Of a DNA stretch of 54,070 nt, positions 1 through 54,070 are shown piece after piece. Numbering within the stretch: position 1 is the stretch's first letter; every line of letters starts with the position of its first letter. The notes below the pieces were generated by a model. It saw only the letters and a list, made by a program, of their open reading frames with translations. It was not told where the DNA came from and ran no database searches. A program made the position numbers and the translations under genes. The stretch is from the IMG/VR virus record IMGVR_UViG_3300012964_000006, positions 1 to 54,070 of that record; one strand, 5' to 3'. This DNA comes from a virus.

Positions 1-123
1 GTCAATCTCAACACAGAGGCGGTAAGCGCGGGCGTAGGTGTATAGGTTTACTGTCTCCGCCGCCACTGGCGGTACTGCCTCGCCTCGTAGGTTATTACCG
101 TGGCCATTGTCAGGGCTACGATA
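1..123. repeat. Direct terminal repeat identical to 53948..54070 (contig closes on itself; unique length 53,947 bp)
   Basis: Bases 1-123 read identical to the last 123 bases of the window. Confidence 0.95.
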
Positions 124-164
124 GCCAGGGCGATCCATAACAACAGGTTCGACGGTTCGTTCAT
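48..164 (-). CDS. Small single-pass membrane protein (38 aa)
   Basis: Hand translation (below ORF-track cutoff): MNEPSNLLLWIALAIVALTMATVITYEARQYRQWRRRQ; ATG 164 with GGAGG ~6 nt upstream; follows dnaB stop. Confidence 0.45.
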   Translation of the reverse strand: MNEPSNLLLWIALAIVALTMATVITYEARQYRQWRRRQ

Positions 165-178
165 TGGTTGCCTCCATC

Positions 179-1555
179 TTACATTCCCTCCAGCGAGTGC
201 CGCCTGATTTCCAAATCAACAAACTGAGCCAGGTGTTTCTTGAAGTAAACCGAAAATACCCCGGTCGGCCCGTTCCGGTGCTTGCCCACAATGATTTCTG
301 CCACGTTGGGGAATTCGGTTTTTGGGTCGTAAACCTCATCCCGGTAAACAAACATCACCACGTCGCTATCTTGCTCAATAGCGCCGCTCTCTCTCAGGTC
401 GGATAACATAGGGTGTTTATCCTGCCGGCTTTCAAGCGCCCGGCTTAGCTGGCTGATTGCCAGGATAGGAATGTTTAATTCCCTGGCCAGGGCTTTGATC
501 GACCGGCTGATAAAGCTAATTTCCTCTTGCCGGTTACCGCTGCGCCTGTCGCCGCCGTCCATTAGTTGCAGGTAATCCAGAATCAGGAGGTCCAACCCGT
601 ACTCGGCATACAGCCGCCGCGCCCTGGCCCGAAGGTCGAAGGGGGTAAGCCCCGGCGTATCATCAATGAAGATAGGCCGCTCTGCCATTGTTCCCCGGGC
701 CTGGAGGTATACCGCCCATTCGTCCTCGTGAATCTGTCCGTTTCGTAGCCGCTGCGAATCTATGCCGGTGTCAGCCGATATGAGCCGGTCGATTAGTTGG
801 CTTTCGCTCATTTCCAGGCTAAAGATAGCGATTCGCTTGGCCCATTTTTTCGCCGCGTTCAGGGCGATACTCAGGGCCAGGGAAGTTTTACCCATTGACG
901 GCCGGCCGGCCAGGACGATCATATCCGATTTTTGCAGCCCCCCCAGGAGCAGGTCAAGACCGTGTACGCCGGTCGGCAATCCGGTAATCCTGTCCTGGTG
1001 CTGCTGTAAATACTCCATCCTGTCGGCGTGGGCGTCCAGCCCCAGGCGAATGTGACGCGGCCCGCGCTGCCTGTCTTTCCGGGCGGTAATGCCAAAAAGG
1101 ATTTCTTCGGCCCGGTCCATTACCGAGTCTAAATCCTCCGGGTCGGCATAGGCCAGTCGGGCAATCTCCCCCGCCCCCTGAATCAGGTGACGTAAGCCGG
1201 CGGTACGGGCCACGATGTCAGCGTAGTACCCGGCGTGGATACTGGAAGGGGTAACGTTTATCAGGCCGGTTATGTGGGCTGGGCCGCCTATCTCGTCCAA
1301 TTGGCCCTTGTGGGTCAGGTGGTCGCACAACGTTACCAGGTCGGACGGTTTGCCGGCCTGCCACAAATCCCGCACGGCCTGGTAAATCATCCCGTTTCGT
1401 TCGATGTAGAAATCCTTAGCGGCCAGGACCGGCGCCAGTTTGATAATGACATCAGGATCAATGAGCAGGGAACCGATAACCGCTTCCTCGGCTTCGACGT
1501 TATGGGGCTGGAGCTTGTCGGGGACGGTCCCCGGCGCGTTACCGTTTTGTTTCAT
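179..1555 (-). CDS. dnaB: Replicative DNA helicase, DnaB family
   Basis: PHNVEAEEAVIGSLLIDPD N-domain, Walker A GRPSMGKTS, RecA-like C-domain; start placed at ATG 1555 (MKQNGN) which has GGAGG upstream. Confidence 0.9.
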   Translation of the reverse strand: MKQNGNAPGTVPDKLQPHNVEAEEAVIGSLLIDPDVIIKLAPVLAAKDFYIERNGMIYQAVRDLWQAGKPSDLVTLCDHLTHKGQLDEIGGPAHITGLINVTPSSIHAGYYADIVARTAGLRHLIQGAGEIARLAYADPEDLDSVMDRAEEILFGITARKDRQRGPRHIRLGLDAHADRMEYLQQHQDRITGLPTGVHGLDLLLGGLQKSDMIVLAGRPSMGKTSLALSIALNAAKKWAKRIAIFSLEMSESQLIDRLISADTGIDSQRLRNGQIHEDEWAVYLQARGTMAERPIFIDDTPGLTPFDLRARARRLYAEYGLDLLILDYLQLMDGGDRRSGNRQEEISFISRSIKALARELNIPILAISQLSRALESRQDKHPMLSDLRESGAIEQDSDVVMFVYRDEVYDPKTEFPNVAEIIVGKHRNGPTGVFSVYFKKHLAQFVDLEIRRHSLEGM

Positions 1556-1727
1556 CGGGCAACCTCCGGGCCAGGGCCACGTTAAGATCGTTGGCAATCT
1601 GCTGGAGGAGGATTTTAATATCCTCATTCCATCGGTCGAGTTCGGCCTGCAACTCCGCCCGCTTGGCTTCTTCCTCCGGGGTTAACTGCTGGGGCATTAC
1701 GATCCATTCCATCATTGGCTTGTCCAT
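1539..1727 (-). CDS. Hypothetical small acidic/coiled protein
   Basis: ORF 1539..1778 trimmed to ATG 1727 just after the initiator stop; overlaps dnaB start by 17 nt (coupled). Confidence 0.45.
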   Translation of the reverse strand: MDKPMMEWIVMPQQLTPEEEAKRAELQAELDRWNEDIKILLQQIANDLNVALARRLPDETKR

Positions 1728-1737
1728 TGTATCTGTC

Positions 1738-2550
1738 CTATCTGCGGCCTCGCCGCTCCTGTTCTGATTCCTGCTCACGCAGCCGAATGGCTTCTAACTG
1801 CTCGGCCGTAAATCCTCGCCCTTGGCCATGGTCATTACCGCTTTTGGTGTCCTCAAACTGCATCCACGTTTCGCATACCTGCCTGGGTTTTGGCGCTTCA
1901 CCCTTCCGGCCGCGCCAGTCGTTTTTGTACCACCACTCCCCAAAGGCCCGAATCAGGTCGGGGGTTATGCCGGCCTGTTGCAAAAGGTTGGTCGATTCCT
2001 GTACCTCGTGGGCCAGGCCGTTTGTCATCAACTCCGGCCTGATTCTACAAAGATCGGCAAGAGCGGCCGGAATGGGGGCGAGTTGAATTTGTTTAGGGCG
2101 GGCTCCCTCTTTCTTAGATTCTTTCTCTTCTTTCTTCAACTGACTCTGTGCAACACTTTTGTTGCACTCTGCAACAGTCACGTTGTCCTGTGCAACAGTT
2201 TGGTGCTTCTTTCTTTTAGAAGTGTTGCATTGTGCAACAGTTTGGGCCTCTATCAGGTTAATAATCTTGGCCCGGCCGGCGTCAGCATAAATGTGTGGTA
2301 CGTTTCTTAATTCCGGCGTCAGGTCTACCAGGTAGCCGGCGTCACATAGTTTTTTTATATGCCTCATCACCGTTGCCTTATCCACGCCTATATGCTCGCC
2401 TATCGTTTCCAGCGATGCCCGACAAATACGATCCTCGCCCTGGCAGTATCGCCACACCACCCCATAGACCGCCGAGGTTGTCAGGCTAAACTCTTTTGTC
2501 AAGGCGTCTATGACCGGGGTCCAGCCCTTGACCTCAGTTAGAAAGCTCAT
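1738..2550 (-). CDS. Putative replication initiator / replisome organizer (winged HTH)
   Basis: wHTH-like IGEHIGVDKATVMRHIKKLCDAGYLV; immediately upstream of dnaB; carries an iteron array inside its coding sequence; start at ATG 2550 (MSFLTEV). Confidence 0.55.
   Translation of the reverse strand: MSFLTEVKGWTPVIDALTKEFSLTTSAVYGVVWRYCQGEDRICRASLETIGEHIGVDKATVMRHIKKLCDAGYLVDLTPELRNVPHIYADAGRAKIINLIEAQTVAQCNTSKRKKHQTVAQDNVTVAECNKSVAQSQLKKEEKESKKEGARPKQIQLAPIPAALADLCRIRPELMTNGLAHEVQESTNLLQQAGITPDLIRAFGEWWYKNDWRGRKGEAPKPRQVCETWMQFEDTKSGNDHGQGRGFTAEQLEAIRLREQESEQERRGRR
2147..2245. repeat. Iteron-like array (candidate origin) inside the initiator gene
   Basis: TGTGCAACAGTTTGG perfect at 2189-2203 and 2231-2245 (42-nt spacing); partial copies 2147-2156 and 2169-2178; inverted GTTGCA(C) at 2161-2167 and 2223-2228; flanked by CT-rich tracts. 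Confidence 0.55.
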
Positions 2551-3076
2551 TGTTAAACTGGCCCTCTTGATAGCTCGTAATTGAACAGATAAAAGCGATG
2601 TCGTTAGGGTCAAGGTTAAACCATTCGCTATGGTGGCACTTATCACGGAAACGGTGATGTAGAGCCGATTCGGCCAGGTCTATATCATCGGCCGGGAAAT
2701 GATGAATCATATTTATGTATTCTTGGGGCTTCTTGCTACGAATGGTTTTTAGGCGTCGGGCCGGGTCAATTGATAGGCCAATCTTGTGCAGACCAGACGA
2801 ACTAGAAAGAAGATAGATGTAGCCGGTTCGTTTATATTCTGGCGGGTTTAGCTCTTTGGTCCGCTGCTCATTCCACTCGGCAATATCTACATTGTATTGC
2901 CCATACGTTAACGCCATTTCTTTGGCCAGGGAGTTAAATTCATCTTCCGTTAATACAAAGCCGCCCTGATCCACCAGGAAGAATCTGTCAATCTCTTCGT
3001 TGTACTGGACAGTTAAACAGGTAGAAATAAGAAGCCTGGAATGTTCGGTTTTTTCAAGAACTCTTATGATTGTCAT
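2534..3076 (-). CDS. T5orf172 / GIY-YIG-superfamily endonuclease-like protein (free-standing HEG candidate)
   Basis: GYIYLLSSSSGLHKIGLS..RRLKTI..LHHRF..SEWF motif pattern; start at ATG 3076 with AGGAG upstream; has its own promoter and leader. Confidence 0.6.
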   Translation of the reverse strand: MTIIRVLEKTEHSRLLISTCLTVQYNEEIDRFFLVDQGGFVLTEDEFNSLAKEMALTYGQYNVDIAEWNEQRTKELNPPEYKRTGYIYLLSSSSGLHKIGLSIDPARRLKTIRSKKPQEYINMIHHFPADDIDLAESALHHRFRDKCHHSEWFNLDPNDIAFICSITSYQEGQFNNELSN

Positions 3077-3267
3077 CTCGCTTGCTCCTGTGCCGAAAAC
3101 GACAAAACGCCCGTAATTTGCTGCCACTCTTGGGTGTCTAGGCCAAAGGTTAGCGAGGCATTCCTGCCAATTGAGCAAATCACGGGCGCTTTAGCGCCAA
3201 AAATAGATTGTAGAGATTGACGGGAAATAAAAAACCCCGCTGTCAACCTATGACCTAGACATCTACC

Positions 3268-3296
3268 AGTATAGCACATCTCGCCCATTTTGTCTA
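3268..3296 (-). promoter_or_regulatory. Sigma70-like promoter TAGACA-17-TGcTATACT driving the T5orf172 gene
   Basis: Minus strand: -35 TAGACA (3291-3296), 17-nt spacer, extended -10 TGCTATACT (3268-3276); overlaps the methyltransferase stop. Confidence 0.5.
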
Positions 3297-4175
3297 GTCC
3301 TCAATCCCGGTGAACAACGGCAGATCGTCGAGGTTGCCGTTATCTCGAAGGGGTTTCCACTCTTTACGCTGTTCCCGTTCGACCTCACCCACCCGCCGGC
3401 GGGCCAGGTCGCAATACTCCTGGCTGATTTCAAAACCGAGATACTGCCGGCCGGTGACTACGGCCATTTTGGCAACCGTGCCGCTGCCTATCATCGGGTC
3501 AAAAACTATGTCGCCGGGATTGCTCCAGCTTAAAATATGGTCGTGGGCCAGGGCCTCGGGGAAAATTGCCGGGTGGTTAAAAATATATCTTTCGCTGTCT
3601 GGTTGCGTCCTTCCGGCCAAATAAAACCAGATATTACCCCTTATCGTTTTGTCGCTCGTGACTATGTGGTTTCTAGTTTGTGACTTCCTGACCGCTGCCC
3701 CTTGTCCAAAGCTGGCAGCCCGGCCCTTCATTGATTGCTTTTGCCCGGCGTGTTTGGTTGGCTCCATTATCGGATTGAATACTGCGGGTTTGCCTTTACT
3801 GAGGATAAACATATACTCAAATTTTTGTTCATAGCGATTATGGGTTAAAGGTGGTTTATCCCATTGATAAATCATTGTATCGTGTAGGTTAAACCCCAGC
3901 CCCATAAAATACAGGACCTGCCGAAAGCTATTACCTGATTCGCTCCCGTCCTTAGTTTCATCCCCCACGACCCAAACCACCACGCCGCCCGGCTTTGTCA
4001 CCCGGTAAAGCTGCTGAGCTATCCGCCCAAAGGGAAACACAAAGCCATTGTACCGCCGTAGTCCATCATAGGGCGGACTGGTTACGGACAGATTAATACA
4101 GTTATCCGGCAGAGCCGCCATAAGTTGGCTGCACTCGCCACAATGGATACTGTTTAATGGATACGGCCCCAACAT
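3294..4175 (-). CDS. DNA methyltransferase, beta-class N4/N6 (SPPY type)
   Basis: Motif IV TSPPY near the N-terminus, motif I FDPMIGSGT near the C-terminus. Confidence 0.85.
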   Translation of the reverse strand: MLGPYPLNSIHCGECSQLMAALPDNCINLSVTSPPYDGLRRYNGFVFPFGRIAQQLYRVTKPGGVVVWVVGDETKDGSESGNSFRQVLYFMGLGFNLHDTMIYQWDKPPLTHNRYEQKFEYMFILSKGKPAVFNPIMEPTKHAGQKQSMKGRAASFGQGAAVRKSQTRNHIVTSDKTIRGNIWFYLAGRTQPDSERYIFNHPAIFPEALAHDHILSWSNPGDIVFDPMIGSGTVAKMAVVTGRQYLGFEISQEYCDLARRRVGEVEREQRKEWKPLRDNGNLDDLPLFTGIED

Positions 4176-4177
4176 CT

Positions 4178-4438
4178 CTACCCCTTCCCGGCTTCGCCGC
4201 CGGCCTTACCTGCCCGCCGCAACTCAACCAGCCTGGGCCGGTAGTCAATATGCTTGTCCTGCACGGCCCTAACCGCCTTAATAACATTTACCGCCGCCTG
4301 GACTATCTCAGGATCGTCGCTTTCGTTCATAATCCACTCGGCATACTCGGCTGCGTCCAGAAGCAAGGCAATGGTATTATCTAAAAACTCCTGGTCTACG
4401 TCGACCGTCCACCCATTAACCGATGGTTTGCCGGCCAT
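4178..4438 (-). CDS. Hypothetical protein
   Basis: 86-aa ORF packed between flanking genes in the same operon. Confidence 0.55.
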   Translation of the reverse strand: MAGKPSVNGWTVDVDQEFLDNTIALLLDAAEYAEWIMNESDDPEIVQAAVNVIKAVRAVQDKHIDYRPRLVELRRAGKAGGEAGKG

Positions 4439-4442
4439 TGGA

Positions 4443-4754
4443 TCACCCCTCTTGCTCTAGCTTAAAAGCCCGGCGAATCCTGTCGGCTAATTGGGAATTG
4501 TGGAGCGATTCGTATCCAACCTTGATAATCCCGGCGAAGCCCACTCCGAAGAATAGCGTCAGCCAGGTGTTGGCATCCAGCCGGCCGGCCATCACGAACG
4601 GAAACGACCAAAAGAAGATGATGAAATAGCCGGTTGTCCAGCGGTAATTTTCCTGGCGTTTCCAAAGTTTGCCCAGGGTGGGCGTGGTGATGCAGACCGT
4701 TACAATGATGAGCGTCCAGTAAATCAAATTTGGGATTGAAAAGAAGCTATCCAT
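4443..4754 (-). CDS. Membrane protein (3 predicted TM helices)
   Basis: Hydrophobic segments; AAGGAG upstream of ATG 4754; first gene of the minus-strand early operon. Confidence 0.65.
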   Translation of the reverse strand: MDSFFSIPNLIYWTLIIVTVCITTPTLGKLWKRQENYRWTTGYFIIFFWSFPFVMAGRLDANTWLTLFFGVGFAGIIKVGYESLHNSQLADRIRRAFKLEQEG

Positions 4755-4780
4755 AATTGGTCACAAACTCCTTATAAAGT

Positions 4781-4794
4781 AGTACACTTGTTCT
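4781..4794. promoter_or_regulatory. LexA-like box AGTACACTTGTTCT
   Basis: Minus-strand reading AGAACAAGTGTACT, 27-40 nt upstream of ATG 4754; same family as boxes at 41793, 42140 and 43449. Confidence 0.4.
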
Positions 4795-5162
4795 ATATGA
4801 TAGGACTAAATACCTATCTAAAAGTACCTCAGAAAACCCTGCACATTACTAACATATTTTTTTATAATTGCTTTAACTGCTGAGAAATTCCGCTGCTTTT
4901 GGGGAAATTCGGGGTTTGGTTCATATAAGTCAAATTATATGAACCTGTACCCTGGTTTCCCGCCACCGTTTTAGAACCTTTGTTTTTCGGGTTTCCATAT
5001 AGCACAATCGTTCTTTCAGGCTTTTGCTTGAGGGCCAATGACCGGGGTAATATGGGGGTACGGCAGAGGTTTTAACGTGGGCCGTAGCCGGTCCGATCAC
5101 GGGCCGTTTAGGGTGCCGTCCTGGTTGCCCGTCGAAAGCTGGCCAGGCGGCGATAGATAGAA

Positions 5163-5196
5163 AAGAAGCTCCTACCCAAGAGGGTGGGGGCTTCTT
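5163..5196 (-). terminator. Stem-loop terminator downstream of the XRE gene (possibly bidirectional)
   Basis: AAGAAGC(5163-5169)/GCTTCTT(5190-5196) with inner GC pairs; T-rich on both sides. Confidence 0.5.
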
Positions 5197-5199
5197 ATT

Positions 5200-5418
5200 T
5201 TAGTCAGGTTCTACCGTAAAAAGGGAATCGACCGTAACGCCCAGGGCGTTGGCAATGCCAGCCATTGTCTTTAGGCTAACATCGTCAATGTGATCACGTT
5301 TTGCCAGCCGGTAAATGTGGTTAGAGTGCTTCCCCATCATTTGGGCCAGCTTGTAGGCCGAGACTCCTTTTTGCTTTAGAACGGCATCGATATTACTCTT
5401 GATTGCCACTTCTAACAT
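5200..5418 (-). CDS. XRE/Cro-CI family HTH transcriptional regulator
   Basis: KQKGVSAYKLAQMMGKHSNHIYRLAKRD HTH pattern; ATG 5418 with GGAGG upstream; divergent from the early plus operon. Confidence 0.8.
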   Translation of the reverse strand: MLEVAIKSNIDAVLKQKGVSAYKLAQMMGKHSNHIYRLAKRDHIDDVSLKTMAGIANALGVTVDSLFTVEPD

Positions 5419-5450
5419 TTCGCCTCCACTTTTATTCAAACTGTGCCCTA

Positions 5451-5479
5451 ATCATACCACACAATATTGGTACTGTCAA
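5451..5479 (-). promoter_or_regulatory. Promoter TTGACA-17-TGgTATGAT for the XRE gene
   Basis: Minus strand: -35 TTGACA (5474-5479), 17 nt, TATGAT (5451-5456) with TGn extension. Confidence 0.6.
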
Positions 5480-5509
5480 TAGACGGACTACATCTTTAAG
5501 GTAATACCC

Positions 5510-5538
5510 TTGACAAACAGTACCATCTATGGTATACT
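5510..5538 (+). promoter_or_regulatory. Early rightward promoter TTGACA-17-TGgTATACT
   Basis: TTGACA 5510-5515, 17-nt spacer, TATACT 5533-5538; spacer holds TACCAT..ATGGTA inverted repeat (possible operator). Confidence 0.65.
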
Positions 5539-5576
5539 TTAATTATCAACAATAACCATACGAAAGGCAACGACAA

Positions 5577-5810
5577 ATGACAGTTAAAATATGTGTAACA
5601 GTAGGTTGGTTCAAGGTTCCATTCAAGGACCAATTCATTATTGGCAAGTTGTCCCCTACGGCACAGCACCCCAGACGTTTCCAGGTCTGGTTTGCCAGGG
5701 ATACGCTTGATGAGGTGCGCAAGACCCTCAATAAGCGTTGCCGCGAAGGGTGGGAAGCAGTTGATTGGAATTTAAATCCAGTTGATCCCAACAATCCGGT
5801 TATCTCTTAA
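5577..5810 (+). CDS. Hypothetical protein
   Basis: First ORF after the early promoter; GAAAGG SD-like element upstream. Confidence 0.6.
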   Translation: MTVKICVTVGWFKVPFKDQFIIGKLSPTAQHPRRFQVWFARDTLDEVRKTLNKRCREGWEAVDWNLNPVDPNNPVIS

Positions 5811-5844
5811 CCACCCCTCGCCGGCCACCGGCAGAAAGGCAAGA
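5809..5844 (+). repeat. Start-associated repeat, copy 1
   Basis: AACCACCCCTCGCCGGCCACCGGCAGAAAGGCAAGA directly between a stop (5808-5810) and the next ATG (5845). Confidence 0.8.
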
Positions 5845-6006
5845 ATGATGAAGAAATACACCGCAATCACCAACGCCTCAGAAATTATCGATGTAATCGC
5901 CAGCAGCCTGGCCGATGCGATGGCCAAGATCGAGAAAGCCCTCAAGCGCCCCGGCCGCTACAGCGAGTATGACCGGTGGGTTGCAGACGGTAAGCAGGTC
6001 AAGTAA
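5845..6006 (+). CDS. Hypothetical protein (53 aa)
   Basis: ORF 5782..6006 trimmed to ATG 5845 just after the repeat/SD (MMKKYTAIT). Confidence 0.55.
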   Translation: MMKKYTAITNASEIIDVIASSLADAMAKIEKALKRPGRYSEYDRWVADGKQVK

Positions 6007-6080
6007 AAATCGCGGTCAAGCCAGAGGTAATGGGCTAACTAGTCTAAGGTCTGGAGTACAGGGTTAGCCAACCGCAACAT

Positions 6081-6118
6081 AACCACCCCTCGCCGGCCCA
6101 CCGGCAGAAAGGTCTATA
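6081..6118 (+). repeat. Start-associated repeat, copy 2
   Basis: AACCACCCCTCGCCGGCCCACCGGCAGAAAGGTCTATA ending at ATG 6119. Confidence 0.8.
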
Positions 6119-6307
6119 ATGAGCGTAATTATTACCGATAAAGGCGAACAAGTTGAAGGTAAATACCACGTCAGTTGTCATTGTTACATCTGTGGTATTC
6201 GCATCGGGTTCAATACCCCCAATCCAAACCTTGCCAAAATGAAAGATACTATTACTGATCAATCTATTGGCAAGCATTACGTTTGCCAAGAATGTTTATC
6301 CAAGTAA
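6119..6307 (+). CDS. Hypothetical Cys-rich protein (CxC..C, CxxC)
   Basis: 62-aa ORF starting immediately after repeat copy 2. Confidence 0.55.
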   Translation: MSVIITDKGEQVEGKYHVSCHCYICGIRIGFNTPNPNLAKMKDTITDQSIGKHYVCQECLSK

Positions 6308-6345
6308 CCATCCCTCGGCCGGCCGCCGGCAGAAAGGCAACGACG
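6306..6345 (+). repeat. Start-associated repeat, copy 3
   Basis: AACCATCCCTCGGCCGGCCGCCGGCAGAAAGGCAACGACG between stop 6305-6307 and ATG 6346. Confidence 0.8.
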
Positions 6346-6558
6346 ATGAAAATACAAGTAGGCGACAAGTTTAATTATCCAACCGCAGAGGTAGTTATTG
6401 AGGCCATTGAAATGCGGAATGAGACGGGTACGGGTTGGGAAGCCTGGATAATCCACGAACATCACGATCTTGAAACGGGCCAGTATACCACCCGCGATAC
6501 CCCGGCAATTGACTTTTGCCAGGCCCTGGAACGACAGGACAAAATAACCTACGGCTAA
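6346..6558 (+). CDS. Hypothetical protein (70 aa)
   Basis: ORF 6283..6558 trimmed to ATG 6346 (MKIQVGDKF) after repeat copy 3. Confidence 0.55.
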   Translation: MKIQVGDKFNYPTAEVVIEAIEMRNETGTGWEAWIIHEHHDLETGQYTTRDTPAIDFCQALERQDKITYG

Positions 6559-6768
6559 AAAACAAAAACCGGGGCAGCACACAACGCCGCCCCGGCCGAA
6601 CTAACAGAAAACGCTGAATGAATTTGGAGGTATCATAGACTAAAGAACAATGGCTCTAACTGACAACTGGTAACGAACAGTGTACCACTTGTGACAATAC
6701 AAGTCAACGGGTGGTATACATAAGGAAATTAGAAATTGGTTTGAGGAAAGTTGGAAAGGTTAAGAGAG

Positions 6769-7053
6769 ATGGCAGAAATCGAGTTTGTTAGCAGATACAA
6801 ATATCAGGATGGCGAGTCGGTTTACGTGGTCCCTGTTGACCGCAATAGCAGGGGCGAGTTGTGGCCGCGCTGCCCGGTAGGTGGCTGGAGCGCATACTAC
6901 AATGCCAACAAAAGCCAGGCCGTACTCGTGGCCAGTAAAACAGCATCGAGTTATCTGGACAGGCGCGGCTACGCCAGGAAGATCGGCGTGGTCCGGTTTG
7001 CCTGGAATGGCAATATTGAGGCCGGCCTACGGCAGATTGGTTTCGGCCGGTAA
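6769..7053 (+). CDS. Hypothetical protein
   Basis: ORF 6751..7053; ATG 6769 preceded by AAGGTTAAGAGAG; weak GTGACA-18-TGgTATACA promoter at 6691-6720. Confidence 0.5.
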   Translation: MAEIEFVSRYKYQDGESVYVVPVDRNSRGELWPRCPVGGWSAYYNANKSQAVLVASKTASSYLDRRGYARKIGVVRFAWNGNIEAGLRQIGFGR

Positions 7054-7318
7054 TGGGAGGGCGACGAAATAAAGCTGGGTGACGAGATATTTGATGGAAC
7101 AATGTGGTGATTGGTCAGGGTCACGCATACTGGCTACGCGGCCGGTTACCGGCCGGGTATGGTGGTCGAGTCGGGCCAGTGGGTCCGGCGATGGGTAAAT
7201 GATAACGCGCCGCGCTGGAGCGAACGCGATGCGTTTGATATGAATGAGTGAAAACGACACCGGCCCGATGCTGCGAACACCGGGCCGGCCAGACAGACTA
7301 CCGCTTGGAGACGGTAAA

Positions 7319-7540
7319 ATGAACAACACAATGGTATCACAAATCGAGGCCACTGTCAACGGGCCAGAATGGGATCAGGAAGCCGGCGAGTATGCCGTTT
7401 ATCTGGACGGGCAGCGGATCACCTGGGCCGAAACCGAAACGGCCGGGTGGGCAGCGTACAGCGCGGCCAGGTCGGCTAAGGCGGCGCACTACACCCGGAT
7501 GCAGAACCGGGTAGACTTGGGGGTGCAGTATGTGGCTTAG
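7319..7540 (+). CDS. Hypothetical protein
   Basis: ORF 7244..7540 trimmed to ATG 7319 (MNNTMVSQ) with GGAGACGG upstream. Confidence 0.5.
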   Translation: MNNTMVSQIEATVNGPEWDQEAGEYAVYLDGQRITWAETETAGWAAYSAARSAKAAHYTRMQNRVDLGVQYVA

Positions 7541-7646
7541 ATATTGCGCCTGGGGCAAACACTACTTTGGTTTCAAGTTCTCCTGGCCGTTCTGGCAGAT
7601 GGGCGTCACCCACGGGATTTGTAAGAAGTGCGGCAGGGGGATGTGA
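7530..7646 (+). CDS. Small Cys-containing peptide (38 aa)
   Basis: Hand translation MWLRYCAWGKHYFGFKFSWPFWQMGVTHGICKKCGRGM; start overlaps the previous stop, stop overlaps the next start (ATGTGATGA). Confidence 0.35.
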   Translation: MWLRYCAWGKHYFGFKFSWPFWQMGVTHGICKKCGRGM

Positions 7647-7852
7647 TGAGTAGACAGGAATTAATCACCCTTGCGCGTTCGCAGGGGGCGACGCATTACA
7701 GCGTCCTGTACGATGAGTTTTACCGGCCGGTCGACGGCCAGGCCCACGCCTGGCAATCGTGCCAGGTGCTGGAAGGCGAGAACGGTTTACACCTCGGATG
7801 GTGGCTCAGAGATTGCCGGGACTATCCACCGGAAAGCGCGGTGACGATATGA
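7646..7852 (+). CDS. Hypothetical protein, paralog A
   Basis: MSRQELITLARSQGATHYSVLYDEFYRP..ESAVTI; tandem paralog of 7849..8049. Confidence 0.6.
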   Translation: MSRQELITLARSQGATHYSVLYDEFYRPVDGQAHAWQSCQVLEGENGLHLGWWLRDCRDYPPESAVTI

Positions 7853-8049
7853 CTAACATTTTGCCCGAAGCTATCAGGCAGAAGGCCATAGAGCAGGGCG
7901 CCACGTATTACAGCCTGCTCTATCGGGAATTTTACCGGCCTACTCCTGGTGGCGGATGGGAATCGGCAATCTGGCTTTCCACTGGCGAATTGAGCCGGTG
8001 GACACGCGAACAGGGCATTGACCCCGCCAAAAGCGCGGTGAAGCTATGA
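7849..8049 (+). CDS. Hypothetical protein, paralog B
   Basis: MTNILPEAIRQKAIEQGATYYSLLYREFYRP..KSAVKL; ATGA overlap with paralog A. Confidence 0.6.
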   Translation: MTNILPEAIRQKAIEQGATYYSLLYREFYRPTPGGGWESAIWLSTGELSRWTREQGIDPAKSAVKL

Positions 8050-8210
8050 TAACCTTCATCGCCTTTCTGTGGGTGCTATTCGCCGGCCCATTACCACTGC
8101 CCCGGCCGCCGCAGCCCACGCCCATCCCGCCGCAGCCGTTACCGCCGCGAGGGCGGGCGATCCTGTGGACTAATAAAGCCACAGGACAAACGCGGGTGAT
8201 GGTAGTATGA
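8046..8210 (+). CDS. Small Pro-rich membrane-anchored protein (54 aa)
   Basis: Hand translation MITFIAFLWVLFAGPLPLPRPPQPTPIPPQPLPPRGRAILWTNKATGQTRVMVV; ATGA overlap with the previous gene. Confidence 0.35.
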   Translation: MITFIAFLWVLFAGPLPLPRPPQPTPIPPQPLPPRGRAILWTNKATGQTRVMVV

Positions 8211-8320
8211 GCATCATTCGATGGTTGCTAATCGTGGCAAGAGACGCCCGACGATTAGGGAAGCTGGGCAGGGGAATTTAGAGGAATTTATAGGTCCAGC
8301 AGGGCCAGAAGGGTTTCGTG

Positions 8321-8602
8321 ATGAGTAAGCAGCTTTTTGATTATTGTGGTGAGCCTATCAACCATCCGGTTTATGATTCGTTGGTTGATGTTTCCTATGG
8401 GTTGTGGGTTTGCCCGACCTGTAAGTCAGAGTTCTATGGCGGTGGCCCAGCTATCCACGAAAGGGAATGTACCGAAACCGGCTATGGGGGCTGCGAGTTC
8501 CACTTTGGGCCAGGCCAGGTTGATGAAGTGAATCGGACGGGTAGATGGTATGGCATCACGTTGGAATACCTGAAAGAGAATTACCCCGAGTTGGTGAAAT
8601 AG
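8321..8602 (+). CDS. Hypothetical protein with CPTC zinc-ribbon-like motif
   Basis: 94-aa ORF, ATG 8321. Confidence 0.6.
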   Translation: MSKQLFDYCGEPINHPVYDSLVDVSYGLWVCPTCKSEFYGGGPAIHERECTETGYGGCEFHFGPGQVDEVNRTGRWYGITLEYLKENYPELVK

Positions 8603-8655
8603 ATCATCGCAACCCCAGCCCCCCGGTAAGTTGCCGGGGGAAGAACAAAGAAACG

Positions 8656-8664
8656 TGGTATAAT
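8656..8664 (+). promoter_or_regulatory. Extended -10 element TGGTATAAT
   Basis: TGGTATAAT 19 nt upstream of ATG 8683; same TGGTATAMT family as 5530-5538 and 6712-6720; no clear -35. Confidence 0.35.
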
Positions 8665-8682
8665 CAGGATAGGAGTTATGAG

Positions 8683-9483
8683 ATGAACGATACAAAGGCT
8701 TTAAGTTTACGAGGCGATATTGATTTAATGACCCTCGGTGACGTGATGGTACAAAGCGGTTTCTTCCAGGACAGCCGGCAGGCCGCGCAGGCGGTCGTTA
8801 AGATTTTGGCCGGCAGGGAGTTAGGGTTTGGCCCCATTGCCAGTATGACCGGGGTAAACGTCATCAAGGGCCGGGTGACACTTTCGGCCAATTTAATCGC
8901 CGCCGCTATCAAGCGGAGCGGCCGGTATAATTACCGGGTGACAAAGCAGGATGATAAGGGCTGCACAGTTGAGTTTTTCGAGGGCGGCCAGTCCATTGGC
9001 CAATCGACCTTTGACGAGGCAGACGCCAAAGCCGCCGGCCTGGCTGCTGGCGATAATTGGCGCAAATACCCCCGTAATATGTATTTCGCCCGGGCTATCT
9101 CCAACGGGGCAAAGTGGTTTTGCCCTGATATTTTCGGCGGGCCGGTTTACACCCCTGACGAAATGGGTGCGGTAGAGGATCAGGAAACCGGAGCGGTGGT
9201 TATGCCCGAAGTGGCGCCAGTGGATCCGCCGGCGCCCACCCCGGCCCCCCAATCAGCCCCCACCCGCAACGGTAAAGCCGCCGGCCTGGTGACCCGGATT
9301 AAAGAACTGGTCAAAGAACTGGAATTTAACGGCGATTGCCTCACCGTTGACCAGGCCTTCCTTGACACGGCCGATGTCGAAAGTCTTACCGATTTCGGCA
9401 AGAACCTACGCGCCCGACTGGAAACGGTCAAGGCCCAAAACGCAGCGATGGCAGACCCGGACGATCCCGAGCCGGCCAATTAA
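8683..9483 (+). CDS. RecT/Redbeta-superfamily single-strand annealing protein
   Basis: GVNVIKGRVTLSANL.. and DNWRKYPRNMYFARAISNGAKWFCPDIFGG resemble the Bet/RecT C-terminal core; AGGAG 8671-8675; Pro/Ala-rich tail. Confidence 0.65.
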   Translation: MNDTKALSLRGDIDLMTLGDVMVQSGFFQDSRQAAQAVVKILAGRELGFGPIASMTGVNVIKGRVTLSANLIAAAIKRSGRYNYRVTKQDDKGCTVEFFEGGQSIGQSTFDEADAKAAGLAAGDNWRKYPRNMYFARAISNGAKWFCPDIFGGPVYTPDEMGAVEDQETGAVVMPEVAPVDPPAPTPAPQSAPTRNGKAAGLVTRIKELVKELEFNGDCLTVDQAFLDTADVESLTDFGKNLRARLETVKAQNAAMADPDDPEPAN

Positions 9484-9537
9484 CCAACGCAGCAAACCCC
9501 CGGCCTGGGCGACTGGGCCGGGGAGAAAGATCACGCA

Positions 9538-9852
9538 ATGATAACCATTCAAAAGCTGCACTCAATTCTAAAAAAAGCCGGCCTTAAGCACAGCAAGACG
9601 TATACGACAACGATTAGGGGATGGTACAACTACTCCGAGGGTTATCACCTGAGCCGGCATTACACCGGCGAAAGTAGCTACGCTATCTGCCTCAGCTTTC
9701 GTGACAGTGACCACCATCGCCCAAACAGCGACCGCCGCCGGTTGTATTTTGACAAAGCCAAGGCGGCGCTAACCGAGGCCGGAATTATCTTTGAGCACAA
9801 GGTTGATGGCTACGAAGAATTGATAATCAAATTAGACCAGGTCGCGGCGTAA
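9538..9852 (+). CDS. Hypothetical protein
   Basis: 104-aa ORF preceded by the GGGCCGGGGAGAAAG repeat. Confidence 0.6.
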   Translation: MITIQKLHSILKKAGLKHSKTYTTTIRGWYNYSEGYHLSRHYTGESSYAICLSFRDSDHHRPNSDRRRLYFDKAKAALTEAGIIFEHKVDGYEELIIKLDQVAA

Positions 9853-9877
9853 GACCGGGCCGGGGAGAAAGGATGAG

Positions 9878-10312
9878 ATGATGACGCCCGAGGAATTACA
9901 GGCAATCAGGGAACGGACAGAGAGGGCCACGCCGGGGCCGTGGGAAGAAAGATCGCGAGGTTTGGGCGGGTGTGAAATTGTTGGCTTCGTTCATCTAGGG
10001 TGGGCAACGCCAGTTTGTAGATTATCACCCGGCTTTGTGTGGTATGAGGGCGATAAGGATTTTATTGCCTACGCCCGGGCCGACGTGCCGGCCCTCCTGG
10101 ACGAGATTGACCAACTTTGCGCCGACCTGGCCGGGGCGGAGGGGGAACGGGATAGGCTGCGGGAAGCGCTGGAGCCGTTTGCCAAAGTGGCAGACCTGGT
10201 AAGCCACCGTAGGCCAGGGGAGACTTATGGCGTTACCCTGGCAGATTGCCAACGGGCCAAGACCGCCTTAAATTCTACTACCAAAAAAGGAGATGGCGAT
10301 GAGCCACAATAA
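9878..10312 (+). CDS. Ead/Ea22-like protein
   Basis: N-terminal ..IRERTERATPGPWE.. (ATPGPW signature) plus coiled C-terminus; shares this motif with 48446..49342. Confidence 0.55.
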   Translation: MMTPEELQAIRERTERATPGPWEERSRGLGGCEIVGFVHLGWATPVCRLSPGFVWYEGDKDFIAYARADVPALLDEIDQLCADLAGAEGERDRLREALEPFAKVADLVSHRRPGETYGVTLADCQRAKTALNSTTKKGDGDEPQ

Positions 10313-10670
10313 AACCTCAATTTGTCCCGGCTGCGGTCAAAGCTGTAGCCGGGTAGCATTGGTCAATTTGGTGTATACCTTTGAGTCGGGCGACGATAAC
10401 ACCCTGGTGGAAACATCCTGGCATAAGGATTGCTTTTTGGGCCAGGTAACGAAGGAGCGGGATAGGCTGGCAGAGCAGGTACACGCCGCCCGCGACCTGG
10501 CAGAGGCCGCCGAGCCGGTGATTGATTACCTGTTGGTAGCTGAGTTCTTTTGTCCGTATTGCGGTGGCGAGGCGATGGAGGACGGACACGACCACAAGCC
10601 AGGCTGCATATATGATAACCTGGAAACCGCGTGGAAATTGTTCCAAAATAAGATGATACCGCATCCGTAA
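10299..10670 (+). CDS. Hypothetical zinc-binding protein (CPGCG / CPYCGG)
   Basis: ORF 10293..10670; second ATG (10299) has better spacing to AAGGAG. Confidence 0.55.
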   Translation: MSHNKTSICPGCGQSCSRVALVNLVYTFESGDDNTLVETSWHKDCFLGQVTKERDRLAEQVHAARDLAEAAEPVIDYLLVAEFFCPYCGGEAMEDGHDHKPGCIYDNLETAWKLFQNKMIPHP

Positions 10671-10823
10671 ATTCTACTACTACCCCCGCCCCCGCCCCTG
10701 GCGATGAGGGCGAAAAATAAGCCAGGGGCGACGCCTGAAAAGGCGGTAGAATAGTAGAATTTCAATCACCGCCCCGGTAGAATCTGGCTGAACAGGCCAG
10801 GGAGCGGTAGAATTTGGTAGATT
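10669..10823. repeat. GGTAGAAT octamer array in a 200-nt non-coding region
   Basis: GGTAGAAT at 10745, 10776 and 10806; AGTAGAAT at 10753; GGTAGATT at 10816; inverted AAATTCTACTAC(TAC)C at 10669-10684 (and 10270-10282); 8-bp hairpin CCCCTGGC(10695-10702)/GCCAGGGG(10721-10728). Confidence 0.7.
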
Positions 10824-10869
10824 ACTAATTACGAAAGCAGCCCCGTAAAAGCCAGGGCAAAGAGATGAA

Positions 10870-11271
10870 ATGATCGAGAACGAAATCAAACGGCAAGTTG
10901 ATATTGCCGTCAAGGAAATCATTGACCGAGACTCCGAGAGGCTGTCTCCTTTGGTCCACGTAGGGTTGTATGACACCCTGCGCGGCAAATTACTAGCCGG
11001 ATTTAAGGACAGTTTGACCGTTAAGGCAGTTCTGGCTGATGATACGGTCAGAACTGCCAAGTCAGAGTACCCTCTGATTTTTAAGGGTTGGGATGGGGCA
11101 GAGGTTCAATACACGTTCATCCCGGACTGGGAGACGATCAACGAGGTCACCGGTGAGCAGGCCATCAATGCGGCGGCCTTCGCCGCCAACGAGACCGACA
11201 AACTCGCCGGGACCACTATTGGAAAAATGGTTGACCAAAAGGAGAACGAACACCATCATTTCTGGCACTAA
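10870..11271 (+). CDS. Hypothetical protein
   Basis: 133-aa ORF; last gene of the plus-strand early operon. Confidence 0.6.
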   Translation: MIENEIKRQVDIAVKEIIDRDSERLSPLVHVGLYDTLRGKLLAGFKDSLTVKAVLADDTVRTAKSEYPLIFKGWDGAEVQYTFIPDWETINEVTGEQAINAAAFAANETDKLAGTTIGKMVDQKENEHHHFWH

Positions 11272-11282
11272 AAACGAACACC

Positions 11283-11306
11283 GGCCCGGGCAACCGGGCT
11301 TTTTTA
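11283..11306 (+). terminator. Intrinsic terminator ending the plus-strand early operon
   Basis: GCCCGG-GCAA-CCGGGC followed by TTTTTTA; convergent with the end of the tail operon. Confidence 0.7.
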
Positions 11307-11648
11307 TTGGCGCTGGATGGTTGGCAGATAGTACCGCCATATCACAGACATTGCCCCCACCGGCGCCGGCCCTGCCTGGCAAGTTGCCGAGGGATCAGTC
11401 CACAAGATCAGGTTACAAAACCTATCCAGGTCGCCAGGATTCTCCACGTACCAGCAAAAGCCATAATGACTCTGGTCTTTGATGTAGGCGTAAATTGCCC
11501 GACTTTCAAAAAGGTAATCGTCGCCCGGCGTGGAGGCTATGCCCGGGCATATTGGGGAAAAAGGGGAATTAGGGGATTGGCTGGCGGCCGTGGTTCCCAA
11601 CCAGGCGACCAAGGCCACCGCAATAATTAGCAGTAAAATCACCTTCAT
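11304..11648 (-). CDS. Secreted or lipoprotein-like protein (signal peptide, Cys-rich)
   Basis: MKVILLLIIAVALVAWLGTTAAS signal-like N-terminus; last gene of the structural operon. Confidence 0.55.
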   Translation of the reverse strand: MKVILLLIIAVALVAWLGTTAASQSPNSPFSPICPGIASTPGDDYLFESRAIYAYIKDQSHYGFCWYVENPGDLDRFCNLILWTDPSATCQAGPAPVGAMSVIWRYYLPTIQRQ

Positions 11649-11663
11649 TGTGATTCTTCTTTC

Positions 11664-11942
11664 TCAGGGTGCGCTCGTGGTATGCGTCCAGGTTGCACCT
11701 GTGCCTGTTAAGTCCAGGTACTTATACCTGAGCGTTGCCCCGTCCTGGTATTGTAGTACAAATTTATCCGCTTTCATATACAGTCGGACTTCTGTTCCAT
11801 TCGCCGGCGCTGTCGGGGTGGCGGTTTGCTCCACAAACGATATGGTGGTTTTATTGGCCCCGAGGGCCGTGCTAAGCCGCTCGACTTCGGCCTTGAGCGC
11901 GGTGATTTCCCCCAAGAGTTGTTTTATTTGTTCTTCCATCAT
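11664..11942 (-). CDS. Small tail-fibre-associated protein (coiled coil plus beta C-terminus)
   Basis: Heptad-like MMEEQIKQLLGEITALKAEVERL; position after the tail-tip genes. Confidence 0.5.
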   Translation of the reverse strand: MMEEQIKQLLGEITALKAEVERLSTALGANKTTISFVEQTATPTAPANGTEVRLYMKADKFVLQYQDGATLRYKYLDLTGTGATWTHTTSAP

Positions 11943-13099
11943 TGCACTGCGTAAATATCGGCCCTGATCGTTTCGCCCTCGGGTGATACCGTCACGTCAA
12001 CCGGATCAATCCAGGCATTAAAATCTATATCATCTGCCCTGGCAATGACCTTGTCCCCAAGCCCCCAGTCTTTGCCATAGATACAGGCCGGCGTCTGTTT
12101 GATGATCCCCGTCAGGCTGATGACCGGCAATCCGGCCTGTAGCGCCGCCTCTGCCTCGTCAAGCACCTGGGCCGAGGTCGTGCAGTGGCTGGCGTTGACA
12201 AACCGCTCTATCCGGTTAAACGGGCTGTTGTCCATCCGTCCGAGGTCTTGTGCCTCTTGAACATCACGGGCCGAGCCGTCACCCTGCCCGCCGGCGTAAA
12301 CATCGGTTACCTCGTTCGTGTGGTCATAGCGTAACCGAACATTGGATAGATTGTCAAACTGTTCGGCAAAGACAACCTGACTCGTGCCGCTCGTCCGGTC
12401 CGTGCCGCGCTGATTCGGATAGGTCTTGAACTCAAATTTAGCGCCGTTCCAGATGACGTCAGGGTATACGACCGTGCCGGCCTGGTCGCTGCCCATAATC
12501 AACTCGTCAATAACTACGTCACATTGCCGCCGGCTGAAAGATTTTTGAACGGACGGCCCTGCGGCGGTATCGGCCGCGACCGCCAGGTATGCCGATAAAT
12601 CCCGCCCCGTTCCCGTGGCAGACGAGCCAAGATTTTGCTTTATGATGGTTTTCATCATATCGTCGGCCTGGTCTGTCTGGTCTGCCTGGGCCGAACCGGC
12701 ATTGTAAGCGACAATCCTCCGGCCTACCAGCCCGTAGGCCGATTGGCCGGCGCACTCGAACGATACCGCGCCGTGGTCGCTGATCTTGTCAAAGCGCCGC
12801 ATTAGCCAGCGCGTACCCATCTCGGTGTACCAGTTAAATCCTTCGACCCGCCGCAGTACTTCAACCTGCGCGTCGAGTTGGTAGAAATCACGCCAGGCGA
12901 TAAAATCTTTTGGCACGCGCAGGGTTAACCAGCCCGGCTTACCCACCCCCTTGGCGTAATTGAGAAATTCCAGGTAATCCAATTCCGCCACCTGCAACCC
13001 GGCCGGTGTGTGGTAAACGACCTTGTAATAAACAGTGACATTGTTTCCGGTGACTTGCATCAGGCCGTCCCGTCCGCCGATTCGTAGCGATTGCGCCAA
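11939..13099 (-). CDS. Tail tip / baseplate hub-like protein
   Basis: 386-aa ORF directly downstream of the Dit-like gene in a siphovirus tail module (positional inference). Confidence 0.5.
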   Translation of the reverse strand: MAQSLRIGGRDGLMQVTGNNVTVYYKVVYHTPAGLQVAELDYLEFLNYAKGVGKPGWLTLRVPKDFIAWRDFYQLDAQVEVLRRVEGFNWYTEMGTRWLMRRFDKISDHGAVSFECAGQSAYGLVGRRIVAYNAGSAQADQTDQADDMMKTIIKQNLGSSATGTGRDLSAYLAVAADTAAGPSVQKSFSRRQCDVVIDELIMGSDQAGTVVYPDVIWNGAKFEFKTYPNQRGTDRTSGTSQVVFAEQFDNLSNVRLRYDHTNEVTDVYAGGQGDGSARDVQEAQDLGRMDNSPFNRIERFVNASHCTTSAQVLDEAEAALQAGLPVISLTGIIKQTPACIYGKDWGLGDKVIARADDIDFNAWIDPVDVTVSPEGETIRADIYAVQ

Positions 13100-15531
13100 A
13101 CCAGATAGGCCGTGCAGGTGGAAGCGATTTGTACGCTGATCGTGTTATCGCCGCCGAGCAGGGAGAACTCCGCCCAGTCGCTCCGTTTCTGAACCGTATA
13201 AAAAAGGTCTGGCCGCAGGCTGGAATAGATGCGCCGCCGCCCCGGCTGCAATATGAGCGTCATTGTTTCGCCGGTAAGCAAAGTTAAGCCATTAAAATCT
13301 ATCTTTTTGTCCGTGGTGATGTTGGTAATGTTGTTCACCGCGCCGGGTCCGACAATGATAAGTGTCGGGAATCCCTCCGACTTGCCATTATAGGTCACGG
13401 CCGTTGACGTTGGCAGGTTTAGCGCCCCGGTTCCATCAAATCCAAATACCAGGGAGGCATCATTGTAATTCGAGATAGCCCGGATGGTAGTTGAAATACT
13501 GCCCAGGTCTATCTCCGGGTCATTCCACTGGCCCCCGCTGTCAAGGTAGGCCACATAATCAAAATCGCCGTCCCCGTCAACCGTGGAGAAATTGCCGCCG
13601 ATGTAAAGCCGCTCCAGGGTGCTATCCCATGCAACGGCGTAAACAATTTCGCTACTCGTCCCCACGTTGTAGTTTGTAAAAGCTACTTCGTCCCATTTGG
13701 CCAGGCCGTTGACAACCGCGCTCCCCCGGCTGCCGCTGGTCTGATCGCAGCCGATCCACACCACGCCGTCATCGTCTATGGCTACGCTGTAAGCCTTGGC
13801 ACTCATCCCGTTTGTACTAACGGTTGACCATAAATCGGTACTGATGGTGTATTTGCAAATGCCGTATGAGTTAGTTGTGGAAAGCGAACCATTCACATAC
13901 CCAACAAAATCCCCTACAGCCCAAATGGTATTACCATCTAATCCAGCCGCAAAACCGTAAACGATCCCGGAGATTAACCCGCTGTTGGCTACGTTCCCGG
14001 CAGGCATAGTCGCCCACGTATCAGTCGATTCGTCCCATACAGCAACACTTCTTGCATTGCCGAGCGTGCCGCCATCAACACTGGTAAAATTTCCTCCTAC
14101 ATATAACTTGCCTCCGGTAACGAGCAGCGCGTAAACCTCTCCCCCGGACACCCCCCCGCCCATTGCTGCAAAGGTATCCGTACCCGGGTTGTATTTTACA
14201 ATGTAATCCGTGGTCCCCCCGGCGACGTTTTGGAACAACCCCCCCACGTATAATAGACCATTAGTTTCATCCCAGGCCAGGGCGCGAACTTCTGCACTCA
14301 ATCCCGGTCCAGCCCCCAGAACGTTCCAGCTATCTCCCGCCTTATTGTACCGGGCAATGTAGTTATATGTGGTTGCCCCGAGAGTAACAAACGAGCCGCC
14401 TACGTAAATATCCGTTGAATTTTCGGCTACGGCATAGACAGATGTACTGGCGTCATCGATTCCGCCGTTCATATCGTCCCAGGACGCCGCGCCGGTCCGC
14501 CGAATCAGCCGGTTAAATGTCGTGGAAGCTGAAACCGACAACGTCTTTACGTGGTCGTTGGGGGATTGCCAATAAGGGTCAGGGCAGAGCAGGCGCAACC
14601 CGGCCTTTTCGATGACCTTATTTAATTGACCGCCGGGCAACCCCCCGGCGTAAAGCGCATCAATTTCCGCCGTTTTTTCGCCGTTGACGTAACGGAATCT
14701 GAACGGCTGCCGGGGCTTGACGAGATCCAATTTTATGGCATCTATCAGGGCTTGCCGGCGGGTATGCAGGTTATCTATGCTCGTGGCTTTGAAAGTCAGG
14801 CCCAAATCCAGGAGCCGACTGGAATATTTTGTACCCTCATAAGCGCCGCCGGGCGATAGGGCAAAATCGCTGACCTTGTGAGCCGGGTCAATCATCCCCC
14901 ACCCGGCCCAGTAGTTGACAGTCGCGCTCAGGTCGTCGTCAATATCTCTGACCCGGCCTCCGCTGCGCTCCAGGGCGTGACGGGTAGACGTGGAAGCGTG
15001 GTCGGCGCCGGTAAAATCATACCCGTCCGAGCGATTGCCGGTTAATGAGCCATCGCAATAGGTGGTGGCGTAGGCTTTATTTTCTAACTGCACTCCATCA
15101 ATAAGCAACCCGGCTTCTTTGGCCCTGACGCCAAAATTACGACTCCCGGCTGTAGGCGTACCCGTTTTGACGCAGTAATACCAATTGTCATCAACCTGGG
15201 TAATGCTGTCCCAGGTCGACGCGCCGCTGTCCCAAAACGGCGCTACTTGCGTAGCCGATACCGCTCCGGCCGCCGCCCTCTTGATATAGGCGCTCAGGGT
15301 GTAGCTGGTCGCCGTTACCGTCACCGCCTGGTAAATGTCGGCATACGTTCCGCCGCCCAAATCGGTAGAGGCGCAGCCGGTCCCTACCCAGCAATCCGTA
15401 GTGACCCGGGTAAAATCCTCCGTGCCATCCCCGGCGAATGTCCAAATAGTATCGGGGTCAGCCGTGGCAAATTGAGTGTCACTCAACAGGTTAGTTGTCG
15501 CTTCCGGTACGATGATTTTGAAATAGCCCAT
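13060..15531 (-). CDS. Large distal tail protein with beta-propeller-like repeats
   Basis: 823 aa immediately after the tape measure; repeated ..YVGG.F..V.G.. blades. Confidence 0.55.
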   Translation of the reverse strand: MGYFKIIVPEATTNLLSDTQFATADPDTIWTFAGDGTEDFTRVTTDCWVGTGCASTDLGGGTYADIYQAVTVTATSYTLSAYIKRAAAGAVSATQVAPFWDSGASTWDSITQVDDNWYYCVKTGTPTAGSRNFGVRAKEAGLLIDGVQLENKAYATTYCDGSLTGNRSDGYDFTGADHASTSTRHALERSGGRVRDIDDDLSATVNYWAGWGMIDPAHKVSDFALSPGGAYEGTKYSSRLLDLGLTFKATSIDNLHTRRQALIDAIKLDLVKPRQPFRFRYVNGEKTAEIDALYAGGLPGGQLNKVIEKAGLRLLCPDPYWQSPNDHVKTLSVSASTTFNRLIRRTGAASWDDMNGGIDDASTSVYAVAENSTDIYVGGSFVTLGATTYNYIARYNKAGDSWNVLGAGPGLSAEVRALAWDETNGLLYVGGLFQNVAGGTTDYIVKYNPGTDTFAAMGGGVSGGEVYALLVTGGKLYVGGNFTSVDGGTLGNARSVAVWDESTDTWATMPAGNVANSGLISGIVYGFAAGLDGNTIWAVGDFVGYVNGSLSTTNSYGICKYTISTDLWSTVSTNGMSAKAYSVAIDDDGVVWIGCDQTSGSRGSAVVNGLAKWDEVAFTNYNVGTSSEIVYAVAWDSTLERLYIGGNFSTVDGDGDFDYVAYLDSGGQWNDPEIDLGSISTTIRAISNYNDASLVFGFDGTGALNLPTSTAVTYNGKSEGFPTLIIVGPGAVNNITNITTDKKIDFNGLTLLTGETMTLILQPGRRRIYSSLRPDLFYTVQKRSDWAEFSLLGGDNTISVQIASTCTAYLVWRNRYESADGTA

Positions 15532-15532
15532 C

Positions 15533-17761
15533 TTATCGCCCCATTGATGCCCGCAACATCGCTATATCCCGCGTAGGCCCGGCGCTGGGCATATTGTAGG
15601 TGACGTTCCAGGTGTTATTTTCGACCTGGCTGCGCGGCGTAACATCTACCCGTTCCCCCGGCGACAGGTTGACGGTGTAGGGCCGGTCACCCATTCCCCT
15701 GCCTGGCACAATAAACGATCCGCCCTCGGCGTACCCGTAGGCGCTGGCCTGCCCGGCATACCTGGCCCCCTCTGCCGCCTGGGCCGCGCTCAATCCGTTG
15801 GCCCGCATCCGGTCGAAAGCGTTGGCCGCATCCTGGGCCGCGTTGGCCGCTCGCTGGGAATTGGTTATAAGGGTGTTGGTCATCTTGGTATTTTCCGCGC
15901 TAATACCCGCAAAGGTGCCGGTGTAAATCTGCTGTAGGGTTTGCTGGTTCGCCGTCGCCGTGGTCGCCACCTCGGCCTGTTGTTTGTTAAATGAGGCCAT
16001 TGTGCCCTGTAAGGCCGTGCCAAATTGGCCATCAATTTTAATAATCCCGGCCGTCACCAGTTCGTAAGCGTCTTTGGCCTTCAGGCCGGAAATCCCGGTG
16101 AGTTTTTCCAGTTCGCCGGTTTGCTCCAGGACAGAAAGGGCCGTTTGTAGTTTAAGCTGTTCAAGGTGTTCTTTTTGGGCGGCTTCTTCTTCGGCTCGTG
16201 CCGCGTCAAGTTTGGCCTGTTTTTCCTTAGTGGTTTTGTCCAGGATGGCTAATTCTTCGCCCGCCTCTTTTTCCAGGGTTCCTATTTTTTCCTTGCGCTT
16301 ACGTTCCACCTGGTCAAGTTCGTATTGCAAATCGGCCGCCTGCCCCACCTTGGCATTACGGATTAATTCTTGCCGGCGTTCCTCGGATTGTTTGTTGACT
16401 TCGGCTATTTTCTCTGCCGTGGTTTTTTCGATGTCCGTTTTGGTTTCGGCCTGGTCCCTGATAAGTTCACTGGATTTGTCCAGATATTCGCCCTGGGCTT
16501 CAAGCGCGTCTTTCTGCATATCGGCCAGGTCGTTAAAATAGGCGGCTTCAACGTCCATCAATGCGCGGCGTTGTTTCTCCTGCTCCTGCATTTGCTTAAT
16601 CAATTCTTCGGTTGATTCGGCGTTGCCGGCCTGCGCTGCCGAATTTGTGTCAATCGCCGCGCTCTGTTCCGTGTAGGTATCTGTCGCCGCTTTCGCCGCC
16701 TGTACTACGGCATCCTGGCCAAATACCCATTCGGCCTGTAGGACCAGGAGTTGCCCCTGCTGGGTTAGCCAGCTCTCAAATTGACTTCGGGCCGAATCTG
16801 CGGCGGCGGTAAATAACCCGGTTGCCCCGGTCCCGGCTGTAAGCGCATCGAAGAATGATTGCATCGGGCCGAGGTTGTTGTCCCAGGCAAGCGCCCCCTC
16901 TTCGAGCGCCCGGATCATAGACGTTACCCAATCTATCCCCTCGGCCCCCGGGCCGGTTAACAGGCTACCAAATGCTACCTGAAAATCCGAAACGGCCGCC
17001 GTGTATTTCTCCTGGCTGCCAGCCGCGTCACTAACCACGCCGCCCAATTCCTCAACCTTTTTGCGGCCCTCGATTAGTGCGGCGTTCAAAAACGCTTGCT
17101 TTTTCTCACCCTCGGTTAGTTGTTCCGCGCTCTTGCCCAGGCTTTGGGCATAGATACGGTAGGCTTCCTCAAGCTTGAGGGTGATACCTAAGTTATCCAG
17201 AATCAGGGGAGAGTTACGGCCAAGGGCAGTTGACAGGTCATCCAATGACTTTGTGGCGCTCTGGCCCATCGCATTGCCCAGGGTCACGGCGATTTTAGCC
17301 AGTTCGGCAAAGTCGCCCTTGTCGGAGACGATGCCAAACATCATTGCCTTGTTGGCCGCCGCCATCGCATCCATCTTAGAGATGGTGTAGCCGCTGGCTT
17401 CCTGGATACTCTTGACGATGGCCGAACCGGTCGTGTCAAACTCGCCGGCCATTGCATTAGTCGCCCGGCCTAACCGCTCTGCAGCCGCCGCGCTGGTGAA
17501 CGAGGATTCGACAAACTGGCCCAGTTGGTTGACGACCGCACCCAGGGCCAGGGTTGCGCCCAGTTCTCCGGCGAGGCTTTTCATTTCTGAACTAAACGAC
17601 GTGGCCCCTTTTTGGGCTTTCTTGGCGTTTTCGTCCAGGTTGTCAAAGCCAACGCCGGCCTGCTTTAGGGCGGTTATAAGTTGGCTTGCATCCCCGCTTA
17701 GGGTAATTTTTACCTGTTCAGCCATCTTGATTCCGTGATATAATAAAAGCCGGAGGAACAA
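15533..17761 (-). CDS. Tape measure protein
   Basis: 742 aa, Ala/Gln/Glu-rich coiled coil, downstream of the frameshifted chaperone pair. Confidence 0.85.
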   Translation of the reverse strand: MFLRLLLYHGIKMAEQVKITLSGDASQLITALKQAGVGFDNLDENAKKAQKGATSFSSEMKSLAGELGATLALGAVVNQLGQFVESSFTSAAAAERLGRATNAMAGEFDTTGSAIVKSIQEASGYTISKMDAMAAANKAMMFGIVSDKGDFAELAKIAVTLGNAMGQSATKSLDDLSTALGRNSPLILDNLGITLKLEEAYRIYAQSLGKSAEQLTEGEKKQAFLNAALIEGRKKVEELGGVVSDAAGSQEKYTAAVSDFQVAFGSLLTGPGAEGIDWVTSMIRALEEGALAWDNNLGPMQSFFDALTAGTGATGLFTAAADSARSQFESWLTQQGQLLVLQAEWVFGQDAVVQAAKAATDTYTEQSAAIDTNSAAQAGNAESTEELIKQMQEQEKQRRALMDVEAAYFNDLADMQKDALEAQGEYLDKSSELIRDQAETKTDIEKTTAEKIAEVNKQSEERRQELIRNAKVGQAADLQYELDQVERKRKEKIGTLEKEAGEELAILDKTTKEKQAKLDAARAEEEAAQKEHLEQLKLQTALSVLEQTGELEKLTGISGLKAKDAYELVTAGIIKIDGQFGTALQGTMASFNKQQAEVATTATANQQTLQQIYTGTFAGISAENTKMTNTLITNSQRAANAAQDAANAFDRMRANGLSAAQAAEGARYAGQASAYGYAEGGSFIVPGRGMGDRPYTVNLSPGERVDVTPRSQVENNTWNVTYNMPSAGPTRDIAMLRASMGR

Positions 17762-17945
17762 TGAACACTGAAAAGAAACCCCTACATAATGCTTTCATCG
17801 TCCTGCCGGCTCTATTCCTGATATTCTGCGGTTGCCCGCTGGCCCAATGGTTGACCAATGAGCCAATCTGCGGCATTATTGTTTTTGGCCTTGGCGCCCT
17901 GGTCCTGGTTGCCGGCCTGTTGTCGGGCCAGGTCAAGATGTTCGG

Positions 17946-18209
17946 TTAGCGCCGCCACTCGTCAACCTCTAAACACATTCGCACCAATTCGGGAAAATCC
18001 TCTTGAAATTTAACCGAGTCTTTGGCGTTCGCCCGGGCGCTGTGGGCTTCGTACACGTTCAGGGCGGCGGTCATCGATTGAAACCACGCCGGTTGATCGT
18101 CTATCCCGCCCGGCCTTGGCAGGGCTTTCCATTGTCTGCACAACAACCCTTTTGCCAGGAGCGGCGGCGGCTCTTTAATCGCGCCCTCGGCATAGTCGGC
18201 CGCCGCCAT
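17946..18209 (-). CDS. Tail assembly chaperone, T segment (also expressed as a G-T fusion by -1 frameshift)
   Basis: ATG 18209 overlaps the G stop; it is in the -1 frame relative to G at the slippery site. Confidence 0.7.
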   Translation of the reverse strand: MAAADYAEGAIKEPPPLLAKGLLCRQWKALPRPGGIDDQPAWFQSMTAALNVYEAHSARANAKDSVKFQEDFPELVRMCLEVDEWRR

Positions 18210-18505
18210 TAAGAGTTTTTTGGGATTGCGATGGCCTCCAGGTACGAGCCGTAGACCTCTTGTTTTAGCCAGTTGAAAAAGGCCACGTAGCTTAATGGCA
18301 GGTTCCGAACGTTAGTCAGATCGACCCCCTCGATCTTATCACACAGGGCGATGGTGCTATAGGTATCCTGCGTTCCGGGGCTGGCCCCCTCCGGGGCGGC
18401 TTGCCGGCCGGTATAGGATTTATCTATATGCTCCATTAGCCAGGTGTCGGGGTAACTCACCGTTACGTGTTCAAATCCCTTGACCGGGCATTGTACCGTT
18501 GGCAC
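18209..18505 (-). CDS. Tail assembly chaperone, G segment
   Basis: ORF 18209..18625 trimmed to GTG 18505 just after the tail-tube stop; ends ..AIPKNS with A_AAA_AAC. Confidence 0.6.
   Translation of the reverse strand: MPTVQCPVKGFEHVTVSYPDTWLMEHIDKSYTGRQAAPEGASPGTQDTYSTIALCDKIEGVDLTNVRNLPLSYVAFFNWLKQEVYGSYLEAIAIPKNS
18215..18221 (-). other. -1 programmed ribosomal frameshift slippery heptamer A_AAA_AAC
   Basis: Minus strand CCA AAA AAC TCT TAA; a -1 slip reads ..K K L L M A A A.., which is the frame of 17946..18209. Confidence 0.7.
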
Positions 18506-18507
18506 AT

Positions 18508-18957
18508 TTAGCTCACTGTTCCCCACGCCGGTACGGCTGGCGTGGTCGCTCCGCCGGAGGGTTTCAGCACGGCGGTACTGGTCTGCAATCCCGAAAGCGG
18601 CGGTAAAATGGTGTAGTTGGTACAAACCATTTCCCCCTCAAATTCCGGGTCACCCGTGGTGGGCGTGGTGTTGTTGCCGAGTTGCACGGTCAGGGTAAAT
18701 CCGGTGTTTAGTCCATCAATGCCACTAAATACCGTGTGCGTTCCGGTGCTGGCCGTGGTCGTAAACTTCATCCCCAGCGTAATGGTACTGTCGGCCTGCC
18801 CCGCCATATAGTTATGATCTTGGGTGTAGCCGCTCGATTCCAGCTCGTCATAGGTGAGCGGCAAGCCGTCAATGGTCATTACGTCCGTGGTTATATCTCG
18901 GGGAGTTCCCCCCGAGTCGTCCATTAAAATCTTTACGAATTTTCCAATTCTTGGCAT
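18508..18957 (-). CDS. Tail tube-like protein, paralog 2
   Basis: MPRIGKF..QDHNYMAGQAD shared with 18960..19679. Confidence 0.6.
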   Translation of the reverse strand: MPRIGKFVKILMDDSGGTPRDITTDVMTIDGLPLTYDELESSGYTQDHNYMAGQADSTITLGMKFTTTASTGTHTVFSGIDGLNTGFTLTVQLGNNTTPTTGDPEFEGEMVCTNYTILPPLSGLQTSTAVLKPSGGATTPAVPAWGTVS

Positions 18958-18959
18958 CT

Positions 18960-19679
18960 CTAATACCTCACAAAGTTAATAACAACCGGGAAACTAACGT
19001 CAGTCCCCGTCACATCGATGTAGGCACAAACGTATTGGCGAATCGTCCCGGCGATGGCGATTCTCTGCGCCCCGATAGCCGAACCGTCCAGGGTAAATGT
19101 GCCGATGGTCGTACCGGCACCCGATCCCGTGGCGCTGTCCTCAATCGTCACCGCTACCGTATCGCTGGGACTCAGTCCAAGGATATGCAGATAGGCCGCG
19201 CCGCCGGCCGTAGACTGGGCTCCGTTGTTAATGTAGGCCGTCCTGGTATCGCCGGTGAAGGACGCATCGGCCAATAATTTACCCAACTCGCAGCCTTTCG
19301 CGGTAACCGCGCCGGGCTTGAACGTGGCGTTAAGGGCGATTACTCCACCCAGGGGCGGCGAGGGGGTATAAGTTAATTCCTGCGCGGCGATACTCACGGC
19401 CGGGTCACCCAGGACCGGGGCGACGTTGTTGCCGTAGGCCACGGTACAAATCTTTTCCGTGCCCGTGGCAATCGTGGCCAGGGCAGTATGAGCCGTGGCC
19501 GCAAACCAGCCATCAACAACTAAACTGCCATCGGCCTGCCCGGCAAGGTATACGTGATCCTGTTCGTAGGCGCTGCACTCCTGTTCGGTGTGCGGTTTGG
19601 TCATCGCGGCATTGGTCAGGTAACTGGTCAGCGCGTAACCCCCAACCCAAACCCGCGTGAATTTACCCAATCTTGGCAT
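18960..19679 (-). CDS. Major tail (tube) protein, paralog 1
   Basis: MPRLGKF..QDHVYLAGQAD; position upstream of the chaperones and tape measure. Confidence 0.65.
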   Translation of the reverse strand: MPRLGKFTRVWVGGYALTSYLTNAAMTKPHTEQECSAYEQDHVYLAGQADGSLVVDGWFAATAHTALATIATGTEKICTVAYGNNVAPVLGDPAVSIAAQELTYTPSPPLGGVIALNATFKPGAVTAKGCELGKLLADASFTGDTRTAYINNGAQSTAGGAAYLHILGLSPSDTVAVTIEDSATGSGAGTTIGTFTLDGSAIGAQRIAIAGTIRQYVCAYIDVTGTDVSFPVVINFVRY

Positions 19680-20772
19680 AGGTTATCTCCTGCCGTACCT
19701 GTTTCGCCTGCCCATCGTCACCGCCAATCATTTCGGCCAGGTCAAGCGCGGCTATGGCTTCGGGCAACCGTCCCAGCATCCCAAGCGCCCTGGCCTTGAT
19801 CAGCAGCGGGGCGCTGGCAACGTGGGCCGGGTTGTAGGGGAACATTGTTTTTGGCTTGCCCAGGCTCAGGGCTTTTTCGGCATACATCAAAGCCATTTCC
19901 AGAAAAACCACCGGGTTTTTAACACCCTGCGCTTTCTGTAGCATAGCGTCGGCTAACAGCGTCCAGCCCGGGCTATAATTGCGGGCCAGTAGGGCGGCGG
20001 TTGCATCCTCGGCCGCCTGATGTGGCTTGTTAAGGTGCAGGTTAGCCACCCCCCGCCAAAAATAGACCTGGTGTAATTCGTCGTCGCTGTTCGGCTTGCC
20101 CAGGGCCAGGTATCGCCCTCCAGTACTGACAACCTTTTCCAGATAGCCGGCTACGAGATAATCCTGGCACAACAGGGCCAGGGTCCGCGCATTTGGGCCG
20201 TATGCCCCAAGCCATCGCTCGGCAATGTCTATGTTCTGATGCTGCCGGCCAGATACAACCGACTCGGGCCGCTCCTGGGTAACGGTTAGCTGGTCCGTTT
20301 GTGTTACTCGCGCCCGCTTATCGTCCAGGCTCCAGTACTCGTGGATAGGCGATACCCACTTGCCGCTATCCCGGCGGTAAATACGCGGTTGCAACAGATA
20401 GGTATTTTTGCGCCAGTAGGGCAAGTACACCAGTGATGCTCCTATCTGCTCTGCCCGGTCGACCGCGCCGCGCAGGTGTTCAACCCCGGCCCAAATATCA
20501 TCCGAGTCAACTACTACGGCCCAATCCGTGGCCAAGTGGTCATTGGCCTGCTGTCGGGCCGATGCAAAATCTAACAGGGCGCCGTTATCGTCCAACTCAC
20601 CATCATACGGATACACCGCGCCGTACCCTTTAGCTATCTCCGCCGTGGCGTCCGTGCTGTTGCCACCCAGGACAATAGCAACCTCGTCTATCTTTCCAGC
20701 GAATGGATCAAGCGCCCGCCGCATTGTTTCGGCGGCGTTTCGGGCTATCATTGCCAGGCCGATGGTGGTCAC
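19663..20772 (-). CDS. Family-2-like glycosyltransferase fused to TPR repeats
   Basis: N-terminal IGLAMIARNAAETM..VAIVLGGNSTDAT..VVVDSDD (GT-A fold, DxD); C-terminal TPR-like helices. Confidence 0.55.
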   Translation of the reverse strand: MTTIGLAMIARNAAETMRRALDPFAGKIDEVAIVLGGNSTDATAEIAKGYGAVYPYDGELDDNGALLDFASARQQANDHLATDWAVVVDSDDIWAGVEHLRGAVDRAEQIGASLVYLPYWRKNTYLLQPRIYRRDSGKWVSPIHEYWSLDDKRARVTQTDQLTVTQERPESVVSGRQHQNIDIAERWLGAYGPNARTLALLCQDYLVAGYLEKVVSTGGRYLALGKPNSDDELHQVYFWRGVANLHLNKPHQAAEDATAALLARNYSPGWTLLADAMLQKAQGVKNPVVFLEMALMYAEKALSLGKPKTMFPYNPAHVASAPLLIKARALGMLGRLPEAIAALDLAEMIGGDDGQAKQVRQEITYAKIG

Positions 20773-21260
20773 GTGAACCTCTTAACTGTCACGGCGATTT
20801 CTCCGTAATGACATAATACATTCCCAAATTGACGTGGTTCGAATATTTCAAGCGAGGCCGGCCCCCATAAATAAGCCGATGTATCCACGGTCGTTGTTGC
20901 CACGTCCAGCGCATCAACCATAGCCAGTACCTTGCCGAGCGCCGTTTTTTCACTGGCGGCGCTGTCATCCAACCCGTGATAATAGCGGACTCGATAGCCG
21001 AATGACTGGACATTGCCGGTATTACGTTCGCCGTAACTGGCGCCGTCTCCATCGTCGGTACTCTGCGGCATACGCTCACAGGTGATGGTACTGCCACGGA
21101 TAACCGCTTTGTTGCTAACGGTCGTTTTGAAGAAATTAAGGAAGGTCGTGTAATCCACGGCCCAGCGCAAATAGTCGTGACACGTGCCGGCGTCGGTTAC
21201 GGTTTCAATGGCGGTTTTGATTGCCGCCCGGATCGTGGTTTCAGCGGTTGCCGTGGTCAT
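20769..21260 (-). CDS. Head-tail connector or tail terminator candidate
   Basis: 163-aa ORF, position only. Confidence 0.4.
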   Translation of the reverse strand: MTTATAETTIRAAIKTAIETVTDAGTCHDYLRWAVDYTTFLNFFKTTVSNKAVIRGSTITCERMPQSTDDGDGASYGERNTGNVQSFGYRVRYYHGLDDSAASEKTALGKVLAMVDALDVATTTVDTSAYLWGPASLEIFEPRQFGNVLCHYGEIAVTVKRFT

Positions 21261-21763
21261 TTGGTAATCTCTTTCTCTATCCGCTGCGCCGCCCTGGTCC
21301 CAACGTTGCGCCAGATTCTATCCAGGGTAGGCCGGGCCGCCACCAATCCCTCTTTGAACATAAAAGCGCCTTTCGTCCCAACCCTGGCTATCTTGCGGGC
21401 TATCAAAAACGCCACGCTCCGGCTGTCCTCAGTTATGCCCAACTTACGAATGACCCAGTACTCCAGCGCGTCAACCGGCGGGAAGCTGCCCGGCTTGCGT
21501 CCGTATTCCAGGGGCGCGCCATAGGTGGCGGTCATTGCTAATTCGCCATTGATTGCAACCGGTGTGCCGTAAATCCTTTCGATCAGGCTGCCCTTGGCGT
21601 GACCGTTGAATACCGACGTTCGCCCCGCTACCTGCTCGTGTAGTACGCTCGTACTCTGGTGCATCCCGGTCCGCATCTCATCTAAAACTATCTTTGCCGC
21701 GCCGGGGAAGTTTTTAATCAGCCGGGTTAGTTCGGCGGTATCAATCTTGTAATTCATCCCCAC
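21257..21763 (-). CDS. HK97 gp10-like head-tail joining protein (tentative)
   Basis: Size, position and N-terminal helix pattern. Confidence 0.4.
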   Translation of the reverse strand: MGMNYKIDTAELTRLIKNFPGAAKIVLDEMRTGMHQSTSVLHEQVAGRTSVFNGHAKGSLIERIYGTPVAINGELAMTATYGAPLEYGRKPGSFPPVDALEYWVIRKLGITEDSRSVAFLIARKIARVGTKGAFMFKEGLVAARPTLDRIWRNVGTRAAQRIEKEITK

Positions 21764-22758
21764 CGCCCCCTGGTATTATATTCGTCGTGAAACAACCACC
21801 CGCGCCCGCCCGGGTATCCCGGCTGCGTGTCCCAGTTTATGAACTGCGCCGCCGGTTTATTCGGGCCGGAAAACTTACCAAGTCCAAGATGCTGCTCATA
21901 CAGGCCAATATATTCCGTTGCCCGCCGCCGAAATTCATCGGCCTTCGTGGTGTGGCTGGTGCTGTCGGCGTTGATGGTCGAGTCGCCAATCTGGCTAAAT
22001 TTCGTGGCGATAGCCTGGCAGGCCAGCCCGGCCGCCAGGTAACACACGGCGTAAAAATCCTGGGGGGGAACGTCACAGGCCGAGGGCGACCCGGTAAACG
22101 TGTACGGCAGGCTGTACTTGATCCTCATATACTCGGTCGCGGCCGGCGAGTGATTCGGTAAATAGAGGTAGCGGGTACTCACCCCCGCCGCCGTCACCCA
22201 GTAATTTTCCTCCCAGTCTTTCGGCTCCAGATATTGCGGCTGCTCGTCGCTGGCAATCGTCGCGGCCGGGTATTCGATGCTCAATATCTGGCTAAATCCT
22301 TCCACCCAGGAGGTCAGGGCCGTGGCGATGGCGTAGTAGTTGCCGCCGTCACCGGCAACGTCAATAGTCAGGTCGCCCGGGCTGTCATTGCTGTATCGCT
22401 CCAGGGCGGCCGTGGCGTGATAGGTGAGGTTATCCTGGCTCAGCGTTTCACGGTCTGGAATCCCGGCAACCCAATCATTGCCGTCGTAATGGTAAATTTT
22501 CGCCTCGTCCGTGACCCATACCAGCCAATCGGCGGCCGGTGTTTCATAAGTCCAGGTCGACCCGGTATAGGTGGCTATCTGTTCTTCTTTGCCAGCCCAG
22601 GCACCGGTTGCCACGGCCGCGATAATGTACCTGGCTCCGGTCGCTGGCGTACCCGGTGGGGCGGTTAAATCCCTGTCGACCGCGTCCGATTGCCAGGCCC
22701 GGCCGGGGAACAAATCACGCTCTATTTGTTTGAGGAAGGCGCTTAAAGTAATAGTCAT
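21754..22758 (-). CDS. Structural protein with DUF2793-like N-terminal domain
   Basis: PPGTPATGARYIIAAVATGAWAGKEEQIATYTGSTWTYETP..W pattern. Confidence 0.5.
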   Translation of the reverse strand: MTITLSAFLKQIERDLFPGRAWQSDAVDRDLTAPPGTPATGARYIIAAVATGAWAGKEEQIATYTGSTWTYETPAADWLVWVTDEAKIYHYDGNDWVAGIPDRETLSQDNLTYHATAALERYSNDSPGDLTIDVAGDGGNYYAIATALTSWVEGFSQILSIEYPAATIASDEQPQYLEPKDWEENYWVTAAGVSTRYLYLPNHSPAATEYMRIKYSLPYTFTGSPSACDVPPQDFYAVCYLAAGLACQAIATKFSQIGDSTINADSTSHTTKADEFRRRATEYIGLYEQHLGLGKFSGPNKPAAQFINWDTQPGYPGGRGWLFHDEYNTRGRWG

Positions 22759-22791
22759 AAGCGTAAAAAGAATGACAATTAATCGAACGGT

Positions 22792-23469
22792 TTAGACCGG
22801 CAACACAGACAGCCACGCCGCCGCCGTTGCCTGATAACCAGCCGCGTTAGGATGACAACCATCGTCGGTTAGCGTTGCGCCGTTGTCGCCATTCTCCAGG
22901 AAAATTCGTTCATCCGGTCCAAGAAATGCGAAATCTCCACGGGTAGATAAAATATTAGGTATCCAGGTATCATCCATTGCGTTCATCAGGATTTGGCTTT
23001 CGGGCGTCGTAACCCACCAGGGACGCATTAAGTAAATTTTGGCATTAGGCCATTTGGCGTGTAGGGCGTCCAGAACATAACCGTAATTTGCCTCAAATGC
23101 CGCCTGGGTCGTGCCCTCCGAATCAATATCATTTACGCCCCAGTTTGCCAGTATGTATGTCGGTATATCTGTATATGTATCCAGCGCCCCGGCAATGATG
23201 CTATTTTTGAAATTAAGAACTGTACCGCCGTATAGTGCCCCGCGTGGCACTAACTCGTACCAACTTTGCCCGGTTTCGGTAAATAGCAAATTTAGCAAAA
23301 CCGGTGGGTAGCCGATATAACCGGCGTTAACCGCTACCGTTTTGCTGTCGCCAATTGCAAAAATTAGCGGCCCGGTCGGCAATCTCAGCGTTACTCCGCT
23401 ATCAAAAAAATGCATCCAGAGCAACGTGCTCCCCCCCTGTGCCAAGCGCCCAACAGGCGAAATTTTCAA
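22792..23469 (-). CDS. SGNH/GDSL-family hydrolase
   Basis: FAIGDSKT (block I), GVNDI (block III), DDGCHPN (block V DxxH); alternative start ATG 23415. Confidence 0.7.
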   Translation of the reverse strand: MKISPVGRLAQGGSTLLWMHFFDSGVTLRLPTGPLIFAIGDSKTVAVNAGYIGYPPVLLNLLFTETGQSWYELVPRGALYGGTVLNFKNSIIAGALDTYTDIPTYILANWGVNDIDSEGTTQAAFEANYGYVLDALHAKWPNAKIYLMRPWWVTTPESQILMNAMDDTWIPNILSTRGDFAFLGPDERIFLENGDNGATLTDDGCHPNAAGYQATAAAWLSVLPV

Positions 23470-24655
23470 GGGTGCTGTCCGTATCGAAAAAGATCAAGCC
23501 CATCGGTAACTGGGTCGAACTTGGCACGGTTTGTGTTGCCCCGATTTTTACATAATTGTAAAAGGCGCTTCCGCTTGTGCTATTTATGATTGCCCGGATG
23601 ATCGCCCCGGCAGCGTAGGCTGCTGCTGCATTTACCAATGCCGTCTCTACCCCCGCCGCTCGCCTTACCAGTTGCAGATTCGTGCCGTTATGGATGACAT
23701 ACAAGTAATTATCTGCGTCCTGATAGCGGAGGACTATACCCGCTGAGGTAGTACCTCGCGTCAAAAAGACATCTAGTAATACATCGGCGGTGGTACTCTG
23801 GATTGTCGCTATAGCCCGGTCGTTGCCTACCCCGCCAAGGGCCGTGGCGATGGCTTTATTTGTGCCGATCTGGACTGTTCCGAGTTGGTTTGTCCAGGCC
23901 AGCCCGCCTCCACCATTAGCCTCGGCGTGCCCAGCTCCGTCCGTATTTCCGATTGCTCCATTGGCCCGATTAAACGAGTCTGAGGCTACCGGAGTTTGTA
24001 GCCAGGTTTGCAGGGGGATATTTATTGAATCGATCAGGGCGTCGGTGTTATAATTCGACAAGGCCGGGTACAGGGTTGCCGTGTCGTCCAGGCGGGAAAT
24101 CCATTTCAGAAGCGGATACCCCCCGCTTACCTCCTGGTAGAAAAATGCTCCAAGCGTCCTGAGAACTACCCAAATTCGGTACGGGGTATTAATTGCCCAC
24201 GCTCCGATAGTAGACCCCTGAACGTTTTTATCTTGAGGATAAACGTCTCCCTGGTAGAATGTCATATAACTTCCGTTCAAGTCGGCCCCAGATGCCGCAT
24301 TGTTGGCCTGGAATCCAATTTGAAAGGCTTTTCCTGTCACTAATCCGGTAGCCAACCGGCTAATCCCCACCCCCATTATCCGCCCTGCAACTCTCGGGAC
24401 GGCATCAAGCCATAGACCAGGGTCGCCTCGTTGTGGCGTTGCCTTACCGTAATTATATGCAACGAGTCCCCCGGACAGGGATAATTTATTCTCAGTGTCA
24501 ACAACCTTACGCGTTCCCGGTCCTGGTTCTGATGCCGTGCTATTCACCGCTCCCGCCGAAAGGGCCGTGGTAAATAGATCACGGAGTAGGTAGGTTATTC
24601 CGCCCCCAATCGCCGGCCCCATCCACCAAGCTATGTTTTTTAACGTCAGCTTCAT
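23402..24655 (-). CDS. Fibre or receptor-binding-like protein with C-terminal concanavalin/LamG-like domain (tentative)
   Basis: ORF trimmed to ATG 24655 (ATGA overlap); C-terminal beta-rich IVLRYQDADNYLYVIHNG.. pattern. Confidence 0.5.
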   Translation of the reverse strand: MKLTLKNIAWWMGPAIGGGITYLLRDLFTTALSAGAVNSTASEPGPGTRKVVDTENKLSLSGGLVAYNYGKATPQRGDPGLWLDAVPRVAGRIMGVGISRLATGLVTGKAFQIGFQANNAASGADLNGSYMTFYQGDVYPQDKNVQGSTIGAWAINTPYRIWVVLRTLGAFFYQEVSGGYPLLKWISRLDDTATLYPALSNYNTDALIDSINIPLQTWLQTPVASDSFNRANGAIGNTDGAGHAEANGGGGLAWTNQLGTVQIGTNKAIATALGGVGNDRAIATIQSTTADVLLDVFLTRGTTSAGIVLRYQDADNYLYVIHNGTNLQLVRRAAGVETALVNAAAAYAAGAIIRAIINSTSGSAFYNYVKIGATQTVPSSTQLPMGLIFFDTDSTLENFACWALGTGGEHVALDAFF

Positions 24656-24927
24656 CAGTCCAGCCTCAGCCAGCAGACCTTTTCGCCGTTTACGGACGAA
24701 TCGACCCAAATATCATTGACGTTGTTTAGTTCCATTACAATGGCTTCGCCCGGTTCCAGGGGGAATCCGTTCGTACTGGCCACGTCGCCCGCGTCGTCAT
24801 CGCCAATGTAAATTATGCCGGTGTTCGCCGGCGCAGCCTTGAAGGCGACCAGGTGGGCCTTTTGGGTTGTACCACGTACAGCCGTGCCGGCGGTTGTTAC
24901 CGTTACCTGTCCACTCCTGGCGGTCAT
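24655..24927 (-). CDS. Hypothetical structural protein (90 aa)
   Basis: Coupled ORFs within the structural operon. Confidence 0.55.
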   Translation of the reverse strand: MTARSGQVTVTTAGTAVRGTTQKAHLVAFKAAPANTGIIYIGDDDAGDVASTNGFPLEPGEAIVMELNNVNDIWVDSSVNGEKVCWLRLD

Positions 24928-25148
24928 TACTTATTCCTCCGCCGTGGCTTTTCCTCTACCGGCCCCGGTAACGTCTCGGGTTTCGGCGGCGCCGGCTGGA
25001 GCGGGTTTAATTCCTCAAACGGGATAACGTGTTTTTGCCCGGCGACAAGCACTATTACAATACGATCCAGGTAGAGCTTTTGCGCCAGTATGTCATCCTG
25101 CGTGATCTTTAGTTTTTGACAGGCCAAAGCCAAATAATCAAAATTCAT
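24927..25148 (-). CDS. Hypothetical protein
   Basis: 73-aa ORF with a Pro-rich C-terminus. Confidence 0.5.
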   Translation of the reverse strand: MNFDYLALACQKLKITQDDILAQKLYLDRIVIVLVAGQKHVIPFEELNPLQPAPPKPETLPGPVEEKPRRRNK

Positions 25149-25210
25149 AGTCGTTTCCTTTTTCGGCCGGGGCGGCTGGAGGTTACCGCCCCGGCCAGGC
25201 TAAAGGGAGA

Positions 25211-25576
25211 CTAAGCCGACAGGGCGCCGGTCAAAGCCCAAATTTGGATCATCACCTTGGCGTTGGTATCCGTGTTGTTGTTCACGTCGAACGTCAGTTT
25301 TGAGCCGGCTGCTACGACGACCGGCGCATTGGCCCCGCCCATATGGGTACTTTTCCAGGTTCCGGGCACACTGGCGTCAGCGGCATCAATCGCCGTGATG
25401 ACACCCGAGGCGTCATCGTTGATGTCAACGGTTTGGGTGGCCTGGTCTGCATTGGACGAGACACATACAAAGACGATGGTCAGATCATAGGGTACGGTAA
25501 TCGTATGGCAAGCGTCGCCAATGGCTCCACCTACCTCGCCCTGGGTGATGCTGATTACGGTTACTTTTTCATTCAT
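25211..25576 (-). CDS. Head-decoration-like protein, paralog 2
   Basis: MNEKVTVI..DINDDASGVITAI..PGTWKSTHMGGANAPV; tandem paralog of 25589..25951. Confidence 0.6.
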   Translation of the reverse strand: MNEKVTVISITQGEVGGAIGDACHTITVPYDLTIVFVCVSSNADQATQTVDINDDASGVITAIDAADASVPGTWKSTHMGGANAPVVVAAGSKLTFDVNNNTDTNAKVMIQIWALTGALSA

Positions 25577-25588
25577 CAGGTGCCCCCT

Positions 25589-25951
25589 TTAGGCCCAGTA
25601 TTCGCCTACAAGCCCCCAAATTTCAACGTGCAGCCGGGTGTTAGCCGCCGCGCTGTTGGCATCCAGGCTAACCACGGAGCCGGCGGCGATGGTAACCGGG
25701 GCGTTAGCGCCGCCCATATGAGTCGACTTCCAGGTGCCCGGCGTGGCCTTGGTAGCCGCCGCTACCGCCGTAATGACCCCGGTCCCGTCGTCGTTAATGT
25801 CTATGGTGGTATCGGCGTCATCGGCGCTGGGCGAGGCTTCGACGTAAATCACGGTCAGGTCACACGGTACGGTGAAATAGCGATAGAGTGCCCCGAGGGT
25901 CACGCCCACTTCACCATCGTCAAAATCCAGAACTACAATCTTTTCGTTCAT
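25589..25951 (-). CDS. Head-decoration-like protein, paralog 1
   Basis: MNEKIVVL..DINDDGTGVITAV..PGTWKSTHMGGANAPV. Confidence 0.6.
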   Translation of the reverse strand: MNEKIVVLDFDDGEVGVTLGALYRYFTVPCDLTVIYVEASPSADDADTTIDINDDGTGVITAVAAATKATPGTWKSTHMGGANAPVTIAAGSVVSLDANSAAANTRLHVEIWGLVGEYWA

Positions 25952-25987
25952 AGGTTAAAACCTCGTTAAAACTAAGAAATGTTAAAA

Positions 25988-27115
25988 TTACTGATCGCCC
26001 ACGGCGCACCAGTGCGCGGCTATGCCGGTGGTGCCGGCATTGTAATCTCCTCCCCAACTCGACAAGGTGAAAGATGCGGTCGTTGGATCGGTCGCGGTCA
26101 GGTAGGCCGCCGTTGCCGCAGGTTGGGTAATTTGGGTGGCAATCACGTAGGTAGTGGTGGTTAGCCCGGTTGGAGCGACCTGGGTCGTCGCCGTAAATAC
26201 GGCCGTGGTGCCGCAAACTATTTGTTGGCTGACAGATGCATACCCCAGCGGGTAAAGGTTATCCGCGCCGTATTGGAGCGTCCCGGCCAGATCGGTATTA
26301 CCGGCGCTCACGGTCAGGCCGGCCGCCAGGGTCAGCCCACCGTCTGTCCCAAAATCCGTACCGGCCGCTCCGACGTTGACCGCTGGCTGATTACTCATAT
26401 CCAAATCATCGGCCAGGGTTAACCCGCCAGTCGCGCTAAAATCCGTACCAGCCGCTCCCACATTAGAGATGGTCCCGTTTAACATATCCAGGCCACCGCC
26501 ATTGGGGAAACGGGCGACCGGAGTCGCGGCGTCTCTCACTTCCAGAATTGCGGAAACCCCGAGGCTGTCGATCACCGCCGCCGGGGTTGCCGTGGCGATT
26601 GCCGTAGGGGCAGATACCACGGCCCAGTTATTGATCGTCTGCCCGCTGGAATGAGTGCCAGCCCCGGTAGATGACCAGGCCCCACTATTGCCAACCACGA
26701 ACACCGGAGTCGCGTCATTTCTCAGGCTTAGAATCTCATTTCCGGCGCCCAGGTTATCGACGAATAAGGCCGGCGTGGCGGTTGCTACCGCCGTTGGGGC
26801 GGTAATTCCCACGGCTCCAGCGACCGGGCCGCCGCCAGAACCAAAGCCGGTGTATGTGGCGTTGCCGTCGACATCGACGTAAAAAACCGGCGTTGCCGAA
26901 CCGTTGCGGATTTCCAGGCTATTGGCGCTGCTGCTGTTTTGGATCAGTAATTGAGGGGTGGCCGTGCCGAAGGTGGATTGTGTCAGGCGAATACCGTTAA
27001 AGTCGGTAAGCCCTTCGAGTTGAGCCACGGCAGTCGGGGCCAGGGGCGAAAGCAACAGGGCCACGAATCCCAGGACCATAACCAGCCAGGGTAAAGAGTT
27101 TTTAAATCCTTTCAT
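25988..27115 (-). CDS. Repeat-containing structural protein with signal-peptide-like N-terminus
   Basis: MKGFKNSLPWLVMVLGFVALLLSPLAPTAVA; three ..R(N/D)..ATPV(F/A).. modules. Confidence 0.6.
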   Translation of the reverse strand: MKGFKNSLPWLVMVLGFVALLLSPLAPTAVAQLEGLTDFNGIRLTQSTFGTATPQLLIQNSSSANSLEIRNGSATPVFYVDVDGNATYTGFGSGGGPVAGAVGITAPTAVATATPALFVDNLGAGNEILSLRNDATPVFVVGNSGAWSSTGAGTHSSGQTINNWAVVSAPTAIATATPAAVIDSLGVSAILEVRDAATPVARFPNGGGLDMLNGTISNVGAAGTDFSATGGLTLADDLDMSNQPAVNVGAAGTDFGTDGGLTLAAGLTVSAGNTDLAGTLQYGADNLYPLGYASVSQQIVCGTTAVFTATTQVAPTGLTTTTYVIATQITQPAATAAYLTATDPTTASFTLSSWGGDYNAGTTGIAAHWCAVGDQ

Positions 27116-27138
27116 AGTTTTTACCTCACTTCATACTG

Positions 27139-27147
27139 TGGTATAAT
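27139..27147 (+). promoter_or_regulatory. Extended -10 TGGTATAAT for the plus-strand HNH gene
   Basis: TGTGGTATAAT ending at 27147; weak -35; lies between two minus-strand structural genes. Confidence 0.45.
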
Positions 27148-27247
27148 ATCAGTGGGCTTGGGCGGTCTAGCTAACCACCGACAAGCCGGGAACCCTGTAC
27201 CCGGCGCCCCACATATTTACAGGGCTAACTCTAACAGGGAGAGTGAA

Positions 27248-28060
27248 ATGATTAAGAATTGCCTCGTTTGTGGTACTCCATTTGAGTCCTTCCCCGCCTC
27301 CGGGCGAAAGTATTGTTCCCGCACCTGTATGGGCATCGCCAAATCCAAGCGCATTGAGCGAATTTGCCTGACCTGTGGTAAGGCGTTTTTTGCCCCACAT
27401 CAAAAGGTAGAAGCTGGATTTGGGCTTTACTGTTCCCGCGCTTGCGCTGATTACGGTTGGGATGAGCCTTGCCAGAACTGCGGCAAATTGGTGCATCGCA
27501 CACCGTTCCACTCCAGAACACAGGACCACGTTTTTTGTAGCCGCAAGTGTTATGGACAATGGAAACGCCGCCGGATTCAGGTGGCTTGCCAGAACTGCGG
27601 CAGAGTGTTTGAGGGTAAGCAATCCGACGCCGCAGATACTAGGTATTGCTGCCTGGCCTGCTATAACCAGGCCAGGGCACAGAAATTTACCATGTTGATT
27701 TGCCAGCATTGTGGTAAACCGTTTCAGCGTCCGGCGGCCTTTGTCAACCCGAATATGTACCTGGGTAAATATTGCTCCGCCGAATGTATGGGCCTTTCCC
27801 GCCGCTTGCCCGATAGCATCAGATCCGACTACGATCATCAGTTTACCGAAAGCCTTAAAGAGCAAATAAGAAATCGAGATGGCAGAAAGTGCCAGGTTTG
27901 TGGCAGAGCCGAATCTCAGCTTTCCAGAAGCCTTGATGTTCACCATATTGACTACGATAAAACTAACTGCCATCCCGATAACCTGATTTCGCTTTGTGGC
28001 CCTTGCCACTCTCGAACTAACTATAATCGCCCCCGATGGAAACAACGCTTTATGCGCTGA
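27248..28060 (+). CDS. HNH homing endonuclease with five tandem zinc-ribbon modules
   Basis: 5 x [CxxCG-x11-19-(Y/F)C(S/C)xxC], then C-terminal CQVCG..DVHHIDYD..NLISLCGPCH; ATG 27248 with GGGAGAG SD. Confidence 0.8.
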   Translation: MIKNCLVCGTPFESFPASGRKYCSRTCMGIAKSKRIERICLTCGKAFFAPHQKVEAGFGLYCSRACADYGWDEPCQNCGKLVHRTPFHSRTQDHVFCSRKCYGQWKRRRIQVACQNCGRVFEGKQSDAADTRYCCLACYNQARAQKFTMLICQHCGKPFQRPAAFVNPNMYLGKYCSAECMGLSRRLPDSIRSDYDHQFTESLKEQIRNRDGRKCQVCGRAESQLSRSLDVHHIDYDKTNCHPDNLISLCGPCHSRTNYNRPRWKQRFMR

Positions 28061-28062
28061 TG

Positions 28063-30285
28063 TTAAGCGCAGTTGGATTTGTGAAGTGGCCTAAAGTCAC
28101 TGACAGGGAGGCAATCGTAGGTGGCGCTAAACCGGAAGCTCATCAGCCGCACCTTATAGCGCAGCGTGTCGTTGGTGAACATCGCCCCGGCCGTTTCCTG
28201 GTCACTGGTAAAGAGTTGCGGTACTTGCTGGCCCCGAAGGGAGATGTCCCAAATTGCCGGCGCAACCTGTGGATCAGCCGCGAGCGCCCAGTTGTTGGTG
28301 TCGGTCCATTCGGGAACGGCGATGACATCAAACTCGTTTTGGTAGGGGTTAATGTCGTTATTGGCGCTGCCGGGCAATTTCTCGCTGTTACGCAGGGCTA
28401 CGGCCGTATTTTCCAGGTCAACCGGAACGAGCATGTACTTGGGCCGAAGCATCAGGCGAGTACCCGCGCCAAGGTATTGATCGGTTTGTTTTCGCATTGC
28501 CTCGCGGGCGGCTCCGTAGGCGGCGTAGCTCAGGGCGGCAGTTAACAGGTTAGCGTGACCGCCCGCGCCTGTGGCGGCCGTGGCATTGAACAACGCGCCG
28601 GTATCGGCTAAAACCGGACCGGCGGCGGTGTTGGTGGTAAACACGGCCGCAGCGCGGGCGCTCTTGGTGTTAAACCAGGAATTGGCCAGGCGGTTGGGGA
28701 TGGTCCGAATCACGTTCACCTTGTCACGCAACAGGGTTTCCATTGTTACCCCAACGTAGTTACCGTTTTTGATGAAATTGGCGGTTTCTTCCTCGTCAAC
28801 CCAATTCAGTTCCGTGTAGGCCGCGCCTTCGTTAACGGTTGACAGGGTGGTAAATCCGTAGGTCCGCACCAGGGTAAAATCGTCAATCGTGTCAGCCTGT
28901 TCCTGCCGGCAGATCGGCGCCCACCACTCGTTTCGCTTGCTGTAGTCGTTGGCCAGGATGATGTTGACGGTGTTTTTGACGATGCTGGTCATCCCGCTGG
29001 TACTCACGGCTTCGGCCGCGCGGGGGTCCGAGAAGTAATCGCCGCCCAGGATGTCATAGGCCCATTCGGACAGCCGGCGGTAGCCGTCGTATTGGCGGCC
29101 GGCCTTAACCCAATCCCGGTAAGCCTCGGGGACGCGCTCCTGGACATAGTCTTTGGTATTGGCTTCCAGGGCTTTAAACTCGCTGTTGCCCATTGCCATA
29201 CGCAAGAAAGCCAGCTCGAACTTGTCGCGTTCGTTCAGGCCCACGGTGATAGCCTGCCGGCCGTTCCCGGCATCTGCCACCCGGCCGCTGGTATCCTCGG
29301 CCGCCTGCGCTTCCTTGACGCGCTTGATCGCGGCGTCGAGTTCGGCGTCCTCAAAGACCTTGCCAGCAAACTGGCCCATAACGATAGCCCGGAAAGCCTC
29401 GGGCAGTTTGGCCGCGTTCAGCTTCCGCTCAAGGGCCAATTCGCACCGGGCCAGGCGGGCTTCCTGGGCTGCGGCTTGCGCGGCCTGTTCCGCCGGGTCG
29501 GGTTCGTCGGCCTCGGCTTCCATCCCGGGCATCATTTGGCCTTTACCTTTCTTGCCCTTCATTTTGTCCTTCAAAGCCGCCTCTGTTTCGGGCTCGGCTT
29601 CGGGTTCGGTCGCAACCGCTTCGGGCTGGGCGGCCGGGGCCATCTCCGCCAGTGCAGCCTTTACAGCGTTCGCCACCAATGCTTTGATTTCTTCTTCGTT
29701 CATAGTGGGTTGCTCCTGTAAAATATTGGCGGCTATCAGGCGGTTAAAACCACCCCCGGCCGCTGGCTCAGCTACTAAATCAACAGAAAGAATTTTGTTA
29801 AACCCTTCGATGGTGGGCCAGGCTTGCCCCTCTAAAATCTGTTCCTTGCCCACAATCGGAAAGGTGTCTATACTCAGGCCGATGGTGTTTAATACCCCGG
29901 CCTCGTAAGCTGCTTTAAGTTTTGCGGCTAATGCCGCTTCAACGACTTTCAACACGCCGCGCAGTTGTTTGGTTGTTTCTTCCCAGTACGGGGCGACAAT
30001 CGTCCCGATCCACTCTTTGGCGACTGACCGCATCCCCTGTTTTTGCTCAAATTCCTCTTGGGTCAGGTGGTTGTCATAGACCTTCACCCCCTCCCACATC
30101 GGCAGGGATTTTTGCAGGGCTTCGACGGCGTATAACCGGCCGTTCTTGGAGCGCACATATTCACGCCCGCTGGCCGTTACCAGGTCCGTGGCTTCCTGAG
30201 CGCCGATAATGGTTACGTCCCACTCGCGGCCCTCGCTATCCTTTTTTGTGACTTTGGCTTCGACCCAGATAGATTCATTTGCCAT
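28063..30285 (-). CDS. Major capsid protein fused to an N-terminal domain and a scaffold-like linker
   Basis: 740 aa: ~190-aa N-domain, Ala/Glu/Pro-rich and coiled segment, ~400-aa C-terminal HK97-fold-like region; no separate scaffold or protease gene seen. Confidence 0.7.
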   Translation of the reverse strand: MANESIWVEAKVTKKDSEGREWDVTIIGAQEATDLVTASGREYVRSKNGRLYAVEALQKSLPMWEGVKVYDNHLTQEEFEQKQGMRSVAKEWIGTIVAPYWEETTKQLRGVLKVVEAALAAKLKAAYEAGVLNTIGLSIDTFPIVGKEQILEGQAWPTIEGFNKILSVDLVAEPAAGGGFNRLIAANILQEQPTMNEEEIKALVANAVKAALAEMAPAAQPEAVATEPEAEPETEAALKDKMKGKKGKGQMMPGMEAEADEPDPAEQAAQAAAQEARLARCELALERKLNAAKLPEAFRAIVMGQFAGKVFEDAELDAAIKRVKEAQAAEDTSGRVADAGNGRQAITVGLNERDKFELAFLRMAMGNSEFKALEANTKDYVQERVPEAYRDWVKAGRQYDGYRRLSEWAYDILGGDYFSDPRAAEAVSTSGMTSIVKNTVNIILANDYSKRNEWWAPICRQEQADTIDDFTLVRTYGFTTLSTVNEGAAYTELNWVDEEETANFIKNGNYVGVTMETLLRDKVNVIRTIPNRLANSWFNTKSARAAAVFTTNTAAGPVLADTGALFNATAATGAGGHANLLTAALSYAAYGAAREAMRKQTDQYLGAGTRLMLRPKYMLVPVDLENTAVALRNSEKLPGSANNDINPYQNEFDVIAVPEWTDTNNWALAADPQVAPAIWDISLRGQQVPQLFTSDQETAGAMFTNDTLRYKVRLMSFRFSATYDCLPVSDFRPLHKSNCA

Positions 30286-30418
30286 AACGTTTACCTCAAG
30301 CGCGGCTAAGTGCGCTTTTGCTTTTTTGTCCGTTTCGTGACACCCGCCGGGTATCGGCTTGTCGTCGCCTTTTTTATGTATTCAACGACCGCGCAATTCA
30401 TACGGCATAAAAACCTCG

Positions 30419-30456
30419 GAAAATAAAAAGAGCGCCGGAAATTAACCCGGCGCTCT
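30419..30456 (-). terminator. Intrinsic terminator ending the capsid-leader RNA
   Basis: Minus strand AGAGCGCCGG-GTTAATTT-CCGGCGCTCT followed by TTTTTATTTTCC. Confidence 0.75.
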
Positions 30457-30615
30457 GTGGCGCTCTTGAAAAGTGTTTGATTCTTGGGGCCGGTATCTTG
30501 GACCGGCGCCCCTGACCCGCCGCTTGTCTTGCGACTTCCCGCCCCTGCTACCTCCGGGGAAACCCCGGTGCATCAAGCGGTACTTGTAGCGCGGACGGGC
30601 CAGGTACTATTTATA
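30421..30615 (-). ncRNA. ~195-nt structured leader / small RNA between a consensus promoter and a terminator, upstream of the capsid gene
   Basis: No convincing ORF; 13-bp closing helix (30591-30604 with 30511-30523), GCTAC/GTAGC helix, CCGGGG-TTT-CCCCGG hairpin, terminator. Confidence 0.45.
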
Positions 30616-30621
30616 CCCCAA

Positions 30622-30650
30622 ATTATAGCCGAGATTGCGGCTTATGTCAA
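30622..30650 (-). promoter_or_regulatory. Perfect consensus promoter TTGACA-17-TATAAT
   Basis: Minus strand: TTGACA = 30645-30650, TATAAT = 30622-30627; -35 overlaps the stop of 30647..30880. Confidence 0.7.
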
Positions 30651-30880
30651 TGCTCTGATTTCCCCTTCCAGCAATCCCCCATTGCCCGGTATTCGTCGTA
30701 GGGATCAGGCTTACGGGCCGGGTCGTTAAGAAACCACTGGCTTTTATCGCACCAATCGGGCAATGGTGGATCAAAGCCCATCCTGGCTTCACTGGGCGAA
30801 AAATCAAATGGAAGAATCGTGCCGCCTGGCATAATCTCTAATTCCTGCCCGGTGCTAGCGTCGTACAACACTACCCTCAT
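30647..30880 (-). CDS. Hypothetical protein
   Basis: 77-aa ORF. Confidence 0.55.
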   Translation of the reverse strand: MRVVLYDASTGQELEIMPGGTILPFDFSPSEARMGFDPPLPDWCDKSQWFLNDPARKPDPYDEYRAMGDCWKGKSEH

Positions 30881-31130
30881 TGCCTATTCCCCCCTTGTAT
30901 CTCGTTGTTGCCCCGGTAGCGATATAGCCAACAAATTCATTACCCACGTATACCCTGCCATCCTCCACATAAATACAAGCGGGTTCTTGTTCGCTGGTTA
31001 TTATCCAATGCAACGGTATGGTAGGGTCTATCGGCCCGGCATAAACCACCGGCCCGCCGGTAAGGTCGGCCTCGCCGACCTTACAAACCTCAAAGGTTAT
31101 TTTTGTATCTTTGCCGATTATAGTGGCCAT
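30855..31130 (-). CDS. Hypothetical protein
   Basis: 91-aa ORF. Confidence 0.55.
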   Translation of the reverse strand: MATIIGKDTKITFEVCKVGEADLTGGPVVYAGPIDPTIPLHWIITSEQEPACIYVEDGRVYVGNEFVGYIATGATTRYKGGIGNEGSVVRR

Positions 31131-31133
31131 CGC

Positions 31134-31310
31134 CTATTCTCCCTTGCGTAAAAGCCCCGTCAGGTCTTTTAGTAGTGTCCCCCACCCATTGAATTGGGGA
31201 TACCACAAACGATACAACCAGGGCGGGCAACCTGCGGCGTCAAGCATTGCAGCGCTACGGTGTTGCCACCCGACTATAAAAAGATTTACGCGAGTCTCTT
31301 TAGCCATCAT
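31134..31310 (-). CDS. Hypothetical small protein (58 aa)
   Basis: Hand translation MMAKETRVNLFIVGWQHRSAAMLDAAGCPPWLYRLWYPQFNGWGTLLKDLTGLLRKGE; stop 3 nt before the next ATG. Confidence 0.35.
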   Translation of the reverse strand: MMAKETRVNLFIVGWQHRSAAMLDAAGCPPWLYRLWYPQFNGWGTLLKDLTGLLRKGE

Positions 31311-31338
31311 TTTCCCTTCACCCCCATTATACCACGGC

Positions 31339-31367
31339 TTGACCGGCAGACAAAACGAACGTATAAT
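31339..31367 (+). promoter_or_regulatory. Promoter TTGACC-17-TATAAT for the RHH operon
   Basis: TTGACC 31339-31344, TATAAT 31362-31367. Confidence 0.6.
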
Positions 31368-31369
31368 AT

Positions 31370-31387
31370 ATACACAATATTGTGTAT
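31370..31387. promoter_or_regulatory. Perfect 18-bp palindrome ATACACAATATTGTGTAT (operator candidate)
   Basis: Sits between the -10 and the SD of the RHH gene. Confidence 0.6.
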
Positions 31388-31397
31388 GGAGTAATCA

Positions 31398-31529
31398 ATG
31401 AGGTACAATATCTCTCTACCGAATCACCTATGGGAAGCGGCCAAAATCAAAGCCGGGATAACCCCTATGAGCGCGATTATCCGCCGATTGCTGGAAAAGT
31501 GGCTCAGCGGGGAGATAAGCGCAGACTGA
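31398..31529 (+). CDS. Ribbon-helix-helix (CopG/Arc-like) protein, 43 aa
   Basis: Hand translation MRYNISLPNHLWEAAKIKAGITPMSAIIRRLLEKWLSGEISAD (beta strand plus two helices). Confidence 0.6.
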   Translation: MRYNISLPNHLWEAAKIKAGITPMSAIIRRLLEKWLSGEISAD

Positions 31530-31538
31530 GGTAAGAAA

Positions 31539-31823
31539 ATGAAAATAGCAGAGTTATATAAAGTTTCAACCGGCTACCATCCTTTTTGCCCACAATGCGG
31601 CGAGAATATAAAAGTTAAGCACAACGATATAACACAATGCAGTTGTGGACTATACCTTATCAACCAGGGAAACGCGCTTTATTACACCGATGACGAAAAG
31701 GAATTACCGCCAAATGGTGCCCGCGACCTCGTGCCGGCGTTCACCGGCGACGGGAAAAGCTGTGAATACAGCGAATACCAAAAGACGGTACTCAATCCCC
31801 TTTTTGATAGTTCCTTTGAGTAA
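31539..31823 (+). CDS. Zinc-ribbon protein
   Basis: CPQCG..x..CSCG; 94 aa. Confidence 0.6.
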   Translation: MKIAELYKVSTGYHPFCPQCGENIKVKHNDITQCSCGLYLINQGNALYYTDDEKELPPNGARDLVPAFTGDGKSCEYSEYQKTVLNPLFDSSFE

Positions 31824-31827
31824 CATC

Positions 31828-32073
31828 CTACTTCCCCTCCACCAGCCTCAATAACCTTGCCCCAAATTCCCGCGCGTCAATCTCCACCACCCGCGCTTTT
31901 GGCCCGTCCTGCGCCTGGCTATTGCTCCTGTGGCTGTGGCTCAGGAATGACAACACGCCCGTGCTGTCGTTAAACCGGGCGATCTTCACCCCGCCAAGGC
32001 AAACATAGCCGTTGTCGAGGGTGAGCGGGTGAACTGGGGTATAGGGCTGGCGGAATCGACGAGGATTAGTCAT
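31828..32073 (-). CDS. Hypothetical protein
   Basis: 81-aa ORF. Confidence 0.5.
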   Translation of the reverse strand: MTNPRRFRQPYTPVHPLTLDNGYVCLGGVKIARFNDSTGVLSFLSHSHRSNSQAQDGPKARVVEIDAREFGARLLRLVEGK

Positions 32074-32101
32074 TGTGTTTCCAATCGTCCTGTGTTATAA
32101 T
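32073..32101 (+). promoter_or_regulatory. Promoter TTGTGT-17-TGtTATAAT giving a probably leaderless mRNA
   Basis: TATAAT 32096-32101; ATG 32108 is 7 nt downstream and has no SD. Confidence 0.45.
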
Positions 32102-32107
32102 AGCCAT

Positions 32108-32338
32108 ATGACAGCAACTATCTTCATCCTTGGCAAAAAGGCCACAATTACCGATTACGAATGGCGCGCCGACAATCCGGCGGTTGCCAATTTGTTAAAC
32201 TCGCTACTTGACCCGGCCGGCCCCTCTGGTGCCGATCCTAACCCGGATTTAACCACGGCCCAGGAAATCGCCATTAGATTCAACGGCGAGGTACTGGACT
32301 TCGAGCCGGTGAAATCGGAAACGGGCATCGTTTATTAA
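32108..32338 (+). CDS. Hypothetical 76-aa protein, convergent with the MuF gene end
   Basis: ORF 32075..32338 trimmed to ATG 32108; its stop overlaps the MuF stop. Confidence 0.5.
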   Translation: MTATIFILGKKATITDYEWRADNPAVANLLNSLLDPAGPSGADPNPDLTTAQEIAIRFNGEVLDFEPVKSETGIVY

Positions 32339-35106
32339 AATCCCCTCAAAAGCCCAAAAATAAAGTCAAAGTAGTCTGGATCGGCTTTGGCAAATGCCGC
32401 CGGGTCTGCCCACATATTTTCCATCCCCATTGATATAATTTCAGTGGCGTACCGTTGCCCCGTAGCCTTATTTAGATATTCCTTGCCCATATACGAACTG
32501 GTAAACTTGTCCCGGCGCGCAACCTCGTGTTTTTCGTAGCTACCCCCTAACCATTCCAGGGTTTCGCCCTTTGTTCGCCGGTCGTAAAACTCCAGGGCTT
32601 TTTGATGGACTCTTGGGTCCATATCTTCTAACCAATGTCCCAATTCGTGAATAGCCGTTCTTTGCCCGTCCCCCTTGCCAAGTACGACGCTGCCATTAAG
32701 GTCATAAAACGCACGGCCCTTACCCCTCGGCTTAATACCAACCGTCCTGCCATCAATGGTCCCTGTGCCAACCATCTTGGAAAATTCCTCGGCTCCGTCC
32801 TTGTACGCGGCCCGCCTGGTCTTATCAAATGTCCCCTCGAATTTTGTTTTTATCTGAGCGGGTTTTTTGACATAGAGAACTTCACGCTGACGAGACAGCA
32901 AACCCTGTTTTATTTCTGTAAGTTGGTTTACTAATGATGAGTGATGTATAACCTTCGCGTCAATGTCGCGGCTCATTTGCCTATATAATTCCCGGTCTGC
33001 GTCTGTCCAATTGGGATAATTATCGTAGAAGTTTCGCTTCTTTTCCCACATAGAATTTAATTCATCATCGGCCGTACTTATTTGCGCCCTCAGGCCCTTA
33101 ATTTCTTTGTCAAGTTTGTCCGGTATCGTTTCAAGTATTTGACTTCTGGCCCGTTGTCCCACATTAGCCAGTGCTTTCATTTGCTGGATCTTTAGTTGCT
33201 GCGCGCGCCTTTCTTCCTTTTCGCCCTGTGCCCTATCCCGCCGCATCTTTTCGTTGACGACTTTTTTATCTAGCGGCGTCTCGACTGCGCCTATGGCCGG
33301 GTGTATTGTCACCATCGAACAACGACAATTCTTGACAATAAACGTATTGCTGATGTATAATTGTTCTATAGTTTGGAGGTCAAAAACGTGTCCAGAAAAA
33401 TCGAAATTCCTAACCTTGATGATTTGATTATTCGATATAAATCCGGCGAATCTATTAAAGAATTGTCGCGCCAAATTGGTATAGGTGGTGGGCCTCTCTG
33501 CCGACGATTTGCTCAGGCTGGTGTGAAAATTAGACACCCCAAGCGCGTCGACGTACCCAACCTCGGCGTCATTGTAGCCAGGTATGCCGCCGGTGAACCG
33601 GAACAAAGACTCGCCAAAGAATACGGTATAACCCGTACTATTCTGCGTCGTCGGTTGATTGAGGCCGGGGTGCCCATTCGTGGCATTAGTGAAGCCAACA
33701 CGATTCGGATGCAAAATATGTCTCCCGGGAATCGCCTGGTTTTGACCGAAGCCGCCCACTCTGCCGTAAGGGGTAAAAAGCGCACCGAGGCCGAACTTAT
33801 CAAGCGGGCCATAACCCGTCAGGAAACCTTGCAGTATGTTACCCCGGCTGAATTGATTTTGATCGAAATGCTCGGGGAGCGCGGTATCATTCTTACTCCG
33901 CAAAAAGCCTACGGCCGGTACAATATCGATATTGCCCTTGATGAATTTCCCGTCGCCGTGGAAGTAATGGGGCATAACGGCGCTTACCGCTTGAAAACCC
34001 TCTCTGGCTACAACCGAAAGAGAACCCCATATCTCCTCGATTCTGGTTGGCACGTGGTCATTGTCCGGGTCGACGGTACGCGCTATTTCATTACCCCGGC
34101 TGCTGCCGATTACATAGTCGCCTTCACGCAAGAACTTGGCCGCAACAAACCCCCTACTAGTCAATATCGGGTGATTGGGGGTAACGGTGAGTTGTTTACC
34201 GCTGTCTATGGTTAGCTCGATGGCTGGTCCATCATAAAAGGACCGAGCCGCCGCAACCAAGCCAGGGGCGATAACACTATTGCCTGGCAAAATACAGTTG
34301 ACGGTTTCTTGCGCTCCCCCGGCCGGATCGCCCGGCTGCATCAAAAACGAGCCGCCCACCTGAAACGGCTGGCTCACCGGAATAGGTGCAAAGAAATACC
34401 GGCTATGGGCTATCAGGTGACTTCGACGCGTTCTCCTGTCTGCCGCCGCTAACCATCGCTTTTGTAGTTCTGGTATCGCTTTTGCTGTCTCCGCCTGTTG
34501 GCTTGCCGCCGCCAGGTTGTAAACGCGGGTCATCTCTGTCCGGGCGATAGCCTCGGACCTGGCGGCAACGCCCGTGACAATCTCCGGCCTGCGCCTGATT
34601 CCCCACGCGCCCGCCCGGGCCTCCGTGCCGAGTATGTCCGTTATGGCTTTCATCGTGTCCAATGGGCTGCGCTGTCCCAGCGTGGCCAGCCTCAGTTGTA
34701 CGTCAATCTGGCCCCGCATCGTGTCGCTGACATTACGGATAAGCGCGGCGCTGTAATCAAACGAGGCGTTCAGTTGCGCCGGGTTGATGACGTTAAACGC
34801 CCCTCCAAGGTCTGCCTGTATGATCGGGTCCACCACGGAGTCGCCGCCAAGTCGCGCCGCCTGGTTAAATGATTGCCGCAGATTGGCGTCAAGCCGGGCC
34901 TGGTACTCGTCAATCATCCGGTTTATGCTCGTCTGCATCTCGCCCATTCGCCAGGCGGCAAATTCGGACGTGGCAACCTGTCCGGCGATTTGATTCCGCA
35001 AATCCTGGAGGGCCGAGATAAGCGCCTTCACGGTGTCATCTTCCAGGGAGACATACCGGCGAATGACCGAATCAAGCGCGGTTTTATACTTCTGCTTTGG
35101 GGTCAT
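32335..35106 (-). CDS. Head morphogenesis / minor capsid protein (Mu F / SPP1 gp7-like) interrupted by an intein, with a C-terminal HExxH domain
   Basis: MuF-like N-domain ending ..ETVN | intein | CRCSMV (N-CRC motif); position after portal; HELGH at 32635-32649. Confidence 0.75.
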   Translation of the reverse strand: MTPKQKYKTALDSVIRRYVSLEDDTVKALISALQDLRNQIAGQVATSEFAAWRMGEMQTSINRMIDEYQARLDANLRQSFNQAARLGGDSVVDPIIQADLGGAFNVINPAQLNASFDYSAALIRNVSDTMRGQIDVQLRLATLGQRSPLDTMKAITDILGTEARAGAWGIRRRPEIVTGVAARSEAIARTEMTRVYNLAAASQQAETAKAIPELQKRWLAAADRRTRRSHLIAHSRYFFAPIPVSQPFQVGGSFLMQPGDPAGGAQETVNCILPGNSVIAPGLVAAARSFYDGPAIELTIDSGKQLTVTPNHPILTSRGFVAAKFLREGDYVIGSSRGNEIARTVDPDNDHVPTRIEEIWGSLSVVAREGFQAVSAVMPHYFHGDGKFIKGNIDIVPAVGFLRSKNDTALPEHFDQNQFSRGNILQGFLTGYGPLDKFGLGALFTPYGRVGGFGQNQAIPGRHILHPNRVGFTNATNGHPGLNQPTTQNSTGYTVFFGESLFRFTGGIPGYNDAEVGYVDALGVSNFHTSLSKSSAERPTTYTNLARQFFNRFAGFISNNQIIKVRNFDFSGHVFDLQTIEQLYISNTFIVKNCRCSMVTIHPAIGAVETPLDKKVVNEKMRRDRAQGEKEERRAQQLKIQQMKALANVGQRARSQILETIPDKLDKEIKGLRAQISTADDELNSMWEKKRNFYDNYPNWTDADRELYRQMSRDIDAKVIHHSSLVNQLTEIKQGLLSRQREVLYVKKPAQIKTKFEGTFDKTRRAAYKDGAEEFSKMVGTGTIDGRTVGIKPRGKGRAFYDLNGSVVLGKGDGQRTAIHELGHWLEDMDPRVHQKALEFYDRRTKGETLEWLGGSYEKHEVARRDKFTSSYMGKEYLNKATGQRYATEIISMGMENMWADPAAFAKADPDYFDFIFGLLRGF
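33332..33361 (+). promoter_or_regulatory. Promoter TTGACA-18-TATAAT for the antisense endonuclease gene
   Basis: TTGACA 33332-33337 (overlaps intein codons VKN), TATAAT 33356-33361, GGAGG 33375-33379. Confidence 0.6.
33388..34215 (+). CDS. HTH-repeat plus Vsr/DUF559-type PD-(D/E)XK endonuclease (homing endonuclease candidate), antisense within the intein
   Basis: GTG 33388 after GGAGG; repeats IIRYKSGESIKELSRQIG / IVARYAAGEPEQRLAKEYG; nuclease core GRYNIDIALDEFPVAVEVMGH..GWHVVIV. Confidence 0.65.
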   Translation: MSRKIEIPNLDDLIIRYKSGESIKELSRQIGIGGGPLCRRFAQAGVKIRHPKRVDVPNLGVIVARYAAGEPEQRLAKEYGITRTILRRRLIEAGVPIRGISEANTIRMQNMSPGNRLVLTEAAHSAVRGKKRTEAELIKRAITRQETLQYVTPAELILIEMLGERGIILTPQKAYGRYNIDIALDEFPVAVEVMGHNGAYRLKTLSGYNRKRTPYLLDSGWHVVIVRVDGTRYFITPAAADYIVAFTQELGRNKPPTSQYRVIGGNGELFTAVYG

Positions 35107-35136
35107 AGTCTTTGTCAGTTATTACGGTAATATTAC

Positions 35137-35289
35137 TTAAATGCGCACTAAGCTGGGTCGTAACCAGCCAATGGGCCGATAAAAAACTAACCCGCTGCTA
35201 CATACCTCTGTGACAATACCCAAATGATCATCGTAACGCTCGTGGACTCGGATCATATCACCTGGCTTAATTGGGTCGCTGTGTTCCAT
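35137..35289 (-). CDS. Hypothetical small protein (50 aa)
   Basis: ORF 35137..35358 trimmed to ATG 35289 (MEHSDPIK) after the portal stop. Confidence 0.45.
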   Translation of the reverse strand: MEHSDPIKPGDMIRVHERYDDHLGIVTEVCSSGLVFYRPIGWLRPSLVRI

Positions 35290-36877
35290 TTCTCCCTTGC
35301 CTTTCTGGCTGTAATTCGTCCTCCGCCGGCTCATCCTCTGCCGGCATATCTTCCTCATCCCCCGCCATAAGATTCATTGGCGACGGCTCCGGTTCCTCGG
35401 GTTTTTCTTCCTCTGCCTTTTCTAACTCCTCTCTTACGTCGATTTCAACGCCAAACTCCGCCGCCACTTTGGCCCAAATCTGAGCCGCTTTCTCGTGGCT
35501 GACCCAGCCGGTTTGTTCTGCAACCGTCAACGCGCTGGTGAGTTGGGTCAGGGCCGTGGCGTTTTTGCTGGTGTCCTTGCTGGTCATCTCGGGAGCGACA
35601 ACCTCAATTTCCCCGGCCTCATCGTCACCACTCCACGCGCCGGCAATTACAGCCTGGTCACGCTGGAAATTGAGCATCATTGTTAGCATCTCAGTGACGT
35701 ATGATTGCCGGTCCTCCAGCGACTTCCAAGACGGGTCGCCCTGCTCTGCCGCTGTCGCCCGGTTGGCTGCGTCACCATTGGCATACCAATGCTCGGGGAT
35801 GCCCAGGCCGCCGAGGATGAAAGTTAACTGGGTGCGAACCACGGCAATGGATTCGGTTTGTCGCAAATCAGGCTTTTTCAGTTCCCAAATCTCTTTTTCA
35901 TTGTGGGCGTTGACCGCGCCCTTTTTCGGCGGCATTGCCCGGATTTCATTGGTCCGTTTAATCACTTCCTGTGGACTAATTCCTTCGAGCGTTACGTCCC
36001 AGGAGAAATACCCGGCAAACTGCTCCTTTTCGCCAATCTCGAAAAGGGTCATATCTAACTGATCAAGCCAGTCCAACACCTGCAGCAGGTCCGAAAAGCC
36101 GCGCGATTGATTGCTAACATTGTTTACCTGAAACAGAAAGCACGAGCCGGTATACTGTTGCAATCCCAACCCGGCAAGCCACACTTGCTCCCACGGCTCA
36201 AGCGTTGCCTGTTCTGCCAGGACAAGCCGGCCGACATTCTCCGCGTCAACCACGCGCCCATCCTGTACGACCGGTTCTTGTTCCCGAATGACCCGGTAAA
36301 CCATTTCCCGCGTAGCCCCCTGCCCCTTTTTCAGCACAACGGCCCATTTCTCCATTGCATTGTCAGGGTGACATTTGATCTCCAGTATCTGGCCTGGGTC
36401 GATGTAGCCAAGACGGGTCAAGCCATCGGCCCGGCGCACAAACGCCGGGTAAACCTGCTCACCCCACAAGCCAAGCTGCAGGACGAATTGCTTAATACGA
36501 TGCTTTAGCCGGTTGACCTCCCAAAAGGAGTCCAATATTTCCCGCAGGCCGTCATCCTCTACCTCGTAGGTAATACCACGGCCCACCACGTAAGCAACCA
36601 TCAGGGCCAGGACGCGCTTGGCCACCGGGTTGGATTGGTACACGCTCCAAACGGCTTCGATGATTTTATCATAGCTCAGCTTGGAGAAATCCCGCAGCAT
36701 ACGACCGGCGACCCTGTAACCCTGGCCACCCGGTTTGAATTGGCTTGTGCCCGGGTCGTCGTTGCCGTCCTGATAGCCGGCATAATAGGCTGATTGCCTG
36801 GCCTCGGTTAGTCGGGCGTTAAAGTCGTCTTTTGTGACCAGGCCAAGAGCCTCGTAAATTCTATCTGTGATTCCCAT
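35267..36877 (-). CDS. Portal protein
   Basis: 536 aa directly after the large terminase; acidic C-terminal tail. Confidence 0.8.
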   Translation of the reverse strand: MGITDRIYEALGLVTKDDFNARLTEARQSAYYAGYQDGNDDPGTSQFKPGGQGYRVAGRMLRDFSKLSYDKIIEAVWSVYQSNPVAKRVLALMVAYVVGRGITYEVEDDGLREILDSFWEVNRLKHRIKQFVLQLGLWGEQVYPAFVRRADGLTRLGYIDPGQILEIKCHPDNAMEKWAVVLKKGQGATREMVYRVIREQEPVVQDGRVVDAENVGRLVLAEQATLEPWEQVWLAGLGLQQYTGSCFLFQVNNVSNQSRGFSDLLQVLDWLDQLDMTLFEIGEKEQFAGYFSWDVTLEGISPQEVIKRTNEIRAMPPKKGAVNAHNEKEIWELKKPDLRQTESIAVVRTQLTFILGGLGIPEHWYANGDAANRATAAEQGDPSWKSLEDRQSYVTEMLTMMLNFQRDQAVIAGAWSGDDEAGEIEVVAPEMTSKDTSKNATALTQLTSALTVAEQTGWVSHEKAAQIWAKVAAEFGVEIDVREELEKAEEEKPEEPEPSPMNLMAGDEEDMPAEDEPAEDELQPERQGRNGTQRPN

Positions 36878-38456
36878 CGAATACGCTCCTTCGCTGGCTC
36901 CGGTAGGTGTCCAGCGGAATGTCGGTGATTGCGCCGGCGGGTGGAGGACCGCCGCCGGGAAGATGAGCCATCATAAGGGCCTCGCCCACGTCGGGGCTGC
37001 GCCCAATCCGTTTTTTAATCTCGTCCTTTTCTTCGATCTGGACAACGCCGCCGGCCAGCATCCTATATTTTGCCGCGCACAAATCCGCAACGATTTCGTT
37101 ACCCGGCGGTAGGGCCAGGTTGTCGCCGTGAACGGGATCAAGCGCCACCCGCATCCGCCAATAATATTCGGCCCGGGTATTTTTCATCCTCAATACGACG
37201 TCGCCGGTTTCCGTCTTTATCTCGTAATCGGACCCGGCCGCCGCGTTGACCGGGTGAACCTTGCCGGGCCACATTACCTTCATACTGTCGTAGGGTGACG
37301 AGCCAATACCGGCCGCGTCTATGTTGATATAGCCTATATGCGGCTCGTCTTTCAGCACGTCGTAAAACACGCCGGCCGCCGCTGGACCGTCCTCAATATT
37401 CACGCCTGGCACTTTTTTCACCTCGTCAAACCACCAGCCATAACGTTTAGCCAGGGCAAGGAAATCTTTACCGCCCCTGGCCATATCGCCCCCAACGCCC
37501 GACAAGGGGATACCGGGCTTCTCCGCTTCCATCCATCGCCGTTGTGCTGCTCGTACCCATTCGGTTGGGATAACCTGCCAGGGGTCGGTTGATTTACCGG
37601 CCGTAAAATCGCCGTCAAGCAATTGGCTTCTAAGTGGCTCAGGAAGCGATTGCAGGACTGACAAATATTGATTGTCACTCGATAGGTAGATGTTGTCTTG
37701 GAGTTTTGCGGGGATGAATGTTCGGCTGCGCGGGTAGATTGTCCGGCCGTTGACTTCGACGGGAGCGCCGCTTTTGAGCCATACAACCCTGTCGCCGTCA
37801 TAATAATACCATCGCAGTTCGCCGGGTTTTGCCGGGTCGGAGTGGTTAGGATCAAGCCAGGGCGCCCATTCTTCGACAATCCAACTGCCGGCCTCGTCCG
37901 TGGGAGGGTTGCAGGTACACACGACCCGGCAACGCTGGCCCCTGACCGTGGTCCGATTCCAGCCGATGATAAACAGGTATTGTGTCCTGGTAAATTCCGT
38001 GATTTCATCGAAAGCCTTTAAATCACCCGCCCGCCCTTGCCAGTTTTTCTTGTTTTCCTCGTATTGGACCGCGCCAAATTCGATAACCCGATTGCCGACC
38101 CGCCAAACCTTTTCAACCTTGTTATAGTTCTTTTCGTCCCCAATGATCTCGACGCTCCGGTCTATTAGCCCGCGTAAGTTTGGGTAGACCCGGCGGAATA
38201 TCTGTGAGCGTCGATGCTGGGTCAGGGCCAGGCCAAGAATTAAATCAGATTTGCCCCCGCCGGCCTGCCCACCATAAAGCAATTCATCAGCCGGGCTTTC
38301 AAGGGCCTGCGTCTGTGGGCCGGGTTGGGGTTGCCAAATCGTCCGGCTCGTCACCTGCGAGGGCTTCAAGAAGTCGAATTGCTTTATCGGCAATGACCCC
38401 GTGTAGTACCGCAACTTCCGAGGCGGGTTGTTTGTGTAGCCATTCCTCATCAGCAA
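36861..38456 (-). CDS. terL: Terminase large subunit
   Basis: PQPGPQ..LLYGGQAGGGKSD Walker A, nuclease C-domain; maximal ORF overlaps terS by 158 nt, so the true start is uncertain (ATG 38450 or GTG 38354). Confidence 0.85.
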   Translation of the reverse strand: MLMRNGYTNNPPRKLRYYTGSLPIKQFDFLKPSQVTSRTIWQPQPGPQTQALESPADELLYGGQAGGGKSDLILGLALTQHRRSQIFRRVYPNLRGLIDRSVEIIGDEKNYNKVEKVWRVGNRVIEFGAVQYEENKKNWQGRAGDLKAFDEITEFTRTQYLFIIGWNRTTVRGQRCRVVCTCNPPTDEAGSWIVEEWAPWLDPNHSDPAKPGELRWYYYDGDRVVWLKSGAPVEVNGRTIYPRSRTFIPAKLQDNIYLSSDNQYLSVLQSLPEPLRSQLLDGDFTAGKSTDPWQVIPTEWVRAAQRRWMEAEKPGIPLSGVGGDMARGGKDFLALAKRYGWWFDEVKKVPGVNIEDGPAAAGVFYDVLKDEPHIGYINIDAAGIGSSPYDSMKVMWPGKVHPVNAAAGSDYEIKTETGDVVLRMKNTRAEYYWRMRVALDPVHGDNLALPPGNEIVADLCAAKYRMLAGGVVQIEEKDEIKKRIGRSPDVGEALMMAHLPGGGPPPAGAITDIPLDTYRSQRRSVFDGNHR

Positions 38457-38700
38457 ACGCCCTGACCTGTATCCTTAACGTGTTAAGCGATTCGGCTAAA
38501 TAGCCAACGATTAAATTTCCGATTTCCTTTTTTGTGTCCGAATCGGTCGATATTTTCCGGTCAATACTCGCTGACCAGGTGGCTATTGTGCCGCGTGGAA
38601 TATTATATTGTCGGGCAACCTCCCTGACAGACTGACCAGCCAGGAGCGCCGCCATAACCTCGGCTTTTTGCTCTTCGGAATATTCCCGCTTAGTTGCCAC
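38299..38700 (-). CDS. terS: Terminase small subunit candidate (HTH)
   Basis: LLAGQSVREVARQYNIPRGTIATW HTH; immediately upstream of terL; GTG start. Confidence 0.5.
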   Translation of the reverse strand: MATKREYSEEQKAEVMAALLAGQSVREVARQYNIPRGTIATWSASIDRKISTDSDTKKEIGNLIVGYLAESLNTLRIQVRAFADEEWLHKQPASEVAVLHGVIADKAIRLLEALAGDEPDDLATPTRPTDAGP

Positions 38701-38711
38701 GAATCACACCC

Positions 38712-38846
38712 CTACACAATCAGCGTCACAACCAACACGGCAAACGCCAGCCATTCCCAACTCACTGCCGCCTGTACCCGGAAACCGGCCAGGGCAAACA
38801 GAACAGCCGCTACCACATAAAGCACAAGATCGATGCTCAGGGTCAT
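38712..38846 (-). CDS. Small membrane peptide (44 aa)
   Basis: Hand translation MTLSIDLVLYVVAAVLFALAGFRVQAAVSWEWLAFAVLVVTLIV; GGAGG upstream. Confidence 0.45.
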   Translation of the reverse strand: MTLSIDLVLYVVAAVLFALAGFRVQAAVSWEWLAFAVLVVTLIV

Positions 38847-38856
38847 AATTCCTCCT

Positions 38857-39429
38857 CTATTCGTACTCCGCTATTAATGCTTTCAACTTTGCCAGGAACG
38901 CTGGCAACCTGTCGACTTCCCCCGGCTCTGGCTCTGGCTCCGGGTCAGGCCCCGGTCCCATCCCATATTGGACGAGCTGCCATACCACGTAAAACGAGTG
39001 ATGCCCCAGTGTATTCCCCTGTCCCTCGTCCTGATGCCTGGTGTGGACATTTAACACCCGCTCGGAACGGTGAACACTGGCAACCTCGGCCCATATATTC
39101 TGAGGCCAATAAATGGCGATGTTGCCACCCGGCTCGTTCGCTGGTTTGTCCAGGGTGATGTCGGGGGAATTTTCATTTGGCCCCTGGCCCTCCCACCCCC
39201 AGGCAATCAGGCCGCCAGTTACCGCCCCCTCGCGGGTCAGAGTGTTCAGGAAAAGGTTATGCTTGCCGGCATTCTCGTCTGACGCCAGGTGGTGGACACC
39301 AATCACGCGCCAGTACAGATCACCAGGCGCCAGGCCGTCGGCCGGTTCAATAGCGATGTTGTAACGAAAGGCATCGGTCAAGTCAGGAGTTACCAGCCAT
39401 TTGTTGATAATGGACAGATGATTAAACAT
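38857..39429 (-). CDS. Hypothetical protein
   Basis: 190-aa ORF with a (PE)n linker near the C-terminus. Confidence 0.6.
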   Translation of the reverse strand: MFNHLSIINKWLVTPDLTDAFRYNIAIEPADGLAPGDLYWRVIGVHHLASDENAGKHNLFLNTLTREGAVTGGLIAWGWEGQGPNENSPDITLDKPANEPGGNIAIYWPQNIWAEVASVHRSERVLNVHTRHQDEGQGNTLGHHSFYVVWQLVQYGMGPGPDPEPEPEPGEVDRLPAFLAKLKALIAEYE

Positions 39430-39739
39430 TGGCCCACCTGCTTTTTGCCCACAATTTCAGTCGGACCCACAAGGGCGGCCGCCGTCCCCATTGAATGTGT
39501 GCCGGCGGGGGCAACTTTTGAAGCAATTCGTCCACACTGCCAACCCAGCGCCACTCGGGAATAATAAGCCGCTGGCCTACCTGGATACCACGAACCACCG
39601 GCTGGTATTTCCCCTCGTGCAGCATCACCAGCCGGAATGATTTGACCCCGTACAGCGACCAGATAACTACGAGCAAGGCCCATAGGACGAGCAGGACCGT
39701 AACGCCGAAAATGGCATAATTAATGATGCTGGACATCAA
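39422..39739 (-). CDS. Membrane protein (N-terminal TM helix)
   Basis: MMSSIINYAIFGVTVLLVLWALLVVIW. Confidence 0.55.
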   Translation of the reverse strand: MMSSIINYAIFGVTVLLVLWALLVVIWSLYGVKSFRLVMLHEGKYQPVVRGIQVGQRLIIPEWRWVGSVDELLQKLPPPAHIQWGRRPPLWVRLKLWAKSRWANV

Positions 39740-39767
39740 AAGAACACCTGTTCGATTCGGATAGAAA

Positions 39768-40301
39768 TTAACCTACTTTTTTACCGGGCAGCAACCCCAG
39801 CAAGGGCGAATTATCAACGTTGTAGTAGCCAATCGAGAAAAGGACATCATAAATTAGGTCTATTGTTTCCGGGTGGGCTTTGATTTTATCGCCTATCAGG
39901 TGGGTGTTTAGCCAGTCGGACATATCCCACGAGCCGGTATAAGCCCGGCTGGCACCCATCCAGTCGGCAACCATTTCACGGACGTAAACCACGGGCATCG
40001 GCATCAGGCCAGATATAATCTTGCTCCCTGTCGGGCTGTAGCCATCGGGGAAAATCCAATGCTGCCAATGATGAGGATTATAGTGGATATGATGCAACCA
40101 GGCCCGTGCAAACCCGTCGGGGTCGCCCTTGTCGCCGTGAAATTGCCGGGCGTAATGCGGATACTCCGCCTCGGTAAATTTACTGGCATCGTGATTAAAT
40201 AGCGCCTCTTCGGGTATACCACCGACGATCAGGCCGGCCTCCAGGACGTATAATTTGTGCAAGTGCAATGATTCAAAAAAATCCTTAATCGCTTGATCCA
40301 C
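39768..40301 (-). CDS. His-rich metal-binding-like protein (DUF5662-like, tentative)
   Basis: HDASKF..WLHHIHYNPHHWQHW pattern. Confidence 0.5.
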   Translation of the reverse strand: MDQAIKDFFESLHLHKLYVLEAGLIVGGIPEEALFNHDASKFTEAEYPHYARQFHGDKGDPDGFARAWLHHIHYNPHHWQHWIFPDGYSPTGSKIISGLMPMPVVYVREMVADWMGASRAYTGSWDMSDWLNTHLIGDKIKAHPETIDLIYDVLFSIGYYNVDNSPLLGLLPGKKVG

Positions 40302-40345
40302 GATTACCCATCACTTTCTTTTATCGCGCTCCCCTGCGTGTAGTA

Positions 40346-40639
40346 CTACGCGGCCTTTTTTGTGGCTTTGGTGAGTTGGTAGAACCCGGCGACGACCAGG
40401 AAAATAAAGACGCTCTGCGCCACCGGCTCAGCAACCGCCAGGTATTGGGGGTAAGCCAGGAGCAGGCGGTCAAGACCGTAAGCGCCGGCCGACAGAGCGC
40501 CGGCTAAATACCGGGCGTTTTCATCGGCAATCCACTGGAAATGTTTGGCCAGGGCAACCAGGCCCACGATCAGGGGAACCCAGGCGACCGCGCCGATTGA
40601 AAGATTTTGAATGAGAGAAAAGTCAATGTCCATAATCAA
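40346..40639 (-). CDS. Holin-like membrane protein (tentative)
   Basis: 97 aa, 2-3 TM helices, basic C-terminus. Confidence 0.45.
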   Translation of the reverse strand: MIMDIDFSLIQNLSIGAVAWVPLIVGLVALAKHFQWIADENARYLAGALSAGAYGLDRLLLAYPQYLAVAEPVAQSVFIFLVVAGFYQLTKATKKAA

Positions 40640-40875
40640 CCCTCCAGGGGCCAGTAATCGCGCTGATTGACAAATATCTGGTGATAGGCCATCGCCTTTT
40701 CAACATCGGTCTTGACGATGGCATACCGCCGGGCCAGTTCGCCGCGCTCTTTTGGTTTGGCCGCGTCGATGGCATTCATCAACTCACGGAAACGGATTTG
40801 AACAAGGTCGTCAGGATGAATAGGCCCAGGAATGCTATCGTCCTGCTCTTTGGTTTCGACGTTAATTTCGTTCAT
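40636..40875 (-). CDS. Hypothetical protein
   Basis: 79-aa ORF. Confidence 0.5.
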   Translation of the reverse strand: MNEINVETKEQDDSIPGPIHPDDLVQIRFRELMNAIDAAKPKERGELARRYAIVKTDVEKAMAYHQIFVNQRDYWPLEG

Positions 40876-40953
40876 TGTGGTATTTTGCCTTTCTGATTTT
40901 TTAATGTCATACGACGCACTATACCAGTTATACGACGTATGATGTGTATTTAG

Positions 40954-41604
40954 CTAATGAGTGATATAAAACGCTCTTTGTTCAAATAGGGCCATCTGCT
41001 CAGGCCCCACTACTCTGTATGCATCAGGTAGGTCTGCTTGTTTGTACACTGGCGGGTTCTCCGTTTCATACCTCATATCATCTAGGGGTAAACTCGCTCC
41101 GACTGTCCAGCCCAGCCCGTCCCGTTTGATAAACTCTGCTCTCCACAAGTTGCCAGTGTAACCACTGTGACAATTCCGGCAGAGCAGACAACATTTGTCT
41201 AATTCCTTCCAGGTTTCGGCAAAATTATTGTTATAAATAAGCGAGGTGGGAGTATGCTTCTTTTCGGCCCGGTAAATATGATGAAAGTCCAACCCTGCCG
41301 TAAATTCCTTGTATCCACACCGCTGGCAACACCCACCGGACAATTCCACAAACTTAACTTTTAGCCCGTTGTTCCGATCCCTGTTGTATTTCTTTGCCCA
41401 CTCCCTATCCCGCTTTGCGTTGTTCTCACAATCAATACAATAACTCCGATACCCATAATTTGTGTTTTGGCCTTCGCCTGGATTCCGCCACCTGTAAAAC
41501 TGCTTTACCGGCTTGAATCGCTTGCACTCGCTACACCATAATTGGCCCTGACTCCACATCTGATTACGGAGCTTTAATTCTGTTGTTGTTAATCTCTTTG
41601 GCAC
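40954..41604 (-). CDS. HNH endonuclease
   Basis: CSECK, CIDCE, CQRCG..DFHHI..CLLCRNCH; GTG start; own promoter and leader. Confidence 0.75.
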   Translation of the reverse strand: MPKRLTTTELKLRNQMWSQGQLWCSECKRFKPVKQFYRWRNPGEGQNTNYGYRSYCIDCENNAKRDREWAKKYNRDRNNGLKVKFVELSGGCCQRCGYKEFTAGLDFHHIYRAEKKHTPTSLIYNNNFAETWKELDKCCLLCRNCHSGYTGNLWRAEFIKRDGLGWTVGASLPLDDMRYETENPPVYKQADLPDAYRVVGPEQMALFEQRAFYITH

Positions 41605-41787
41605 AGTCTCACCCCTATCTCGTAAGCTATGCGCCCGCCGATTTCGGCAAAATAAAAACGGCTATCTTGTCAGACAACCGTCAATGTGCTAGAATGATTC
41701 TAGCGACTGTTGCCTATCTCAGCGGTCGCTCTTTAGCCGGCTTTGGGTGTTCCTGCACCCGGCCGGCTTTCATTTTTGATTGACGGT

Positions 41788-41816
41788 ATTATAGCACAGA
41801 TGTTCTTTTAGTTCAA
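41788..41816 (-). promoter_or_regulatory. Promoter TTGAAC-17-TGcTATAAT
   Basis: Minus strand: TTGAAC = 41811-41816, TATAAT = 41788-41793. Confidence 0.6.
41793..41806. promoter_or_regulatory. LexA-like box AGCACAGATGTTCT in the promoter spacer
   Basis: Minus-strand reading AGAACATCTGTGCT abutting the -10. Confidence 0.45.
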
Positions 41817-41823
41817 CTTTATG

Positions 41824-42138
41824 TTAGTCCGATCTGCTAGATACCTTAACCCCCGGCCGCTTACTCGACGGCAATACCACCCCGTCAACCAGCTTTCCGG
41901 CTTCCTCATCTGGCACCCAGGCCAGGTAATATTGATTGTTCTCTGTCAGTATCCACTTGACGGTATACCGTGGTTTCATCTGCCCTCGCTCGCCCCCCCC
42001 TTGGCCGGCCAGGGTAAAGGAGACGAAACCCCTGGCCGGCTGTCCAAGGAGGCCGCTGATGAAGTCTAAATGAGTACTTACTCGTGTTAATCCCGCTGCG
42101 TCAAATCTTAAACGTTTTAGCGTGTCAAATTCCGGCAT
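41824..42138 (-). CDS. Hypothetical protein
   Basis: 104-aa ORF. Confidence 0.55.
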   Translation of the reverse strand: MPEFDTLKRLRFDAAGLTRVSTHLDFISGLLGQPARGFVSFTLAGQGGGERGQMKPRYTVKWILTENNQYYLAWVPDEEAGKLVDGVVLPSSKRPGVKVSSRSD

Positions 42139-42361
42139 CAGAACGCGTGTTCTGTCCGTCGTCTAAAACCCGAATCGCCCGGGCCAATCCCGGCGCTCGT
42201 TCGATCAGGCCCATTGCCTCTAATTTTAACACGTGATGCTGGGCCGCGCTGCTACTGGCCAGGCCCACGCCGGCGGCAATCTCGCGGCAGGTTGGAGCCC
42301 GGCCCGTATCGGCAAAATGCTCTTTGATATAGGCTAAAACTTGTAAGGTGCGAATTTTCAT
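42125..42361 (-). CDS. LexA N-terminal DNA-binding-domain-only protein (78 aa, no S24 peptidase domain)
   Basis: MKIRTLQVLAYIKEHFADTGRAPTCREIAAGVGLASSSAAQHHVLKLEAMGLIER..RAIRVL matches the LexA wHTH pattern; ATGA-coupled start 42361. Confidence 0.7.
   Translation of the reverse strand: MKIRTLQVLAYIKEHFADTGRAPTCREIAAGVGLASSSAAQHHVLKLEAMGLIERAPGLARAIRVLDDGQNTRSDAGI
42139..42154. promoter_or_regulatory. LexA-like palindrome CAGAAC-GCGT-GTTCTG
   Basis: Lies in the last codons of the LexA-like gene, just upstream of ATG 42138. Confidence 0.45.
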
Positions 42362-42594
42362 TTTATCAGGCCCCACACCTTAAGCTGTTCGTGGCGCTTG
42401 TCCCTCTGTTGGTGCGGAACGGGCCGTTTTTGTTTTTCGGGCTGGAAGATGATCGGCTTATCAAAACTGCCACTGGCCACGCAAATATAGCGACTCGAAT
42501 CCGCCGTAGTACACTGGCAGGGCCAGCTATGGCAAGATTGGCAAACCCCGTTGAATGTTGCGCTTGAACTGGTATCGTCTAATTTTATGTACAT
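42358..42594 (-). CDS. Hypothetical Cys-rich protein
   Basis: 78-aa ORF. Confidence 0.5.
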   Translation of the reverse strand: MYIKLDDTSSSATFNGVCQSCHSWPCQCTTADSSRYICVASGSFDKPIIFQPEKQKRPVPHQQRDKRHEQLKVWGLIK

Positions 42595-42623
42595 AAGCGA
42601 TGACTATGACTAAAACATACGTT

Positions 42624-42842
42624 CTACCCGGCCGGCGGCAATTTATCCAGGTCCACGCCGTCGACTTCCTTTGCCACAAACCGCCAGTTTTTGGCCATCA
42701 TTAGCAAATTGGATAATGCCAATTCGTCGGCCTCGCCCTGGGCCAATGCCTGGCGCAACATTTCATTTTTGCGCTTGATTCCGTTTAGCAATTCTTCCAG
42801 GCGCCTGGCCGCCTCGTCCATCCTGAAGTGATCCTCGCTCAC
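42624..42842 (-). CDS. Hypothetical coiled-coil protein
   Basis: 72-aa ORF; similar in style to 42859..43044. Confidence 0.5.
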   Translation of the reverse strand: MSEDHFRMDEAARRLEELLNGIKRKNEMLRQALAQGEADELALSNLLMMAKNWRFVAKEVDGVDLDKLPPAG

Positions 42843-42858
42843 GTTCCCCCCGTGCAGC

Positions 42859-43044
42859 TTAATGTTTTTCGCCGGTCAGTCTCCGGCTTTTCATCCGCTC
42901 AATCGTCCGAGTTAGTATCCTGACGTTATTCTCGCTGTCTTGCAGTGCGGCCCTCAAGATGTCGTTACGCCGCCTGGCCCTGCATAACAAATCTTCCAGC
43001 GCGGCTATCTCCTCATCCTCTACCGATGTTTGATTTACGATCAT
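42859..43044 (-). CDS. Hypothetical coiled-coil protein
   Basis: ORF trimmed to ATG 43044 (MIVNQTS) with GAAGGGG upstream. Confidence 0.45.
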   Translation of the reverse strand: MIVNQTSVEDEEIAALEDLLCRARRRNDILRAALQDSENNVRILTRTIERMKSRRLTGEKH

Positions 43045-43303
43045 CGTGGCCCCTTCCCCAAAACTCATCGGCCAATTGTTCCGCGACGGCCTGGGCCGTG
43101 GTAATTTCTGCAAGCCGGTTTTCGAGATGGTTTAGGGCTTCGGTCAGGCGGTCGATCCGGTCGAGGAATTGCTTATCCCGCCTGTCAACGTACCAGGCAA
43201 AGATAACCAACAGGGGAAATTGAACTATAATCGGGGTCAGGAGTTCCCATTCAGGCGTTGCCGCCCCTTGCAAAAATGGCATAAATAGTGATATGATGTT
43301 CAT
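43013..43303 (-). CDS. Membrane protein
   Basis: 96 aa, N-terminal TM helices; first gene after the 43.4-kb switch region. Confidence 0.55.
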   Translation of the reverse strand: MNIISLFMPFLQGAATPEWELLTPIIVQFPLLVIFAWYVDRRDKQFLDRIDRLTEALNHLENRLAEITTAQAVAEQLADEFWGRGHDDRKSNIGRG

Positions 43304-43392
43304 AGGCTCTCAGGGAAGCACCTTTTTCCTGTTTGCTCAGGCCCGGGCCGGGTGCGGAAATCACCTGACCCGGGCCGCGTGGTTTAAAGACA

Positions 43393-43429
43393 AAGGGCCA
43401 TACCCCGCTAGCGGTACGGCCCTTTTTTA
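43393..43429 (-). terminator. Promoter-proximal terminator-like hairpin (T-rich on both strands)
   Basis: GGGCC(43395-43399)..GGCCC(43418-43422); TTTTTT on plus, TTTGTCTTT on minus. Confidence 0.45.
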
Positions 43430-43448
43430 CGCCTGTTCTTTTCTGGCA

Positions 43449-43462
43449 AGAACGGGTGTTCT
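43449..43462. promoter_or_regulatory. LexA-like box AGAACGGGTGTTCT
   Basis: GAAC-N4-GTTC core; immediately downstream of the minus-strand -10; extra half-site TGTTCT at 43433-43438. Confidence 0.5.
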
Positions 43463-43468
43463 GTTGTT

Positions 43469-43497
43469 ATAATATTATGTTTTATGCCTATTGTCAA
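43469..43497 (-). promoter_or_regulatory. Promoter TTGACA-17-TATTAT (leftward operon)
   Basis: Minus strand: TTGACA = 43492-43497, TATTAT = 43469-43474. Confidence 0.55.
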
Positions 43498-43557
43498 GTT
43501 AAGGTTTTTGGCAGGTTGACAATAATAAAACCCGTCTAAAACTCGTGGTAAAAACTA

Positions 43558-43586
43558 TTGACAACTGACTATATATCGGATATAAT
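43558..43586 (+). promoter_or_regulatory. Perfect consensus promoter TTGACA-17-TATAAT (rightward)
   Basis: TTGACA 43558-43563, TATAAT 43581-43586, 45 nt upstream of ATG 43632. Confidence 0.7.
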
Positions 43587-43631
43587 ATAGTCAATCAACA
43601 ATAATTAATTAGTTTCTCACGGAGGATAAAA

Positions 43632-43847
43632 ATGTTTAGCTTTCTCAAAGGTTCTAAGGTTATCGCCCCCAGTGGCAAGACGCTAGAAATTCTTGAAGTT
43701 GAGGTCGAGGTCGTGAAAGACACGGCCGGGCAGACACACAATAACATTTCCTATACCGTCTCCTGGAACGGCGGCGAACCGGAAACAGCCTTCCCTTCGG
43801 CCGTCAACGGCTTGGCCCAAATTCCGGGTAGCCAGGTAATCAAATGA
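43632..43847 (+). CDS. Hypothetical protein
   Basis: 71-aa ORF with GGAGG SD. Confidence 0.6.
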   Translation: MFSFLKGSKVIAPSGKTLEILEVEVEVVKDTAGQTHNNISYTVSWNGGEPETAFPSAVNGLAQIPGSQVIK

Positions 43848-44074
43848 TTGACCAGGTTATCAGCCAGGAGGTTGAGAAGGCCCTGGAGGCGATGCATCCC
43901 GTCGGACAAAAATACCGGACCGTGTTGGAGCGAATGGCCCACCAGGTGGCCACGGCCGCCGCTCACGAGGCGTTACTTGGTTTGAAATCCAGCCAGCAGG
44001 TGGCTGATCTGTACGGGGTTAGCCGCCAGGCCATCAATACCCGGGCGGCCCGGCTCCGTTCCCGGCGCGGTTAG
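43844..44074 (+). CDS. HTH DNA-binding protein (ends at an in-frame TAG; see extension)
   Basis: VADLYGVSRQAINTRAARL HTH; ATGA overlap with the previous gene. Confidence 0.6.
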   Translation: MIDQVISQEVEKALEAMHPVGQKYRTVLERMAHQVATAAAHEALLGLKSSQQVADLYGVSRQAINTRAARLRSRRG

Positions 44075-44173
44075 TTTGGTTGGGAAGTGGGGGCCGGTGC
44101 CTGGGCGTTCACCCCGGAGGAGGTAGAGGCCCTGCGGCCTGGGCCGGCCGGCCGGCCACGAAAAACCGCATAG
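44075..44173 (+). other. In-frame coding-like extension after TAG 44072-44074
   Basis: Same frame reads FGWEVGAGAWAFTPEEVEALRPGPAGRPRKTA then TAG; the terminator follows 14 nt later. Confidence 0.5.
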
Positions 44174-44186
44174 CCCCCCGAATCAA

Positions 44187-44215
44187 AAAGCCCTCGCTTG
44201 GGGGCTTTTCTTTTT
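44187..44215. terminator. Bidirectional intrinsic terminator between convergent units
   Basis: AAGCCC-TCGCTTG-GGGGCTT with TTTTCTTTTT (plus) and TTTTTGATT (minus). Confidence 0.65.
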
Positions 44216-44269
44216 GCCGCTGTCAATGCCCGCAATCTGACAGTATGGTGACATTCGAGTGACATCAGC

Positions 44270-44716
44270 CTAACTCCCAGTACACCCGATATACCATTGC
44301 TCGGCGCTAAACGGAGTTTCCCGGGCCAATTCGATAGCATCATCCGGTTTAATGTCGCACAGTTTGCGCTGGGTAATTCCCTCCAAAACCTCTTTGAGGG
44401 TGAGCCACACAAAACCACTGTCCGTATGTATGGGCATTGCCCTATCTGGAGAGTACCCCAGCGCCAGGGCCGATTTTATGCCCTGGCGGTAAAGCTCCAG
44501 TGTTTCGGCATAATCGGCCGGGTCGTTGGGGTATTTCCATCGCCACCTGGCCTGGCGATTTTCCCACTCCCTAGCCTGGACCAAGACAGAGCCGTAAATA
44601 GCTTCCCCGCCTATCAATAATCCCGGTATTATGGGCAAATTGGCAAGCGCCCCTTTTAGCTTCTCGGCCGCCGCATTAAGTTTTTCGGAGTCGACTTTTA
44701 TTTTTACGGTTGCCAT
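44270..44716 (-). CDS. Hypothetical protein
   Basis: 148-aa ORF; last gene of the wrapped early operon. Confidence 0.6.
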   Translation of the reverse strand: MATVKIKVDSEKLNAAAEKLKGALANLPIIPGLLIGGEAIYGSVLVQAREWENRQARWRWKYPNDPADYAETLELYRQGIKSALALGYSPDRAMPIHTDSGFVWLTLKEVLEGITQRKLCDIKPDDAIELARETPFSAEQWYIGCTGS

Positions 44717-44732
44717 ATTTTTATTATACCAC

Positions 44733-45137
44733 CTATCCTAACACAATACACGTTTCCCCCCTCTGCTGTCCCGGCCATCTCTCCCTAACTACCGGCCTGC
44801 CCCCCGGTCCTGTCAATACCGGCAAGCCCTCACCCTCGGGGCATTTCGGTACATCTTTCCGCTTGCCCAATGCCATCCCCGCCGGCAGCTTCCAGGGTGG
44901 CCTTTTTGGCGCCCCCCGGTATTTATCGCCGCCGTTCTGCTCTGCCCTCTGCTGTCGCAGTTCGACCGCCCGGGCATTGTGGCAGGTGCGGCAATCGTCC
45001 CGAAATTGGATCCGTCCGGTTTTTTTGCTCCGGCCCATCGTCGGGAAGTAGGCCGTAGTCAGCGGGTAGGCAACGCCGCAACGTGAACAGATTTTGGTAG
45101 TCTGGTCTTGGTTGTCCTGGTCCTGGTTGGTGGTCAT
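44733..45137 (-). CDS. Zinc-finger protein
   Basis: CSRCG..x..CRTCH. Confidence 0.55.
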   Translation of the reverse strand: MTTNQDQDNQDQTTKICSRCGVAYPLTTAYFPTMGRSKKTGRIQFRDDCRTCHNARAVELRQQRAEQNGGDKYRGAPKRPPWKLPAGMALGKRKDVPKCPEGEGLPVLTGPGGRPVVRERWPGQQRGETCIVLG

Positions 45138-45857
45138 TTATTCCATCCTCCGAAATTGAATGACCCACACGTGGGGGTTGTCCTGCCAGGTGCAGCCGGG
45201 GCGCTTGCCGTTGATGGATTGCCACAGGGTTTGAAATTCCGGCCGGTATACCGTCCCGTTAGTCGCGTCGTGCCAAGCGGATACCCCCTCCGCCTTAGCG
45301 TCCTCCTCGCTGATGTCCTGCAACCGCTCGACTCGGACGCCGGTAATCTCCAACCTGAGTCGGCAGGCCCAGCGGGGCATAAAAATAGACGGCTGCCATT
45401 TCTTGGTACGCGCCGCCGCAAGCCACAGGTTAGCGGCGTCTTTGGTGTTTTCAATGGCCACAAATTCGTTATCGGCCCGGTAACGGATACCATCAAGGCC
45501 CGATTCTAATTCCTCGGTTCGCCAGGTTTCCCGCACCCAAAGCGAATCGCCGGGCTTGCCGTAGGAACATTTTACCGGGATAACGTTTAATTCATCGGCT
45601 TGTCGTCCAACAAACCAATGATACAGGCCGGGGTTTTTACGGTAGTCTCTTTTGTACTTGGTGGCAATATAATGGTCATTTGGGATCAAGCCGCGATAGC
45701 CCAGCGGTGGCCCGAATCTAGCAACATTGGCAAATGTACCATGGTAGTTATTGACTTCTTCCAGGCCATCTAGCCGCCTGGTATTCGTTTTTCTATCCTC
45801 CAATATCGCCCGGACCATCGGCCCGCTCATCAAAATAGGTCGCTCGATTCTGTCCAT
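45138..45857 (-). CDS. ASCH/PUA-like domain protein (tentative)
   Basis: N-terminal RPILMSGPMVRAILEDRKTNTRR pattern common in phage ASCH-like proteins. Confidence 0.5.
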   Translation of the reverse strand: MDRIERPILMSGPMVRAILEDRKTNTRRLDGLEEVNNYHGTFANVARFGPPLGYRGLIPNDHYIATKYKRDYRKNPGLYHWFVGRQADELNVIPVKCSYGKPGDSLWVRETWRTEELESGLDGIRYRADNEFVAIENTKDAANLWLAAARTKKWQPSIFMPRWACRLRLEITGVRVERLQDISEEDAKAEGVSAWHDATNGTVYRPEFQTLWQSINGKRPGCTWQDNPHVWVIQFRRME

Positions 45858-46363
45858 TATGCCGCCTCCCTCAATCGCTGCTCAATCATCTTAATCGCCT
45901 TGTCTATCAACCGCCGGCCACCGCCGGCGTTTACTGTCCCAATCGCCTCGGCAATACGGGTTTGATGCCACTTACCCTTGCCGTTCTGGTACTGCTCAGG
46001 GTTGGCCAGGATCAGGTTAACCCCGGCCGTAAATTGATCGTTTGGCCGCTGCCTTGCCGCCTCGATATGGTGATAGTACGGCTCCCGCTTAATGTCCACA
46101 TCCCCGAATAACTGGGGGCAGTTCTGGTATAGCCAGGGCCATCCTTCGGCCGGGTCGGCTGGACAGTCGGCAAATGTCAGGCCGGCCGCTTTAATGACGG
46201 GCTGGACATCGGCCGGCGCTCCCTCGTTTTGCAAGGAAAACCCAACCGGCTCAATTGCAAACCTAATCCCTGGCCCCTCAATCGTCAACACGTCACCTAT
46301 TTCTATTTCAACCTCTACCGGCTTTCGTCCCGGAAGGTGCAATAATCCATTTAATTTGTCCAT
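45857..46363 (-). CDS. Hypothetical protein
   Basis: 168-aa ORF. Confidence 0.6.
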   Translation of the reverse strand: MDKLNGLLHLPGRKPVEVEIEIGDVLTIEGPGIRFAIEPVGFSLQNEGAPADVQPVIKAAGLTFADCPADPAEGWPWLYQNCPQLFGDVDIKREPYYHHIEAARQRPNDQFTAGVNLILANPEQYQNGKGKWHQTRIAEAIGTVNAGGGRRLIDKAIKMIEQRLREAA

Positions 46364-46638
46364 TTGCGTTCCCCTGCTGTATAATCGGCCACGGCGGTAA
46401 GAATTTGCGTTCCCCGCCCCCGCCGTGGCCGTTTTGGTTGCGGCGGGTTTTTTATTACTAGTAGTGCTGTGTTTACAAACTTTAGCTCTTGCCCGCTGTT
46501 CCGCCCGTCCTGTCGGAGGGGGTACAAGCCTGTCAATTCAGGCGCCGGTTTCTCACCGGCGAAGGCACCCTCTGGTAATTCCACCAAAGAGGGGAATGGG
46601 TTTCAGGGTTGCCCACGCCCTACATTACCAATAGTTCC

Positions 46639-46914
46639 TTAATCGTCCGCTTTGGTCAGAATTTTCAGGCCCATTGAGGTGTAGAATGAAACGAGTCGCT
46701 CTGCGTCAATCCCGGCTTCTTTCGGAACCGCCTCTATCCCTATGTCCCCACCATACCCGGTATCCCGTATTTCAGAGATGGCTAATGTCAAAAGTCTTTT
46801 TGCTTTCCCCTGCCCTCTATATTCAGGGTGCACAAAAAGGCCGTAAATCAAAGCGGAGGACTCCCCCACTTCAAAGTAACACCATCCAAACCGAGTCTGA
46901 ATAAAATCTTCCAT
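46639..46914 (-). CDS. Minimal GNAT-like acetyltransferase (91 aa)
   Basis: LFVHPEYRGQGKAKRLL (motif A R/QxxGxG/A); ATG 46914 with GGAG upstream. Confidence 0.5.
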   Translation of the reverse strand: MEDFIQTRFGWCYFEVGESSALIYGLFVHPEYRGQGKAKRLLTLAISEIRDTGYGGDIGIEAVPKEAGIDAERLVSFYTSMGLKILTKADD

Positions 46915-46998
46915 AAAGTCTCCACTTAATTCTTGTTCACTCTGCGTGGGTGGTGGTCCTTTCCCACCCCGCCCCAGCGGCCTCAAGCGGCCGGGGCG

Positions 46999-47232
46999 TT
47001 AAATCATTAATCTCCAATACTCCCCACCCGTCACCAGCCCTCGCCACGTCTCGCCGTTCGGTATCCACCCGTCGAGCCACCTGGCCCCGTCCAGTACAGC
47101 CAGATAGACGCGCTCCGGCAAATTCCATTGTTGCCAAAACATCACGATCAGCGGAAATTGCCAGCATAGCCGGCGGTCGTTGTCGGCTATGACCAGTTCA
47201 AGCGAGGCGGTTAGGGTGACGATGTGTTTCAT
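46999..47232 (-). CDS. Hypothetical protein
   Basis: 77-aa ORF. Confidence 0.5.
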   Translation of the reverse strand: MKHIVTLTASLELVIADNDRRLCWQFPLIVMFWQQWNLPERVYLAVLDGARWLDGWIPNGETWRGLVTGGEYWRLMI

Positions 47233-47357
47233 TCCCGGTATCCCATAATCTGACGTCGGCTCCTGGCATACTGGACGACCGCCAAGGCGACCAGGAGCAA
47301 CATAAACCCGCCGCCACCGCCACAGAGAAGAAAAATAAAGACAAAGACGTTAGTCAT
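47229..47357 (-). CDS. Small membrane peptide (42 aa)
   Basis: ORF trimmed to ATG 47357 (MTNVFVFIFLLCGGGGGFMLLLVALAVV). Confidence 0.4.
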   Translation of the reverse strand: MTNVFVFIFLLCGGGGGFMLLLVALAVVQYARSRRQIMGYRE

Positions 47358-47631
47358 TGCCCCGCTCCCGTATGCCGTTCTTTTCCAGCAACCGGCGGTA
47401 CCGTTCCGGCGAAAGGTAAAATGTTCGTCCTCCACCGTCCTTAAAAATCAATTCTCCATCCTCGGTCGTCTTGGTGGTCAGGATCGCGATGGTCCTGAAT
47501 AGCAGGACAACCCCGCTTCTGACGCGATGCCCATAACGTAGTTCAATTTCGCCATTGCGGACAAGCGTCACCCAGGCCCGGATTGGGCCAATACCCTTCT
47601 GGCGGTAGTCGGTAACGATATAGCCGGTCAT
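47350..47631 (-). CDS. Hypothetical protein
   Basis: ORF trimmed to ATG 47631 (ATGA overlap with the upstream gene). Confidence 0.5.
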   Translation of the reverse strand: MTGYIVTDYRQKGIGPIRAWVTLVRNGEIELRYGHRVRSGVVLLFRTIAILTTKTTEDGELIFKDGGGRTFYLSPERYRRLLEKNGIRERGND

Positions 47632-48209
47632 TGGCTCACCCTCACTTTGTGTACTCGCTTGTGTGCGCTGAGCTGGTAACGGTTGCCAAACGTCACCCCG
47701 CAAACATTGCAGGTTACGACCGGCAGCGCCGCAGGTTCTGGCAATTGCGCCGGCTGCACTCGCTCGATTCGTAAAGCCGTCTCGCTCTTGTCGCTGGCCG
47801 TCTCGCTGGCCCTGGCTGCCTTCGCTTCCTTGCCAGCAACCAGCGAGTCGACCTGGCGATACAAAAAGCCCAGCAACGCAATAGCGACGGTCGGAAATAG
47901 CGCATACGTCCAGGCTGCCACGGCTGCCACGCTCAGCGTAAACTCAGGAGCGAGGTAGCCAACATTCATTAGCCCACTTGCGATAACAAAAGCGAAATAG
48001 CCGGCCCACGCGATTCGCTGCGTCTTTTCCCACCTGGTAAAATACGCCGCCACAATGATAGCCATTTCGACCGCCACGGCATACGGCAACCCAAGCCAGG
48101 CCGTCCACAAAGACGGCTCAAAACTGGCAGCGTAGGCGGTGACGTGGACAATCGTCACCAGTCCGAAGGGGACCATTGAACCGATGATCCATTTACGCCG
48201 GTTGTCCAT
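47628..48209 (-). CDS. Multi-pass membrane protein with a C-terminal classical C2H2 zinc finger
   Basis: 4 TM helices, then CNVCGVTFGNRYQLSAHKRVH (47649-47711) = C-x2-C-x3-F-x5-L-x2-H-x3-H; start ATG 48209. Confidence 0.6.
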   Translation of the reverse strand: MDNRRKWIIGSMVPFGLVTIVHVTAYAASFEPSLWTAWLGLPYAVAVEMAIIVAAYFTRWEKTQRIAWAGYFAFVIASGLMNVGYLAPEFTLSVAAVAAWTYALFPTVAIALLGFLYRQVDSLVAGKEAKAARASETASDKSETALRIERVQPAQLPEPAALPVVTCNVCGVTFGNRYQLSAHKRVHKVRVSQ

Positions 48210-48459
48210 CGTCGGCCCCCTGCCTCGCCAATTTCTCGGCAAAATCATCCATCTCCAGGTAAGACACCCCCCGGTAATAATCGTCAGGCCCATCACTCTT
48301 GGGACAATCGGGGTTTCGGCATACGCCCCAAACGGATGACCCAGTCAGGACGCAAACCTCAAACGGATGACCCTTGCAGCATATCCCGGTGTATTCGTCG
48401 CCGTCTGCTATTTCCCCGGCGGTGATGATCTCATTATTCTCAATTTTAGCCGTTAACAT
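48193..48459 (-). CDS. Hypothetical Cys-rich protein
   Basis: 88-aa ORF. Confidence 0.55.
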   Translation of the reverse strand: MLTAKIENNEIITAGEIADGDEYTGICCKGHPFEVCVLTGSSVWGVCRNPDCPKSDGPDDYYRGVSYLEMDDFAEKLARQGADDGQPA

Positions 48460-49342
48460 CGTCGGCCTCCGTGTACGCCCTAAAGATGTCAGTCGCCATC
48501 CTTCGGTACTGCCTGGCCAGCCGCTTCCAGCATATCGCCCAATCCCGGTTGACGTCGGCCCGGGCTAATTCCTCGGCGTGTTCCTTGACAAGTTGCGAAT
48601 CCTCGTCGTTCACATACCGCCACCAGGCCGATACCATCGTCTGTTGCGCCCGGAACAGTTCAAGCGGCGATGTATCAAAGCCGGTCATACCTGCTACGTC
48701 CTCAAACAGCCGTTCCAGCCGGTGCTGAATAACCTCTCCCAACGTGCCGGTTTCCATTGGCTGTTCTGGTACGTCAACCCCCCTCATCATTTCGTCCAAC
48801 GCCGCCCCCACTCCGTTCCCCACCTGCGGCCGGATTGCCTTAATCCCGGCCACAAACCGGGCCACGAGCGCCGCCAGGTTATTGGCTAATTCCTGGGTGT
48901 TACTGAGCCGTGCCAGGTCGTTGGACCTGGTTTGCACCAACCCATAATTTTCCTCCGCGGCCATTTCCAGCGCCGCCGCCCGCTGGGTTAGTTGCTCGTG
49001 CAGCGTCGCCGCGTTGACCAAGGCCAGGTCATACGCCTGCTTCAATTCGGCATAGATTCGGCGTAGCCGTTCGTTTTCGGCCTGCAATTGCTCGATTTCC
49101 GCAATCAGGACCGGAATGTCGGTACGGGCAGCGATAATAAAAGCGGTATCCGAATCGGACGGAGGAGTACCGCCACCCTCAAAATCTACGGTAGAGCAAT
49201 CAAAAATAACCGTTTTATCGCCGTCGCTGGATTCTATCCACCAACAATCCTCCGCGCTGATTCGTTGGCTTTTTGCGTTCCACGGCCCCGGCGTTGCCGC
49301 CTCTGCCATTGCCCTGATTCTTTCAAGCTGCTTTGTGTTCAT
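48446..49342 (-). CDS. Ead/Ea22-like protein
   Basis: N-terminal ..IRAMAEAATPGPW.. plus long coiled coil. Confidence 0.55.
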   Translation of the reverse strand: MNTKQLERIRAMAEAATPGPWNAKSQRISAEDCWWIESSDGDKTVIFDCSTVDFEGGGTPPSDSDTAFIIAARTDIPVLIAEIEQLQAENERLRRIYAELKQAYDLALVNAATLHEQLTQRAAALEMAAEENYGLVQTRSNDLARLSNTQELANNLAALVARFVAGIKAIRPQVGNGVGAALDEMMRGVDVPEQPMETGTLGEVIQHRLERLFEDVAGMTGFDTSPLELFRAQQTMVSAWWRYVNDEDSQLVKEHAEELARADVNRDWAICWKRLARQYRRMATDIFRAYTEADDVNG

Positions 49343-49676
49343 TGTGTCTCTCCTTTTTCAAGTGATACATAAAGTTTAGTCTGTCTGCCAAAATTTCAAT
49401 ACGCCTGTAAAACCACTTCACCGGCAACCCCCTGGCCAGCGTTGCGGCGGCGGCCTCATCACCCATTCGCAGCGCCCGAGCCGGGCCGATGTAGCGTAGT
49501 TTCCAAAAGATATAGTCAATCAAACAATCCGGCTCTTGTGTCAATTTCCGCGCATACTGTGGAACGTGGTGGTACAGATCGCACGTGCCCGGATGCATTG
49601 GGCAATGAAAGCACAGGACCGCGCCGGGGTCGGGGATAAGTTGAATAGTGCCGTTTGCCTTGTGCCGGATGGTCAT
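49323..49676 (-). CDS. Hypothetical protein
   Basis: 117-aa ORF. Confidence 0.55.
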   Translation of the reverse strand: MTIRHKANGTIQLIPDPGAVLCFHCPMHPGTCDLYHHVPQYARKLTQEPDCLIDYIFWKLRYIGPARALRMGDEAAAATLARGLPVKWFYRRIEILADRLNFMYHLKKERHNEHKAA

Positions 49677-50341
49677 ATAACCGCCTTACCTGGCCGGTAG
49701 GACCAAACCCCCGGCAGTAATACCAATTGATGCCCGGTCCCAGCATTGATATAATCCACGCCGGCTGTGATACTCTCCACCTGCTGAGTCGGGTGTTTTA
49801 CGAGGGTCGTACCATCCAGGCTATCGGCCCACGTCCAATGGTCAAGCATTGCCGTGCCGGATTGCGACCGGCCCACGTGGACCCACAACCCCCGCCGTTT
49901 TGCCTCTAGCGCCAATTGCTGGCCCTCGTACCCTCGCTTGTGGTCATCATCACCGCCGATGAATAGGCAATCAATCTCTGACCACGGAATGTCATCAACC
50001 GTCATCCCGTTTTGGGTGACGAAAGTCGTAGGATAGCCGTAAAACCGAGGAATATGCCCGTATCGCTCGAAGTCGGCTAACGTTCCCTCGCGGTCAAAAG
50101 GCCGGTCGGGTACGACTATTCCGAGGCAGGTTGCCCGATACGGTTGCAGCCGTTCCAGCCAGCGAATCCATTTTGGCTCTGACCATTGATTAGTAAACCG
50201 GCTGTTATCAAATATCCACCAACACCCAAGTTCTAGCGCCTCGAATTGCCCCCCCACCTGTTTAGCCACATTGAAAATACAGCCAAAGTGGACCGGGTCA
50301 TTAAGGAAATGTTGGGGCTTGGGTGACAGGTATATCGTCAT
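49673..50341 (-). CDS. Hypothetical protein (weak resemblance to TGT/DpdA-type TIM-barrel transglycosylases)
   Basis: WIFDNSRF.., VVPD, LFIGGDD.HK, ADSLDGT spacing recalls DpdA/TGT motifs; not verified. Confidence 0.5.
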   Translation of the reverse strand: MTIYLSPKPQHFLNDPVHFGCIFNVAKQVGGQFEALELGCWWIFDNSRFTNQWSEPKWIRWLERLQPYRATCLGIVVPDRPFDREGTLADFERYGHIPRFYGYPTTFVTQNGMTVDDIPWSEIDCLFIGGDDDHKRGYEGQQLALEAKRRGLWVHVGRSQSGTAMLDHWTWADSLDGTTLVKHPTQQVESITAGVDYINAGTGHQLVLLPGVWSYRPGKAVI

Positions 50342-50664
50342 AACCCCGCCCTCACCAGGTCGTCAACCGACTCGGCCACAATCGCAATCCCGCCGGCCGC
50401 TTCGACCGCTGCCAGGAAGGCCGCTTGAAGGTCACTCACCTGCCCACGTCGGCCGGGGCGTTTGCACTCTACCGCATAGAACGTTCCCCGGTTGGTGCAG
50501 CCGATAATATCAGAGCTGCCCGGTACATCCGTAAAGCGAAAGAATCGCCGCTTGCCCTGGTACTCATTCACCTGGGCGCCGTTGTTGATGCGAATGGCGA
50601 TGTGACCGCGTAGCCTTAAGTAGTCTAAACAGGATCGCTTGACATCGTTCTCTGATGCGCTCAT
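50338..50664 (-). CDS. VRR-NUC domain nuclease
   Basis: CLDYLRLRG..GSSDIIGC..FYAVECKRPG..Q..F pattern. Confidence 0.75.
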   Translation of the reverse strand: MSASENDVKRSCLDYLRLRGHIAIRINNGAQVNEYQGKRRFFRFTDVPGSSDIIGCTNRGTFYAVECKRPGRRGQVSDLQAAFLAAVEAAGGIAIVAESVDDLVRAGL

Positions 50665-52922
50665 TATGCCGCCTCTCCAAATAGGGAGTATTGCCCCTCG
50701 GTTGCCATCGTTTTTAGTGCGACCTCTGCCGTTTTGCCCTCTGCCCGGGGAAGGGCATTGACCGCCAGGTAGACCGGGTTAAGGTCCAACCCCACAAATC
50801 GCCGGCCCAGGTTGCGGGCGACCTCGCCGGCCGTACCGCTGCCACAAAAAGGATCAAGGGCGATTGCCGGGACGGTTGGGGCTGTTTTGTTTCCGGCGAC
50901 TCGGGTTGTCCACAGGTACGGCTTGATTTCATCGGCCGCCAGGACAAATACCGCCCGGTGCAATTCGGGAATATCTTTGTTCTCCGCCACTGCCGCCAGT
51001 TTGTCATACCGCTTCTGAATCAGGTCTTGCCGGCGGCGCTTGGTTGGGTTGGCGGTACGGTAGCAGGTACAGGATGGTTGCCAGCCGGTGGTAATGGGCT
51101 GCTTATATCCCGGCATTGTTCCACCAGGGCCGCCCCTCGCTCCGTGCTCCAAATCGTGTTGCCTGTCGGTACTTCGCCAATCGCCAACCCTTGCGGTTTC
51201 CACCACCCTCACCCACCCGGCCCCGCACTTCGGGCAGCACCCCCGCGCACTCGTACCAGCCAAAACGCACGGCTCCACGAGCTTTGTGGGGAAGGTGGCA
51301 AAGTGGGCGCCCGGGTACGCTTCGGTGGCAATGGTCCAAATTGTGCGGCGATTGCGATGCCCACTAAAGACTTTTATCCCCGGTGTATTGCTTTCGTTAC
51401 CAGGTCGCCCAGCTCCGTTAGTCTCTTTTTTGCCAACGTGAAACGCGCTGTTGTATCGGCCGGCGTATTGCGGATCCGCGCTTTCCCTTACCGCCTCTGC
51501 ATCATAAAAATACCGTTCCTGCTTCGTCATCAGAAACACGTACTCGTGCGCTTTCGTCGGCCGATCGTCAACCGATTCGGGCATTGGATTCGGTTTTGCC
51601 CAAATAATCGTTGATCGGCAAATCCAGCCATCTTCCATCAAGGCCCGCTTGACCAGATCGGGTATACCTAATTCCTGTTTCGCCCTGGTTGCGTTTGACA
51701 ATCGTTTGGCTTTGTCGTATAATTCAGCATAACGAACAAGACTACCGAATTGATTGGAGATAAACAAATGTCTTACGGAATTGACAGTAATCTTGATAGC
51801 CCCATCCATCAAAGAGAGCGCGAAATGCTCAGGGGTGGCTTTAGTTATGCGGAAATTGCGCAAGCCCTGGGGAGTAAACACAAGAGCATTGCTGAGCGTA
51901 ACAGGTTGGTCTATAAGATCGACGTCCGCCAGGCTTTTGCTGACAGAATCAGGCGCGACGGTGTCCCTTGCCGGCTGGAAGTCTCCGACAGCTTTGGTTA
52001 CTGGTTTAGTGGATTCTTCGACGGCGAGGGGCATATTGGAATTTATAGCAGGCAAAGGGCAGATAGGTACATCGAGCGAAGATTGTCCATTCAAATTATC
52101 ATCCGAGACGACGACGCTGATGTTATTCATTCCATCAGGGATAATCTGAAGGTCGGTATTGTTTATGACAATGGCGGACACGGAAGAACTAACCCTAACA
52201 CTACTTTCAGGGTTGAGCAGATTAACGACCTGGCAGAAATCATTGTCCCTTTGTTTGAAAAGTATCCGCTTCACACTAAGAAAGCGCGTGAATTCGCCAT
52301 CTGGAAGGACATTGTTGGGCTTCAATACACCGTCACTATGGGCGGATATAGTCAACGCGCATCGGCCTCCGATGAACATAACGCCATTTTTGATAATGCC
52401 CTCAAGTTGATTAGCGATATTCGCACCTACCGACGATGACGGCTTATCCCTGAAAGTCCGGTCATCATTGCCGGCCGCTTTCGTTGCCGCCGCGCTTCGG
52501 CCGTTTGGGGCGGTGGCATAGGAATCCCCAATGTTAAGCCAGAGCGTTGCCTCGGGCCGCAGCACTCGCCACACTTCACGAAAGATATTGACAATGTGCT
52601 GGATAAATAAGCCGGGTGTTGGTTCCAGGCCCAGGGAGCCGCGCCAGGCGTGGCAGTGGATACAGAATTGACCAGAATCAGCGGTTTGTCCGATAGCGGC
52701 AGCGGCGTTATGTTTGGCCCCGGTGTTAGTTTGCGGCACTTGATTGGGGTGATGAGCCAGTCCAAGTTGCCCCCACTCGTGCTGGCAATCTTCCCGCCCG
52801 TCCCAAATCATAGGCGTAATTCCGTAGTCCCTTAAGCCCCACTAATAAGGCGGACTAGTCACTACACAGTGTACTGACTCGTCCGCCAAAGGGATGCGAA
52901 AGCTATTAGCGTGAACAATCAT
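50664..52922 (-). CDS. DNA methyltransferase (beta-class N4/N6) carrying an in-frame TAG and a ~250-codon in-frame insertion
   Basis: ATG 52922 with AAGGAGG SD: MIVHANSFRIPLADESVHCVVTSPPY-TAG-WGLRDYG..GLEPTP..LNIGDSY..[insert]..IIWAKPNPMPESVDDRPTKAHEYVFLMTK..HFATFP..DPFCGSGT. Confidence 0.7.
51695..51723 (+). promoter_or_regulatory. Perfect consensus promoter TTGACA-17-TATAAT for the LAGLIDADG gene
   Basis: TTGACA 51695-51700, TATAAT 51718-51723, GGAG 51756-51759. Confidence 0.65.
51768..52439 (+). CDS. LAGLIDADG homing endonuclease (single-motif) with N-terminal HTH
   Basis: GYWFSGFFDGEGHIGI (LAGLIDADG motif); ATG 51768. Confidence 0.8.
   Translation: MSYGIDSNLDSPIHQREREMLRGGFSYAEIAQALGSKHKSIAERNRLVYKIDVRQAFADRIRRDGVPCRLEVSDSFGYWFSGFFDGEGHIGIYSRQRADRYIERRLSIQIIIRDDDADVIHSIRDNLKVGIVYDNGGHGRTNPNTTFRVEQINDLAEIIVPLFEKYPLHTKKAREFAIWKDIVGLQYTVTMGGYSQRASASDEHNAIFDNALKLISDIRTYRR
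52842..52844 (-). other. In-frame TAG codon inside the methyltransferase
   Basis: Minus strand ..TCC? no: ..AGT CCG CCT TAT TAG TGG GGC TTA AGG GAC TAC GGA = S P P Y * W G L R D Y G. Confidence 0.85.
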
Positions 52923-53496
52923 CCCGCCCTCCTTTCTGCTCAGATTCCTTGATAAAGTCTCTGTTGATATTCTTGGTACTGTGGACCCAGTTGTGGCAGT
53001 CCGGGCAAAGCAAAATGAGGTTGTCTACATCGGCCCTTAGTTCCTTCACCTGAAAAGATACAATGTGGTGAATGTGGAATCGGTCCCTATTTCTGGCTAT
53101 AGCCCCACACCGCCGACAAATACCCCTGTCGCGTCGCCACACGGACAAGGCGGCCTTTTTCCATTCCCTGGAAGCGTAAAAACCTTGTCTTTCGGCGGTT
53201 ATGCCACCCTTCCAGTTTGGTACTTCTGCCCCCCTGCGCCCGTACATTGGGTTCTTTTTTCCATTGGCCCCCCAATGCTTAACGGCCCTGGTTTCTGATA
53301 TAGTACGGGTTGGTATTTGGTGCTTTTGGAGAAAATAGAGGATATTGTTTTCGATGCAGCCAAAATCATCCGCGATGTCTTTGGCTGACCTTTGCTTTAT
53401 AACATATTCGTTGTAGAGCCATTCCCGATTCCAGTAAGGCTTTTCTGTTCGCCAGTGTTCGCCCTTAACGAATCTACCTGTGATTTTGTCCGGCAT
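52906..53496 (-). CDS. HNH homing endonuclease
   Basis: CRRCG..FHIHHIV..NLILLCPDCHNWVH; start at ATG 53496 (MPDKITG) downstream of its own promoter and leader; maximal ORF runs to 53700. Confidence 0.75.
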   Translation of the reverse strand: MPDKITGRFVKGEHWRTEKPYWNREWLYNEYVIKQRSAKDIADDFGCIENNILYFLQKHQIPTRTISETRAVKHWGANGKKNPMYGRRGAEVPNWKGGITAERQGFYASREWKKAALSVWRRDRGICRRCGAIARNRDRFHIHHIVSFQVKELRADVDNLILLCPDCHNWVHSTKNINRDFIKESEQKGGRDDCSR

Positions 53497-53655
53497 AGCA
53501 AAACGCCCCTTACCAAGTTTGCCATCGTTGCCTAGACGAATGGCGGGACGTGAATCCACCTGATAAGGGGCGCTTTGCCCACAATGAGTATTGTGTTTTT
53601 CGATGGCGTCTAAAAAAGCAAAACGCCCCGTGGTCCATTCGTCTAGGCACTTACC

Positions 53656-53684
53656 AGTATAACACAGTTCGGCCGGAATTGCAA
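53656..53684 (-). promoter_or_regulatory. Promoter TTGCAA-17-TGtTATACT for the HNH gene
   Basis: Minus strand: TTGCAA = 53679-53684, TATACT = 53656-53661; -10 and leader are homologous to the 3268-3296 promoter. Confidence 0.5.
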
Positions 53685-53696
53685 TACCCTGTACTA

Positions 53697-53834
53697 TCAT
53701 CTCCTAATCCCCCTCCACCCTCTCGCCCCGTTCAGCCTCCTGACCTCTTTTGAATACTGCCGGTAGCGGCAGATGCAATTTATCGCCACCCACAGGGCAG
53801 CGATTACAGCGATGGTATAGGCGGTGTCGCTCAT
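53697..53834 (-). CDS. Small membrane peptide (45 aa)
   Basis: Hand translation MSDTAYTIAVIAALWVAINCICRYRQYSKEVRRLNGARGWRGIRR; ATGA overlaps at both ends. Confidence 0.4.
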   Translation of the reverse strand: MSDTAYTIAVIAALWVAINCICRYRQYSKEVRRLNGARGWRGIRR

Positions 53835-54013
53835 TTTTGCGCCTCGCTCAATTCCCCGTCCAATATCGCCCTCACCACCTCGTCCAGCGTTCGCAACAAC
53901 ACGCCGTCCCTGGTGCGCCAGTGAGCCCGGCCGCTGGTCAGGCCGGCGTCAATCTCAACACAGAGGCGGTAAGCGCGGGCGTAGGTGTATAGGTTTACTG
54001 TCTCCGCCGCCAC
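53831..54013 (-). CDS. Hypothetical protein (60 aa, GTG start)
   Basis: ORF-track entry; partly inside the terminal repeat. Confidence 0.45.
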   Translation of the reverse strand: MAAETVNLYTYARAYRLCVEIDAGLTSGRAHWRTRDGVLLRTLDEVVRAILDGELSEAQK

Positions 54014-54070
54014 TGGCGGTACTGCCTCGCCTCGTAGGTTATTACCGTGGCCATTGTCAGGGCTACGATA
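53948..54070. repeat. Direct terminal repeat (copy of 1..123)
   Basis: Identical sequence. Confidence 0.95.

What the first reader, a model, noticed from the sequence alone, without database searches (positions are those of the whole stretch)
52842..52844. In-frame TAG between the SPPY catalytic motif and WGLRDYG of the large methyltransferase
Translating upstream of the ORF-track start (52811) in the same frame gives ATG 52922, with AAGGAGG 5 nt upstream. The reading is MIVHANSFRIPLADESVHCVVTSPPY, then TAG (52842-52844), then WGLRDYGITPMIWDG...

The catalytic motif IV and the rest of a 2.2-kb intact ORF are therefore separated by a single amber codon. TAG is used as a normal stop by other genes here (for example 1738, 3294 and 4178), so this is not global recoding.

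Options are programmed or leaky readthrough, dependence on a host suppressor or Pyl-type decoding, a very recent nonsense mutation, or an assembly error.

A 13-bp imperfect hairpin (52849-52861 with 52875-52887) ends 4 nt upstream of the TAG.
Basis: seen in the sequence. Interest (0 to 1): 0.75.

Follow-up and report, generated by a model that had tools for sequence, protein, structure and literature searches.

The report
Endonuclease-linked stop-codon insert in phage methyltransferase
The amber codon is an extra three bases placed in the catalytic motif of a phage DNA methyltransferase, found at the same spot in many unrelated phages and linked to homing endonuclease genes that target that spot, and the ribosome probably skips it, which would make it a miniature counterpart of the phage T4 gene 60 bypass.

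Summary
On the minus strand, ATG 52922 is followed by 26 codons (…SPPY), TAG 52844-52842, then WGLRDYG and 725 open codons.

It is not a nonsense substitution. All 12 aligned homologs read SPPY-[W/F/Y]GLRDYG with nothing between, so TAG is a 3-nt insertion.

A pattern with that codon left free (NNN) found 8 more contigs (GC 0.39-0.68), and all carry TAG. Point-nonsense, 1-nt and neighbouring-junction controls gave no stops. Related loci have TGAC after Tyr, or TGA after Trp.

Every 3-nt insert copies the preceding codon except its third base. Seven of 11 lineages have a strong hairpin ending next to that codon; 120 uninterrupted genes and endonuclease-adjacent genes without an insert do not.

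The flanking HNH gene belongs to a family whose members carry in-frame methyltransferase N-terminal remnants breaking at SPPYW(G)(L). A near-identical phage pair shows endonuclease, recoded N-terminus, hairpin and TAG arriving as one cassette.

Best reading: the insert disrupts the endonuclease target, and forward ribosome slippage (a "stop-hop") skips it. Translation is untested.

The 2.2-kb ORF is also inflated by an antisense LAGLIDADG gene.

The parts
52906..53700 (-). HNH homing-endonuclease gene (264 aa). It abuts and overlaps the methyltransferase start by 17 nt. Its first ~11 codons (MIVQGIAIPAE) look like a remnant of a methyltransferase N-terminus.
   Evidence: Pfam HNH E=9.5e-12. 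PHROG HNH families down to 1.6e-24. Homologs carry in-frame methyltransferase N-terminal remnants, eight of them breaking right after SPPYW(G)(L). Start sequence.
52928..52934 (-). Shine-Dalgarno AAGGAGG, 5 nt upstream of the methyltransferase ATG and inside the 3' end of the HNH ORF.
   Evidence: Sequence.
52845..52922 (-). Methyltransferase N-terminal segment, 26 codons MIVHANSFRIPLADESVHCVVTSPPY, ending with catalytic motif IV (SPPY).
   Evidence: Translation. Alignment with 12 homologs.
52849..52887 (-). RNA hairpin. Its 3' arm is made of the Ser-Pro-Pro codons and it ends 1 nt before the Tyr codon. Proposed stimulator of forward slippage.
   Evidence: The 48-nt upstream segment folds to -26.2 kcal/mol, z -6.27. 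Closed-hairpin energy -25.0 against a minimum of -21.9 among 120 uninterrupted genes. Comparable hairpins in L001, L002, L125, L127, L128, L152.
52845..52847 (-). Tyr codon UAU of SPPY, the proposed take-off codon.
   Evidence: Sequence. 8 of 9 TAG-bearing genes use TAT rather than TAC (P=0.03 given GC3).
52842..52844 (-). Inserted TAG: 3 nt absent from all uninterrupted homologs. It differs from the preceding Tyr codon only at the third base.
   Evidence: Controls.
50664..52841 (-). Remainder of the methyltransferase ORF (WGLRDYG... to the stop at 50666-50664), 725 open codons, with NPMPESV (51590-51570) and motif I DPFCGSGT (50855-50832) intact.
   Evidence: Pfam N6_N4_Mtase 107 bits against a cut-off of 26.7..
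51750..52439 (+). Antisense LAGLIDADG homing-endonuclease gene (229 aa), codon-aligned with the methyltransferase frame, which stays open across it. In the host frame it reads as a ~260-codon insert, roughly 52430-51680.
   Evidence: Pfam LAGLIDADG_1 E=5.5e-17. No TTA/CTA/TCA codons, P about 0.007-0.009. Intact conserved antisense ORFs in L144, L145, L146. GC and skew change.
50880..51062 (-). Second, ~60-codon insertion near the C-terminus of the methyltransferase (YRTANPTKRRRQ...NKTA), absent from most homologs. Unexplained.
   Evidence: Alignment columns 717-780. Coordinates.

Best explanation
The TAG is a 3-nt insert that belongs to a homing-endonuclease cassette. It is most likely skipped by the ribosome.

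Shown in silico:
1. The insert sits between the Tyr and Trp codons of the invariant SPPY|WGLRDYG motif, where no homolog has a residue.
2. The same junction carries a stop-bearing mini-insert in 11 diverged phage lineages. Nine have UAY-UAG-UGG, one has UAC-UGAC-UGG, and one has UGG-UGA-GCA.
3. The abutting HNH gene belongs to a family that inserts into these methyltransferase genes at this junction.
4. In one near-identical phage pair, the endonuclease gene, a recoded N-terminus, the hairpin, the TAG and flanking synonymous changes are present or absent together as one block.

Inferred:
- The endonuclease recognises the highly conserved DNA that encodes SPPYWGLRDYG in phages lacking it. The insert breaks that site, so the carrier genome is not cut.
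- A sense codon would be translated into the catalytic loop. A stop codon instead pauses the ribosome with an empty A site.
- Peptidyl-tRNA-Tyr then slips forward 3 nt from UAU onto UAG, keeping pairing at the first two bases. It is helped by refolding of the hairpin that ends 1 nt upstream.
- UGG is decoded next, which gives the canonical SPPYWGLRDYG enzyme in a fraction of ribosomes.

This would be a minimal (3-4 nt) analogue of the T4 mobA/gene 60 endonuclease-plus-bypass cassette.
For: Insertion, not substitution: 12 of 12 homologs have Y directly followed by W/F/Y.

Recurrence and specificity:
- The PPY-NNN-WGLRDYG pattern gave 3 viral and 5 metagenome contigs, all with TAG, at GC 0.39-0.68.
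- These genes do not form a clade.
- Controls in viral contigs: Tyr->stop 0, Trp->TAR 0, 1-nt insert 0, codon inserted at P^Y 0, codon inserted at W^G 9, all Gly.

Other variants at the junction: TGAC after Tyr in L152/L153, which readthrough cannot rescue, and TGA after Trp in L154/L155. All ten 3-nt inserts differ from the preceding codon only at the third base (null P about 0.009).

Hairpin:
- The closed hairpin abutting the Tyr codon reaches -20 to -32 kcal/mol in 6 of 9 TAG genes, against a control minimum of -21.9 (n=120).
- The GC-controlled Mann-Whitney test gives P=1.3e-4. Tool z-scores are -3.6 to -6.3.
- The 5' arm starts at three different distances while the 3' end is fixed.
- The hairpin is present with the TGAC insert (-27.9). 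It is absent from HNH-adjacent genes without an insert (L138, L151) and from the TAG-less sister L150.

Endonuclease link:
- An endonuclease gene lies upstream in 3 of 6 TAG loci, against about 1 of 96 uninterrupted loci (Fisher P=5e-4).
- HNH homologs are fused to methyltransferase remnants ending ...SPPYW(G)(L).
- Cassette mapping, L147 against L150: 99.7% identity up to codon 6; a 574-nt block replaces 36 nt; differences run through TAG and the G, L, R codons; then identity through codon 75.

Precedents:
- A 5' juxtaposed hairpin stimulates forward slippage at CUU-UGA in an E. coli 70S system when release is slow (PMC6321510).
- In T4 gene 60 the take-off codon is followed by UAG, and the HNH endonuclease MobA is blocked by the untranslated insert (10.1101/2022.08.31.505936 and PMC6551183).
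Against: - No translation data exist. Everything about decoding is inference.
- Four of 11 lineages (L003, L124, L126, L154) lack an unusual hairpin.
- L002, L003 and L128 show no endonuclease gene in the upstream stretch examined.
- The landing codon matches the tRNA at only 2 of 3 positions, unlike gene 60.
- No enriched structure lies downstream of the stop.
- In the mapped pair the invasion is recent, so the intact downstream ORF there does not prove selection after the insert arrived.
- The third-base rule would also fit near-cognate readthrough by the same tRNA, or codon duplication followed by mutation.
- The TAT bias is weak (P=0.03).
- The endonuclease-adjacency and hairpin contrasts rest on small numbers.
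- The insert is rare (3 viral contigs against more than 120 uninterrupted) and absent from 185,579 representative genomes.
Confidence: 0.45

Rival explanations
1. The insert is an endonuclease-linked scar that simply kills the gene. The TAG (or TGAC, or TGA) blocks self-cleavage, the methyltransferase is not made, and the selfish cassette spreads despite that cost. Intact downstream ORFs reflect recent invasion.
For: The mapped invasion is recent: flanks are 99.7-100% identical. Interrupted alleles are rare, scattered singletons. They are absent from representative genomes. L138, next to a related HNH gene, has a visibly degraded methyltransferase.
Against: - It does not explain why the free codon is a stop in every case and never a sense codon or a 1-nt insert.
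- It does not explain why the stop copies the first two bases of the preceding codon.
- It does not explain why a strong hairpin accompanies the insert but not the endonuclease gene alone.
- It does not explain why the cassette keeps its own SD, start codon and family-typical N-terminus in frame.
- The allele next to P0175 lies in a phage seen on 10 contigs, and its downstream frame is open for 507 codons.
Confidence: 0.25
2. Recoding adds one residue. The TAG is read through by a near-cognate tRNA (tRNA-Tyr, Gln or Trp) or a host suppressor, giving SPPY-X-WGLRDYG. The TGAC variant is decoded by a prfB-like +1 shift, giving Y-D-W. The enzyme tolerates one extra residue in the loop.
For: UAC-UGA-C in L152 has the same stop context as the RF2 frameshift site, which an upstream hairpin stimulates in vitro. 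A natural SPPYWGGLRDYG variant shows the loop can accept a residue two positions later. The third-base rule also fits decoding by the tRNA of the preceding codon.
Against: - No homolog has any residue between Y and W, and no sense codon was ever found there.
- UGA, the leakiest bacterial stop (general knowledge), is not used after Tyr in the 3-nt inserts.
- No readthrough-type 3' structure is enriched.
- The base after UAG is U, which is not a known leaky context (general knowledge).
Confidence: 0.2
3. The insert is an expression attenuator or terminator unrelated to endonucleases. The hairpin and the following U-rich UUAUUAGU, with the stop, throttle a toxic methyltransferase at the level of transcription or translation.
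For: In the L147/L150 pair all three changes next to the hairpin (A->U, C->U, +UAG) raise U content. The preference for TAT and CCT fits a U-tract.
Against: The terminator scan flags nothing. L001 and L002 have GUAUUAG and GUACUAG after the stem. The link to endonuclease genes and to their insertion site would be a coincidence. A terminator does not need an in-frame stop at one exact codon boundary.
Confidence: 0.05
4. Global or host-dependent TAG decoding (code reassignment, pyrrolysine, phage suppressor tRNA), a one-off nonsense mutation, or a sequencing or assembly artefact.
For: A single in-frame TAG viewed in isolation allows all of these. A GC-rich inverted repeat just upstream is a context known to provoke Illumina miscalls (general knowledge).
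Against: - No tRNA gene in the window or in the related loci.
- TAG ends 14 of 63 genes, and freeing TAG raises coding density about as much as freeing TGA or TAA.
- It is an insertion relative to all homologs.
- The same insert occurs in 9 diverged contigs and in independent assemblies.
- Three cases have no hairpin.
- Illumina artefacts are substitutions, not exact 3-nt insertions (general knowledge).
Confidence: 0.03

Closest known systems
Phage T4 mobA / gene 60 cassette (HNH homing endonuclease plus 50-nt translational bypass)
   Same: - An HNH endonuclease gene lies next to a conserved phage gene.
- The carrier allele has an untranslated insert in highly conserved coding DNA, next to a recoded homologous stretch.
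- A sense codon is followed directly by a stop (GGA-UAG there, UAU-UAG here), with a 5' stem-loop.
- Invasions are scattered and recent, the endonuclease is sometimes lost, and endonucleases of other families take its place (10.1101/2022.08.31.505936, PMC6551183).
   Different: - The insert is 3-4 nt, not 50.
- The landing codon would be the inserted stop itself (2 of 3 match) rather than an identical codon.
- No take-off stem-loop is evident in the A-site region.
- The host gene is a DNA methyltransferase, not topoisomerase.
- No sequence relationship was shown, and bypass is not demonstrated here.
Synthetic 'stop-hops' in E. coli (tRNA hopping over a stop codon)
   Same: Peptidyl-tRNA leaves a sense codon when a slow-to-decode stop occupies the A site, and re-pairs further along in the zero frame. 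The review PMC5009743 describes this for synthetic constructs.
   Different: Those constructs use matched take-off and landing codons on either side of the stop (9 nt for one amino acid). According to the same review, no natural occurrence is known.
prfB (RF2) +1 programmed frameshift and hairpin-stimulated forward slippage
   Same: A sense codon plus an in-frame stop is preceded at E-site distance by a stimulatory duplex. A stable 5' hairpin can stand in for the Shine-Dalgarno duplex in a 70S system, and only when release is slow (PMC6321510). L152's UAC-UGA-C has the same stop context.
   Different: In the window the downstream frame is the zero frame, so a +1 shift is unproductive and a +3 move is needed. 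There is no autoregulatory logic involving a release factor.
ShiLan-type 'hidden endonuclease' insertions in actinophage methylases (for the antisense LAGLIDADG gene)
   Same: An insertion in a phage DNA methylase with no stops in the host frame and no intron or intein features. An endonuclease is encoded in another reading frame, and the distribution among homologs is patchy (PMC11855218, PMC9957025).
   Different: There it is an HNH endonuclease in another frame of the same strand. Here it is a LAGLIDADG endonuclease on the opposite strand, codon-aligned. An opposite-strand arrangement is not mentioned in that paper.

Membership tests
Beta-class N6/N4 DNA methyltransferase (Pfam PF01555 N6_N4_Mtase) | Profile match above the curated cut-off | tested here: met
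   107 bits against a cut-off of 26.7, in three stretches. Nearest solved relatives are CcrM, TTHA0409, DpnA, M.MboIIA and M.RsrI.
Beta-class N6/N4 DNA methyltransferase (Pfam PF01555 N6_N4_Mtase) | Motif IV (D/S)PP(Y/F) near the N-terminus and motif I FxGxG near the C-terminus | tested here: met
   SPPY at codons 23-26 and DPFCGSGT at 50855-50832.
Beta-class N6/N4 DNA methyltransferase (Pfam PF01555 N6_N4_Mtase) | One continuous reading frame linking motif IV to the rest of the enzyme | tested here: not met
   TAG at 52844-52842 lies between SPPY and WGLRDYG.
T4 gene 60-type endonuclease-linked translational bypass | Untranslated insert inside conserved coding DNA, with both halves of the ORF intact | tested here: met
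   A 3-nt insert relative to 12 of 12 homologs; 26 and 725 open codons on either side.
T4 gene 60-type endonuclease-linked translational bypass | Take-off sense codon directly followed by a stop codon | tested here: met
   UAU-UAG in the window. UAY-UAG in 8 other contigs, UAC-UGA(C) in L152, UGG-UGA in L154.
T4 gene 60-type endonuclease-linked translational bypass | Landing codon identical to the take-off codon after a ~50-nt gap that contains a take-off stem-loop | tested here: not met
   The gap is 3 nt. The landing codon would be UAG (2 of 3 match). The 48 nt downstream of the stop show no excess structure.
T4 gene 60-type endonuclease-linked translational bypass | Stem-loop 5' of the take-off codon | tested here: met
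   Window hairpin 52887-52849, z -6.3. Strong in 7 of 11 lineages and absent from controls.
T4 gene 60-type endonuclease-linked translational bypass | Adjacent homing endonuclease whose own target is disrupted by the insert | tested here: inconclusive
   Adjacency is met. The insertion site of the HNH family maps to SPPYW(G)(L), and the cassette was mapped in L147/L150. Cleavage specificity and immunity cannot be tested in silico.
T4 gene 60-type endonuclease-linked translational bypass | Demonstrated bypass product and nascent-peptide signal | not testable with these tools
   Needs protein-level experiments.
Programmed stop-codon readthrough | The readthrough residue occupies a position that exists in homologs, with a leaky context or a 3' stimulatory structure | tested here: not met
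   No homolog has a residue there. No downstream structure is enriched. The TGAC variant cannot be rescued by readthrough.
Stop-codon reassignment, suppressor tRNA or pyrrolysine decoding | Many in-frame TAGs, TAG avoided as a terminator, and a suppressor tRNA or pylT gene | tested here: not met
   14 of 63 genes end in TAG, and freeing TAG raises coding density about as much as freeing TGA or TAA. No tRNA genes.
Ordinary pseudogene | Lesions of random type and position, with further decay | tested here: not met
   The same site and a stop-bearing insert recur in 11 lineages. Point-nonsense and 1-nt controls gave zero. 725 downstream codons are open and the motifs are intact.
ShiLan-type hidden-endonuclease insertion (antisense LAGLIDADG at 51750-52439) | Insertion open in the host frame, endonuclease in another frame, no intron or intein signature, patchy distribution | tested here: met
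   It differs in that the endonuclease is on the opposite strand and is of the LAGLIDADG type.

The most novel reading that the evidence does not exclude
This is the first natural in-frame 'stop-hop'. Ribosomes carrying peptidyl-tRNA-Tyr (or Trp) slide 3-4 nt over an inserted stop, driven by a refolding 5' hairpin, and so restore an invariant catalytic motif. The device has arisen repeatedly because it is the only way to put an endonuclease-blocking insertion into DNA whose protein product cannot accept an extra residue. It would be a second, far simpler and independently evolved class of endonuclease-linked translational bypass beside T4 gene 60.
Probability: 0.4. Interest if true: 0.9.

Novelty: new variant of a known kind. 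Interest (0 to 1): 0.82.

Why it matters
Translational bypass linked to a homing endonuclease has so far meant the T4 gene 60 family. Natural in-frame stop-hopping has been discussed but, according to the 2016 review PMC5009743, never found.

This case offers a compact test system of about 45 nt: hairpin, sense codon, near-cognate stop. It comes with three natural variants (TAG, TGAC, TGA) and matched uninterrupted alleles, and can go straight into reporter assays.

It also shows how selfish endonucleases can immunise their carriers inside sequence that tolerates no amino-acid change.

On the practical side, gene callers split or truncate these methyltransferases, so phage methylation capacity is under-annotated. 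The same gene also carries an opposite-strand version of the recently described 'hidden endonuclease' insertions.

Tried and rejected
- Suppressor tRNA or Pyl: ARAGORN found nothing in the window or in 8 related loci.
- Global recoding: TAG is a normal terminator (14 of 63 gene calls), and freeing TAG raises coding density about as much as freeing TGA or TAA.
- Intron or other known RNA: Rfam at E<=1 found nothing across 50000-54070.
- Intrinsic terminator: the scan flagged nothing.
- Generic decay: the Tyr->stop, Trp->stop, 1-nt insertion and P^Y insertion scans all gave zero.
- Wider motif after the TAG (F/Y instead of W, any residue at two positions): only the same three viral contigs.
- Isolate and MAG genomes: no hit with either pattern.
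- One shared mobile N-terminal module across all TAG genes: rejected. Upstream identity is 0.467 for TAG-TAG pairs against 0.463 for TAG against uninterrupted pairs.
- Quasi-palindrome templated insertion: by eye, the hairpin flanks are not complementary to the insert.
- A second copy of the window's methyltransferase 5' end: none within 3 mismatches.
- Literature search for the motif or for an amber codon in phage methylases: nothing relevant.
- Sample provenance: only Ga0172377 could be placed, in a municipal landfill.
- DNA of the other contigs of the window's phage could not be fetched because the sample file is too large.
- The cluster look-up added nothing about sample independence.
Full report
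**1. The observation**

On the minus strand the window reads AAGGAGG (52934-52928), a 5-nt spacer, ATG (52922-52920) and 26 codons MIVHANSFRIPLADESVHCVVTSPPY. TAG follows at 52844-52842, then TGG and WGLRDYGITPMIWDG..., open to the stop at 50666-50664. The fused protein is a beta-class N6/N4 DNA methyltransferase (Pfam PF01555, 107 bits), and its nearest solved relatives are CcrM, TTHA0409, DpnA, M.MboIIA and M.RsrI.

It spans 52887-52849 and ends 1 nt before the Tyr codon. The 48-nt upstream segment containing it folds to -26.2 kcal/mol, z = -6.3. The window has no tRNA gene. TAG terminates 14 of 63 crude gene calls, and freeing TAG raises coding density about as much as freeing TGA or TAA. 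The identical 715-aa gene call, which implies the stop, is on record for four contigs from JGI, ENA and Logan sources.

**2. The TAG is an insertion, and it recurs**

All 12 homologs aligned read SPPY directly followed by W/F/Y-GLRDY, so the TAG is an extra codon and not a substituted one.

I searched public collections for CCNCCNTAYNNNTGGGGNYTNMGNGAYTAYGG, leaving the middle codon free. This gave 3 viral and 5 metagenome contigs, and the codon is TAG in every one. These contigs span GC 0.39-0.68 and at least two methyltransferase subfamilies. They do not form a clade, because for nearly all of them the nearest relatives in the sample are uninterrupted genes.

Controls in the same viral collection:

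| Change tested | Matches |
|---|---|
| Tyr->stop | 0 |
| Trp->TAG/TAA | 0 |
| 1-nt insertion at Y^W | 0 |
| Codon inserted between P and Y | 0 |
| Codon inserted between W and G | 9, all Gly (an ordinary protein variant) |

A relaxed motif after the TAG added nothing. None of 185,579 representative genomes has the feature. Generic decay, a one-off mutation and assembly error are therefore excluded.

**3. A hairpin goes with the insert**

For each gene I computed the best closed hairpin ending 0-2 nt before the Tyr codon. Six of nine TAG-bearing genes reach -20.4 to -31.7 kcal/mol. The best of 120 uninterrupted genes is -21.9, with a median of -8.6. After regressing out GC, 6 of 9 against 3 of 120 have residuals of -8 or lower (Mann-Whitney P = 1.3e-4). 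Dinucleotide-shuffle z-scores are -3.6 to -6.3 for those six.

The 3' arm is always the Ser-Pro-Pro codons. The 5' arm begins at three different distances (spans of 36, 39 and 48 nt) and co-varies with the 3' arm. The 48 nt downstream show no difference. L003, L124 and L126 lack an unusual hairpin.

**4. The endonuclease connection**

The gene abutting the methyltransferase (52906-53700) is an HNH endonuclease. Among TAG-bearing loci with enough upstream context, 3 of 6 have an endonuclease gene upstream:
- the window (HNH);
- L124 (HNH, 38% identical to the window's);
- L127 (LAGLIDADG type, phrog_5046, E = 1e-17).

Only about 1 of 96 uninterrupted loci has one (Fisher P = 5e-4, or 0.006 under a conservative count).

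Homologs of the window's HNH often begin with an in-frame methyltransferase N-terminus. In eight of them the remnant runs through the motif and breaks after SPPYW, SPPYWG, SPPYWGL or SPPYWAL. This endonuclease family therefore inserts at the junction where the TAG sits. The window's own HNH ORF starts MIVQGIAIPAE, which resembles such a remnant.

**5. A mapped cassette**

L127's phage also appears in two further assemblies (L147 from ENA, L148 from Logan), both with the TAG. A TAG-less relative sits in the same 90% protein cluster (P0361; loci L149 and L150).

At the DNA level the two versions compare as follows:
- They are 99.7% identical up to codon 6 of the original methyltransferase ORF.
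- A 574-nt block then replaces 36 nt. It carries the LAGLIDADG gene and a new start codon overlapping its stop.
- It also carries a replacement N-terminus whose amino-acid changes create the hairpin's 5' arm.
- It continues through the TAG and a run of purely synonymous changes: CCT TAT TAG TGG GGC CTT CGA against CCA TAC --- TGG GGA TTG CGT.
- From the next codon the sequences are identical through codon 75.

In that lineage the TAG is therefore the 3'-proximal feature of an endonuclease-borne cassette.

**6. Further variants at the same junction**

- L152/L153 (HNH abutting) read SPPY, then TGAC, then WALRDYG, with 377 codons in the +1 frame and a -27.9 kcal/mol abutting hairpin. Readthrough cannot rescue a 4-nt insert.
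- L154/L155 (HNH abutting; its HNH gene is on 10 contigs) read SPPYW, then TGA, then ALRDYG, with 507 open codons and no unusual hairpin.
- All ten 3-nt inserts repeat the first two bases of the preceding sense codon (UAY->UAG, UGG->UGA).
- HNH-adjacent methyltransferases without an insert (L138 with WNLRVYN, L151 with FNLRDYG) have substituted motifs and no hairpin. The TAG-less sister L150 has none either. The hairpin therefore tracks the stop insert and not the endonuclease gene.

**7. Mechanism**

The following is shown: the anatomy, its recurrence, the endonuclease linkage, and the cassette structure in one lineage.

The following is inferred. The insert disrupts the endonuclease's target in the most conserved DNA of the gene. 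A stop codon is used because it is the only kind of insert that need not be translated. With UAG unread in the A site, peptidyl-tRNA-Tyr slips +3 from UAU onto UAG, helped by refolding of the abutting hairpin. UGG is then decoded, which restores SPPYWGLRDYG.

Precedents:
- A stable hairpin juxtaposed 5' of CUU-UGA stimulated forward slippage in an E. coli 70S system only when the release factor was absent (PMC6321510).
- In T4 gene 60 the take-off codon is followed by UAG, and the 50-nt insert blocks self-cleavage by the adjacent HNH endonuclease MobA. Invasions there are scattered and recent, and the endonuclease is often lost (10.1101/2022.08.31.505936, PMC6551183).
- The 2016 review PMC5009743 states that in-frame stop hopping was shown with synthetic constructs but that no natural occurrence is known.

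**8. Rivals**

- The insert simply kills the gene and spreads selfishly (0.25). This fails to explain why the insert always begins with a stop, why it follows the third-base rule, why it has a hairpin, and why the cassette keeps an in-frame N-terminus.
- Readthrough or a +1 shift adds one residue (0.2). Against it, no sense codon is ever found at that position.
- An attenuator or terminator unrelated to endonucleases (0.05).
- Code reassignment, a suppressor, or an artefact (0.03).

**9. The rest of the '2.2-kb ORF'**

About 260 of its codons (roughly 52430-51680) are the reverse complement of a LAGLIDADG homing-endonuclease gene on the plus strand (51750-52439; Pfam E = 5.5e-17). GC content and skew change there. 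The endonuclease gene contains none of the three codons that would be stops in the methyltransferase frame (P about 0.007-0.009).

Three homolog loci have intact, conserved antisense ORFs with the host frame open. Insert-bearing alleles share a recoded downstream flank. No intron is detected.

The closest described thing is the ShiLan 'hidden HNH' insertion of actinophage methylases (PMC11855218, PMC9957025). That element is on the same strand and encodes an HNH enzyme.

**10. Verdict**

The feature is a new variant of a known kind: an endonuclease-linked interruption of coding sequence with probable translational bypass. Interest is high because it is specific, recurrent and directly testable. 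Confidence in the full mechanism is moderate (0.45), because decoding has not been observed.

Noticed in passing
window 51750-52439 (+), inside the methyltransferase ORF; also L144, L145, L146: An intact LAGLIDADG homing-endonuclease gene lies antisense to, and codon-aligned with, the methyltransferase frame, which is kept open across it. There are no TTA/CTA/TCA codons (P about 0.007-0.009). The arrangement is conserved in three diverged homolog loci. It is an opposite-strand analogue of the ShiLan 'hidden endonuclease' insertions.
   Followed up: partly
L152:4408-4440 and L153 (JGI Ga0613821_002604, Ga0613812_003590): A 4-nt insert TGAC (in-frame TGA) lies between the Tyr and Trp codons of SPPY|WALRDYG. 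The rest of the gene is in the +1 frame. There is a -27.9 kcal/mol abutting hairpin, and an abutting HNH gene of the window's family.
   Followed up: yes
L154 about 3870-3890 and L155 about 3590-3610 (ENA ERZ28563591 scaffold_812; Logan SRR2090162): A 3-nt insert TGA lies between the Trp and Ala codons (SPPYW|ALRDYG), next to an HNH gene whose N-terminus is a methyltransferase remnant ending SPPYWAL. That HNH gene is on 10 contigs. There is no unusual hairpin.
   Followed up: yes
proteins P0123, P0127, P0130, P0133, P0154, P0166, P0169, P0172, P0175, P0177, P0184, P0194, P0228; window 53700-53668: Many homologs of the window's HNH endonuclease start with an in-frame fragment of a methyltransferase N-terminus. 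It looks as though the endonuclease borrows the host gene's start codon. The break points cluster just after the SPPYW motif.
   Followed up: partly
L138:1599-3065 and L151:4244-5368: Methyltransferases next to related HNH genes but without a stop insert have substitutions in the normally invariant motif (TSIPYWNLRVYN, SPPYFNLRDYG). L138 also has a degraded DIIW.KPNPMPESV block. This could be target-site immunity by substitution, or decay.
   Followed up: partly
L124 methyltransferase, residues about 106-440 after the TAG: This TAG-bearing methyltransferase also carries what looks like an intein after DVIW (CLSGGTW...HN; Pfam Intein_splicing E = 5e-6, below the gathering score). One gene therefore hosts two kinds of selfish insert.
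   Followed up: no
window 50880-51062 (-): A second ~60-codon insertion near the methyltransferase C-terminus (YRTANPTKRRRQDLIQKRYDKL...NKTA) is absent from most homologs and only partly shared with P0012 and P0021. Its nature is unknown.
   Followed up: no
L147 against L150, methyltransferase codons 106-225: Apart from the cassette, the middle of the gene is moderately diverged (4-9 nt differences per 15 codons) between stretches of identity. This suggests a separate within-gene recombination tract.
   Followed up: no
L144:62-2117: Upstream of an antisense-LAGLIDADG-bearing methyltransferase lie two further methyltransferase genes (N6_N4 and C-5 cytosine) and an HNH_3 gene, forming a dense cluster of methylases and endonucleases.
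   Followed up: no
window 50338-50667 (-): A VRR-NUC nuclease gene starts at an ATG that overlaps the methyltransferase stop (TAATG), which suggests translational coupling to the end of the methyltransferase ORF.
   Followed up: no
IMG/VR contigs L001-L003; metagenome contigs L124, L126: The TAG-bearing contigs cluster by dataset number (3300037071, 3300037119 and 3300037225; Ga0172377 and Ga0172381, the former a municipal landfill). This hints at particular environments or studies, and I did not resolve it.
   Followed up: partly
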